The notes beneath the pieces were generated by a model. It did not search any database and was not told the origin of the DNA. It saw only the letters and a list, made by a program, of their open reading frames with translations. From assembly GCA_951406725.2 (NCBI GenBank), contig OX597838.1, positions 15,004,001 through 15,068,000 of the forward strand: 64,000 bases of DNA. Reading direction: 5' to 3'. Positions 1-64,000 of this stretch are shown in pieces (the first letter of the stretch is position 1; every line of letters begins with the position of its first letter). The translations under genes and the position numbers were made by a program. The stretch comes from Octopus vulgaris (Eukaryota).

Positions 1-4
1 ATTC

Positions 5-39
<35 letters not shown>

Positions 40-368
40 AAATTAAGAGGAATGACCACCAAGGTGGACTCCTAATATGCTAAAGTTAGACGTCAAATCG
101 CCTTACCACGAAGAGTGTGTTTTCAAGAAAAATTTCAGCAAAACGCCAGAATGTAAAAATGAGTAAGACAAATGAAGATACACGAAATAAAAAACATTTA
201 CCTACGTACCAATGGTTTCGCTTGTTAATATTTCCGAATGAAAATATCTGCATGCTCATCAGCATAGTCTGTCGCTTACAAAACACTATTTCCAGAACTA
301 GACACAGAACGCTCACTCGAAGGAGAGCATGTATAAAGTTCTGCAAATTGATATTAATTCATAATTTA

Positions 369-481
<113 letters not shown>

Positions 482-613
482 GGTATGTATGTATTATGTA
501 TGTATTCGTACTATTGATAAGCAAAAAATTGTCGAAACTACCTTGGTATGTGAATAAATCTATTGGTTTTTCAGATTCAGGTGCACTTTTAAACCCTAAA
601 ACAGATATTCCTC

Positions 614-715
<102 letters not shown>

Positions 716-1892
716 TTATACGTATGTATATATATATATATATCCTTTTAGTAGGAAAATGTAATATTTCCAGTATGACAGTATGCTATTGAGAATTCAG
801 TGCAGACGGGCAGGGTATGTTCGAATTAAAGATTATCACATTGCGAAAATTATTTTCATTGCCCAACAAGCAGAGGGATACCGCGGTAAAGAAGACCCAT
901 CCTTATGTATAAGGATGAATTGAAGAAGTCAGTAAAATCTCATCAGCTTAATTTGACATCTTGGTAAAGTTATTACCTAGGTCGATTTGCATCTGAGCAA
1001 TTTGAGTTGAAGAAACAGAACAATATAAGAATTATATCCTGCAACCAACGAACACATTTATGCAATCCCGCGCAAGATCAAAATCATCAGTGTTCCCTTT
1101 GTGACTTCACAGAAAAATCCATATCTGCACTCAAATTATATTGGCGCATCCATTGTAGACAGATACAGCTTTTATTTTCAATCCTTTTTTATCCTTTCCT
1201 TCAAACACTCATTCGTCTAAAGTGACGGGTGTGACCATCCGTTTTGTATATAATATGTGAACGAATTGTAGAATGAGCATTCTGCTCCTGTTTCTTTTAA
1301 TTTCTCTATAAAAATATTTCTAAGGAGATTCTATATTTTAAACATTTGAGCGTTACGAAAGTGTGTAAAAAGAATTTCACCAGTTCAATTTGTTTCAATT
1401 ATTTCTCTCCTTTATGTAACTCTAAACTTTATACCTTATCCCTAAGACTTAACTATCAACCTTAATCTGAAGCCCAACCCTAGCCACAAACCGAATTCTT
1501 CTCTGTGGGATTGTAAAATGTTTAAAATATCCAATTTAAGAAACATTTTTTTTAAAACAAAATGTCAACAATGGAGAATTTACTGCTGGTCGTCTAATAC
1601 GAAACCGAGAGTTTCAGAGCAAGGAAACTTTTTTCTTTAAATGGAATTTTAAACTTTTCTTTGAGAACCATAAATAAATTTCCCCAAAGAACAGACTACA
1701 AGAATGTTAGGTCTATGGCAGTTCTTATTGCAAAACAAGGTCAATGAATGTATATAGTTTAATTTATAGGATGTTCATATGAAAAATGTATTGTTTAAAA
1801 AAATCGCAGACATGGTCGTGTGAAGAATGTCACATCATAAACAAGATGCCTTCCACGTTTATTGTACTCAACACCAATGTTTCAAATATTGA

Positions 1893-2515
1893 TTCGAAAT
1901 TTAGGCATCGGCCAACAATTTCGGGGGAAAAAATGGTTAAGTCGATTACGTCGACCCCAGTGCTCAACTGGTACTTATTCGATCGACCTCGAAACGATAA
2001 AGACAACAGGGACGAAATTTGAACTCAGAACGTAGCATCGGACGAAATACCTATTTCTTTACTACCCACAAGGAGCTAAACATAGAGGGGACAAACAAGG
2101 ACAGACAAATGGATTAAGTCGATTATATCGACCCCAGTGCGTAACTGGTACTTATTTAATCGACCCCGAAAGGATGAAAGGCAAAGTCGACCTCGGCGGA
2201 ATTTGAACTCAGAACGTAGCGGTAGACGAAATACCGCTAAGCATTTCGCCCGGCGTGCTAACGTGTCTGCCAGCTCGCCGCCTATTGAACGGACGAAATA
2301 CCTATTTTTTTACTACCCACAAGGGGCTAAACACAGAGGGGACAAACAAGGACAGACAAACGGATTAAGTCGATTATATCGACCCCAGTGCGTAACTGGT
2401 ACTTATTTAATCGACTCCGAAAGGATGAAAGGCAAAGTCGACCTCGGCGGAATTTGAACTCAGAACGTAACGACAGACGAAATACCGCTAAGCATTTCGC
2501 CCGGCGTGCTAACGA
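1893..2515 (-). mobile_element. SINE-D nest: old diverged copy (1893-2050) with two young copies (2051-2283, 2302-~2515)
   Basis: Head ggcggcgagctggcaga with A-box-like tggcagaatcgttag and B-box gagttcaaattcc, body gtcgactttgcctttcatcctttcggggtcga. 12-bp direct repeat cggacgaaatac at 2039-2050 and 2290-2301. Confidence 0.9.
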
Positions 2516-3249
2516 TAAACGTTTCAAATATTCAAAAGGAAGGATTATTGAAAGTAAGACATTTCGGCGCTTCTTCGTGTCCAGACATTCGCGAAAGTGA
2601 AAGTATTTTGGCAAAAGTAGAAGGTTTCCAGGCCGAACTGTGACAAAGTATTTTCCTATAAGCTGAAATTATTAAAGAACAAAAGTAAAATAATTGACTG
2701 TAAAAATACAGGTGAGACGCTATAAAACAGGTAATGTGATGTCGTCTTTGTTGAAATTGGATTCATCAATATTTTTACAGAGATGTAAAAAGCACCTTGG
2801 TTATCAAGTACTGATGGGGTGGGGAGGGAAGCACAAACACACACACTCACATACATACACACATACATACATATATATACACATACATACATACATACAT
2901 ACATACATACATACACGCACACATACATACATACATACATACATACATACATACACACATACATACATACATACATACATACATACATACATACATACAT
3001 ACATACATACACACATACACACATACACACATACATACATATATTCATACATACGTATATATCCTTCATTTTTTTTTACCTTTTTCAGTCAGTCATTATA
3101 CTGCGGCCATGCTTGAGCACCGCCTTGAATTTTTAGTCAAATGAATCGACCCCAGTATTTTATTATTTGGCTCATGGTACGGTGAGCATTAAAATAATAG
3201 TCCATCAAAAGTATTTTCTAAAATAAAACTTTAGATTTATGGAGGGAAA

Positions 3250-3660
3250 TTCTAAAATAAAATTTTAGATTTATGGAAGGAACGAAAAAATGACAGTTGG
3301 AGACATACAAGGAAACAGAACGAAAACAAACATAGAGGGCCGTTAGACCAGAACGAGAGGGAAATAGTGAACGCTGGGAGAAACATTGTTCTTTTTTTTT
3401 TTTGGAAAAGAGAAAAGATAGAAGAGAGAGAGAGAGAGAAAGAAAACACGACCGTTCTTTTAAACGTCAGTGCAGGAAAAAAAAGATGGTCACGCGAGGA
3501 AAAGAAAGATGAACGATGATCACGTGTGAGCAACGAAAGAGCGAGAAGGAGAAAGAGGGGAAGAGAGACCGATAGAAAGCGGTGAAGGAGGGAGAGGGAA
3601 AAATAGAATTAGAGGAGGATGGAGGAAGAAAACAGTATAGGGTAGAGAGTCGCATCAAAA
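3250..3660. mobile_element. Interspersed repeat, probably Penelope-like fragment (same family as 12200-13010)
   Basis: gagacatacaaggaaacagaacgaaaacaaacat...gttagac and the following purine-rich block recur at ~12470-12730. Confidence 0.5.
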
Positions 3661-3780
3661 AGGTGATGTTATATATTATTTATTAATTGAACGCGACGCA
3701 TCCATTTCCAAGTAAGTTTATCATACACTCGCACACACATACACATACACACACATGCACACACATGCATGCATATATAC

Positions 3781-3811
<31 letters not shown>

Positions 3812-4006
3812 CTATCGTACATGTGAATATATAGATATGCAAGTATATGCATGACATACATAAAACAAAACATACAAATCTGCAAATATACATACATACA
3901 AAAATACCGTTGCTGATGTTGAAATTCCAATGAAGGAACCTAGAATCTAGGTTAGAAACCAGCACTTTCTCTATTGGCAAGAAATCTTGAAATAAAACTG
4001 AATAAT

Positions 4007-4694
4007 ATACATACATACATACATACATACAAACATACGTACACACACATACATACATACATACATACATACATACATACATACATACATACACACATAC
4101 ACACATACATACATACATACATACATACATACATACATACATACATACACACATACACACATACATACATACATACATACATACATACATACATACATAC
4201 ATACATACATACATACACACATACATACATACATACATACATACATACACACATACACACATACATACATACATACATACACACATACAAACATACATAC
4301 ACACATACATACATACACACATACATACATACATACATACATACACACATACACACATACATACATACATACATACACACATACAAACATACATACACAC
4401 ATACATACATACATACACACATACATACATACATACATACATACATACATACATACATACATACATACATACATACATACACACATACATACATACATAC
4501 ATACATACATACATACATACATACATACATACATACATACATACATACATACATACATACATACATACATACATACATACATACATACATACATACATAC
4601 ATACATACATACATACATACATACATACATACAAACATACATACACACATACATACATACATACGTACGTACGTACGTACGTACATACATACAT
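4007..4694. repeat. Long (ATAC)n microsatellite; similar arrays at 2850-3050, 6410-6530, 43810-44000, 53233-53512, 59020-59435
   Basis: Tetranucleotide array visible directly; source of the MYVC/HTYI pseudo-ORFs. Confidence 0.98.
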
Positions 4695-4828
4695 CAATCA
4701 ATCAATGTTTATATGTATGTTTGCATGTAGGTATGCACATACATATTTACACAGAACATACATATATACACAAACGCAACTGTCTTGAGATGTGTTACTA
4801 CAGATATCACCGCGCTAACATAGAAGAC

Positions 4829-5062
4829 CTATTTTTTTACTACCCACAAGGGGCTAAACACAGAGGGAACAAACAAGGACAGACAAACGGATTCAGTCGT
4901 TTATATCGACCCCAGTGCCTAACTGGTACTTAATTTATCGACCCCGGAAGGATGAAAGGCAAAGTCGACCTCGGCGGAATTTGAACTCGGAACGTAACGG
5001 CAGACGAAATACGGCTACGCATTTTGCCCGGCGTGCTAATGTTTCTGCCAGCTCGCCACCTT
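4829..5062 (-). mobile_element. SINE-D full-length young copy with TSD
   Basis: Complete head-to-tail copy; direct repeat taacatagaaga at 4816-4827 and 5108-5119. Confidence 0.9.
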
Positions 5063-5352
5063 ATGTGAATATATATATGTCATGCATATACTTGCATATC
5101 TATATATTAACATAGAAGAGCATCTAACGAGACGTACAGATAGAGACTATAAGCCATTTTACGGAACATACATTTGAGCCAGTCGTGCCACTCCCTTACA
5201 CGTTTTGTTTCTCCTTGTATGTAAATGATATCATATATTCATTCGTCATGCTTGTATGACTCAACGCCTGCTATACTGATCCCATACCAAACAGGATATC
5301 AGCCAGAAAATACAAGAATACATGTATGTATGTATATATGTATCTATATATG

Positions 5353-5425
<73 letters not shown>

Positions 5426-5466
5426 ATCTATATATATGTATGTATATATATATGTATGTATCTATA

Positions 5467-5517
<51 letters not shown>

Positions 5518-5560
5518 GGCACTATTATACATAGATGCCACACGCTAAGAGGGACAAAAT

Positions 5561-5614
<54 letters not shown>

Positions 5615-6113
5615 CTATATATATGTATATATATATATATGTATGTATGTATCTATATGTATATATATATATATGTATGTATGTATCTATATATATGTAT
5701 CTATATATGATTGATTGATTGATTGATTCTAGTTTCAGCTTATGAGCTGTGGCCATGCTGGGGCACCGATGTATATATATATATATATATAGACACATAC
5801 ATATATAAACACATATATATAGATGCATACACATACATACACATACATATACATATATACATATATATATGTATGTATGTATGTACGTATGTGTGTGTGT
5901 ACATGGCGGATATCTGATAACAAGCGGAATAGTCAAGGCAATACGAATGTTTACATGTTTAAACGCTGCATTAGCTCTGGGGTAGCTGGGATGAGGTGAT
6001 GAGTTGCTTTCATTTTTTTTTTTTTTGTAATGATCACGTGACTATACGCATCTTTCTCTCCCTCTCTCCTCCCCATCTCTCTCATTTCAAAATTACACTC
6101 TCTCATTTTCTCT

Positions 6114-6146
<33 letters not shown>

Positions 6147-6169
6147 GCTCGCGTTCTATTTCGTTATGT

Positions 6170-6252
<83 letters not shown>

Positions 6253-6262
6253 TATATGTATG

Positions 6263-6350
<88 letters not shown>

Positions 6351-6769
6351 TATATATATATATATATATTGGCACACACAAAACATACATATATACGCAT
6401 ATAAATACATGTGTATGTATGTATGTATGTATGTATGTATGTATGTATGTATGTTTGTATGTATGTATGTTTGTATGTATGTATGTTTGTATGTATGTAT
6501 GTATGTATGTATGTATGTATGTATGTACGTATATTCTTTTACTTGCTTCAGTAACTGAATTATATGTAATGTAAGTAATATAATATACACATAACAATGT
6601 AGATGCCCCTCCCCCCAAATACATGTCGTAAGACGAATATTTACAGTAAACAATGGTTTCCAGGCCAGGTAACTCGTTGTCGAAATGTTAGATATTAGCA
6701 GCGGAACACGGCGTGGCTCGGGTATTGCATCAATGTAACACTTATTCCCCCTCTCTTTCTCTCACTCCT

Positions 6770-7255
<486 letters not shown>

Positions 7256-7555
7256 TGTCTATCTTTGTCTTTTTCTCATTCTCACTCTCCTTTAACTCCT
7301 CTTACTCTCTCACACACTCACACAAAACACATAAACACACATACACACGTACCACATGCTCACACACACGCTCGTGTGATTGATTACACGGAACCCGAAA
7401 GCGTATGGTGGGGGGCTAAGCCAACGAGACTTGTATTATTTGGGAAAAGTGACAGCTACAGTAAAGTAATATGACCGTGCGAAGTGGAGACTTCAACGTT
7501 TCGGACTTAGTCTTTCATCAGAATTGTGATGGCAGGAGGGGAGTAAAAATAGTTT

Positions 7556-7908
7556 TCTTTCTGGTCGGGTAACCCATCCTGCTCAAAAGGTCCCTGAATA
7601 AGGCTTGTTTAAGGATGTTGAACGAAACACCCATGTTTCCAGAAGTGAATTATTCAAACCCCAAAGAATCCCTCTCAACACATGGCTATGATGCTCCCCT
7701 CTACTTCTGCTCGTGATCAGAGATGCGCATATCGTCAGCCATTAAGGGACATGCTCAACTGGTTGGTCTGACAACTGACAAGCAAATCTTTGGTATTGAG
7801 AATAATTGCTGTAGTCCATTTTTTATACCAAGACAAAACAATGTACATGATAATACTTCCAGTCAGTTAAGATCAGAAGCCATGAGAGCCAGTCTGGTAC
7901 TGCATCAG
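7556..7908 (-). mobile_element. Partial copy of the (TAA)n-embedded element seen in longer form at 23989-24545
   Basis: High similarity to 24180-24538; abuts the (ATT)n tract. Confidence 0.75.
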
Positions 7909-7949
7909 TATTATTATTATTGTTGTTGTTGTTGTTGTTGTTGTTATTA

Positions 7950-8020
<71 letters not shown>

Positions 8021-8021
<1 letters not shown>

Positions 8022-8582
8022 TGTTTGACTTTTGTTTTATATTTGTACAAGTTGGCTCCAAGTCTCACCCAGAGACCTCAAGAGACAACAGGTTGGAAGT
8101 TCATGTTGTTGTTATGCCTAGTGTGCCATATATTTGGTTGTTTTTTTTTGGTGTTGTACTAGTGGATGTCTAAAAAAAATTATGTTTGTTTTAAACCTTG
8201 AGATTACATAGAAAGTATTTTGCGTAGGATATGAGCAGTTCCCATGAGCGCTATCTTATGAATTTCTGCCATTTTGGGGTTTCCTGGTATCTGAGTTAGG
8301 TAGCAATCAGCCCCCTTTGCTATCATTCCCAGGGCACCTATGACAACAGGTATTGTTTTAGTCATCAGGTTCCACATTTTGCTGATTTCTATTTCAAGAT
8401 CTTTATATTTGCTCAGTTTTTGGTAGGTCTTGACAGATACGTTTATATCGATTGGGACAGTCATATCAATGAGGAGGCATGTTCTTTGTCTGAAGTCTTT
8501 CAATATGATGTCTGGCATATTTGCATCTATCTTTCTGTCAGTTTGAATGGGGAAGTTCCAGAGGAGTGAGATGTGGTCATTT

Positions 8583-8586
<4 letters not shown>
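8021..8586 (-). mobile_element. 5'-truncated R4/Dong-like non-LTR retrotransposon: restriction-like endonuclease C-terminus plus 3' UTR, inserted in (TAA)n
   Basis: ORF 8204-8585 reads LLWNFPIQTDRKIDANMPDIILKD...LLIDMTVP...KLSKYKDL...PVVIGALG, the PD-(D/E)xK RLE signature of R2/R4-type elements. (ATT)n on both sides matches the known Dong target. Confidence 0.85.
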
Positions 8587-8650
<64 letters not shown>

Positions 8651-8652
<2 letters not shown>

Positions 8653-8769
8653 GGCGGCGAGCTGGCAGAATCGTTAGCACGCCGGTTAAAATACTTAGCA
8701 GTATTTCGTCTGCCGCTACTTTCTGAGTTCAAATTCCGCTGAGGTCGACTTTGCCTTTCATCCTTTCGG
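8651..8769 (+). mobile_element. SINE-D 5' portion
   Basis: aaggcggcgagctggcagaatcgttagc head through cctttcgg. Confidence 0.85.
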
Positions 8770-9160
8770 ATAAATCTGATGCAGGTAACCTACAATGTCT
8801 GAACCACTTTGTATAATCAACATCCGGGGTTGGTGACCTGACATTTCGGAAGATGTACATTATTTCAGGGGGAGTTAACTATGATGGCACAACAATAAAT
8901 AACCAATTTCAAAATGTTTCTTTCTTTTTAAAATATTAAATGGATCTCCGACGGTTTCGACGATAAGCATTCACTTGTTTGATTATTTCATTTAACATGG
9001 AAGTAGGTAAGTATACAGCCCACCGTCATTGCTGTTATCACAGATGCTATCACTGCCCGAACCATCACAGTGGTCAGCTAACCATCACTACAAACGCAAC
9101 CATCATCACCACCACTATCACCATCACAACCACCACCACTACCATCTCTACTACAATCTA

Positions 9161-9725
9161 TTGGGTTGTCCGGAATGTTTGTGCCGATTTATAGTAGCTT
9201 ACTTTCGCCTTATTTTAGAACATGTTTGAATCCATAAAATAGGATTTGACTACACCCCCATTTAGAGCGCAGTTTAAGCTATCTTTTCGTGGAAGAAGAT
9301 TTATGTTCCTATAACCTGTGTTAATTCTATAACCCTTTAAAATGGAAGATAAGAAAGTTCATTTTCGGCACTTGAAGCTTTGGGAACCAGACAAAAATTG
9401 TTGCAGCTCGGCTGGGATGTGTTACCCCACCCTCCATATTCACCAGATATTGCTCCTTCGGATTTCCACTTATTCAGGTCTCTGCAGAATAGTCTTAATG
9501 GTAAAAATGTCAATTCCTTGGATGACGTAAAAAGCTACCTTGATGAATTGTTTGCCATGAAACCACCTCGATTCTGGGAAGAGGGTATTTTCAAGTTAAA
9601 GGAAAGATGGAGACGCATTGTGCAACAAAATGGTTCATGTTTGGTTGATTAAAAATGTAATGGCAAGTATTTATTGACCTTCTTCTTTCCTTTAAAAATT
9701 GGCACGGACTTTCCGGACAACCCAA
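9161..9725 (+). mobile_element. Internally deleted mariner DNA transposon
   Basis: TIRs ttgggttgtccggaa.../...ttccggacaacccaa; TA at 9159-9160 and 9726-9727. ORF 9380-9652 WDVLPHPPYSPDIAPSDFHLFRSL carries the mariner YSPDLAPxD motif; N-terminal MEDKKVHFRH is fused to it. Confidence 0.93.
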
Positions 9726-9789
9726 TATTTTAGTACCCACCCATTCACGCAATTCCTTCTGCCATCATAATCATCACCACCACAATTGA

Positions 9790-10090
9790 CCCCTTCCCCC
9801 TCCACAATAACCTCCTCCCCATTACAGTCGTCCCTTCCCTCATCAGAATAGCCTCCTCATCATCACAATCACCCTCTCCCCCATCATTATCACCCCTCCC
9901 CGTCACAATCACCCTTCCCCATCACAACCACCCCACCCTCCCCACCACAATCACCCCCTCCCCACCACAACCACCCCTCTCCATCACAATCACCCCCTCC
10001 CCCATCACAATCACCCCTCCCCACCACAACCACCCTCCCCATCACAATCACCCCTCCCCCATCACAATCACACCTCCCCACCACATTCAT
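9790..10090. repeat. ~20-bp C-rich minisatellite (catcacaatcaccccctccc-like)
   Basis: About a dozen degenerate tandem units. Confidence 0.85.
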
Positions 10091-10591
10091 CACCGTTATC
10101 ACCACCACAACCTCCACCACTGTAATCTCAGCCTCGAACGCCCACAAGTAACATCACATACGCAACACCATTACACAATGTAGTAACGTACACGTACACA
10201 TATATATACAGACGTTCAAATACGCATTTAAACACATACACACACGCGCTCGCGAACACACCGAAATACAGACACGCGCACATCCACACACGCATTAACA
10301 AGCTCACACACACACACAACACATAGACACGAACACACAAACAATTTCATAGCAACCATTCATTAAGCCGTCTCGTTTATGATTACCTAAGTTATCTCCC
10401 CTGAAATAATCTCTCTACCTTGCGAAGTTTTCCCCACATGCTCACACGCACGGACACACACACACACATTCACATGCAAAAACTATACATCCACGTAAGT
10501 AAACACACGTAAACACATCTCCACATACCATGTACATGCACACGCACGCACACCGACACTAATGCATCATACAAGGGTCTCTCTCTCTCTC

Positions 10592-10682
<91 letters not shown>

Positions 10683-10696
10683 GTGTGTGTGTGTGT

Positions 10697-10930
10697 AGGC
10701 GCGTGGCTTAGTAGTTAGGATGTCAGCATCATGATCGTAAGACGGTGGTTTCGATTCCTGGACCGGGTGACGCGTTGTACTCTTGAGCAAAACACTTCAT
10801 TTCACTCAGCTGGCAAAAATGAGTAACTCTGCGATGGATTGGCGGCCCGTCCAGCTGGGGAACACATACGCCATAGAAACCGGGAAACCGGGCCCATGAG
10901 CCTAGCTAGGATTTAAAAGGGCGCATTTAT
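10697..10930 (+). mobile_element. SINE-B (tRNA head, V-SINE-like body) with tail type 2
   Basis: ggcgcgtggcttagtagttagg head, ttgagcaaaacact and gcgatggattggcggcccgtccag motifs. Confidence 0.8.
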
Positions 10931-10935
10931 TTTTT

Positions 10936-11096
10936 CAGGAGTGGCTGTGTGGTAAGTAGCTTGCTTACCAACCACATGGTTCTGGGTTCAGTCCCACTGC
11001 GTGGCATCTTGGGCAAGTGTCTTCTGCTATAGCCCCGGGCCGACCAATGCCTTGTGAGTAGATTTGGTAGACGGAAACTGAAAGAAGCCTGTCGTA

Positions 11097-11163
<67 letters not shown>

Positions 11164-11380
11164 GTCTGTGTGTGTGTGTCTGTGTTTGTCCCCCTAGCAT
11201 TGCTTGACAACCGATGTTGGTGTGTTTACGTCCCCGTCACTTAGCGGTTCGGCAAAAGAGACCGATAGAATAAGTACTGGGCTTACAAAGAATAAGTCCC
11301 GGGGTCGATTTGCTCGACTAAAGGCGGTGCTCCAGCATGGCCGCAGTCAAATGACTGAAACAAGTAAAAGAGTAAAAGAG
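10936..11380 (+). mobile_element. SINE-C (tRNA head, CORE-like cttgggcaagt, internal microsatellite); further near-full copies at 14367-14772(-), 18080-18512(-), 34609-35008(+), 52637-53035(-), 57136-57487(+)
   Basis: ggagtggctgtgtggtaag A-box, ggttcagtccc B-box, 3' ccagcatggccgcagtcaaatgactgaaacaag with short-repeat tail; many fragments across the window. Confidence 0.9.
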
Positions 11381-11618
11381 TATATACTTTCATTTTTGTT
11401 TTTTTTCGTTTTTAGTCCATTTTTCTCTGCTTGCCCTTTCTGATACAAGCCCTTATTTCCTTTCCCAAGTAAAGGATAACATATTTTACTCAATCTATCG
11501 ATCTAAAAAATGTAAACAAACATAAGCTTACGCACACACACTTACACACTCACATACATACTCGCACATGTATGCACATACATAGGTGTACATAAATATG
11601 TATGCGTATATATGAGCG

Positions 11619-11672
<54 letters not shown>

Positions 11673-11699
11673 CATCCATCTATCTATCATTCTATCTAC

Positions 11700-11769
<70 letters not shown>

Positions 11770-11789
11770 CGTATATATACTTCGTGGTG

Positions 11790-12042
11790 ACCTAAATGTT
11801 AATCATAAGGTAGTGAGTTCGATTCCCGAGTCGGGTTGTGCGATGTGTTCTTGAGCCAGGTACTTAATTTCACATTGTTCCACTTCATTTAGCTGTAGAA
11901 ATGAGTTCCGACGTCACTGGTGCCAAGCTGTATCGACCTTTGTCTTGGACAACATCAGTGGCATGGAGAGAAGCGGTTGATATGCATGGGCGACTTCCAT
12001 AAACAACTTTACGCGGACTTGTGCCTTGGAGGGGAACTTTCT
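11790..12042 (+). mobile_element. Diverged SINE-B-type element with a different tail
   Basis: gagttcgattcccga B-box, gttcttgagc...ttcacattgttccac...agctgtagaaatgag body; related tail at 30680-30900(-). Confidence 0.65.
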
Positions 12043-12043
12043 A

Positions 12044-12091
<48 letters not shown>

Positions 12092-12095
12092 TGTA

Positions 12096-12151
<56 letters not shown>

Positions 12152-12199
12152 CATATATATATACTTAGATAGATACATATATATGTGTGTGTATATATA

Positions 12200-12578
12200 T
12201 GTGCATATATGGGTACAGGACATCACCAACATTAAACAACATGAAATACAAAAGCAAATGAGTTCGGTACGCAAAGAATGAGAGAAATAAATGGAAAACA
12301 GGACAAGTAACATAAAGAGCAACCCTTCATCAGTTGTCGGGTGTCTGTCTATTCCTCATTTCCAGCATTGACAGATAATAATAATCTTCGATGAGAGTTG
12401 CTCCCATGAGTACCGAAATAAATTTTGGGATGTATGGAGGGTCAAAGTTGGGAACAAAAACAGGACAGTGGAGATATACAAGGAAACAGAATGAAAACAA
12501 ACATGGAGGGTCGTTAGACGAGAATGAGGGTAAAATAGCGAACGCTGGAGAAATATTTTCTTTGACAAATGAAAAAAT

Positions 12579-12624
<46 letters not shown>

Positions 12625-12734
12625 ATAGTGCTGTCCTTAAGACAGTCCAGAAAAAAAGAAAGATGATTACGTGAAGAAGAGAAAGATGGACGATGGTCAC
12701 GTGTCAGCAACAAGAGAAAGAAACGGAGAAAGAG

Positions 12735-12809
<75 letters not shown>

Positions 12810-13012
12810 ATCTCGTGTGTACCGTTGGCGATTTTTTTTCCTCTGTCTTCCCTTCTCTGGATCTTTCCTTCTCCTATGTTTCCGATGAAGAGCTCGAAAT
12901 ATTAAACCCTCCTTCTTTCCTTCTTTCCTGAGCATCCAAAAATACTATATTTGTTCCACGTCCTCACGTTGTTGTGGTTATTTTTTTGTGCTTTCTTGTT
13001 TGGATTAACTAT
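12200..13012. mobile_element. Penelope-like terminal fragments embedded in (TA)n
   Basis: Hammerhead-like ccgatgaagagctcgaaat at 12882-12900; ctgatgaaggg on the minus strand near 12324-12334; shares sequence with 3250-3660. Confidence 0.5.
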
Positions 13013-13020
13013 ATGTATAT

Positions 13021-13102
<82 letters not shown>

Positions 13103-13633
13103 ACTGTGTATGCCCGTGCGCGCACGAACATACACAGATATACCCGTACATATGTTTGCAGAGGCGGAGAGAGAGAGAGAGTGAAAAGACTTGTGTGACG
13201 TATTTCTTGTGTGTATATGTGGGTTCGTGCTTCTGTGTGTGTATGGTGGGTAATGTTTATGTACTTGTGTGTGTATGTCTGTGTGTGTATGCCTTTGTGT
13301 GTATATGTGTGCGTATTCACGTGCGTGCGTGTTTATGGACTTATGCAAGTGTATGTGTTTTTACAGATCACTCCTCAACATCCTCTCATCAGTAGACATC
13401 GACCTGGTCTTTTCCCTTGTTATCGTTATATTAGATAACAGTGTATCACCCAGCTAGATTATATCATCTTTCTGCGCAATGGAGCACAAACATGTGTGCG
13501 TCTAATAACTAGATTAACTACACAAACTAATTAACTAATTAATCAACAAACCAACTATTTTAATTATTAGCATCTCTTCGCATTTGCTTACAGACATGCC
13601 GTCGTCGATACGCCAAAAAATGTTATAAACATG

Positions 13634-13691
<58 letters not shown>

Positions 13692-13787
13692 GTATATATA
13701 TGTATATACATATGTGTGTGTGTATGTATGTATATATATATATCAAATATAACTGAATCCAAAACAACTGTACCATTTTTGTTGATT

Positions 13788-13829
<42 letters not shown>

Positions 13830-13919
13830 CATGTATGTACATACACACACCTTTATATTTGTATCTGCTTACACAGTCACTCCTGGCTAAAACCCTACCT
13901 AGACCAGATATATACAAAC

Positions 13920-13972
<53 letters not shown>

Positions 13973-13973
13973 C

Positions 13974-14069
<96 letters not shown>

Positions 14070-15119
14070 CCGTATTTATATTATCTCAGTTCTCAACAGG
14101 AAAGGCAAGGCGTTTACTTCTTTTCCCCGACCACATAGAATACTTCCGTTATTTCACACGATACACCAAGATCTCTAGATGTGGTACAAGCTTGCTCTTC
14201 TCTACGTCAACAGCATTGACTGGTGCGCAATTCACACCATATGGGAGGAAGGCACACTATTGAGAGATATTCTAAGGTGCTGGTACTTAGTTCAAAATAA
14301 CACTGTATCTAAGATATTAGAGGCAGATGACTCTTCGGGAAAGATTCCTTCGTATCACTAATTACACTCTTTACTCTTTTACTCCTTTACTTGTTTCAGT
14401 CATTTGATTGCGGCCATGCTGGAGAACCGCCTTTAATCGAGCAACTCGACCCCGGGACTTATTCTTTTTGTAAGCCCAGTACTTATTCTATCGGTCTCTT
14501 TTGCCGAACCGCTAAGTGACGGGGACATAAGCACACCAGCATCGGTTGTCAACAAGCAATGCTAGGGGGACAAACACAGACACACAAACACACACACGCA
14601 TATATATATATATATACATATATACGACGGGCTTCTTTCAGTTTCCGTCTACCAAATCCACTCACAAGGCTTTGGTCGGCTCGAGGCTATAGTAGAAGAC
14701 ACTTGCCCAAGGTGCCACGCAGTGGGACTGAACCCGGAACCATGTGGTTGGTAAACAAGCTACTTACCACACTGCGTAACAAAATTTTTATGTTTTTGTG
14801 TCTTTGGTAAGTAAGTGTTATTTGCTGTTTGCTTCTGTCTAGAAATCAAAGGAAATTATTATTGTTCCTTTCAGACTTTGCTTTTGTGACTTGGATGTCT
14901 AGAAATCAAATAGGAAATAACGGTTGCTACCCAAGAACAAAAATCGTGTTACACAGTGATATTAGCGACCGAGTTTCTCGTGTGGTTTGTAGAAGCATGG
15001 AGTATGTTTGTCATCTAGCGTGTAGAAGCGATAAATCAAATCTATCCTAGAAGGATGGTTAACTGGACCGAGATGGACTACACGTTTTTATCACGTGATC
15101 ATTTGACCGACCAGGCTAG

Positions 15120-15400
15120 CAGCTGTTGCTGCACATCGCTGGTCACGATGCGCTTCGCATTGTTTTAGTCTTCAAATGACGCCACCCCGCTGGCTAAGCG
15201 AGCAGGCCAACAGGAAGAAAGAGTGAGAGAAAGTTGTGGCGAAAGAGTACTGCAGGGATCGCCACCGCCCCCTGCCGGAGCCTCGTAGAGCTTTAGGTGT
15301 TTTCGTTCAATAAACACTCACAACGCCCGGTCTGGGAATCGAAACCGCGATCCTACGATCGCGAGTCAGTTGCCTTAACCACTGGGCCATTGCGCCTCCA
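15120..15400 (-). mobile_element. SINE-A head with tail type 3
   Basis: ggaggcgcaatggcccagtggtta head as in other A copies; a different 3' module follows ctttctctcactct. Confidence 0.85.
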
Positions 15401-15492
15401 CTGTACGTTTTTATATTCCTAGAATATGGAAAGAATAAAATAATAATAATGATGATGATGATGATGATGATGATAAAAACAACAACAACAAC

Positions 15493-15549
<57 letters not shown>

Positions 15550-16320
15550 CAAATGTCACAAAAAATTAAATATAGTCTTAGATGCACTATTTTTGAGCAT
15601 AACACAGCACACATTAGATAATGCAGTCCTTAGAGGCACGATATCTGAATAAAAGATGGAGAGTCAAATCTGGAAGGCTTTGGTGATAAATGAACAAAAT
15701 CAGAAATGAAGAGTGGCTAAATCGCAACAACTACAACAGCAGCAGCAACACTACTACCACCACTACCACCAAATTGAAAATGTATTGTAACAAGATTAGA
15801 CATGTCACTGCGAAACTATCTACGTTCGTCTGATATCTTATTACTGAAATTATTCTTATATGCAGTGTAATCCACATTAATTATATGCTACACTAATCAT
15901 TGTGTAATTAGTAACACAATCCATCATGTATTACATTCGTTTACAGTTTGTATGGTAAATGTTGTTGCTGTTGTTCCTTTTTTTTTTTTTTTTTTTGTCC
16001 TAGGTCGATTCTGAACTATGAAGCCTTTCAGCAATTGTTTTCCCACTGTGACCCTTTTTTTCCAGGTTACGTCGTTTCCTGGAAATAGTATCCAAATCTC
16101 ACTCAAACCACACACTACAGTTTTAGAATTAGATAAAACAGACAATATTTTCCGAGGTACAATTTTCTTGGATAGAAAAAAAAAAAGAATGGAATGGCTA
16201 TTCGATTAAATACCTTAGATCAGAAGCCTTACTCATTATGACTAAGTAGTGGACGCATTTAGAAATCAAATCTAACTTTCTATCTAAAGTATGCATTGAT
16301 TTGGTGTGGATAAAGTGTTT

Positions 16321-16707
16321 CTTATTTCTTTATTGCCTACAAGGGGCTAAACACAGAGAGGACAAACAAGGACAGACAAACGGATTAAGTCGATTACATC
16401 GACCCCAGTTGGAAACTGGTACTTAATTTATCGACCCCGAAAGGATGAAAGGAAAAGTCGACCTCGGTGGAATTTGAACTCAGAACGTAACGGCAGACAA
16501 AATACGGCTACGCATTTCGCTCGGCGTGCTAACTGCGTAGCCGTATTTTGTCTGCCGTTACGTTCTGAGTTCAAATTCCGCCGAGGTCGACTTTGCTTTT
16601 CATCCTTTCGGGGTCGATAAATTAAGTACCAGTTGCGTACTGGTGTCGATCTAATCGACTGGTCCCCTCCCCCATAATTTCTGGCCTTGTGCCTAGAGTA
16701 GAAAAGA
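16321..16707. mobile_element. Two SINE-D copies fused head-to-head (fold-back)
   Basis: 16321-16530 on minus and 16533-16707 on plus; ~120-bp inverted arms. Confidence 0.85.
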
Positions 16708-17174
16708 TTTTTGTACTTCCACAATTTTTTGTGACATTTGCTTGGCTCGAACCTAACAACCAGAAACATCAGAATGTATCTACGGAATATTTGCTTTCTC
16801 TATTTTGCATATTCGAAAAAAAAGTTAAACGTCAGCAACTCCTGATCACAAACTGAAACAGAAAAAAAATATGATTTTAGTTAAAATAAAAATATGGTTT
16901 TAGACATATGTAAAACGGTTATTCACGATAGTCTTCAAAAAAATATAATTTGGAGTTGTATGTGTAACCCGGTGACAGCTGATGATAGAGGAAAACTATT
17001 AACATTTTTGAAATCATAGCCCCAAATTTAGTAATAGACGAGGGGGGAGATCATGATAAACAAACATTTTTGAAAAATTCAAGCTGTGCTATTTGTCACT
17101 CTCTCCAGAATTTGATTACTGCTCAATTATATTGTCAACAAACGTTTAGAAACTGACCCAGATATATCGTTATT

Positions 17175-17547
17175 GGAAGCACTCCGTCGGTTACGACGAC
17201 GAGGGTTCCGGTTGATCCGATCAACGGAACAGCCTGCTCGTGAAATTAACGTGTAAGTGGCTGAGCACTCCACAGACACGTGTACCCTTAACGTAGTTCT
17301 CGGGGATATTCAGCGTGACACAGAGTGTGAAAAGGCCGGCCCTTTGAAATACAGGTACAACAGAAACAGGAAGTAAGAGTGAGAGAAAGTTGTGGTGAAA
17401 GAGTACAGCAGGGATCAGCACCATCCCCTGCCGGAGCCTCGTGGAGCTTTAGGTGTTTTCGCTCAATAAACACTCACAACGCCCGGTCTGGGAATCGAAA
17501 CCGCGATCCTACGACCGCTGCCCTAACCACTGGGCCATTGCGCCTCC
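17175..17547 (-). mobile_element. SINE-A full length (tail type 1) with 11-bp TSD
   Basis: TSD atatcgttatt at 17164-17174 and 17550-17560. Confidence 0.92.
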
Positions 17548-17732
17548 TAATATCGTTATTATAATTATAATAAAATAAATAAATTGTTACTTCGATTGTC
17601 CGAATGAGTAGAAGGAGAGAGAGAGAGAGAGAGAGAGAGACGGCGAAAATGAATTGCAGTATTTAGTTATGTCACTTGGATTCTCAGTTCGAATTTCGCC
17701 ATGGCGATTTTGCTCTTTACTCTTTTGATGAG

Positions 17733-18065
17733 TAGCCAACCGGCAGTCCACCCGACCGTCCACCCCGAAAACTAGACACCTCCCAGACATTAGACTCATT
17801 ACACAAACACAAACACCCTCCTTCAGTATTGCACAGGAAGAAACGATGCAATAGGTAGCTAGGATTCGAACTTACGCGCAAGCACACAAGTACGCACGCA
17901 CGCACGCATACACACACACACACACACACACACAGTGGCACACGTTAACACACACACTCTCTTTCGTTCTCCTCCCTCTTTCTCTCTCTCTCTCTCTTTC
18001 TTTCTCCTCTCTCTCTCTCTTTCTTTCTCCTCTCTCTCTCTTTCGTTCTCCTCTCTTTCTCTCTC
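17733..18065. repeat. Left arm of a near-perfect inverted duplication of 22004-22338
   Basis: tagccaaccggcagtccacc...ctctctttctctctc is the reverse complement of 22004-22338, apart from microsatellite length differences. Confidence 0.95.
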
Positions 18066-18292
18066 ACACACACACATACTCTCTTTCACTCTTTTACGTG
18101 TTTCAGTCATTTGACTGCGGCCATGCTGGAGCACCGCCTTTTAGTCGAGCAAATCGACCCCCAGGTCTTATTCTTTGTAAGCCTTGTACTTATTCTATCG
18201 GTCTCTTTTTGCCGAGCCGCTAAGTTACGGAGACGTAAACACACCAGCATCGGTTGTCAAGCGATGTTAGGAGGACAAACACAGACACACAA

Positions 18293-18351
<59 letters not shown>

Positions 18352-19629
18352 AATATATAGGACGGGCTTCTTTTTCAGTTTCCGTCTACCAAATCCACTC
18401 ACAAGGCTTTGGTCGGCCCGGGGCTATAGTAGATGCCCATGGTGCCACGCAGTGGGACTGAACCCGGAACCATGTGGTTGGTAAGCAAGCTACTTACCAC
18501 ACAGCCACTCCTACACATATTTAAATATATCTTTCATTTTTTATTTTTTTACCTGTTTCAGTCTTTAGACTGTGGCCATGATGGGGCACCACCTATATGT
18601 GTGTGTGTATACACGCGTGTGCACACATGCGCGCGCACACACACAGAAACGCTATCACATACATTTACATACAGAAGCACACATACAGACACTACACGGG
18701 TATACAACGCATGCATACACCCACAGACACGAAATCATACTCGGCGACCACCATCGTCGCCACCAGCACCACATTCGTACCAATACCCACTCACACCACC
18801 ACCACTACCAACACCATCACCAGCTCCACAATTCCCACCATTATCACGGTGCGGTGCCACATATTGTTAGAGCGAGGAGGGTAGGTCATAACCGATTTAA
18901 TACCCCAGTACATAACTGGTATTTATATATCCCAACTTGTGAAGAAGTAACACCAAAACCGACCAGGCGTCGCGTGGAGGAAGCTGTTGCGTCAGTTGCC
19001 AAGGGTTGTGTATATGCTCTACTCAGATTAGTTTTGAAAGAAGGACAGGAGGAAGGGACCAGGAGAAAGGGACTGCACCCACGACCTTTGCAGTCCCTAT
19101 GACAACAGTGACATCAAAGCAGTTATTCATTTTTTCAGTTATCTTTTACTTGCCTCAGTCATTGGACTGCGGCCATACTAGAACGGTGCCCCAGCAAGGC
19201 CGGAGTTTTTGACGAACAAATTGACTCAAGGACATATTTTTTAAAAGCCTGCTACTTGTCCTCTCAGTTTCTTTTCCTGAAATCGTTAAGTTGCGCAGAC
19301 GTAAACGGACCAACATTCGGTTGTCAGGCAGTGGTGAAGGAAGAGGACAAACACACGATTGCACGTTCTGAGTTCAAGTTCCGCCGACTTCGAACTTTGC
19401 CCTTCATCCTTTCGGGTTCGATAAAATAAGCACCAGTTGACTACTGGGGTGGTGTAATCGACTTATCCATTCTTTCAAAATCGATAGCCTTGTGCCAAAA
19501 TTTGAAGCCAATATTTCGTTCTGAGTACTTCTGCAAGAAATCTTGCTGAGATTCGACCCACTATTCTTTTGATGCGCTTATAGTGCATCTCGGCCTTGTT
19601 TCCAAGTTTATGTTATTGTGATGGAAAAT

Positions 19630-20012
19630 GGAAGCACTCCGTCGGTTACGACGATGAGGGTTCCGGTTGATCCGATCAACGGAACAGCCTGCTCGTGAAA
19701 TTAACGTGTAAGTGGCTGAGCACTCCACAGACACGTGTACGCTTAACGTAGTTCTCGGGGATATTCAGCGTGACACAGAGAGTGACAAGGCCGGCCCTTT
19801 GAAATACAGGTACAACAGAAACAGGAAGTAAGAGTGAGAGAAAGTTGTGGTGAAAGAGTACAGCAGGGATCACCACCGTCCCACTGCCGGAGCCTCGTGG
19901 AGCTTTAGATGTTTTCGCTCAATAAACACTCACAACGCCCGGTCTGGGAATCGAAACCGCGATCCTACGACCGCGAGTCCGCTGCCCTAACCACTGGGCC
20001 ATTGCGCCTCCA
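19630..20012 (-). mobile_element. SINE-A full length with 13-bp TSD
   Basis: TSD attgtgatggaaa at 19615-19627 and 20014-20026. Confidence 0.92.
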
Positions 20013-20762
20013 CATTGTGATGGAAACAGGGAAGATGATTCAAAAGTTGTTCGAGTTTTCGCGATTTCTCTCTCATTAAATCATCTGCTTGACTCCACAA
20101 TATAAGCAGACGCAGAAAGCTCACTTCATGCTGTTGGCATTTTACTTTTCGGCTGATACAGCCATAAGGAAGACGACATTTTAGCCTCAGTCTTATTAGC
20201 TTAAGAATATCTTTCTTCAACACAAGAGGCCAACTTCATCACCATCGTTGTTACTTAAACGCGTAAGAGACATTATCTTCATCACCCCCATCAACACAGC
20301 AGGCGGCTTTTTCTTGCCACCATTCTTTGTCATACACAACCGAAACTATTTCAGTGATTACTAGTTTTATAACTGACCGGCTGGCCTCTCTGCCACACAC
20401 GAAACAAACAAACATTTTCTCGTATACTGCCAAAAATAATATACACATGAATCGGTAGTGATTCAAAATAGTAATGTTTTTCAAAAGTTGCTAAATAAAC
20501 ATTTTATATATACAACAAATGCAGGGTCCATATTTGTTTATTCAACTTATCCAAACATCCACATACACACTGCTTTTACTCTGGGGACTCGTCAAACCTT
20601 TCGTACGTACTTAATTCATACACAAAACTTTCGTAGTACATTTACTAAAGTTTACAGTTCAAATCCCGGCAATGTCAATTTTTCCTTTTATCATTTCAGA
20701 GTAGAACAAATCTAAGTCCAAAGACTGGTGAAATTGTTTGAGGGTTAGACGAGACGAGCTGA

Positions 20763-20829
<67 letters not shown>

Positions 20830-20999
20830 GTGAAGTATATTTGCCACTTAAATGTGGCTAACCACTGAGGGTGGATGCTACTGTAGCTTGTAGCCCCAGG
20901 AGAACATCTCCAGCTGGCTATTGACACACTTTCTGTGCCCTATCAGTATTTTCAAAGGGAAGCTATCCTTCCCATCGTCGACCTGACGTGATACGCACG

Positions 21000-21790
21000 G
21001 ACCTGGGTTTCTGGGTATTTACCGGTCGTCAGCGCACGACAATCACAAATTTTTGATCTGTACGGTTGACCTAGATAGGCTCCATAGGCAGGGACCCGGA
21101 TACTGGAAGCTGAACGCGTCCTTATTGGCACGTCAGGCTTTCAGAGACCGGCTTAGTAAGTTAGTCCATCGAAAGTTAACGGGTGCAGTCGTCAACAACC
21201 GATGACTGGGGGCCCTAAAACGGGCGATTAAAGTAAAAGCTGTAGAATTTAGCAGAGAACTAGTGACAGAGAAGACTAGAGTAGAAGGAGACCCATTTAG
21301 GAAATTAGAAGAGGCACTCAGTAGTGGCACAGTGATTGACATGCTGACAATGAGAATGTTTCTGAACCAATTCTTCGACACAAAGCATGAAGGTTGTATT
21401 GTCAGAGCCAGGACGCATGCTTTAAAACAGGAGAGAACGAAACCCTTTCGATGGGCCCGGGTGGCTGAGGCGCAACGAGGTAATAAAACTACAATCCAGT
21501 CTTTGAGGGGCCGGGACGGGCACATGCTACACGAATCGAAGAGGATTTGTGCGGAATTTCAGTGACAATTTACTGAACTGTGGCCCGGAGGCGGAGGTGA
21601 ACTTAACTTCCTATCTTGATGTTATGCTGCGACTTTCGGCCAGGGACGTGGAGTTCTGCGAAATCTTGATGACAGCTGAAGATATATATATATATATATA
21701 TACGTGACATGTCAGCTAGTTGCACGAGGGAGCGGTCTCCAGGACAGGATGGTCTGCCCTTCGAGTTTTATATACATATGCCATACTTAT
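21000..21790 (+). pseudogene. Decayed L1/Tx1-like ORF2 fragment (EN-RT linker and start of RT)
   Basis: KHEGCIVRARTH linker (ORF 21263-21565) and SPGQDGLPFEF near 21737-21770, matching the KSPGxDGLxxEFY motif; stops and frameshifts present. Confidence 0.75.
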
Positions 21791-21894
21791 TTGGTGTTCC
21801 AGCATGGCCGCAGTCCAATGATTGAAACAAGATAAGATACACACAAAAGCACACACACACACATAAACATAGACAGCATTCCACTCACAAGATA

Positions 21895-21925
<31 letters not shown>

Positions 21926-22003
21926 ATTTTTGTCTTTGGTTGTTCAAGGAGAATACAATTGACTATATCGACCTCCAGTACTTGGTCCGTCCTTTATTTC
22001 ATC

Positions 22004-22128
22004 GAGAGAGAAAGAGAGGAGAACGAAAGAGAGAGAGAGGAGAAAGAAAGAGAGAGAGAGAGGAGAAAGAAAGAGAGAGAGAGAAAGAGGGAGGAGAACG
22101 AAAGAGAGTGTGTGTGTTAACGTGTGCC

Positions 22129-22164
<36 letters not shown>

Positions 22165-22338
22165 CGTGCGTGCGTGCGTACTTGTGTGCTTGCGCGTAAG
22201 TTCGAATCCTAGCTACCTATTGCATCGTTTCTTCCTGTGCAATACTGAAGGAGGGTGTTTGTGTTTGTGTAATGAGTCTAATGTCTGGGAGGTGTCTAGT
22301 TTTCGGGGTGGACGGTCGGGTGGACTGCCGGTTGGCTA
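22004..22338. repeat. Right arm of the inverted duplication
   Basis: Reverse complement of 17733-18065. Confidence 0.95.
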
Positions 22339-22903
22339 GGGTGGCAGCGGCGGGTGTTGTTATAAACATAAATAAAAACTACCACTTCTAAGTGAAAAAA
22401 CAGTTGTTGACCTTTATCATAACATTGTCAACCCGCCACCCCTGAAAATTATATTCACAGAAATGGAAATGATTTATATGTTGACATTCCAACAGCCGTC
22501 ACCCGAACTCCACCCAAGAAAGCTAACCCACCCCTACTCTATCCCAAATGCACAAACATACACAATCTCACACACACATACACATACATATTCACACAAA
22601 CGTGCACATATATTCACACACACACTACATCTATCTATTTTACTTTGGTTGCTCTACTGCTGCTCCTGTTGTTGTTGTTGTTGTTGTTGTTGTTGCTACT
22701 GTTGTTGTTGCTACTGTTGTTGTTGCTACTGTTGTTGTTTAGTCCGGTACTTCTGCCTCGCAGCAACAGCCACCGGGACTCCCTCCTTTTTCCTTCCCTT
22801 CGCCCTTTTTCCTAGCAAACTGACATTAAACTACAGAAGTTTGTCACACATCAATAATATCGATCCTAGCCCTACCAGTCAAATACAGCATATAATTTAA
22901 TAC

Positions 22904-23317
22904 CTATTTCTTTACTACCCACAAGGGGCTAAACACAGAGAGGACAAACAAGGACAGACAAACGAATTAAGTCGATTACATCGACCCCACTGCGTAACTG
23001 GTACTTAATTTAAGGACTCCGAAAGGATGAAAGGCAAAGTCTACCTCGGCGGAATTTGAACTCAGAACGTAACGGCAGACGAAATACCAATTTCTTTATT
23101 ACCCACAAGGGGCTAAACACAGAGGGGACAAACAAAGACAGACATAGGTATTAAGTCGATTACATCGACCCCAGTGCTTAACTGGTACTTAATTTATCGA
23201 TCCCGAAAGGATGAAAGGCAAAGTCGACCTCGGCGGAATTTGAACTCACAACGTAACGCAGACGAAATACCGCGAAGCATTTCGCCCGGCGTGCTAACGA
23301 TTCTGCCAGCTCGCCGC
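22904..23317 (-). mobile_element. SINE-D dimer with one head and an imperfect TSD
   Basis: Internal junction at 23087/23088; atataatttaatac (22890-22903) versus atacaatttgatac (23318-23331). Confidence 0.88.
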
Positions 23318-23751
23318 ATACAATTTGATACCCCCAACCTCTCCCCCACAGACGAAATTGTAACTTTTTTTCCTATGTTAGAAATCATTTGCAGCAATAA
23401 TTACTCTTTCTACAAAACGTCTAAATCTTTCCGAGGTCAGTTTTGCATTCCGCTCTTCTACCGGTGATGAAATAAAATACCAGTCAGGTATTGGGGTTTA
23501 CTCGATTAACTTCTTTCTGAGAAGTTTTTGGCATTGTGCTTATTATGTACGCAATCATCTATATATTAATACGCTAAGGCTGAATGCTTTCACGTGGTTA
23601 GTTGAAGGGATAAGCGAAGAGTGAGAGGAAAAGAGGGAAAGAGCAGAGTTAACGACGAGCGGTAGGTGGAAAGTAATAGTTACTGCGCCAGTACCGAATG
23701 CATTACGCTCTCACATGGTTAGTTCAAAGGAGAGGCGAAAAGAGAGTGAAT

Positions 23752-23792
<41 letters not shown>

Positions 23793-23954
23793 AGAGAGAG
23801 AGAGAGAAGGGAAGAGAGACAGCCACAGAAGAGTATTAGTGCTGAGTGACAAGAGAAATGTATTGCTATTACGTTGTGTGGTTAGTTACACTGGGGTCGA
23901 TGTAATCGACTCATCCCTTTCCCCAAAATTGCTGCCCCAAAATTGAAACCATTG

Positions 23955-23988
<34 letters not shown>

Positions 23989-23989
<1 letters not shown>

Positions 23990-24542
23990 GAGTGAGAGAG
24001 CAGTGCATGCCATCAAAGTGACACTGGGGTAAAATATACGAAGCCCAATATACCCATCATGATTACCCGTCTGATAAAGGTACACCAGGCACATGCATCA
24101 CAACCATATGTGCGCGACATGGTGATCTCATATCAAGATAAACAGCACATGACCTTGCAGGTGGGGCCCAGTTAGAATTTTCTTCAGGTTGAGTAGCCCA
24201 TCCCGCTCAAAAGGTCTCTGAATAAGGGATGTTTAAGGATGTTGAAAGAACCACCCATGTTTCCAGAGGTGAATTATTCAAACCCCAAAGAATCCCCCCA
24301 ACACATGGCCATGATGCTCCCCCACTACTTCTGCTCGTGATCAGAGATGCACATATCGTCAGCCACTAAGGGACATGCTCAACTGGTTAAAGTCAAACAA
24401 CTGACAAGCAAATCTGTGGTATTGAGCAGAATATTTGCTGTAACCCATCTTTTATACCAAAACAAAACAATGTACATGATAACACTTCCAATCAGTTAAG
24501 ATCAGAAGCCATGAGAGCCACTGCCTGATACTGCATCAGGGC

Positions 24543-24545
<3 letters not shown>
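23989..24545 (-). mobile_element. ~555-bp non-coding element flanked on both sides by (TAA)n
   Basis: Second copy at 7556-7908; no ORF; (ATT)n on both flanks. Orientation is inferred. Confidence 0.7.
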
Positions 24546-24614
<69 letters not shown>

Positions 24615-24629
24615 GTTATTATTATTATT

Positions 24630-25050
24630 AAGCTGGTACAATCGGTAGCAGGGTGAAATGCGTAGCGGTATTTCGTCTGCCGCTACGTTCTGAGTCCAAA
24701 TTCCACCAAGGTCGATTTTGCCTTTCATCCTTTCGAAGTCGCTAAAATAAATACCAGTTGAACACTGGGGTCGATGTAATTGACTTACCCGGAAATTATT
24801 ATTATTACTAACATGATCATCATCATTATCATCATCATCATTATTAAGGCGGCGAGGTAGCAGAATCGTTAGCACGGCGGAGAAAATGCTTATAACCATT
24901 TTGTCCGTCTTTACGTTCTGAGTGAAAACTCTACTAAGGTCTACTTTGCCATTCATTCTTTCGGAGTCGATGAAATAGTACCGGTCGATCACCGGGGTGG
25001 ATATAATTTACTGTCCCACCAAAACATTTCAGGCTTTGTGCTTATAGTAT
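24630..25050 (+). mobile_element. Two diverged SINE-D copies; other old copies at 19362-19510, 29540-29960, 31497-31925(-), 35997-36835(-), 39820-40030, 61113-61222, 61945-62140
   Basis: Recognisable B-box and ctttcatcctttcg body; old-type tail ccttgtgccaaaatttgaaa. Confidence 0.8.
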
Positions 25051-25628
25051 AAATGATTGTTGTTGTTGTCGTTGTCATCCTCATCATCCTCATCAACATC
25101 ATTGAAATTAAAGGGGAAAGGTGCACTTAGTCTCGGTTCTGTAAAATTTGCATATTTTTCACAGTATTCAACCGGTTGGGGCGTGTGTTTTTCCAACTTC
25201 TTTATTATCTGTGAAGAAGGGTTTTTCGTATCCCCCATCCCAGAGTAACCGTCGTCTTTAAATTTCGTTTTTGAAATTATCAGTTTTTTTGAAAAAAAAA
25301 ATGGATCCTTGCAAGAAAGATAAGAATGTACGCTGAAGACGAATATAACAGACAGCGAGTGGAAGACAGATTAATTGGAACAAATTGAGAAAGAAATGAA
25401 GAGATGAATCGGCTTAACGCCTGCATTAATAACAGCTTCGCTGCTGTAGCCATGGTGACGCCAGTGTCAGAGGGGAAATTTTGTTGTAGTTTGGCTCGGA
25501 TAAGCTCGGACATTCTGAAGAGAAAGTCAACAATAACCTCACCACCGACAACAATGAGACCAGGAGAATTTTGTTTGCGTCTGTGACAACCAATCAGTGA
25601 CTAATACAGTTATTTCGAAAGCAAGAAA

Positions 25629-25691
<63 letters not shown>

Positions 25692-26701
25692 TGTACGGAC
25701 GCCGCTATATTTATATAAAAAGGAATATCAAAAATGGGACTATAATGCAAGACATCCAGACAGTAGACAGTTAGGTGATACAAAAAAGGGACAAAACATC
25801 CAGACAAACGATACAAAAAAACAAGGACGGGTCATTCGGAGTTTTCTTTCTTCAGTCGAGTTCCAGATTATCTTTGCAATTTCGGCTGGTTATACTCGAG
25901 ATTGCTCCAATCTGGCCAGCCCCAAGGAAAAACTAAGCTAAGAGCACTAGATTCATTGGAAGAATGCAGAGAATATATACGAAAACAAGGACGGAAAGAA
26001 AACGGAGAAATGGTACACAAATACAAATGCAAATAAAGGACATTAACAGCAGGTGTCTTATCCCATTAAGCGTTCGTTCCTCTTTTTGTCTTCTGCAATT
26101 TTATTTTGGGATCATCTATATATATGAAGAATTTTCCACCATCTGGCTGTTTTTCTCTCTGCAAAACGGAAAGTTGCATTATGGAACAGTCATTTTAACG
26201 AGATTTATTTATTTATTTATCACCTGACGAGATACGTCTGCACCACCGGATACTCCTGAACCAGTTTTTTTGTGTGTCCCACAAGAGAAGTCGATGCTAG
26301 ATATGTCGAAACAATTGTTGCGATAAATAATATATTCCCGTATATTCCATCTTCTGTCTTTCATTTGTTATATATATATATAGTTCGGCTAAAGGCGGTG
26401 CTCCAGCATGGCTGCAGTCAAATGACTGAAACAAAAGAATAAAGAATAATTATATATATATATATATATATAAACAAGGGCAAAAGAAAAAAATTCTAAT
26501 GCCAAATATGCCGAAAATAGACAAATCGTCAATAACCATATAATCTTTTTTTTCCTTTTGTCCTTGTTTATAAGTTGTTTATAAATTTAAGTTTTAAAGG
26601 TATTTTTTAATATGGTGGCCATTGATAGAATTTTTTCGAAAAATTTCATCCTATATTAGATGTATATATATATGTATGTATGTATGTGTGTGTGTGTGTG
26701 T

Positions 26702-26732
<31 letters not shown>

Positions 26733-27439
26733 TTGTGTTTTTACCCGCCACTCGCCGCTTGAAAACCGATATTGGTGTGTTTACATCCCCGTAACTTATT
26801 AAAAAAATACCAAGTACTGGTGGGGCGGGGTCCGATTCATTCGAACTAAACGAATTTTTCAAGTTGGTGCATCAGCATGGCAGCAGTCCAATGACTGAAA
26901 CAAGTAAAAGATAAAAGATAAATGATAAATGGTAATAGATGAGCACCTTTCAGTGGTGGAAACGCGCGGTGTGTGTGGGGGGGATACGCAAGAGTGTTTT
27001 TATATTCAAGACAAGATATAAAACGCAGACGGACCCTGAGCAAATATTCAAACAATCAAAAGCGTGCAATTACAAGAAGCTGTTTTTCCCTGGTTTAAAG
27101 TATCATTGTGCTGCTTAGTATATCAGTGATAGTGTGTACCATTATTTAATCCGATTCTCCGTATTCTTTTTGTTGTTAAACGTCTTTTACGGTAGGCGAC
27201 ACATACGGGAGTGGTTGGCCTTCTTAGTTATTATATAGGTTATCAATGTTTAAGTACTAAGCGGTGGACAGATCTATAACGATGTAGAACTTGTTTCAGA
27301 CTGATCTTTTCTTTGTTGAATTTCTTTCCAGTCTATAATAAATTCCTAAGCTGATCTAGCAGGGCATGTAATCTTAGAAAGCTGATAAATAAAACAGTTA
27401 AAACTCTTCCATCGAAACAAATGCGTAACCCGAAAAAAA

Positions 27440-27505
27440 AAAATAACAACAACAGCAACAACAACAACAACAACAACAATAATAATAATAATAATAATGA
27501 TGATA

Positions 27506-27553
<48 letters not shown>

Positions 27554-27593
27554 GTAATAATAATAATAATAACAATAGTAGTAAATAGTAATC

Positions 27594-27638
<45 letters not shown>

Positions 27639-27743
27639 GAATAATAATAGTAATAATAATAATAAGTAATAATAATAGTAATAATAATAGTAATAATAAT
27701 AATAAGTAATAATAATAATAATAACAACAACAACAACAACAAC

Positions 27744-27775
<32 letters not shown>

Positions 27776-27803
27776 TAATAAAAACAATAATAATAATAAT
27801 AAC

Positions 27804-27862
<59 letters not shown>

Positions 27863-27890
27863 TAATAAAAACAATAATAATAATAATAAC

Positions 27891-27960
<70 letters not shown>
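27440..27960. repeat. Long (AAT)n/(AAC)n tract; similar at 62145-62430
   Basis: Visible directly. Confidence 0.98.
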
Positions 27961-27961
<1 letters not shown>

Positions 27962-28495
27962 GAATAAAAAAAGACGAGAAAAATAAACTAAGAAAAAAAC
28001 GGGGAACAGAAAAACAGAAGAATAATAAATAATAAATAATAAAATAATATAAAATAGAATAATAAAATAGAGCGAAAGCAGAAAGAGAAAAATAAATAGA
28101 TAGAAAAAAAAAAAGAATAGAAAAATGGTAAACCTGCAATATCTTAGATCAGCGATCTAAGAACAAAAGTTTAAAAAAATCTGCTTCTTTTTTTTTAGAA
28201 GGAATCACAGCTAAATTCGTCAACATATTGTTTACCATTGATAAGAATTTGAGAAAGAAGGAACGAGTTTTTTAAGTCTTTGTTCACCGCAGCAAATGTT
28301 TTATTCATTCCCAGTAGAAAGAAGCAGGTGAAAATATCCTTAACAGAACCAATGCCACTCGCAGTGGAACCTCAAAAGAAACGTATTAATTCTCAGGAGG
28401 CGAGAAACATTTGCTGAAAGACTGGTATTTCGAAAAAAAAAATGATGATAATAAATAAACGGCGATGAAAGAGAAAAAGTTTTTTGCTTTCTTCG

Positions 28496-28556
<61 letters not shown>

Positions 28557-28769
28557 TTTAGATGTGACATGTGTGTATTATATATATATATGTGTGTGTG
28601 TGTGTTGCGTTTCAGTATGTGAGAGACAGGATAGGTGAGAGAATTGATTTTTGCTAGGTTATGCGAAGTACACCGAAGAATATGCATTCCATATTAACTG
28701 TAACAGAGGTTACCATACCATATGGTAGCAGCAGCAGCAGCAGTAGCAGTAATAGTTGTTGTTGTTCTT

Positions 28770-28822
<53 letters not shown>

Positions 28823-28983
28823 CGCAGCAGCAGTGGTGGTAGCAGTAGTAATAGTAGTAGTCTTAGACACAAAGCCAGAGAATTTTGGGGAGAAGAAAAA
28901 AAACAGTCGATCAGACAAAAAAATGTATTGCGGATTCCTCGTGCAACAGGTAACTCTTTAGTTGCTACCTCTTTTATTTAGAC

Positions 28984-29205
28984 CAATGTTTCTCAATTAT
29001 TTTTTACCTATGGACCCCTTTGATTCTTATTCTATTCGGGTGAACCCTCAAAGTCATTTGATGTGTAAAAATATTCTATTATATTTTTATAATCAAATAT
29101 TATTAAGAACTGTATAAAAAAATTTATAATTTATAAGTATAATCAATTTCTAGCAGATAAATTTTAACAACAAAATCTTACATGGACCTCGGTTGAGAAC
29201 CAATG
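28984..29205. mobile_element. hAT (Charlie-like) MITE
   Basis: 8-bp TSD atttagac at 28976-28983 and 29206-29213; ends caatgtttctcaa/ttgagaaccaatg resemble CAGTGGTTCTCAA TIRs. Confidence 0.85.
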
Positions 29206-30344
29206 ATTTAGACCAATGGGAAACTAGTATTATGTCAGCCAAAATGGCTGACATAATATTAGTTTCTTAGCTCTCGCCTGGACAGGATAAGGACAATTTC
29301 CCAGTAGAACGTCGGTCGTTAAAACCATGTGACAGAATCAGTTGTTTGTGCTATGTTAAATAACAAGAGACGTTTAACTGAATGAAAAACCAATTTGCTG
29401 TAATATCTATTTCATTAGATTACAACCACGTCCATTAATTTTGCTTCTATTTACTTAAAGCACAATCCATTGGTATCACATGAGACATTGCACTTTTAAC
29501 CGAACTAATATTTACCACATTATTTCTTACAAGGAATGCGTCGTGCTGACAGAGCCGTTAACGCGCTGGACAAACTTCCAAGCGTAATTTCTTTCGACCT
29601 TTTATATTCTAGGTTCAAATACTGCCAAGTTCAACTTTGCTTTTCATCCTTTGAGAGCGATACAATAAAGTACCATTTAAGTACTGGAACCAATGTAATC
29701 GACCAACCCGCTCTCCCAAAATTTCAGGCCTTGTGCCTATAGTAGGAGAGATTACTATTTTTTATTAATTAAAGCAGCAACATGGCAAAATCGTCAGCAT
29801 ATCAAATTGCTCAGCGGCATTTCTTCAGACACGATGTTCTTAGATCAAATTCCGTCTTTGCCATTCGTCCTTTCGGGGTCAACAGTCAAATACTAGGGTC
29901 GATGTAATCGACTACTCTTCCTTCTACAATTGCTGACCTTGTGCCAAGATTAGAAAGGGTTATTCTATACAAGGCATAGTTTTTTTTTACTGCAGCCATA
30001 GTTCCCGTGAACAACAAAACTACTAAATACCCAGTGACATATGAAGTACCCCAGAACAGAACACAGTTACACAGTTTCTGTACGCATTATAGAAATACTC
30101 ACTCTGCTACCCAACTCTGACAAACATAAAAAGCACAATATGTACGAAAAATGTTATATAGGGAAAGGTAACTTCCAGTGCTGGTTCTAACTGTTGTGCA
30201 AAATCTGTAGAGAAAACAATAAAAAGCCATTGATTAGCACTGCTTACTCACATGTCACACAGTATTGTCTTGTAAGCTTTCAATATACTTGGTAATATGC
30301 TATGGTTGAATAATGAAACGCGGTGTCCCTACCAGCAATTTAAA

Positions 30345-30663
30345 GACTCCGCCGGTTACGACGACGAGGGTCCCAGCTGATACGATCAACGGAACAGCTT
30401 GCTCGTGAAATTAACGTGCAAATGGCTGAGCATTCCACAGACACGTGTACCCTTAACGTAGTTCTCGGGGATAATCAGCGTGACACAGAGAGTGACAAGG
30501 CTGACCCTTTGAAATACAAGTACAACTCATTTTTGCCAGCTGAGTGGACTGGAGCAACGTGAAATAAAGTGTCTTGCTCAAGGACACAACGCGTCGCCGG
30601 GAATCGAACTCACAACCTTACGATCATGAGCCGAATGCCCTAACCACTAAGCCACGCGCCCTC
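30345..30663 (-). mobile_element. SINE-B with tail type 1 and 14-bp TSD
   Basis: TSD ccctaccagcaatt at ~30327-30340 and ~30667-30680; near-identical to 45483-45800. Confidence 0.92.
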
Positions 30664-32019
30664 ACTCCCTACCAGCAATTAATATCTTGCTGAGACCCCC
30701 TTCGGTCATGACTGACCATGCGAATTGCACCTAGAATGTTACCCTCCCAGGCACGAGTCCGGGCAAGGTTGTTTATGGAAGACCAGCAGTCGCCCATGCA
30801 TACCCCTCTCCACGCCACCAATGTTATCCAAGGGAAACGCAAGGGCCAATACAGCTTGGCACCCGTGACGTCGCAACTCATTTCTACAGCTGAGCGAACT
30901 GTTATTTACTAAACACTAAATTTGCCTTTGATTCTTCCGGGGTCTGTAAGATAAAGTTCGACTCTGTTACAGGAACTGATTATATAATCGACTGTTCTTA
31001 GCCCTCAAAAATTTACACTCTGAAATATCTAAAACATCCCTGACCCATGAGCCCCAAACAATGTGTCGTGATGTGCGCTACCAATTATCAGTACTAAAGA
31101 ATACTAACTATTGCACTATGACTGAGACTACTTCACCTGTCACAGACGCAGCCACTGCCAGAATTTTTGTGGGTACAGAAATAGACAGGGTAGTGGTGAG
31201 GGTTCAGTGTGTCACAAGTATTATGGTGCACCCTATATGATTCATTACTGCACGTCGAGGTATGTTTTGTAGGCTTCAACCAAGAAGAGATATGGTAGAA
31301 TTGGGAAATGGATTTGGGACTCGCGCACCTCATCCATCAGCCGAGTAGCTTTGAGCCATAGGACTTACTGGATCAGATCTGTCCTGGGGCTCCAAAACAA
31401 CCGTATCACAGTTTCACCGCTATTAAAAGCCCTCTAAAATAGTGCCACTATACGATACTTTAATAAAAGTAAAGCAACCGATGGACATAGTATTGATTTC
31501 AAATCTTGACACAAGGCCAGCAACTTCGGAGGAGGGGGTAAGTCAATTACATCGACCCCAGTATTCAACTAGTACTTTTTTTTATCGACCTCGAAAGGAA
31601 AAAGACAAAGACGACCTCGGCGGAGTTTGAACTCAGAACATAAAGACGGGTGAAATGTCACTAAACTTTTTGGCCGGAGCACTAACGATTCCGCCCGCTT
31701 GCTGCCTTTTGGTTTCAAATTTTGGCAGGAGACTAGAAGGTTCGGGGGAGAAGGGGTAAGACAATTTACATTGCTCCCAGCGTTCAACTGGTACTTTTTT
31801 TCATCGGTCTCGAAAGGAGAAAAGGCAAAGTCGACCACGGCGGAATTTGAACTCAGAACGTAAGGACGGGCGAAAATGCCGCTAAGCATTTTGCCCGGCG
31901 TGCCAACGATTCTGCCAGCTCGTCCACCTAAACTGATAATTACTTTATTGAAACGTCATCACCACGACAGCGTCCATATGGTCTCTTGACCAAACTAGAA
32001 AAAGACAACCATATCTCCC

Positions 32020-32135
32020 TCAAATCACACACTACACCACAACTGCCACCACCACCACCACAGCAACACTTCACTACCACTATACCACACACTGCATCAC
32101 CATTATAGAACACTACCACAACTGCCACCACCACC

Positions 32136-32207
<72 letters not shown>

Positions 32208-32474
32208 GCCACGCCATACCATCACTTATTACTCCGCACGACCACACCGCCAATAAACTATCAGCCGTACTACGGCGTCACTACCACCACCGCTACGTCA
32301 CCACCACCATCACCACTACCGCCACCACTACAACCATCACCACCACAACCACTACAACCAATACAGTTGTATTGCAGCTGTTGCTAACACTAATAACTAT
32401 ATTAATATTTATGGCGATTTACTAATATAACCTGATATTGTTTTGCTGTGTCGACACTGCTGCTGCTGCTGCTG

Positions 32475-32515
<41 letters not shown>

Positions 32516-32628
32516 GTTTTTACTTTTACTGCCCCACCCCACCCCGCAGAAACTCCATAACTACCGACATCAACGCCGACGCCATTGCTATTACTAATAA
32601 TGATACTACCAACTACCACCACCACCAT

Positions 32629-32661
<33 letters not shown>

Positions 32662-32825
32662 AATCGTCACTACCGTTACCACCACACTACTACCTCCACC
32701 ACTACTACTATCTTCACCACCATCGCCACCACTGCCACCACCACCATTATTCCTACGACTATCACCACTATTTCTTCCCTCACGACTACCACTGCTACAA
32801 GTATGCAACCACCATCAAAATCGCC

Positions 32826-32878
<53 letters not shown>

Positions 32879-32903
32879 TATCATCATCATCATCATCATC
32901 ATT

Positions 32904-32961
<58 letters not shown>

Positions 32962-33031
32962 CCATCATCACCATCATCATCATCATCACCATCATCATTA
33001 TCATTATCATCATCATCATTATCATAATCCT

Positions 33032-33063
<32 letters not shown>

Positions 33064-33293
33064 CCATCACCATCACCATCAAAATCATCATCATCATCAT
33101 CCTCATTATCATCATTATCATCATCGTCGTCGTCATCACCACGTCGACGCCATTGCTAGTTTTATACTAACGCAGTCGCCCATCACTACCACCATCACTA
33201 CCGCCTGCATCGCCGCATCATCATCATCATCATCATCACCACCACCACCACCACCACCACCACCATCATCAACATCATCATCACCATCATCAC

Positions 33294-33333
<40 letters not shown>

Positions 33334-33650
33334 GACACCGCCATCACCACCACAAATGCCACCACTACCACCTGCACGCATCCCCCGTCGCCATCACTAT
33401 TACTACAACCACCACCATCATCAACAACAACAACAACAACAGCAACAGCAACATGACTACGGTCTCAACTGTACTACCACCTGCGCCACCACTACCACAA
33501 TCGCCACCGTCGCCGCCGCCATCACCATCAAAAACAGAACCAAATTTTGCCTAGTGTCATGTTGATAACTTATTCATAATCATTTCTATGCCGCCGCCGA
33601 TGCCACCATCGCCATTGCTGCCGCCGCCGCCTTCGCCACTGCCGCTCTCG
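32020..33650. repeat. Compound trinucleotide tract (CAC/TAC/CAT/CAA/GCC)n; similar at 50050-50420
   Basis: Visible directly; yields poly-His/Ser/Thr pseudo-ORFs in several frames. Confidence 0.95.
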
Positions 33651-33826
33651 TCCATCTCTAAAGTTCCACCACTGTCCAAGTTCCGTCAATATATATTTGA
33701 TGATTGTTTCATAAATATATAATGACCAACAGACTGACAAAATGGAACTTCTCTCAATCCAATTTTTACTCGTTTGTTGCTGTAATAACAGTCACTTCTC
33801 TCTTTCTCCCTCTCTCACTTTCTCTT

Positions 33827-33904
<78 letters not shown>

Positions 33905-34124
33905 GAATTGAAGTTCAGTTGCCATACGTACACGCACGCTCGGTTCTCTACGTAGTCGCTGGACTTGGAAGAAATAGCAGTTAAACCTACATCAAAAACA
34001 CTCCTGCAGTCTTCGTAGTTCAGGGTTCTTTACACTGGAATACCTTCGATCATAGACGACTGATCGTTTAACAGAGATCTGGGCCTGAACAACATCATAT
34101 ACGAGGGCGGGGTGCTACAAAGTT

Positions 34125-34521
34125 ACACAAATACATGTATAAATATATATATAGGGAAAGTTTACGAAAAAAACAAAAGACGAAGACAGGTGGTGTACAA
34201 AACAAACAGATGTATTAGTATAACGCTCAGGAATAGAAAAAGTCTTTTACGTTTCGAGCCTAATATGTACAGATACATACATACGAGGTGGGGCTGAAAA
34301 GTTTCCGGATTTAAGGGTATTGTGAAAAGCCTGGTTGAAGGCCCAACCTTCCAAATTCTCTTACAGGGCTTAGAAAAGCTGAAGGACCACTGCAATAAGT
34401 GTGTGAACTTGAGTCGGAGAATACCTTGAATAAAATCATAATTAACTGATCCTCATGTATTTTTTTAACCCAAAGCCAGAAACTTTTCAGCACCACCTGG
34501 AATATACACAAATACATGTGT

Positions 34522-34610
<89 letters not shown>

Positions 34611-35373
34611 TGGCTGTGTGGTAAGTAGCTTGTTTACCAACCACATGGTTCCGGGTTCAGTCTCACTGCGTGGCACCTTGGGCAAGTGTCTTCTACTATA
34701 GCTTCGGGCCGACCAAAGCCTTGTGAGTGGATTTGGTAGACGGAAACTGAAAGAAGCCTGTCGTATATATGTATATATACATGTATGTGTGTGTATGTCT
34801 GTGTCTGTGTTTGTCCCCCCACCATCGCTTGACAACCGATGCTGGTGTGTTTACGTCCCCGTCACTTAGCGGTATGGCAAAAAGAGACCGATAGAATAAG
34901 TACTGGGCTTACAAAGAATAAGTCCTGGGGTCGATTTGCTCGACTAAAGGTGGTGCTCCAGCATGGCCGCAGTCAAATGACTGAAACAATTAAAAGAGTT
35001 AAAAGAGTTATATAGGGAAAGTTTACGAAAAAAAACAAAAGACGAAGACAGGTGGTGTACAAAACAAACAGATGTATTAGTATAACGCTCAAGAATAGAA
35101 AAAGTCTTTTACGTTTCGAGCCTAATATGTACAGATACATACATACGGGGTGGGGCTGAAAAGTTTCTGGATTTAAGGGTTTGCGAAAGACCTGGTTGAA
35201 GGCCCAACCTTCCAAGTTCTCTTACAGGGCTTATAAAAGCTGAAGGACCGCTGCAATAAGTGTGTGAACTTGAGTCGGAGAATACCTTGAATAAAATCAT
35301 AATTAACTGATCCTCATGTATTTTTTAAACCCAAAGCCAGAAACTTTTCAGCACCACCTGGAATATACACAAA
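34125..35373. repeat. ~380-bp tandem duplication; second unit interrupted by SINE-C
   Basis: 34148-34512 is near-identical to 35010-35373; acacaaatacatgt recurs at 34125 and 34506. Confidence 0.85.
34282..34500 (+). mobile_element. Mariner-derived MITE (~220 bp); copies at 35145-35361, 35376-35598, 38612-38829, 39184-39353, 60012-60210(-)
   Basis: TIR tacgagggggtgctgaaaagtt / aacttttcagcaccccctcgta; internal transposase C-terminus reads approximately GLEKLKDRCNKCVNLRGEYV. Confidence 0.88.
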
Positions 35374-35679
35374 CGTATGAAGGGGTGTTGAAAAGCTCCG
35401 AGTTTTAAGGGTGTTGTGAAAGGCGTGATTGGAGGTCCAAATTTCTGAGTTCTTTTGCAAGACATAGAAAAACTGAAAGACTTATGCAATAAGTGTGTGA
35501 ATCTTAGAGGGGAATATGTTCAATAGAATCATAACCAAACTAATCCTCCTGTATTGTCTTTTCCCCAAAGCCAGGAACTTTTCAGCCCCTCCCTCGTACG
35601 ATAGGAATATAAAATGTAGGAGGGGTGGTCTCACAATTAACGGTGATCATATCCACAGACTGAGTCTCAGCCTCTGCAA

Positions 35680-35962
35680 GAGAGGTTCCCAAAATGGACG
35701 ATACGCCCTCCTCCCCATTCCACCCTGATGGCGGCGGAAAGATCCAGGGGGCGTTAAAGAAAAGTGGGGGTAGATAATGAGGTAAACACCCTAAACCCCC
35801 CCCCCAATAATTGGCTAATTAAGTTAAGTTTTGTGAAGTACAGTTGTTTTGAATTTATTGCAGAAAGTGTTTTATGTTTGTGGTAGTGAGTTGCTGTGGG
35901 GCGTGAGGAATGTGACCGGGGTGCCAAGGGGGCCTCAGCCTGAACAAATTTGGGAACCGCTT
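35680..35962. mobile_element. hAT-like MITE
   Basis: TIR ggttcccaaa/tttgggaacc; TSD ctctgcaa versus ctctgcga. Confidence 0.65.
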
Positions 35963-36894
35963 CTCTGCGACAACAACAATAACAATAATAATAACGATGG
36001 TTTCTGATTTAGGCACAAGGCCAGCAATTTTAAAGCGGAGGGGTAGGGTTAGTCGATACTATCGAGTTAACTATTTGACAGGTACTTTATTTTATCGACT
36101 TCAAAGGGATGAAAGGCAAAGTTGACCTCAACAGGATTTGAAGTCAACATAAAGAGCCGAAACGAACACCACAAGGTATTTTTTTTCAGACGTTCTAATG
36201 TCCGGAGACAAATGTTATTTCGAGCATATGCCAGAAATTTAGGGGAAGGGTTTAGCCGAATACATCGACTGCATTTTATCGACCCTGGAAGAAGGAAAGA
36301 CAAAGCTGAACTCGGCAGGGTTTGAACTCGGAATGCAAAGAGTCTGAAGAAATACTGCAAAGTACTTTCTGACACTATAACGATTCAGCCAGTTCTCTGC
36401 TTAATTGTGGTTTCAAATTTTGACACAGAACCAGTAATTTAGGGGGAAGAGGAGTAAGTTGATTACCTCATTCTAACGGGGTCGATAAAATAAGTACCAA
36501 AGTACCAATTGAACATTGGTACTGATCTTATCGATCACTATATGATGAAAGGCGAAGACGACCTCGGTGGAATTCGAACACAGAACGTAAAGACGGGCGA
36601 AATTCCGCTAAGTATTTTTCCCGGCGTGTTAACGATTCTGCCACCTCACCGCCTTAGTTCTCTGCTTAATAATGATAATAATGGTTTCAAATTTTGGCAC
36701 AAGGCCAGCAATTCTCGGAGAGGGGCTAAGTTAATCAAACTGACCTCAGTGTTCAGCTCGTACTTATTTTATCGACCCCGAAAGGTTGAAAGACAAAGTC
36801 GACACCGGTGGCATTTGAACCCAGAACATAAAGACGGTTTTAAATTGATGCTAATCAAATTAATATCCAATTTTCCACCCTCATTTTACTTTTA

Positions 36895-37029
<135 letters not shown>

Positions 37030-37172
37030 AAGGGAAAGTTTACGAAAATAAACAAAGTACCAAGGCAGGTGGAGTACAAACAAACAAATGTATTAGTATA
37101 GCGCTCAGGAATAGAAAAAGTCTTTTACGTTTCGAGCCTACGCTCTTCGACAGAAAGATACACAGAAAAAAT
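37030..37172 (-). mobile_element. Penelope-like terminal repeat fragment; copies at 34152-34262, 35013-35123 and 39000-39155 (opposite strand)
   Basis: Shared sequence containing hammerhead-like gaagagc-gtag-gctc-gaaacg; sits in (TA)n. Confidence 0.55.
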
Positions 37173-37176
37173 ACTC

Positions 37177-37211
<35 letters not shown>

Positions 37212-37522
37212 GGAATAAAATATCCAGGCGGGTGCCGTAAGAACTCTCAAGTAGGGTTAAAGTTCCGGCTGACTGCATCAAGTAGTAAGAAGCATCAGGG
37301 GTGAGTAATCCCACTATAATACTTCTGATAGGTTAATCCCGGCTTCACTTCACTGGATTATAAATATTTTCGGAAGTGTTAATCCAAAACGATTACAGAG
37401 AATGTGGAAAGACACCGAATGACGGTGCATCGCAGAATGTTGTGGATTGCATATGCAACGGCACGGTCTCTATGCTGCAGCAACCCGTGTCGGTCATTTT
37501 AATCAATTATGCTGTATAGTTA

Positions 37523-37871
37523 CGGAGATGTACTTACATAGCAGGTGACCTGATCTGAGATCGTATGCTGAAACGAAAACAATTGCAGCGTGGAAGGTGT
37601 TTGTAAGCCATTTAAGAAACACACAAAAGCCGTTCGATTCACTTCAACATTTAAGTTTAATTTGCCAAAATATTTTCGTTGCTTTAAGACCGCGACCTGT
37701 TCACTGACAAAAATCCGTGCTGACACGGGTTTTTGAGCACGGATTTTTGTCAGTGAACAGGTCGCGGTCTTAAAGCGACGAAAATTTTTTGACAAATTAA
37801 ACTTAAATGTTGAAGTGAATCGAACGGCTTTTGTGTGTTTCTTAAATGGCTTACAAACACCTTCCACGCTA
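37523..37871. mobile_element. Palindromic insertion (135-bp arms, 14-nt spacer) with 8-bp TSD
   Basis: Arms 37587-37721 and 37736-37870; tatagtta at 37515-37522 and 37872-37879. Confidence 0.85.
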
Positions 37872-38221
37872 TATAGTTAACTGTTAAAATTAAATGAAAA
37901 AATTGAAGATGTACCTACCTTCGTGTTCTTTGTCATTGATTTGGATTTTCACTTCAGTGTGTGTGTGTGTGTGTATAAACAACATATATAAACCATGCCA
38001 GAGCTCACAGCGATACACAGACTTCATTACTAACATCCTAAGCTAAATTCCAATTCCTATGCAAGGCACGACCATTTCAATAACATGATCCAAACAGTAC
38101 GCCCTCTGCAACCAGAAAAATTCGTTATACAATAACCTCTGTATAAAATATTACGGTATACACTCCTATGAAACTAGGACCTGACACTATATCATCAACA
38201 GATCGCACACAACACACACAC

Positions 38222-38279
<58 letters not shown>

Positions 38280-38838
38280 ACACACACACACACACGCACA
38301 CACACACACATACACACACGCACATACACACACACACACACACATACACACACACTCTATACGACCTACGCGATCAGCAATGAAGTAAAACAACACACAC
38401 TCTTACATTACCGACACCTGACACTATACCATTCCATCAACTCAGACAACTCTCATTCTTCACAACTGCAATCCATTAGCACTACATCAAGCCACATACC
38501 TCATATTCTACACAATCACCATCTGGCATTGAAATACATAGCACCAAACACACAACAACGTATATAAAATACGAACACCACCTAACAAACTAATATAGCA
38601 GACATTGTACATACAAGGGAGTGCTGAAAACTTCCTGGCTTTAAGGGTGTCGCGAAAGGCTTGGTTGGAGGTCCAACCTTCCGAGTTCTTCTACAGGGCT
38701 TAGAAAACTGAACGACCGTTGCAATAAGCGTGTGAATCTGAGAGAGGAATATGTTAAATAAAATCATAATTAACTGATCCTCCTGAATTCCCTTTTACTC
38801 TAAGCCAGGAACTTTTCAGCACCACCTCAGAGAGAGAG

Positions 38839-38915
<77 letters not shown>

Positions 38916-39489
38916 TAGATAGATTAGATAGATAGATAGATAGATAGATAGATTACATAGATTAGATAGATTAGATAGATTAGATAGATAGATCGCTAGC
39001 CACTACACATTCTTCATTTTCTCGCCCTGTTTCTTTCTGTGTTCCTTTCTGTGGAAGAGCGTAGGCTCGAAACGTTAAAGACTTTTTCGCTTTCCGAGCG
39101 TTAACCTAATACATCTGTTTATTGTCTACACCACCTGTCTTCGTCTTTTGCTGTGTAAATATATATATACATATATACACATATATGAGGGGGTACTGAA
39201 AAGTTCCTGGCTTTAAGGGTATTGCGAAAGGCCTGATGGAGGCCCAACTTTCTGAGCTTTTTTACAAGGCTTAGAAAAATGTTGGATAAAATCATAATTA
39301 ACTTATCCTCCTCTTTTTTAATCCAAAGCCAGGAACTTTTCAACACCTCCTTGTGCTCAACATAACAGATGAAATACTTAAATTAGTAGCAGAAACAAGC
39401 CAATCACCTTAGCAGAAACAAGCCAATCACCGTAGCAAAGCAAAATTTATGTAATATACTAACACGGCTCTAGATTCCAATCGGACAGT

Positions 39490-39812
39490 GATACTCCGTC
39501 GTTTGCGGTGATGAGTGTTTCAGTTGATCCGATCATCAGAACAGCCTGCTCGTGGAATTAACATAAAAGTGGCTGAGCACTCTACAGACATGCGTACCCT
39601 TAACGTAGTTAGCTTTCTGGCATGTTCAGCATGACACAGAACGGGACAAGGCCCTTTGAAATACAGAGGTGCTACTCATCTTTGCTAGCTGAGTGGACTG
39701 AACCAATGTGAAATAAAGTGGTTTACTCAAGGACACAAGTCGCCGCCAGGGCTCGAACTCACCACCTTACGATCGTGTGTCAAATACCTTCACCACTTAG
39801 CCACGCGCCTTC
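39490..39812 (-). mobile_element. Older SINE-B, tail type 1
   Basis: Diverged match to 30345-30663. Confidence 0.8.
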
Positions 39813-40049
39813 ATGCTGCACGCTGGAACATGGGAGTTCAGCTGTAAAATACTTAGCGGCATTTCATACGATGCATCACGTTCTGAGTTCGAATTCCGCC
39901 CAGGTCAACTTTGTCTTTTAGCTTTTCGGAGGTCGATAAAATAAGTACCAGTACGACACTGTAATCGACTTGCCAACCTCCACACCAAAAAAAAAAAAAA
40001 AAAATTCAGGCCTTGTTCCAAAATTAAAAATAACTATTTATTATTTTTA

Positions 40050-40345
40050 TGCCCCCTTTCCAAGCCTAGCCAGGCTCATGGTCCCGGTTTCCCGGTTTCT
40101 GTGGCGTATGTGTTCCCTCCAGCTGGACGGGACGCCAGTCCATCGCAGCGTTACTCAAGAAACAGGAAGAGAGAGTGAGAGAAAGTTGGGGCGAAAGAGC
40201 ACAACAGGGGTCGCCACCACCCACTGCCGGAGCCTCGTGGAGCTTTAGGTGTTTTCGCACAATAAACATACACAACGCCCGGTCTGGGAATCGAAACCGC
40301 GATCCTCCGACCGCTGCCCTAACCACTGGGCCATTGCGCCTCCAC
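40050..40345 (-). mobile_element. SINE-A head with tail type 2
   Basis: A head joined to the gcgatggactggcgtcccgtccagctgg...gaaaccgggaaaccggg module also found in SINE-B at 10820-10925. Confidence 0.85.
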
Positions 40346-41198
40346 AGAAAGGACTATTACTAATATTATTGTTGTTGTCTTTTCTCAGAAAATAGCGTCT
40401 TTCCTATGCAATTACGAGAGAGTTAGACCTAAATAAATTCGCAACAACAATGTTATAAATTATGAATAACTGAAAAATCATGCAAACATATTTATCAACA
40501 TATTTATGTATAGATATACATTTATCTAACATCAACATAATGATATCAGAGAAAAGAAAATATATTCATTTCAATACGCATACACGCATAAATTTTTAAC
40601 AATTCTGTTTATATTATAACATGATATCGCTTTCATATTATATCATATAATTTTATATATATACTATACCATATTATACGTTATATTATATTACATTACA
40701 TTATATTGCATTATATCACATCACTGCATTACGGCCGTTTCAAGCGGCTCCATTTAATCGATCAATGTAAATATTACATCAATTTGAAATAAACCGCTCT
40801 CCTCAGAAGCAGGCGACTATATAAATTTCCAACATAAAGGATAAACCATTATTTTTTAACAAATATTCATCAGTACCTAGAGACTAAAATATTTACATTG
40901 TTTCCCTTTGCTGTGCTATTTTTGTGGCAAGAGAAATTTATTCATAACTTAGCCTCTGTTGTATAGAAATATACGTAATAATGCTCTCTTATAATCCCTA
41001 CCTTTTTAATCTGCGTTCCACCCATATTTATATCACATCAATTCCCTTCCGGTTCTAGGATTTTCTTCCCTATTATTTATAATATGTATATTTGAAATGG
41101 ATTACCAGATCTTACGCCTCCCTTAAGTATATTGTATGCCCCCAGTGAACTGTTATTATTCTACACATAACTGTGTCTATAATAACATATGTTATACA

Positions 41199-42231
41199 TC
41201 TTTATATATATAAAACTGAGAATGTGTGTCTGTCTGTGTTTCTGTCTGTCTGTGTGTTTCCCTAAAACTTGAGAACTACACAACCAAATTCATTCAAATT
41301 TTTTCACATGCCTTACTTAGGGTCCATTGTAGTTTCATGGGCCAAAAAAAAAATGTTCAACTTCTTGCCTAGAGCGAGCCCATAGCAATATCATATCTTC
41401 TCCACTATTTCAGTATTACGTGTTAAAAGTGAAACAAAAATATTTCTCTATTTTATGTCATATGCTTTCACTTTAACAATAAAAATAATAATAACAATTG
41501 AATTATATGTAGTAAGTAATAATTAAAATCAAACTAAAGTATAATATAATCGTTACATACAAAAGTAAAAATAGCAATTGGTATAAAATTGCATAAATGA
41601 TTTGAACTTGAATAAGTGGTTTCACATGAATGGGAATAAATTTAAATGGAATAGTCCAGATGGATAATAAAAAATTAAATTAAAGAAAAGACTATTGTCT
41701 ATAAAGTATACAATGTAGAGAAAAAAGAAGATTTGAACACATGGAGGCAAGCACCTTCGAAAAGTGTCTTGGTGCGACTATGAAAGATATCTAATCAGTG
41801 GCGGTAAATTGGCCACAATAGAAGCAAGGTTCGAGTCAACGGATCGTGCAAGGGAGTACTCGACTCGAACTTGCAAAGTGGAAATATTTTATTATTACCT
41901 TTATATCTGGGACGTAGGACGTCCCGGAAAAAAATTTTAATGCCCCCCACCCCGGTCCAGAAGTAGAGGTAGGCTGGATTGTAGCCACACTTCTATACAA
42001 GAGGGAGGACAAGATACAATTGATCGAAATTACAAGAGACGGGCTAACAATTCCAGTCTGTTATATATTTTGAGTATTGTTATCACTAGCGATATCAAGA
42101 TATAACTTTGTATTTTGCATTTTATGTGCAGATGTATATATATAGATGTACATGTAATATGTACACATATATATACACATATATACATGCACTAGCACTA
42201 TGACCCGGCAACGACGGGTCTTTAATGCTAG
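41199..42231 (+). mobile_element. Non-autonomous Helitron
   Basis: 5' TC after A, subterminal (GTCT)-type repeat, 3' hairpin gacccg...cgggtc, CTAG end followed by T; no TSD. Confidence 0.85.
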
Positions 42232-42929
42232 TTTTTTATAAAACCATTTCCAATCTTATTTTGTTTATCTTTTAATTAGCGTTTGTTATGCGTACCTTGA
42301 CTTATTCTTATTTTTTTATTTTTTTATCGCTTTTTATATCCTTTATACTTTTTAATGGCATTCGCAATGTAAAAGTTTTATCTTTATTTTTATTTTTTCA
42401 TTTTATAAATTCTTTATTGGAATTTTATACAAAATTTTTGTCTTTTATTTTTATTTTATTTTATTTATTCTTTTATCTTATACTATATATCTGTATACCT
42501 ACATATATACTGGTGTAATTTCTATGGATTGGGGAGAGGTTACAACTTCTCTTCATAAAACTCATGGTATACAATACAATAGAGTATTTATATTTATATT
42601 TATATTTGCTCTATGTTTTTTTATAAATTCTATAAAATTTTATGTGTGTGAATGACATTTTTATGTATATATATGTGACATTTTTATACCTTCTTATATC
42701 CTTTCATGCTTTTTTCATAATTTTTGGAAATTTTAATAAAAACATTTTTTGAAGGTTTTTAAAGTAAGTTTACCCGATATAGAAATATTTATCTTATTTT
42801 TATTTTTTTAGCCTTTAATCTCGGATTTTGACTCAACATAAACTGTGTACTCCTACTCTAATGATATCGTAATTCAATTATAGGTTCATTGTTGAATAGT
42901 TTTAGCAATGACAACTTTGACAGATTCAT

Positions 42930-43330
42930 TGTATGTATGGAGTCAAAGTGAGAAAACCTACTCAGTCCCTCTCACTGGGCTCCACCATCTTCAACAGTGA
43001 ATTTTTCGCAGCAAAGCCAACATCATTCTCTTCAGTCTCGTCTAATCCCGTTCCTCACCAGAAAAAGGCAAAGTCCCAGTCATGTAGAGATTCTCATTCT
43101 GGGAGACAAGTCTTTTGTAATGTGATACCCACCTGAAATTTCATTTCTTCGCTATTAATTACAGCAGTCTTTCGTGTGTCACTGATTGTCAGGTACTTAT
43201 CTAACAGTCCAGAGGTTGTCTGTACATTCCAGCATCTTAATCTGTGCGTTCGCTTATTTAGCCTTATTGTTGTGCCTGGTGCAGCATTTGCCATCCGCAG
43301 TCCATGCTCCTTGTATCCGTAGGCTCCACG
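42930..43330 (-). pseudogene. Decayed RTE-like LINE apurinic endonuclease N-terminus
   Basis: RLRCWNVQT...DTRKTAVINSE...LQKTCL and downstream DVGFAAKNSLL match the APE motifs WNVRT, LQETRL and GVGF. Confidence 0.75.
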
Positions 43331-43639
43331 CATCCAGTGAAGCAAGCGACTTGTGACCTGGCCACACCCAATTGGCTAGAATCTGCAGGCAGTAGATGTC
43401 CATGATTCAAGATGGGCCCTAAACCCTCCGAAAGCTGCCCTCGGTACCTAATCCAACACCAATTTGAACCAGTAGAAAACTGCTTTTTTGTTTTGTGCCT
43501 TCATGATGAAGTGATGCTAGGGTGTCTTTCCCCGGACAATGCTAATGATCTATAAAAGCTGGCGGAACACAAACCTGATGAGGAACAGTTTGCAAATTAC
43601 TCAAGGGCAATTTACTCGTTACCAGATTTCATTATCCAG

Positions 43640-43805
43640 TGCAAAAAGTCGGTTGCTTAACTGACCAACCAATTGACTAATGATACACATGTAAAACTGA
43701 ACCAGTGCGTGTGCTTATTATTTGCGTAATGACCCTCCCTAGAGGCAACAAAATCTGATTCGATACACAAGTTCACATCAAGAATCTTACAAACTAAATA
43801 AAAAC
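43640..43805. mobile_element. Fragment of the Penelope-like terminal repeat seen at 55560-55690 and 57711-58020
   Basis: acacaagttcacatcaagaatcttacaaa and aatgacc match those copies. Confidence 0.55.
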
Positions 43806-44495
43806 GATAAACATACATACATACATAATACATACATACATACATACATACATACATACATACATACATACATACATACATACATACATACATAATACAT
43901 ACATACATAATACATACATACATACATACATACATACATAATACATACATACATAATACATACATACATACATACATACATACATACATACATACATACA
44001 ATGTCCAGACAAAAAGAGAACATTAAGGCGAATTAACGCGGAACTTAAAACTCTTGTATCCTGGCTATGAATTTTTATTTGTACCTATCATCATAAATGC
44101 ATTAGATTATGTACTAAGAAATTTGCACAAAATATCTAGAAATACTTTGTTTCACGGAAAAAGAGAAGAATAAACTGATGCGGATTCTTCAAATCCAAAC
44201 TATTAGTGGTGCAGTAAAGATTTGTAAGACATACCAAAAATTCTTCACCTCAGATTCTTATGTGAATAGATGCACACACTTGGGTGTTTGCATCGAGAGT
44301 TCAACAAATACACCAACTCAAAGACACATTTACAAACACCAGGAACTCTCTTAACTCAAAACGTCTTATCGCTTTGTTAGCGACCGGCTAGAACTCTTCC
44401 AAGGAGAGCTTAAGTTAAACTCAAAGAAAGATCATACATACATATGCATATATATACATACATATATAAACATACATACATACATACATACATAT

Positions 44496-44565
<70 letters not shown>

Positions 44566-44751
44566 ATTCCAAACTAACAGAAAAATTCAATATAGACACC
44601 TTTTATCAATATCATATATATGAAAAAAACACCTTAAATTATACCATTTAGAAAAATTACATCTTATAGAAATATTAAATATACGATAAAACATATACCA
44701 ATGATTAAGTAATGTACAAAATAATAAATAAAACGTATATATTTGATAGAA

Positions 44752-44835
44752 TAACTACACATGTTTCGTGACTATATATTAAGAAATGATAATAGTAAAA
44801 TCACTTCAATATAAATATAGTCACTCTTCAGGTTA
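44752..44835 (-). ncRNA. Type I hammerhead ribozyme motif (Penelope-type)
   Basis: Minus strand: UAAC-CUGAAGA-GUGACUAUAU...AUAUAGUCAC-GAAAC-AUGU-GUA^-GUUA. Full core, 10-bp perfect stem II base, 4-bp stem I. Confidence 0.8.
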
Positions 44836-45482
44836 AAGATAAAAAGAAAAAATAATTAATTAGATAAATTGATAAATATACGTATATAATCATGTAAAAT
44901 ACGAAATATCTTAACAAATATATTCTTGTGTAAATAAAAATAGATCGAAAGGTATAAATATTTATCATATCTATAAAAATAAAATTTTAGCATATATATG
45001 AAAAAAATAATAATCTCTAATATATCATTATTATTAGGAAATAAAATACAATTAATTAAAATATTCAAAACATATATATATATAATACAAAATATACATT
45101 AAGTGAAAACTAAATACTATAATTTAATCTATATATATAAAATTGAAATAAAATCTTATACTCCTTAAGTAATTTATATTAAAAAACTTAATGTTAAGTA
45201 ATATACATAATGCTAGTACAAGCTATAAATATTAGAATTAAAAATAGGAAATGGTTCAAATATATACACACCTATTATATAAACTAACTATATTATTAAT
45301 ATATATATATTAATATGTTATATATATTATTATATTATTAATATATATATTTTACTCAATTATATAGTTGACCAAAATATCAATTAATATTAAACTTATT
45401 TACTTAAATGTAATACTACGTAATAAATAGACCAGTTGAGTATTGGGGTAGATGTAGTCGACTTGCGCTTATAGCAGAAAGG

Positions 45483-45800
45483 GAGGGCGCGTGGCTTAGT
45501 GGTTAGGGCATTCGGCTCATGATCGTAAGGTTGTGAGTTCGATTCCCGGCGACGCGTTGTGTCCTTGAGCAAGACACTTTATTTCACGTTGCTCCAGTCC
45601 ACTCAGCTGGCAAAAATGAGTTGTACTTGTATTTCAAAGGGTCAGCCTTGTCACTCTCTGTGTCACGCTGATTATCCACGAGAACTACGTTAAGGGTACA
45701 CGTGTCTGTGGAATGCTCAGCCATTTGCACGTTAATTTCACGAGCAAGCTGTTCCGTTGATCATATCAGCTGGGACCCTCGTCGTCGTAACCGGCGGAGT
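45483..45800 (+). mobile_element. SINE-B tail type 1 with TSD
   Basis: tatagcagaaagg repeated at ~45470 and ~45800. Confidence 0.92.
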
Positions 45801-45825
45801 ATAGCAGAAAGGATTATTGTCATTA

Positions 45826-47500
45826 TTAAGGCAGCGTGCTCGCAAAATCCAAAACGAATCGCAGAATTTACTTTGGAGCAATTACTGCTGACTCTTTACG
45901 TTCTGAGTTCAAATGCCACCGAGGTCATTTTTACCCTTCATCCTTTCAGAGTCGATGAAATAAAGTCCCCTGGGGTTGATGTAATAGACTAGCACCCGCC
46001 CACTAAAATAGCTGGTCTTGTGCCAAAACTTGAAATAGGAATTTTTACTGCTCTGGATTAAAGCGGCGAGCTGGCAGAACCGTTAGCACGCCGGGCAAAA
46101 TACCCAGCAGCGTTTCATCCGTTTTTACGTTCTGAGTTCAAATACCGCCGAGATCATTTTTACCCTTCATCCTTTCAGAGTCGATGAAATAATGCCCCCT
46201 GGGGTTGATGTAATAGACAAGCACCCGCCCACTGAAATAGCTGGTCTTGTGCCAAAATTTGAAATAGGAATTTTTACTATTCTGGATTAAAGCGGCGAGC
46301 TGGCAGAACCGTTAGCATGCCGAGCAAAACGCCTAACAGCATTTCATCCGTCTTTACGTTCTGAGTTCAAATACCGCCGAGATTGACTTTGCCTTTCATT
46401 TTTTGGGGGTCGATAAAGTAAGCACCAATAAAGCACTGGGGTCGATGTAGTAAACTGTGCTTCTCCCTTATATTTCAGGCTTTGTGCCTATAATAGAAAG
46501 GATTATCATCATTCCCGTTAGAATCGTTAGAATGCAGGGAAAATTTCCTCGCGGCATTTGTATCCTGAGTTGAAATTCCGCCGACGTTGACTTTGCCTTT
46601 TATCTTTCGGGGTCGACAAAATAAATATCAAGTAAACTTTGGGGGTCGATGTAACCGACTTAACCCCCTCCTCTGAAATTGCTTCTGTCAAAAATTTGAA
46701 CCCATTATTATTAAAGCGGTGAGCTGGCAGAAACGTTATCACGCCGGGCGAAAAGCTTTGCCGTATTTCGTCTGCCGCCACGTTCTGAGTTCAAATTCCG
46801 CCGAGATCGAACTTTGCCTTTCATCCTTTCGGGGTCGATTAAATAAGTACCAGTTACGCACTGGGGTCGATATAATCGACTTAATCCGTTTGTCTGTCCT
46901 TGTTTGTCCTCTCTGTGTTTAGCTCCTTCCTTGTGGGTAGTAAAGAAATAGGTATTTCGTCTGCCGCTACGTTCTGAGTTCAAATTCCGCCGAGGTCGAA
47001 CTTTGCCTTTCATCCTTTCGGGGTCGATTAAATAAGTACCAGTTACGCACTGGGGTCGATATAATCAACTTAATCCGTTTGTCTGTCCTTGTTTGTCCTC
47101 TCTGTGTTTAGCTCCTTGTGGGTAGTAAAGAAATAGGTATTTCGTCTGCCGCTACGTTCTGAGTTCAAATTCCGCCGAGATCGACTTTGCCTTTCATCCT
47201 TTCGGGGTCGACTAAATAAGTACCATTTACGCACTGGGGTCGATATAATCGACTTAATCCGTTTGTTTGTCCTTGTTTGTCCTCTCTGTGTTTACCCCCT
47301 TGTGGGTGTGGGTAGTAAAGAAATAGATATTCCGTCCAGTTATACACCCCGAGTTCAAGTTCCACCGAGGTCGACTTTGCCTTTTATCGTTTCGGGGTTC
47401 GATAAAAATATTTACCAGTGACGTACTGGGGTCGGCGTAATCGACTTAATAATCGACTTAATCCCTCCTCCGAAACTGCTGGCTTTGTGCCGACAATTGA
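45826..47500 (+). mobile_element. Cluster of ~8 co-oriented SINE-D units, including a ~228-bp tandem duplication and a 4-unit nest (46713-47500)
   Basis: Junctions tail|gtatttcg at 46951/2 and 47136/7, and tail|atattccg at 47326/7. Confidence 0.9.
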
Positions 47501-48110
47501 AGCGATCGGTCAAAGAGAGTTACCTGTCGAATAATGAAGGGAAGAAGGCGGGATTTTGGTATGATCACCTCCATCACATCACGCCACCACGCAACCATCA
47601 CCATACACCACATTTACACCCCTATCTCATCCAGCACTCCTACCCACCCTACCACCACCACCACCACCACCACCACCACCAAGAAAGATGTCGGGTCTTG
47701 TGCCTGTGTTTTGGAAATCAATAATTATTTACACTTGCTGAAACCAGAAGCACACACAACTACAAAGACATACGCACACACACACACACACAGACACATA
47801 TACGCAAACGTGCAAAGATTCATACACACACACACAAACACACGCGCCACCACAGCCGTCACCACTTCCACGCCGCCATCGCCTCCGCCTCCGCCTCCGC
47901 CTCCGCCTCCGCCTCCGCCGCCGCCACACGTTTGTAAATTTCTGCGAATACACTTGAATATGCATTAAACTATAAATTGTTAATGAAGGTTCGCTCCAAG
48001 CCCTGTTCTAAGCGAAGATCCAGCAATTATAGCTGGGTGGCATTTGCAGTGGCTGATTTATTAATGCATGTGTGTGTTGTGTGTGTGTGTGTATTGTGTG
48101 TGTGTTATGT

Positions 48111-48150
<40 letters not shown>

Positions 48151-48161
48151 TGTGTGTGTGT

Positions 48162-48197
<36 letters not shown>

Positions 48198-48284
48198 ACG
48201 GCCACCATCACTTTTTGCAGCAGAACATTCGTCCATCAGTGAAACAAAGAAATAAGAGTGTATGTGTGTATATATATGTGTATG

Positions 48285-48320
<36 letters not shown>

Positions 48321-48503
48321 AAATGTATACACATATATTTATATATACATACAATATATGAATGTGCGTGTACACATCATATACATGTATGTATATATGC
48401 ATGCATGTATGTATCTGTCTGTAAGTTTAGTGTATATATATATATACATATATATATATATACATACATACATACACACATACACACACACACACATATA
48501 TAC

Positions 48504-48536
<33 letters not shown>

Positions 48537-48593
48537 TATATATGTATGTTTAGTAAATGTATATTAATATGTATATGTACATATTATTCTATA

Positions 48594-48637
<44 letters not shown>

Positions 48638-49039
48638 TATATTGCACACTCACGCACATGCACGCACAGACACACAAACACACGCACACGCACACGCACG
48701 CACACACGCAAGGTCATACATTATTCAATGATCCACTCAGTAAAAACGTCAGAAAAAGTTTCACAAATTGCACAACCCCATAATTTATGCATAAGAATAG
48801 GCACTGTTGTCATGACAACTTTGGCGGGGGTGCGAGGGAGGCGGTGAGATGGCGCAATTGACTGGATGGGTGATTGGTAGGGCGGATGGGTGGAGGGTGG
48901 AGTTGGTGGGTGGATGATTCGATTGATAGATGCATAAGGCACATATGTATATATATATATATACACATATACACATAGACATATATATATATACACATAT
49001 ATATATATATATATATATACATAGACATATATATATATG

Positions 49040-49087
<48 letters not shown>

Positions 49088-49299
49088 TATATATAATATA
49101 TATATACATACATACATATCATATAAATATGTATATATATATGTATATATATGTATATATATATATATATATACACATACATACATAGACATATATATAT
49201 ATGTATATATACATATATAGACATAGTATATATATATATGTATGTGTATATATATATATGTGTATATATATGTATATATATGCACATACACACACACAA

Positions 49300-49348
<49 letters not shown>

Positions 49349-49368
49349 GATATATGTATGTGAGTATG

Positions 49369-49416
<48 letters not shown>

Positions 49417-49757
49417 TATAACATGCACACTCACATACATACTCTCCATACATATATATCCATATATATATACACATTTATACATATGTCTATACATAAT
49501 CTTTCTTTTATTCTTTTATTTGTTTCTGTTATTAGACTGCGGCCATGCTGGGGCACCACCTTCAAGAATTTTTCGTCCAATGAATCGACCCTAGGACTTA
49601 CTCCTTGTTTTTTTTCTTTTTCTTGTTTTATTTTCTTCTTAAGGCTGATATTTATTCTATTGGCGTCTTTTGCCGCACCGCTATGTTACGGGGATGTAAT
49701 CACACCAATACCGGTTTTCAAGCGATGTGGTGGTAAGGGGGACAAACACATGCACAA

Positions 49758-49802
<45 letters not shown>

Positions 49803-50137
49803 CCCGGTGTATATAGATAGATAGATAGATCGACAGATAAATAGATAGATAGATAGACAGATAGATAGGTAGGTAGGTAGGTAGGTAGATAGATAGATGG
49901 ATGGATTGATGAGTGCATGGTTCAAATGATGTATAAGTAGTCGTATGGATGGATGGCTGGCTGAATTCATTGATGTTTGGATGAATGTATGGTTGCGTAG
50001 ATTATGTTGGGTAGATTATGTGGGTGTTTTCATGGATGGGTGGCTTTTCCATGCTTCAGTGAAGTGGTGGGGGTGATGGTGGTGGAGGCGGCGGCGGTGG
50101 CGGCATGGTAGCGGCGGTGGTGGTGGTGTTGTTGTTG

Positions 50138-50169
<32 letters not shown>

Positions 50170-50182
50170 GGTGGTGGTGGAG

Positions 50183-50214
<32 letters not shown>

Positions 50215-50824
50215 GGTGGTGGTGGTGGTGGTTGTGGTGGTGATGCTGGTGGCCGTTGTTGATAGTGGTGCTTGTGGTTGTGTTGATAGTGTTGGTGGTG
50301 GTGGTGGTGGTGGTGGTGGTGGTGGTGGTGGTGGTGGTGGTGGTGACGGCGGCGGCGGCGGTGGTGGTGGTGGTGGTGGTGGTGGTGGTGGTGGTGGCGG
50401 TGGCGGCGGCGGCGGCGGTTGAAAGTTTGACAGGTGGATGGAGAAATGGTTGGGTGGTTGTCTAAGAGACGGGTGGAATGGTACTTTAAAGTACCCGGTG
50501 TTGGCAAACTTGAATTCCAATTCAACAGTCAGTACTGTGTTGCTAAAATGTAAATAGAAAAAAAAACCGGGAATATATAATGAGAGGACGGGAGAAGCGA
50601 AGAAAGAGGGAAGATTAAGAGATAAGGATTAATAAAGACAAGAGCTTTTGGAAGAGAAATGGTGTGGAGAGAAAGATGGAACGTGCAGGGAACAGAGTGA
50701 TAGGTCTGTGAGTAGTTTATGGAGAACGAAGATAGGTAATAGAGAGGCAAATATAGAAAGTTAGAAAGAAAGAGAGAGAGAGAGAGTGAGAGCGGAACGA
50801 GTACAGATATTATATATATATATA

Positions 50825-51256
50825 TCTCTCTATATATAAACGGCAGTTTGTCTGTCTGTGTGTCTGTCATGTTGTACCCTCACCCCGACCACGGCTTTCA
50901 ACCGATTCTGATGAAACTTGACACACACATAGCCCAATGTCATAATTCAAAACTAACGCAGCGAAAATTTTGAAAAGTTCCCCCAGTTCTGAAAAAAATC
51001 GATAAATTCGACATGGGGTCGAGAATCTAAGCTTTTTATATGCAACACATTTTCTGTCTAGGGGACACAACTCGACCTTTTCATCGCCCAAAGTGACAGC
51101 TAGGAACATCGTATACACAGAAGTATTCGAGTGAAGAGAAGACATTGCAACCTACACATGCGCCTTCATTCCCTAGAGGGAAAGGACTAGATTGAGATTA
51201 GTCGTTGCCTACTAGGGGCTCTTACATACCCGGGCAACGCTGGGCTATGCTGCTAG
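50825..51256 (+). mobile_element. Non-autonomous Helitron
   Basis: A|TC start tctctctatatataaa, (GTCT) repeat, 3' hairpin cccgg-gcaacg-ctggg, CTAG|T end; same architecture as 41199-42231. Confidence 0.85.
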
Positions 51257-51333
51257 TATATACATAAAACATGTATATATGTTTGCGTATAGGACACATA
51301 TACATACACATATACAGACACACACACACACAC

Positions 51334-51403
<70 letters not shown>

Positions 51404-51595
51404 AGAGAGAGAGGGAGAAAGAGAGGGAGAGAGATAGTATATATATAGATAGATAGATACATACATACATACATACATACATACATACATACATAAATAC
51501 ATAAACAAGCAAATATATAGATTGACAGATATATAGATAGACAGACAGGCAGAAGATAGACTGACAGACAGACAGACAGACAGACAGTGAAAGTA

Positions 51596-51702
<107 letters not shown>

Positions 51703-51841
51703 GCACAAGTAATTTACATATGTCAGTGGAGAAAACCATTCAATATGTTGGTACGTTAGAGAGGTCCGATGATTGATATTCAGTTCGCGTCTGCATATTA
51801 TGAAACTCAGAATAAACTGATATATTAGCAGGTTGTTATAA

Positions 51842-51872
<31 letters not shown>

Positions 51873-52036
51873 CACACACACACTACATGTATATATATAA
51901 TCTTACGTATTCGCTATGAATACTTAAGGACCTAGTTTCGTGTCAAAATTTTGGCAGGTAACTTTAAGTCCGTCATTAACTCCTATGTTCTTTTAGCTAC
52001 ACCATGCTTTACAAGACTGTTTGTAAAGCCAAATGT

Positions 52037-52072
<36 letters not shown>

Positions 52073-52422
52073 TGAGTATATGTGGTGTGCTTATATGCGC
52101 GTGTCTATGTGTGTGAGAGAGGGGAAAAGAGACAGACAGATTGACAGAGAAACAGAGAGACAGTGAGACAGAGACAGATGGACAGTGTATGTGTTTGTAC
52201 GTTATACTCAGACTGACACACAATTTCGTATACATGCAGGGAATAAAGCGAATATGGACACAAAGACGGACCCTATATGTTCTGATGTAATGTGTTTTTT
52301 TAATTTATTCTTTGATTGTGTGCCCCACGATTGTTCAAAGGTCTAATATCTACTTTGTCTCGAGTATGTTTCATAGCCATAATATAAAATATAGAGTGTC
52401 TCTGTATATATATATCATGTAT

Positions 52423-52472
<50 letters not shown>

Positions 52473-52539
52473 GTATGTATCCTGTATGTATATGCATATA
52501 TGCATTTATGTGTGTGTGTGTGTGTATATATATATGTAT

Positions 52540-52599
<60 letters not shown>

Positions 52600-53230
52600 A
52601 GTGTACAAAGTATATCCAGTATAGAGTCAATGTAGTATTCTTTTACTTATTTCAGTCATTTGACTGCGGCCATGCTGGAGCACCGCCTTTAGTCGAACAA
52701 ATCGAACCCAGGACTTATTCTTTGTAAGCCTAGTATTCATTCCATCGGTATCTTTTGCCGAACCGCTAAGTTACGGTGACGTAAACACACCAGCATCGGT
52801 TGTCAAGATGGCGGGGGTGGGGGTGAGGAAGAAACACAGACACAAACATATTCATATATATATACATATATACGACGGGCTTCTTTCAGTTTTCGTCTTC
52901 CAAATCCACTCACAAGGCTTTGGTCGGCCCGAGGCTATAGTAGAAGACACTTGCCCAAGGTGCCACGCAGTGGGATTGAACCCGGAGCTATGTGGCTGGT
53001 AAGCAAGCTACTTACCACACAGCCACTCCTGCGCCAATACACATTTTTAATATATGTATCGTATGTATCATTTAATAAGTCATCTAATAACAAGTACATA
53101 CTATTTTCTTATTCATTTACACTTGTATTAATTCCTGACCATGGCCTGCGGCCAAGCTGGAGTACCTTTACAATATGTATTTTGCACGTCAACACACATA
53201 CACACACAAACACATAAACACACACAGATG

Positions 53231-53261
<31 letters not shown>

Positions 53262-53696
53262 TGTATGTATGTATGTATGTATGTATGTATGTATGTATGT
53301 ATGTATATATGCATGTATGTATGTATGTATGTGTTTATGTATGTATGTATGTATGTATGTATGTGTATGTATGTATGTATGTATGTATGTATGTATGTAT
53401 GCATGTATGTATTATGTATGTATGTATGTATGTATGTATGTATGTATGTATGTATGTGTGTATGTATGTATGTATGTATGTATGTATGTATGTATGTATG
53501 TATGTATGTATGTGTCGTGTGTAGTATTAGGCGTTCAACCAATCAAAATATCTCAATCAATTATTCAAGACTGACTGTTCAATGACTTGCAGCTCATTAC
53601 TCACAACTGTACACAGAACTGTTTGATAGGTTAGGTCACCTTAGAGAGAGGGGAGGGAAAGGTGTGGGTGGAGAGAGAGAGATGGGGTGGAGAGAC

Positions 53697-53727
<31 letters not shown>

Positions 53728-53742
53728 GAGAGCGACTGACAC

Positions 53743-53823
<81 letters not shown>

Positions 53824-54222
53824 AAGGCAGGTGAATGAAAGATAGAGATATGGGCTATGAGAAGAGACTAACGGAAACAAAATGAGAGGGACAGAGAGAG
53901 AGAGAGAGAGAGAGTAAGAGAGAGAGGGAGGGACAGACAGAAAGAGATTTTTATGTGAAAGAGAATGTTTGCGTGTTTGGATATGTTCTCGGCTTGGCTC
54001 GGCTTGGCTCGGGTAGGCTCGGTTAGGCTCGGCTTTCAGTTCGAATCCTGCCTCGGCTAACTTTATCTTTTAGTCTTCTGATTGGATAAATTCAGAGCAT
54101 ACACCGAAGTCCTGGATTCCTTTAAATTAACTGTATAAAACACCCACAAATTTATAGTCTTGTGCCAGAGATAGAAATCATCACGTAAGCAAAGATCACA
54201 TACACGCACTCATATATGTATG

Positions 54223-54293
<71 letters not shown>

Positions 54294-54542
54294 GAAATTT
54301 TAATCATTTTATAGAAACTCTACGAAACTACGAAACTCTATAAAATGATTAAAATTCCCCACAAAGGAATTATTTTGATTTGAAAAGCCCACTAGAATGG
54401 GAGAAAGCGCTAATGATCTGAATGATATGATATATATGTAAAAAATGTAATATATAAATAAATATCTGTAAATATGAACCATCCGATCTTCTGAGTACCT
54501 CATTTCTTCTAATATATAATACCTGTACATCATCTCCAAACC

Positions 54543-54619
<77 letters not shown>

Positions 54620-55016
54620 TAAACTGTTATTGAGAAAAAAATCTAAAAATAAAATATAAAAGTAAAAACCTTTATTTTGTTTCAAAAATTTCGACCAAAA
54701 AGACAAATTATGTAAAAATTTCAATGACAGACCCGAGAAACGGGAAGGAAATACCAGTGAAACAGTAATGGATGAATTGCATGATGCTTGTCAGAATGCA
54801 ATACAGTAAATATGAGGCAAAATTGGAACTGATCACGTTCATATCGTCAAGAAACACGTCGAGCACAGTAACAAGTCTCCACATATAGGACATGTCCGAG
54901 ATGTGCTTCACGCCACCGTCAGATGTGGCGAGCTTGATGATGCTTTTGACGTAGTTACGGAGATCTTTACAATAGCTTTTGACGTCTTCCTTGCCCATTG
55001 CGTTGTTACCCTTGCT

Positions 55017-55400
55017 GTGGAGGCGCAATGGCCCAGTGGTTAGGGCAGCGGACTCGCGGTCGTAGGATCGCGGTTTCGATTCCCAGACCGGGCGTTGTGA
55101 GTGTTTATTGAGCGAAAACACCTAAAAGCTCCACGAGGCTCCGGCAGGGGATGGTGGTGATCCCTGCTGTACTCTTTCACCACAACTTTCTCTCACTCTT
55201 ACTTCCTGTTTCTGTTGTACCTGTATTTCAAAGGGCCGGCCTTGTCACTCTCTGTGTCACGCTGAATATCCCCGAGAACTACGTTAAGGGTACGCGTGTC
55301 TGTGGAGTGCTCAGCCACTTACACGTTAATTTCACGAGCAGGCTGTTCCGTTGATCGGATCAACCGGAACCCTCATCATCGTAACCGACGGAGTGTTTCC
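55017..55400 (+). mobile_element. SINE-A full length with TSD
   Basis: acccttgct repeated at ~55008 and ~55404. Confidence 0.92.
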
Positions 55401-55559
55401 ACCACCCTTGCTACATCCAGATAGGATGATCAGAAGGACATTGACAGAAATGTAAGCAGAAATATAGCAGTGAAAATTACAAAAAAAGCAGTGAATACAA
55501 AAAAGAAATAATATCTTTGAAATAAGTTTAAGTTCTATTTTGCCATTGATATTCAAATG

Positions 55560-56550
55560 CAAATAATCGTTTTTAAATTTTATGCATTTATTTTGCAAGA
55601 TTCTTGATGTGAAATCATGTGTTGAAAAATATATTGTTATATCTCGGGTTGGTCATTTTGCCAGCAAACACACGCACCATTTATTTGATCTTCATTACTA
55701 TTAGTTATTGTTTATTTGTCAGACTTCTTACGTCACGCATTCTATCACCTCTTCAATGACTACTTGTTCTTCTTCTCCGTGTTTCCCCTTTTTACTAGCC
55801 TTATCCCCTTTACTCCATCTTGTCTTTCTGTGGTACGTATCTGTATCTGCGTTTGTGTCTATGTTTATGTCTATGTATTTGTCATGTGTATGTGTTGTCT
55901 TGTGGGCGTCTTAATGGGTTTATATATTGCACTACTTGTATCTGTGTCTCCCCTCCTTTTATTCTTTTTTCCGTTCCCTATTCTGTCCTTAGTCGTTAAA
56001 CTGTGGGGTGGTGGTGTTACTATTCCATTCGCGCTTTTTGTTGATGTTCGTTCTACTTTCTATTATGTCTATGTTCTCCGTAATTTGTCCAAGTGTTGTG
56101 CCATTTTTATGTGTGGATAGGATCTTAACTTTTATATTATCTGTCGAGCCCTCGCCCCCGTTCTGGTTTGGCATGCTAATATTGCACTGACGAGCTTTTT
56201 CCTCTTCGAGTTCTCGCCAATGTTCTTATTCTCTCTCCTATGCTACGAGCTGTTTCTTCATAATATGTAGTTGACATGTCACTGCACCGTCCCGCTGTAC
56301 ACCTTATTCTACAGACTGCATTCCTAATTTAGCAGTTTATCTGCAGGCTTACTTTACACACTATAAGTTCCTATCAATACAGGATTTTTTTCAAAATGGT
56401 ATGTTCTACTAATTATGGGAGCTTCTGGCCTTTCTACTGCTCTAATTCGAAGATTCAGTTTATCCTAATCGTTTCTAAAATGATACACTAATTCGCCTCC
56501 AGGGGCTGACGAACATGATGCCTTGGTATTTGGGGCTGTCATACCATGAA
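55560..56550 (-). pseudogene. Decayed Penelope-like element 3' end: GIY-YIG endonuclease remnant plus terminal repeat
   Basis: Manual translation: NC*IRNAVCRIRC...STTYYEETARSIGERI/EHWREL...VKILSTHKN...QITENIDI...INKKREWN, matching the GIY-YIG V(Y)xI, Y(I)GETxRxxxxRxxEH and ExxxI...N motifs. Confidence 0.8.
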
Positions 56551-57015
56551 TTGGCCTTTAAAATATTTAAATAAAATTTTAAAATATTTGTAATGTAATA
56601 AATTTGGGAATCATACATTTTTAATACCCAGTTCCATTAATTTAACGAACTGTAATATATTTGATTAATTTTTCAGAGTCCCAAATTTGGTGCTAAGCAG
56701 TCACATTTATTATTTTAATCATTTATTATTTATTATTTGTACTGATCAATTTTTAATATTTCGCACAAAAAAAAAAAATCTGAAGCAAAATCAGAAAACA
56801 ATTCTTCACATAACAATTAAAAAATAAATCCTGTTTTTCACATGTCTTTTTAATGAACATTCATAGGAATATTCCTGCTGTAAATCTCAGACTAATTTTA
56901 TTCTTAAAGCACCCTGTTATTCATTAATTTTGAATGATAAATTATATCTTTTGCAACTAGCTTTCACCTAAAACCTCCATTTTTTTCATCTAAGAATTTA
57001 ATCTAAAAACAACTT

Positions 57016-57125
<110 letters not shown>

Positions 57126-57655
57126 CATATATATAGGCGCAGGCGTGGCTGTGTGGTAAGAAGTTTGCTTCTCAACCACATGGTTCCGGGTTCAGTCCCA
57201 CTGCCTGGCACCTTGGTGAAGTGCATTCTACTATAGCTTCGGGCCAACAGAAACTGAAAGAAGCCCGTCGTATATTTATACATATATATGAATGTATTTT
57301 TGCGTCTGTGTTTGTCCCTCCCCACACCATCCCTTTGACGGCCGAGGCTGGTGTGTTTACGTCCCCGTAACATAGAATAAGTACTAGGCTTACAAAGAAT
57401 AAGTCCTGAGGTCGATTTGTTCGACTAAAGGCAATGCTCTCCAGCATGGCCGCAGTGAAATGACTGAAACAAGTAAAAGAAAAGAATATATACATATCTA
57501 TATGCATGCATATATACATACATATATATATATACGTATATGATATATATATATATATACACACACGTATGCACATACACACACAAGTTTATATTTTTTT
57601 TAAATTTTATTTTATCTAGTTTCAGCTCACGAGCTGTGGCCATGCTGGGGCATAT

Positions 57656-57710
<55 letters not shown>

Positions 57711-57713
<3 letters not shown>

Positions 57714-58020
57714 TTGTTATATTTCGGAATGGTCATTTTGCCAGTTTAGCCAATAAAAACACGCGCACTATATATTTGGTGTTATTTTGCTTCAGTGTTA
57801 TTTATTTTTTACATTAATCTTAATCTTATTTCGGCCTGAGCTCTTTCGTCACACTCCTGTGACCGCATCAGTGGTCCTTTGTTTTCTTCTTTCTTATTTG
57901 TGTCTCTCCTTACTAACCGTGTGTTTTTATTGGCTAAACTGGCAAAATGACCATTCCGAAATATAACAATATCTGTTTCAACACACGACTTCACATAAAA
58001 AATCTTGCACAACAAATATA
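57711..58020. mobile_element. Inverted pair of Penelope-like terminal repeat fragments in (TA)n
   Basis: 52-bp perfect inverted repeat 57711-57762 / 57921-57972; homologous to 55610-55680. Confidence 0.7.
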
Positions 58021-58025
58021 TAAAC

Positions 58026-58099
<74 letters not shown>

Positions 58100-58101
<2 letters not shown>

Positions 58102-58710
58102 CCCACGAAATGTATACAGACATTGAATGATTATAAAATCAGTGTTTACTAAAATACATTTCATTTTCAAAATTTAATAGAATCTACAGATAGAATTTAA
58201 GGTTTTTCAAACTGGTGTTGTTTCTACTCGAGGCGCTGCCGATGACGTGAAACAATAGAATCGCAAATTGTGCTCGTTCTCGTCCAATGGTTGCTCTCAA
58301 TTCGCCGACTGAAACCAATTTTCCAAACTTTATGTTTTATGTTTTAAGTAACCTAATAAAAAAGTTTAGTGGACTGAGGTCCGTTGGATATGGAGGGTAT
58401 TCTACTGAACTTCTTCGTCCAGTCCACCTGTTTGACTATATCTCATCAAGGTGGGCATTTACATTACCTTGTTAGTGTAGGGTGCCCCATCTTGCTGGAA
58501 ATAAACACCACATCTTCAAAGTCCTCTTGAATGCTTGGCTTGGCTTGGTAGATTGTTTTAGCTGGTTCAAATAAATGGGAACAGTCACAGTACCATCACA
58601 AAAAGAATGGTCTAATAAATCCTTTTGATAGTAAGCCACACCATATTGTGATTCTTGGTCAGTTGTAATTTGTGGATTCCCAGGTCCCCAGCAGGCGCAA
58701 CTGTGGTGGT
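58100..58710 (-). pseudogene. Decayed Tc1/mariner-superfamily transposase (catalytic region)
   Basis: Minus strand VYFQQDGAP...RWTGRRSS...PPYPTDLSPLNFF, matching QQDGAPxH / WPPRSPDLxPLDF. Confidence 0.75.
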
Positions 58711-58759
58711 TAATTGAGCCATTTCAGTTTCCGTCTACCAAATCCACTCACAAGGCATT

Positions 58760-59020
58760 GGCGCACCATGACGCAATTCACTCTGTCAGAAATTTGGAAA
58801 CAACATGCTGTACTGTTTGGCATTGGCGCCGGAAGCTGCAATACGAACATTTCAGAGTGTTTGGGTGTCAATCTGAAGACAGTGCAATCTGAGGACATGT
58901 ACCGAGAGTGATAAAAATCAAACATCCAGTTGGTGAATGCTGCCATAATCCCTGTCTTCAGTTCATCTTTGGTGTTACAAGGAGTTTTGTTGGTCTCTTG
59001 CTCAACTGCGCCCCACACTA
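58760..59020. pseudogene. Rearranged Tc1-like fragments: N-terminus on plus, C-terminus on minus
   Basis: MTQFTLSEIWKQHAV...ISECLGVNLKTVQ (HTH-like) faces VWGAVEQETNKTPCNTKDELK. Confidence 0.55.
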
Positions 59021-59047
59021 TATATGTATATATGCATGTATGTATGC

Positions 59048-59080
<33 letters not shown>

Positions 59081-59964
59081 TGTATGTATGTATGTATGTA
59101 TGTATGTATGTATGTGTGTAGATATGTATGCATGTATGTATGTATACATGCATGCATGTATGTATGTATGTGTCTATATATGTATGTATGTATATACGTA
59201 TGAATGTGTGTATCTGTGTATGTATGTATACATGCATGTATGCATGTATGTATGTATATATGTATGTACGTATGTATTATGTATGCATGTATGTATGCAT
59301 GTATGCATGCATGTATGTATGCATGTATTTACGTATGTATGTATTTACGTATGTATGTATTATGTATGTATGTATGTATGTATGTATGTATGTATGTATG
59401 TATGTATGTATGTATGTATGTATGTATGTATGTATGTGTCTGTACGTATACAGCTTGACATAAATTCTTATGCTATAATATTTCAAAATGACTTATTGAG
59501 TTGAATTGCAATTGGCAATTAAATTCCCCGTGTGGTGGAGTCTATTGACACGTGTGGTGGGGAGAGAGGTAACAAAGGAAATTAGGTAATAAATAAAACC
59601 AAACGTGATATAAATGTAAATGTAATTGCCACGAGGGGAAGGCTGGCGGTGGGGGAGGGGAGAGAGGATTCTCGAGAGAAAGTAGAAAAGAAAGAAGGAG
59701 AAAAACGTCCGTGAGCTGTTGTACGTTGGTTATGGAAATAACGTGTGAAGAAGGTGGGTAGCTATGTAACTGGGTGGTTTCTGGGTAGAGGAGATCGGAA
59801 ATGGATAATGGGTAAGAATGGTGGACATGCGTAAAATAATGATAGTATGCAGTAACAGAGGCAGCGTGGGGTGTGGATATTAGTCAGAGTCGGAGCATAT
59901 ATATGTGCGGATACATACTTATATCCGTATGCGCAATTTGAACGGGAGGACCGAAGAGTGTGAG

Positions 59965-60007
<43 letters not shown>

Positions 60008-60229
60008 GCGCACGAGGGGAGTACTGAAAAGTTCTTGGCCTTGTGTAAAAGAAAGCACAGGAGGATCAGTTAATTAGGATTTTATTCAACATATTCTCCT
60101 AGCGGTCCTTCAGTTTTTGTATGACCTGTATAAGAATACGGATGGTTGGGGCTCCAAACACGCCTTTCGTGAAACCTTTAAGGCCAGTAACTTTTCAGCA
60201 CCCCCTCGCATCTGTATGATTTTTCTTGG

Positions 60230-60410
60230 AATTTAATTCAAGTTTTTGAGAGTTCAATATTTAAGAGATGAGGAATTATTTACATTATTTACATTTGACG
60301 GATATTTGTCCTCATCTTGTTTGTTGTTTCGGCTGATATACCCTCCAGCCTTCATCAGGTGTTTGGGGGAAATTTTCGAACCTGGGTTCTCATTCCTAAG
60401 GTATTTTTCG
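60230..60410 (-). mobile_element. Penelope-like fragment with truncated hammerhead motif
   Basis: CUGAUGA-A-GGCUG-(10 nt)-CAGCC-GAAAC at 60326-60358 on the minus strand. Confidence 0.6.
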
Positions 60411-60472
60411 TTGTTGTTGTTGGAGTGAGAGAAGGGAAGAAGTGAAAATATTATCTATTGGTTGTGATTTCT

Positions 60473-60853
60473 GTGGAGGCGCAATGGCCCAGTGGTTAGG
60501 GCAGCGGACTCGCGGTCGTAGGATCGCGGTTTCGATTCCCAGACTGGGCGTTGTGAGTGTTTATTGAGCGAAAACACCTAAAGCTCCACGAGGCTCCGGC
60601 AGGGATGGTGGTGATCCCTGTTGTACTCTTTCACCACAACTTTCTCTCACTCTTACTTCCTGTTTCTGTTGTACCTGTATTTCAAAGGGCCGGCTTTGTC
60701 ACTCTCTGTGTCACGCTGAATATCCCCGAGAACTACGTTAAGAGTACACGTGTCTGTGGAGTGCTCAGCCACTTACACGTTAATTTCACGAGCAGGCTGT
60801 TCCGTTGGTCGGATCAACCGGAACCCTCGTCGTCGTAACCGACGGAGTGCTTC
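60473..60853 (+). mobile_element. SINE-A full length
   Basis: Near-identical to 55017-55400; flanks tgtgatttct / tgtaatttct. Confidence 0.92.
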
Positions 60854-61319
60854 CTCCTGTAATTTCTAGCTGGCAGGGTAGCCAAGCAGGAACCCCCTTG
60901 TTGCTGTGGTTGGTTATATTACAGTGATGAACTATGATGTAGAGCTGTTGTTGTTTAGTCCCATGTCATATCGATGATCGGCATTTCATCATTTTAGGGA
61001 CGATTAAAATAATTATTAGTTGAGCACTAGAACCGATGGAATCGACTAATCCCTCCCCTTATCGTTGGCGGTCTCGTGCCAAAATTAGAAAGAATTATTA
61101 AAGGTGTTCTAGAGACGGCGAGTTAGCAGAATCGTGAGCACGCCGGACAAAATGCTGAGCAACATTTCGTCCGTCTTTACGTTCTGAATTCAAATTTCGC
61201 CGAGGTTGACTTTGCCTCTCATCCTGCTGTTCAGTTCCAAAGTTTTGCTGGCTTGAGTTTATGTTGAACACCTGCTGTTCAGTGCTTGAATATTGCTGAC
61301 TTGTGAGTTTATGTCGAAA

Positions 61320-61800
61320 ACCTGCTGACATGTGTAGGCTATCCGGCTATCTATTGGGTCCAATGTTAAGATGGCCATGTCGCCTTCCCGTGACCGGGAA
61401 GGACAGACAGTGTTTATTTTAAGTTGGTTGTAGAAAAAGAGGTTGTATGTTGGACGCGATTGAAAAGGGTGAGAACAGACACTTTCCTTTTCGGCCAAGC
61501 ACACATCAATTTTATCAAGAATCACTTGAAAAAAAAAGTGAAGGTGGAGAGAGAAGTGCTGCCTTTCAACAATTTTGTTAAAAATATAGAGCGAATGGCC
61601 CTACATCAAGGGTGGATGAAGAGGAGAGGGCCCTTGTCTAAGAAGTCAGGACGATCGTGGCTTTTGTGGGGTATCCATGAGCAACCCTTGAGAGTGTCCC
61701 TCTTTTGGGGATTTAAACTGTTAGAACTTTTTTTGTCATTCTTTTGTTCACACATTTTTTCTTATCCCGCAATCCTACTTTATTTGTATTGTATTTGTAT
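61320..61800 (+). pseudogene. Probable L1/Tx1-like 3' end fragment
   Basis: KEVVCWTR...HLKKKVKVERE resembles the Tx1 ORF2 C-terminus and is followed by a T-rich UTR. Confidence 0.5.
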
Positions 61801-62145
61801 TGCTTTTAGAGGAGATGGAGGGAAGGGGGGATAGGGAGAGCTTCGTTGGGAAAGCCCCTGGATGTTGTGTGCGTCCGTTATTATAATTCTTTCTGCTGTT
61901 GAAGGTAGCGTTGTATTTATTTGTATTGTATTGGAATCACCAACTCGCCGGGCAAAATGCTTAGCGACATTTCACACGTCATTCACGTTCTGAGTTCAAA
62001 TTCCGCCGAGGTCGACTTAGCCTGGCATCTTTTCGAGGTCGATGATATAAGTACCAGTCATATACTAGGGTTGATGTAGCCCCATTCCACCAAATCTCCG
62101 GCTCTGGGCTTATAGGAGAAAGGCTCTGTGCTTATAGGAGAATTA

Positions 62146-62191
<46 letters not shown>

Positions 62192-62264
62192 CATCATCAT
62201 CATCATCATCATCATCATTATTATTATTATTATTATTATTATCATTGTTATCATTATTATTATT

Positions 62265-62407
<143 letters not shown>

Positions 62408-62525
62408 CATTATTATTATCATTATTATTAGCAATGATTTTAGATTAACTTTTTGTCTATAATAATACAAAGACAATAATTCAACAAGTCGAAGAAAGAA
62501 AGAAAGACAGAAAGAAAGAAAGGAA

Positions 62526-62604
<79 letters not shown>

Positions 62605-63127
62605 GAAGGAAGAAAGAAATGCTTAAACCAAGTCGGTATACATTATACAGAGCCATTAATAAATGAGCAAGCAATGACGAGGTTCTCTTATAAACGCTGG
62701 CTGTTCAAATATTTCTGATAAAGTAGCGTCGTTACAGAGTGTGTTATTGAAGAAAATCTAGAATATGTGTATGTGTGCATGCGGTGTGTGAGTGTGTGTT
62801 TGTCAGCTTTTTGTATGAATGTATATATATATATGTATGAAAGTATGAAAGTATGAACGTATGAAGAACGTATGATCGTATGTACATTTGTTTGCTTAAG
62901 GCAACCAGCTATAAACACAATTGGCATTAAATATTTAGTTAGCAATAAGCGCTTTGGCAAAATCCATTAGTAGCCGGACGGCGTATGGTTGGTTGTTTTA
63001 TTAACTATATACACCAGATAAAAAGATGGGGGTCTAGAATTCTAGAACAAACGTCGGAAAATAGATAACACGAAAGATAAAAACACCATATTGCGATAGC
63101 GTACCTCAGAGAAACGAAATAGGAAAC

Positions 63128-63733
63128 AAGGCGGCGAGCTGGCAGAATCGTTAGCACGCCGGGCGAAATGCGTAGCCGTATTTCGTCTGCCGTTACGTTC
63201 TGAGTTCAAATTCCGCCGAGGTCGACTTTGCCTTTCATCCTTTCGGGGTCGATAAATTAAGTACTAGTTACGCACTGGGGTCGATGTAATCGACTTAATA
63301 CCTATGTCTGTCATTGTTTGTTCCCTCTGTGTTTTTAGCCCCTTGTGGGTAGTAAAGAAATAAGTATTTCGTCTGCCGTTACGTTCTGAGTTCAAATTCC
63401 GCCGAGGTCGACTTTGCCTTTCATCCTTTCGGGGTCGATAAATTAAGTACCAGTTACGCACTGGGGTCGATGTAATCGACTTAATCCCTTTGTCTGTCCT
63501 TGTTTGTCCCCTCTGTGTTTAGCCCCTTGTGGGTAGTAAAGAAATGGGTATTTCGTCTGCCGTTACGTTCTGAGTTCAAATTCCGCCGAGGTCGACTTTG
63601 CCTTTCATCCTTTCGGGGTCGATAAATTAAGTACCAGTTACGCACTGGGGTCCGATGTAATCGACTTAATCCCTTTGTCTGTCCTTGTTTGTCCCCTCTG
63701 TGTTTAGCCCCTTGTGGGCAATAAAGAAATAAG
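63128..63733 (+). mobile_element. SINE-D trimer with a single head
   Basis: Junctions at 63363/4 and 63547/8; imperfect TSD aaataggaa on both flanks. Confidence 0.92.
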
Positions 63734-64000
63734 AAGCAAAATAGGAACTTGAATACAGCGGCTTGATCTGTTCGTAGACATAGCAGCCAAATATCCCTCA
63801 AATAGCATACGGTGGCCTTTCAAAAGCAAGAATTTAACGTATACACGATCCATTGAGCTGTTGGTAGCTTTTAGAGTCTTTTCTTGACGGTTATGGAAAT
63901 GAGTAGATTATGCGAGGATATTTTTGTCTTTTATCTTTCATTTGCTTCAGTTATTGGACTGCGGCCATGCTGGGGCACCGCCTGGAAAGATTTCGCCGAA

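Follow-up and report, generated by a model that had tools for sequence, protein, structure and literature searches.

Repeated insertion of a young Octopus vulgaris SINE at a fixed spot in its older relatives

The composite locus and the element

The analyzed DNA, here called the window, is a stretch of 64,000 nucleotides from Octopus vulgaris (contig OX597838.1, positions 15,004,001 to 15,068,000). Close to its beginning lies a composite of young and old SINE sequences, and four further loci with young copies of the same family follow downstream. O1, O1b and O2 are working names for older SINE families, and A-box-like and B-box-like denote parts of the SINE head, labels that follow the known consensus. 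The features are:

1879..1890, no strand: outer 12-bp direct repeat, distal copy, probably the TSD of the old host SINE
1891..2050, minus strand: old host SINE, present from element position 50 up to its tail, O2-like old family
2039..2050, minus strand: inner TSD GTATTTCGTCCG, downstream copy, equal to host positions 50-61
2051..2283, minus strand: full-length young SINE of the T-tail subfamily, a rare 'join'-type insertion with TSD
2052..2116, minus strand: LINE-derived tail (positions ~168-232) with a small hairpin, common to the 3' ends of L1/Tx1-type LINEs
2223..2235, minus strand: target site of the element itself (positions 49-61), flanked in the head by the A-box-like and B-box-like parts
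2284..2289, minus strand: six extra bases from TSD to head
2290..2301, minus strand: upstream copy of the inner TSD, which in turn served as target for the second young copy
2302..2514, minus strand: second young copy (positions 21-233), a seamless 'anneal'-type insertion that probably replaced the host head
2521..2532, no strand: outer 12-bp direct repeat, proximal copy
4829..5061, minus strand: dispersed young monomer with TSD TCTTCTATGTTA, at a non-SINE site starting GGT
22904..23317, minus strand: young-young dimer, head plus two units, junction 23087/8
46716..47450, plus strand: head plus three young units plus old host body, junctions 46951/2, 47136/7 and 47326/7
63129..63731, plus strand: head plus three young units, the last with a C-type tail, junctions 63363/4 and 63547/8

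Read in element orientation, the composite starts with the outer repeat at 2521-2532 and continues with a young copy from its position 21 (2302-2514), GTATTTCGTCCG, the six extra bases, a full young copy (2051-2283), again GTATTTCGTCCG and the body and tail of the old host, before it ends with the outer repeat at 1879-1890. The 12-bp repeat GTATTTCGTCCG at 2039-2050 and 2290-2301 (minus strand) had been pointed out in an earlier note on this DNA and is located there, and all eight junctions of a young tail with GGTATTTCGTC were found at the positions claimed; 47326/7 is diverged and 23087, 63363 and 63547 differ at one tail base each. That note missed the outer 12-bp direct repeat AATATTTGAAAC (element orientation), which encloses the whole composite, the six bases separating the inner TSD from the head, and the fact that the majority of junctions are seamless 184-bp units without TSD. 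Short additions similar to the six bases are also present at dispersed full-length copies. The host SINE shows ~79-84% identity to the young copy and carries a private deletion, and a 32-base private stretch of it is unique genome-wide at ≤2 mismatches. Allowing ≤1 mismatch, the motif GTATTTCGTCCG occurs 20 times in the window (expected by chance 4.0), and the young tail 11 times (expected 0.01). Older SINE copies and fragments, some of them head to tail, are clustered at 45897-46666 and 36078-36830. When contigs from four other runs were compared with 1450-2810, SINE copies dominated the matches, no piece crossed the whole locus and an orthologue with an empty site was not recovered; one such contig departs from the window sequence at 1945.

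The young SINE has a length of 233 bp, and its copies are non-coding and dispersed, with 43 clean TSD pairs. Its exact tails amount to 55,382 of the T-type, counted with a filter on one downstream base, and 15,792 of the C-type in the 2.8-Gb assembly containing the window, to which all genome-wide counts refer. The head is presumably of tRNA type, with a B-box-like GAGTTCAAATTCC recognized by eye; ARAGORN reported 0 genes, no credible Rfam match was obtained, and the fold of the whole element has a z-score of -1.58. Octopus tRNA-derived SINEs termed OK, OR1 and OR2 were reportedly described by Ohshima and Okada in 1994, and the young SINE presumably belongs to the same broad group. As in SINEs with a partner LINE, the 3' end has ~46 nt in common with LINE loci (L230/L248) and a longer stretch with another one (L241). 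The young unit is free of any run of four Ts and thus of a T4 terminator.

Scale of self-insertion and independence of the hosts

Insertion of the young SINE at a fixed spot in its older relatives is a genome-wide phenomenon of tens of thousands of events. The exact 29-base junction of tail and GGTATTTCGTC was found 22,077 times, while the reversed-pattern control gave 0 matches. Sequences downstream of the tails, whose genome-wide randomness would have spoken against the earlier note, are nonrandom: about 65 of 100 exact T-type tails (the first listed, from the start of C1, judged by eye) run into the site. In the contiguous 464-kb block around the window, 26 of 50 T-tails are located at the site compared to 2 of 22 C-tails. 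The same block has a young tail at 27 of 77 SINE sites containing NGTATT, some of the occupied ones being local duplicates, versus 6 of 1,062 non-SINE NGTATT sites; the numbers are 2/478 for non-SINE sites with at least six matching bases and 0/94 for those with 7-9. Behind 328 tails, a set that includes loci chosen for having the junction, SINE sequence follows 182 times in sense and twice in antisense orientation, and about one third of the tails are dispersed. At O1 sites, 30 were joined and 31 not, compared to 10 and 71 for O2 and O1b together; as these loci were chosen for tails, the ratio alone is meaningful. Occupation is more frequent in the old family that agrees with the putative trailer (see below) in its majority sequence than in families with GGC. 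For one older family, 1,853 exact sites were tail-joined and 1,617 head-attached genome-wide, counted with patterns that differ in stringency.

The hosts are independent older copies. Among 80 O1 hosts (85 minus local duplicate and poorly aligned units), the inserted unit is 3.0% and the host 5.8% diverged at non-CpG sites, so that hosts are about twice as diverged, and the unit is the younger part in 60 cases against 14 (p=1.6e-9). For young dimers the values are 2.5% for the unit and 3.6% for the host (39:12 of 57). A comparison of all 85 O1 hosts (3,570 pairs) revealed a single pair with seven rare variants in common, from loci ~9 kb apart, and the remaining pairs fit the permutation null. 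Linkage between variants of unit and host was absent in 18 tests, and hosts are as old as free copies picked likewise (7.2% vs 6.8%). Where arrays end in a further junction (60 cases), the distal unit belongs to old families in 42, to truncated or other sequence in 13 and to diverged young tails in five. A dimeric SINE spread by a fixed master should have two equally old and linked halves; here the unit is younger (60:14), linkage is missing and siblings are missing. The descent of all dimers from one pre-formed dimeric master, raised in the earlier note as the competing case, does not match these old and diverse distal units without siblings. What stands of the proposed steering to own relatives is repeated, independent insertion at one register in older copies; the restriction to a single nucleotide is not supported, and a role of existing copies as safe harbours would presuppose a benefit that is hypothetical. 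Near-identical composites a few kb to ~140 kb apart were also noticed (L361/L362; L289-L291; L047/L048) and are local segmental duplications.

Arrays of young units are mostly short. Leaving out edge-cut arrays, 154 of 229 contain one young unit, 60 two and 15 more; hence 75 have at least two, with a 184-bp unit that is shorter than the SINE, as in SINE-derived satellites. Long homogenized arrays are found among the longer ones alone, since 60 of these 75 are dimers. Adjacent young pairs (n=96) have a private variant in common in 28% of cases, mostly in arrays of three or more, compared to 5% of random pairs, and 72% have none; the listed matches include series of as many as ten exact junctions, spaced by 184-187 bp. 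Because of this excess of common private variants, local DNA duplication clearly adds units to arrays of three or more.

The target site and the 5' junction

Among the dispersed insertions, 25 T-tail copies with clean TSDs were analyzed. Their pre-insertion targets begin GGTAT-, GATAT- or TATAT-like (positions 0-4: G16, G13/A11, T21, A17, T17), and TSD copies that differ at position 0-1 carry the trailer-type start (GG, TA or AG, by eye) on the downstream copy in 8 of 9 cases. Upstream of the junction, no clear match to the SINE was detected in these 25 targets; a G at position -6 (12/25) does not correspond to the SINE site. Hosts with a joined tail resemble the young copy over 49-61 and show host-type sequence from 62 onward, without a gradient. 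The earlier note had assigned the target to one nucleotide, which is narrower than the data: any nick at element positions ~50-61 yields the same junction, with the host resuming by 62, and the nick cannot be placed to one base because the RNA end and the target are alike. A hairpin is predicted in which the target site makes up the 3' arm (-15.7 kcal/mol for RNA, ~-8 in the best fold of the DNA), and this hairpin could attract nicking.

The last ~46-64 bases of the element match the 3' ends of LINEs whose 1,132-aa ORF2 contains an APE endonuclease, an RT and a zf-RVT domain and whose 459-aa ORF1 has a CCHC knuckle. From this domain architecture we assume that the tail-sharing LINEs are of L1/Tx1 type, although their homologues carry no clade names. 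The best-matching tail-sharing LINE had 0 of 19 3' junctions at the SINE site, and 0/19 on G[GA]TA compared to 10/25 for the SINE (p=0.002); these 19 copies stem from one young family that may differ from the mover of the SINE. The C-tail sister subfamily uses a different junction, at position 16 (1,308 exact; 12 of 20 in old hosts), and is present at the T-tail site in ~6-7 of 100 copies. The tail-sharing LINE found first was rejected as partner, as it lies in (TATC)n and matches the tail less well.

Several side observations concern the LINEs and further sites. A young L1/Tx1-type LINE family (L191-L220, e.g. G000:C1:18927) lies in (TATC)n microsatellites at most of 30 loci, with ~98% identity among long copies and 5,577 exact 3' ends, and is possibly a new, microsatellite-specific family. 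Copies of the tail-sharing LINE with intact 1,132-aa ORF2 are present at L301-L303, L223, L227 and L234, and some intact LINE copies are directly followed by the apparent start of another one. A hairpin of 4-6 bp with a CUUGU-like loop and changed stems (L199, L230, L245, L161, L402, L404) recurs in the tails of both young and old SINEs and at several LINE 3' ends; judged from this sequence feature, older SINE families may use the same LINE group. Many full-length heads are preceded by a SINE cut at positions ~97-107 (GACTTTGCCTTT), possibly a third hot site. Many C-tail copies are followed by TATATTT-like sequence, which suggests a further master with such a trailer.

At the 5' side, a TSD, in the earlier note the rule, turned out to be the exception, at ~5 of 253 junctions (~2%): six of 253 junctions not chosen for TSDs were flagged as two-head/TSD type, and one of these (L112) is a dispersed copy. 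At the other junctions, the first ~60 bases of the host have apparently been swapped seamlessly for young sequence. Heads of composites are young, with a median divergence of 5.7% equal to that of young monomers, compared to 17.1% for free O1 copies (p=1.5e-8). In 48 O1 composites, host-type bases at 62-65 were kept in two, and no spread of young alleles beyond position 61 was seen. A TSD abuts the head in 30 of 49 O1 composites. Mismatches between the outer TSDs amount to 8/250 (3.2%) in young T monomers, 26/423 (6.1%) in O1 composites and 9/77 (11.7%) in O2 composites; the difference to young monomers is significant for O2 (p=0.007), and not for O1 (p=0.10 vs young, 0.053 vs free O1). Free O1 copies reach 12% (six copies), half of it from one low-complexity TSD. 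These values favor retention of the host TSDs, with significance for O2 alone. A case for whole-composite copying from a TSD test on 7-8 incidental free O1 copies (one TSD) was discarded, as matched selection gave 6/10.

Full-length copies follow the motif 203 times, compared to 64 for a control motif with few cases having short gaps. Of 30 motif-head copies inspected, several (L034, L039, L051) contain host-specific variants in duplicate, and about nine turned out not to represent TSDs. At L023, a long duplication is joined at internal homology. Head-only SINE tandem arrays with 64-65-bp and 84-bp units (G000:C10:17996024-17996505; G000:C22:20052857-20053641; L043) apparently grew from two-head insertions.

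Mechanism and relation to known systems

We consider it rather probable that the young SINE is inserted in place at positions 49-61 by pairing of an RNA trailer, copying by a LINE RT and annealing of the cDNA to the host head. The RNA would read past the tail into GGUAUUUCGUC and further, both the trailer and its length being presumed, and this trailer would pair with the nicked target at 49-61. The reverse transcriptase of an L1/Tx1-type LINE would copy the RNA, and the new cDNA, which matches the host head, would anneal upstream and replace the first ~60 bases of the host. The product would be a seamless head, a 184-bp unit and the host, and in ~2% of events direct joining would keep the TSD and both heads, as at 2039-2301. 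Each new junction could in turn give RNA with the same guide, because the unit lacks a run of four Ts. The scheme builds on direct observations, namely the junction counts, the enrichment, the age and independence of the hosts, the young heads, the target bias of dispersed copies and the tail common with LINEs. Several points count against it. None of the 94 non-SINE sites that match at 7-9 bases carries a tail; short pairing alone is thus insufficient for the 50- to 100-fold excess, and a longer trailer, upstream homology or both are needed. The outer-TSD comparison for O1 lacks significance, and the predicted hairpin at the target could attract nicking. Furthermore, the near-complete head replacement exceeds the prediction of simple heteroduplex segregation and fits whole-composite copying.

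This last point leads to the alternatives. Most junctions might be read-through composite RNAs, retrotransposed whole from the last tail, with few true self-insertions of the TSD type at an ordinary microhomology rate. This would explain the young heads with a TSD at the head (30/49 O1 composites), is permitted by the missing T4 terminator and agrees with the similar hairpin of old tails and with join-type events making up just ~2% of junctions. However, it is disfavored because sibling hosts are absent in 3,570 pairs, bar one local pair; the host in the window is unique, unit and host variants are unlinked, hosts age like matched free copies (7.2% vs 6.8%), the TSDs of O2 composites are decayed like old ones, and many hundreds of active sources would be required. 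We regard it as distinctly unlikely. An origin at the DNA level, by tandem duplication with GGTATT as microhomology, by unequal crossing-over or by gene conversion with dimers as donors, is in line with the 28% of adjacent pairs with common private variants and with the listed runs of up to ten junctions, but the other 72% of pairs, the 42 of 60 distal units from old families, which are beyond duplication, the sharp switch from young to host sequence without gradient and the full-length copies with host-specific TSDs (203 motif-head copies vs 64 in the control) speak against it. As the sole cause it is refuted by the old-host and TSD loci, and as a general account very unlikely.

A LINE endonuclease or a DNA hairpin might also direct nicking to the site, with RNA pairing being secondary. 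Tx1 elements are often target-specific (PMC4494074), a related LINE family sits in (TATC)n at most of 30 loci here, a hairpin is predicted at the site (-15.7 kcal/mol as RNA, ~-8 as DNA), and such nicking would explain the excess over short microhomology. Yet the LINE that matches the tail best occurs at the site in 0/19 cases and shows no GGTA/GATA bias, the C-tail subfamily with the same body and presumably the same enzyme uses its own site 16 and reaches only ~6-7/100 at this one, and dispersed targets are without a clear SINE match upstream of the junction. We therefore consider this possibility unlikely.

Coming back to RNA-guided insertion in place, it could amount to a self-propagating homing loop, in which a first landing at position 49 of a relative would give read-through RNA that then guides there, the guide is passed on via the flank, the host's promoter half is taken over and about half of the best-preserved copies in one older family are colonized. 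We offer this loop tentatively and with some doubt. If it were true, target choice would be inherited through the flank of the SINE, and a Tx1-type RT would be retargetable by a few RNA bases.

The individual steps are known from other systems. For R2, annealing of the template tail and seamless 'anneal' versus duplicating 'join' 5' junctions have been described experimentally (PMC11371274), the efficiency of R2Ol is raised by read-through target sequence (PMC6530143), L1 priming needs just 4-10 matching bases (PMC3649969) and R1 re-inserts into its own TSD, which results in tandems (PMC2718515). R2/PRINT insertion into 28S rDNA resembles our proposal in that the 3' tail of the template pairs with the downstream target and 5' annealing is seamless with a minority of duplicating joins (PMC11371274, PMC6530143, PMC2718515); its off-target sites match the primer region alone. 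For the octopus SINE, such R2-like tail pairing is suggested by the TSD starts and the overwritten bases. In R2, however, a host gene is found by a site-specific protein; the octopus SINE is non-autonomous and targets its own family, at a site that appears to be set by the RNA and not by the enzyme. Tx1-Mar of crocodilians moves SINEU into Mariner-N4, also a Tx1-mobilized SINE with a strong repeat preference and tandem insertions around the TSD (PMC4494074), but this target is common with the partner LINE, in contrast to the SINE itself as target and 0/19 for the tail-sharing LINE here. Squamate SINE-derived satellites and bivalve tandem SINEs likewise occur at many loci as head-to-tail units that are shorter than the SINE, for which unequal recombination was suggested and, in passing, same-locus insertion also allowed (PMC10702118, PMC11481361); unlike these, most of the octopus arrays are dimers with a fixed junction whose units differ in age, and many have an older family at their end. 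In the gene conversion or replacement of older Alus, young subfamily sequence also takes the place of a part of an older copy, whose old flanks are retained, but this concerns ~2% of copies without a fixed register or an added unit (PMC554112), compared to the majority outcome at one register here. The accessible part of the Octopus repeat annotation does not contain the words 'nested' and 'target' (PMC13282606), and the family might be included in its supplements as a tandem consensus. In the literature searched, main texts with few subscription papers, no SINE was found that targets its own family at a fixed register; PMC9795677, PMC4824008 and PMC3747384 served as background only.

Taken as a whole, the phenomenon is real, large and unusual, and is built from known steps. 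It is a natural case with tens of thousands of events, where the site appears to be chosen by the passenger RNA and not by the enzyme, and where 5' ends are apparently joined mainly by annealing. As the two sister subfamilies differ in tail and self-site, the determinant of target choice in non-LTR elements becomes directly testable. Furthermore, the phenomenon provides an insertion route to SINE-derived tandem repeats, and the mixture of ages within composites can make age profiles and copy numbers of SINEs misleading in such genomes.

Follow-up and report, generated by a model that had tools for sequence, protein, structure and literature searches.

A tRNA-derived SINE array with a single head

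In a 64-kb window of Octopus vulgaris DNA (the whole stretch analysed, 64,000 nucleotides), the array at 63128–63731 consists of a tRNA-type SINE head followed by three bodies, each of which starts from SINE position 50 (Table 1). By the usual box consensus, the head contains an A-box-like motif (63140–63150) and each body a B-box-like motif (63204–63214 in unit 1), and there is a closing GGCGG/CCGCC stem; ARAGORN called no tRNA gene at the SINE head. The repeat is dispersed, with 101,678 exact matches to its tail genome-wide and target-site duplications of 9–20 nt, and its 3' tail is held in common with a LINE, whose last ~44 nt align with it at 77–88%. These are the properties of a tRNA-derived SINE.

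Table 1. Features of the array and its flanks (positions in the window)
Feature	Position	Strand	Remarks
Array-wide target-site duplication, 5' copy	63110..63125	+	16 nt, 2 mismatches to 3' copy
tRNA-like SINE head, positions 1–49	63128..63176	+	single occurrence
A-box-like Pol III motif	63140..63150	+	presumed from sequence
Hairpin	63160..63189	+	5' arm 63160–63171, loop 63172–63177, 3' arm 63178–63189
SINE positions 50–62	63177..63189	+	identical to the target duplication of the LINE
Unit 1, body and tail	63177..63362	+	youngest subfamily marker TAATACCTATG; T5 run at 63332
B-box-like Pol III motif, unit 1	63204..63214	+	presumed from sequence; recurs in units 2 and 3
Junction 1	63362/63363	+	
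Unit 2, headless, from position 50	63363..63546	+	older subfamily body, TAGT tail
Junction 2	63546/63547	+	
Unit 3, headless, from position 50	63547..63731	+	CAAT tail
LINE-related 3' tail, ~44 nt	63688..63731	+	similar to the Tx1-like LINE specific for position 50 at its 3' end; units 1 and 2 have the same tail
Array target-site duplication, 3' copy	63732..63747	+	

The three units differ in origin. Unit 1 carries the variant taatacctatg, absent from units 2 and 3. A preliminary description of this DNA had called the variant diagnostic, and rightly so: it marks a large subfamily, TAATACCTATG, with 17,315 exact matches genome-wide. Units 2 and 3 differ by one base in positions 52–220 and otherwise only in their last 13 nt. 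None of 2,989 cross-array pairs of their subfamily is as similar, so these two units are same-source copies and not independent insertions. As judged from these sequences, at least one unit of the array has a different source, and local duplication or host-templated copying likely produced one. Unit 3 is likely the original host body. Two non-consensus letters at the junctions are compatible with either order of events. With three units, the array is shorter than a SINE-derived satellite, which has at least four homogeneous middle monomers.

BLAST with the first unit gave 38 matches in the window, including three further arrays with the same junction. Two arrays of the window with the position-50 junction lie at 22905–23317 (−) and 46713–47451 (+). 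A different repeat with a tRNA-like head at 60476–60720 (+) is unrelated to the array by BLAST.

SINE subfamilies and the fixed junction

The same head and core carry four tails, of which T1 is young, T3a intermediate, and T2 and T3b old (15–16% divergence from consensus). The TAATACCTATG subfamily is the least diverged within T1 (2.9% vs 4.1–4.6% and 5.8–5.9%). In an unselected sample of 864 kb (the 64-kb window and 80 stretches of 10 kb), T1, T3a, T2 and T3b were each found as the last unit behind the junction. T3a was found behind the junction 32 times and once as a head-bearing solo copy (7/8 behind the junction in the unselected set), and flanks two LINE insertions as a copy that has its own head.

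In this 2.8-Gb, microsatellite-rich genome, 33,530 sequences match the tail-to-position-50 junction exactly, versus 0 for the reversed control. The unselected sample holds 81 T1-tailed elements (41 solo, 40 arrays). Among its 84 non-first units, 77 start at 50/51 (25 of them in one 26-unit array, L084), four at 17–22, one at 31 and two at 1–2. Free headless copies are rare, since only 3 of 79 complete elements begin at 47–51; 65 begin at position ≤13. A second junction site lies at head position 17, with 3,251 exact matches, and is used by tails ending GAAATAAGAA (loci L141–L170). At L194, a different element with a T1-like tail sits at position 17.

The earlier statement that every headless unit starts immediately 3' of the hairpin loop holds for both headless units here and for most others, but 'every' is too strong given the position-17 site. 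The insertion point also has to be shifted: the duplications of the LINE (see below) and of solo SINEs place it before G50, one base inside the 6-nt loop. The SINE duplication follows directly after GAAATA in 20 of 35 solo or terminal copies, and microhomology at insertion averages 2.6 nt. Short microhomology of the tail was abandoned as the sole determinant of the site after the site-specific LINE was found, but it may still help targeting.

Other arrangements of head or body were also seen. At 16321–16660 of the window, SINE copies in opposite orientation (T1 on −, T3a on +) meet in the head region, which may reflect a 5' inversion or an opposite-strand insertion. Old T2 copies at 45896–46449 (+) stand in tandem with a period of 229 and a different junction, and look like a DNA-level duplication. 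Outside the window, at G000:C10:17996023–17996502, eight matches at 64–65 nt spacing apparently represent the head (1–65) repeated in tandem.

A candidate Tx1-like LINE at position 50

At locus L027 a non-SINE sequence ends in a T1-like tail at position 50. We clipped this sequence before the tail and used it as a query; 40 of 241 candidates were scored and the best 30 of 40 matches examined, one of them the query's own locus. Among these 30 loci, 28 run into SINE position ~50 (27 by BLAST, one by eye), one does not, and one is unreadable; the threshold for target specificity used by Kojima is >20% of flanks in one repeat. Twenty loci were extended upstream. Five carry full-length copies (about 5.2 kb), one a near-full copy and 14 5'-truncated copies. 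At the 5' end of all six longer copies, positions 50–62 recur in a form of the type G(A)TATTTC(G/T)TC; two of the six lie in heads and four at T1 tail junctions. The 14 truncated copies have neither host head nor duplication at the 5' end; no duplication of at least 10 nt was found around truncated LINE + SINE composites, a result that gives no support to 3' transduction. The host at the 20 loci is T3a in 11, T1 in five, T2 in one and T3b in one, with two not called.

Stop-free fragments of different LINE copies match zf-CCHC, Exo_endo_phos (E 4e-5), RVT_1 and zf-RVT in Pfam, the zf-CCHC and Exo_endo_phos matches falling just below the curated cut-offs. Together the fragments would make up an ORF1 with a zinc knuckle and an ORF2 with an APE endonuclease, a reverse transcriptase (RT) and a C-terminal zinc motif, as in the Tx1 clade. 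Among the protein homologues, which have the same domain order, are one from Argonauta (53%) and one from alligator named 'transposon TX1' (36%). The domains and the latter homologue point to a Tx1-like LINE. The exact LINE fragment is absent from the protein collection. In PDB, one ORF2 fragment had no match and another matched L1 endonucleases only weakly (E 0.2), and a genome search with RVT_1 returned, among 30 loci, only unrelated LINE families, none with the partner tail.

SINE and LINE have a common tail, a common site and a similar age, but differ in duplication length and in specificity. The SINE lies outside SINE heads about half the time (41/81 solo), whereas nearly all copies of the LINE are on target. 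Duplications measure 11–13 nt for the LINE and peak at 15–17 nt for the SINE, so the true partner of the SINE may be a sister of the position-50 LINE. A repeat with a related 3' tail lands in or beside (TATC)n (L034, L074, L155, L033, L086, L142, L199) and is probably a sister Tx1 family or its passenger; microsatellite targets are known for Tx1 families (PMC4494074).

Two LINE loci show additional rearrangements. At L367:2501–2812, SINE positions 156–233 occur in four tandem copies just upstream of a full-length LINE insertion, and at L294:1279–3034 an unrelated LINE fragment splits a T1 tail.

Young units within older copies

Some insertions retain their full head. A full head 0–20 nt after GGTATTTCGTC, the pattern of a retained head with a duplication, has 144 matches genome-wide. 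Of 29 distinct loci read, 15 insertions are in a head, 13 at a junction and one is ambiguous. The downstream tail end was found at 22 of the 29 loci, and at 20 of these 22 the sequence then continues into a SINE body. The duplications are mostly 11–20 nt long, and some repeat private letters on both sides. The window contains an array at 1937–2516 (−) in which a non-seamless full copy is flanked by the 50–62 duplication plus extra letters and which ends in an old T2 body.

At 90 composite loci, chosen by host-type pattern (427 matches), divergence of the adjacent T1 unit is 5.4% or 4.7%, against 15.0% for T2 hosts (n = 35) and 16.1% for T3b hosts (n = 20). Mismatch between the flanking duplications is 0.022 for solo T1 (24/50 scored), 0.038 for T1 + T1 (16/34) and 0.117 for solo T2 (12/37). 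For T1 followed by T3a, T2 or T3b it is 0.087–0.093 (13/35, 7/11 and 5/8 scored). Arrays are ordered from youngest (5') to oldest (3'). The youngest subfamily stands to the left of another type 29 times and to the right three times (p 3e-6), and in 75 arrays the last unit is more diverged than the first, versus the reverse in 35, with seven ties (p 2e-4); many of the loci compared were chosen by pattern, though not by array position.

The heads of the arrays are mosaics of host and incoming sequence. In 43 seamless T2/T3b composites (seamless and non-seamless being assigned by regular expression, with a few visible miscalls), divergence of the head from T1 is 0.10–0.23 at positions 4–40 and 0.04–0.05 at 41–67. 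With baselines computed with CpG masked, the T2 marker A38 is present in 15 of 27 T2-hosted composite heads (solo T2 31/37, solo T1 2/44), and the same heads carry the incoming-type letters T52 (25/27) and T61 (23/27). A test for a host-derived A at position 50 gave 1,184 versus 857 in the control, a weak signal.

We considered that seamless units hide host positions 51–67 as a duplication. This failed at first junctions, where mismatch at 62–67 was 0.29 versus 0.31 for shuffled pairs. First units rarely keep the host letters at 51–67, so an extra trimming or conversion step is needed.

Proposed route of insertion

From the shared site, the LINE duplications, the age order and the mosaic heads we infer the enzymology, the partner and an annealing step as follows. 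The SINE is probably copied by the endonuclease and RT of the Tx1-like LINE, or of its sister, and inserted into older copies of its own family at position 50; we hold this reading, drawn from sequence comparison, with reasonable confidence. The APE endonuclease would nick the bottom strand before GGTATTTCGTCTG. Reverse transcription would begin right after GAAAUA, probably aided by pairing of a read-through GGUAUUU with the primer. The far end of the cDNA, homologous to the head of the host, would then anneal to it and replace part of it, for a net gain of one headless unit (50–233) and no visible duplication; a failure to anneal would leave behind a full head and an 11–20-nt duplication. Each junction would rebuild the target, so a chain would be extended at its 5' end, where its youngest unit stands. 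Slippage or unequal exchange would then multiply existing units.

Possible inheritance of chains, and local duplication

Not every unit needs its own insertion. Kinship of units, as judged by distances, sharing of rare variants and subfamily order, is closer within arrays than between them. The distance between adjacent T1 units is 0.080 versus 0.102 across arrays. A rare variant is shared by 55 of 127 adjacent pairs versus about 11% between arrays, and at least two by 30 of 127 versus 37 of 5,000 random pairs; 72 of the 127 share none. Middle units often resemble their right neighbour in the 5' part and their left neighbour in the 3' part, as unequal exchange would give. At L084:869–5750 (−), 26 homogeneous units with array-specific variants are long enough to count as a SINE-derived satellite, which is seeded on the position-50 junction. 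Local duplication accounts for a sizeable share of later units. The original preference for serial insertion over slippage is thus sound for unit 1 against units 2 and 3, which belong to another subfamily, and for most first junctions, but not for the same-source units 2 and 3 themselves.

A broader version of this argument is that the junction had only one or a few origins, and that whole chains have since been transcribed through, retrotransposed and expanded in DNA. Consensus units lack a T4 run, the terminator, so chains can be transcribed through, and solo copies often end GG, GGT or GGTATT, from which source RNAs may read through the junction. T3a stands nearly always behind the junction, as an inherited dimer arm would; the rare variants shared by neighbours fit as well. 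Single duplications surround whole arrays, and some are perfect: at L211 and L220, old-host composites have perfect flanking duplications, as copying of the whole chain would give, and these chains were probably copied whole. As the general origin of the arrays, however, inheritance is unlikely. One site is common to hosts with four different tails and from two age classes, and the flanking duplications age with the host and not with the first unit. Heads mix host and incoming sequence, age polarity is strong, the same base is used by an unrelated LINE, and T3a occurs with its own head around two LINE insertions. The process very likely contributes as a secondary route.

Possible template switching between RNAs

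Mixed chains could also be made in one insertion if the RT stalled at the head hairpin and jumped to, or if RNAs were ligated with, the tail of another RNA. The 3' arm of the hairpin is able to pair with the tail, a single duplication surrounds the array, and different subfamilies often occur in one array, as the adjacent pairs without a common rare variant indicate. This route is very unlikely: under it, arrays should lack an age order, their flanking duplications should be young and their heads purely incoming, all contrary to observation, and the LINE and SINE copies flanked by duplicated 50–62 are left unexplained.

The hairpin in the head

The hairpin described earlier between the A and B boxes is real as a predicted fold. 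The stem CGGGCGAAATGC, the loop GTAGCC and the stem GTATTTCGTCTG appear in the MFE fold as well as in the centroid fold, lying between the box-like motifs, and RNAfold extends the stem by one G-C pair to 13 bp with a 4-nt loop. Compared with shuffles, folding is only modestly better for the whole unit (z −1.5) and no better for a headless unit alone (z +0.4). The reported complementarity of the tail end to the target also stands, for GAAATA and TATTTC are reverse complements of each other.

Both cuts might be directed by a hairpin or cruciform extruded from the DNA of the head. The target duplication of the LINE (50–62) coincides with the 3' arm (51–62), an overlap that explains the original impression that the hairpin is involved, and a 5-bp GAAAT/ATTTC mini-stem is retained at junction targets. 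Full-length LINE copies nevertheless have the identical duplication at tail junctions without the 12-bp 5' arm. Because such junctions are also used as targets, the hairpin looks dispensable for targeting; a small structural role of the mini-stem at junctions is possible. Nor does hairpin strength follow use. The DNA hairpin is strongest in T3b, a perfect inverted repeat (−15.6 kcal/mol vs −6.4 for T1), but position 50 is occupied in only 3 of 22 T3b copies of the unselected set versus 7 of 8 in T3a, with its weak G-T stem (T1 16/58, T2 3/41), a comparison confounded by subfamily age and made with a reference T3a head borrowed from T1. Complementarity of tail and target is unnecessary in the sister element, given that its GAAA tail is also found with (TATC)n, which has no TTTC to pair, and the position-17 site has no such loop/stem boundary. 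A nick directed by structure is accordingly very unlikely. The preliminary description had left open whether a DNA nick with seamless homologous 5' joining would be structure- or sequence-directed; our data favour the latter, for which a matching site-specific LINE has been found.

A self-cleaving RNA as an improbable alternative

The other branch of that description, self-cleavage in the anticodon-like loop followed by circularization and rolling-circle, multimeric reverse transcription as in retrozymes, is extremely improbable: the 184-nt monomer falls in the 170–400 nt range of animal retrozymes (PMC7229834) and the junction lies at a loop/stem boundary, but arrays begin with a head, combine units of mixed source and subfamily in age order, and use the same base as a protein-coding LINE. 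The monomer holds no type I hammerhead or other small ribozyme: an Rfam scan of 63000–63850 gave no ribozyme at E ≤ 10 (one chance match, Sphinx_2, E 5.6), and the hammerhead core CTGANGA is absent from both strands. Assembled contigs from four sequencing runs, labelled as four organisms, bridge the junction; they reveal neither ends nor strand, and they cannot demonstrate a circle because the junction is encoded in the DNA more than 33,000 times.

Implications

The insertion route proposed above could form part of an intragenomic homing cycle, in which the SINE is both the passenger and the landing pad of a site-specific LINE and in which insertion renews decayed copies and can revive a dead copy as a source gene. 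We offer this tentatively. If true, each insertion would write a young B box, body and tail, often with part of the A-box head, into a decayed related copy and would restore the target letters. At tens of thousands of loci, one endonuclease would then drive promoter rejuvenation, swap the tails of subfamilies and seed satellites. About a third of SINE tails stand at one base of a relative (33,530 junctions vs 101,678 tails, counted with different patterns).

The arrays provide a countable natural record of how the 5' end of non-LTR cDNA is joined when homology is given, an open step of target-primed reverse transcription, and suggest a concrete route for the exchange of SINE modules and the start of SINE-derived satellites. 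They point to an APE endonuclease whose target is short and defined. The units would be misdated in a repeat annotation that counts each as an independent SINE insertion or takes them for plain tandem duplications.

Comparison with known systems

Octopus OR2 has been named as a CORE SINE (PMC4758252). L1-Tx1 families are present in an octopus repeat annotation, the accessible text of which does not use the words 'nested', 'target' or 'partner' (PMC13282606). Our search of the full-text literature, with subscription papers, supplements, Repbase and Dfam outside its scope, turned up no paper in which a partner LINE directs a SINE into the SINE's own head.

Arrays made of SINE parts in tandem within one duplication are known as SINE-derived satellites of squamates (PMC10702118), long homogeneous examples of which also have a counterpart here in the 26-unit array, and as TSD1-(SINE)n-TSD1 arrays of the blood clam (PMC11481361). 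Both are put down to unequal recombination, and the accessible parts of these reports describe no fixed endonuclease site or age polarity. The non-LTR retrozymes of animals are likewise tandem monomers of similar length, but have a type I hammerhead and circular RNA (PMC7229834), whereas the octopus array has a Pol III-type head, a LINE-type tail and no ribozyme.

Tx1-clade LINEs target other mobile elements or microsatellites, as do Tx1L in Tx1D of Xenopus and Kibi and Koshi in microsatellites (PMC4494074), and the sister element here lands in (TATC)n. In the cases covered by the accessible text of that study, the LINE does not also carry its target element as a passenger, unlike what is proposed for the octopus SINE. 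Closer still is the crocodilian pair of SINEU-3, a SINE, and Tx1-Mar, a Tx1 LINE, which target the same site in another repeat (Kojima, 2015; PMC4494074). As here, tandem SINE copies arise by sequential insertion and some SINE families are less specific than the LINE. The target there is a Mariner DNA transposon and whole tandem copies are separated by a duplication (PMC4494074), whereas the octopus target lies in the tRNA head of the SINE itself. Because the target is inside this head, joining is homologous and later units are headless.

In the R1 and R2 elements of Drosophila rDNA (Stage and Eickbush, 2009; PMC2718515), a fixed bottom-strand nick and re-insertion into a rebuilt target also give arrays, and 5' junctions are precise when the RNA carries upstream target sequence that can anneal. 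R1 and R2 are autonomous elements in rDNA, whereas here a non-coding SINE brings the homology as its own head and the targets are dispersed. By analogy, the octopus system would work like targeting of the SINEU-3/Tx1-Mar type combined with homologous 5' joining of the R1 type, the new part being that the SINE is its own target.
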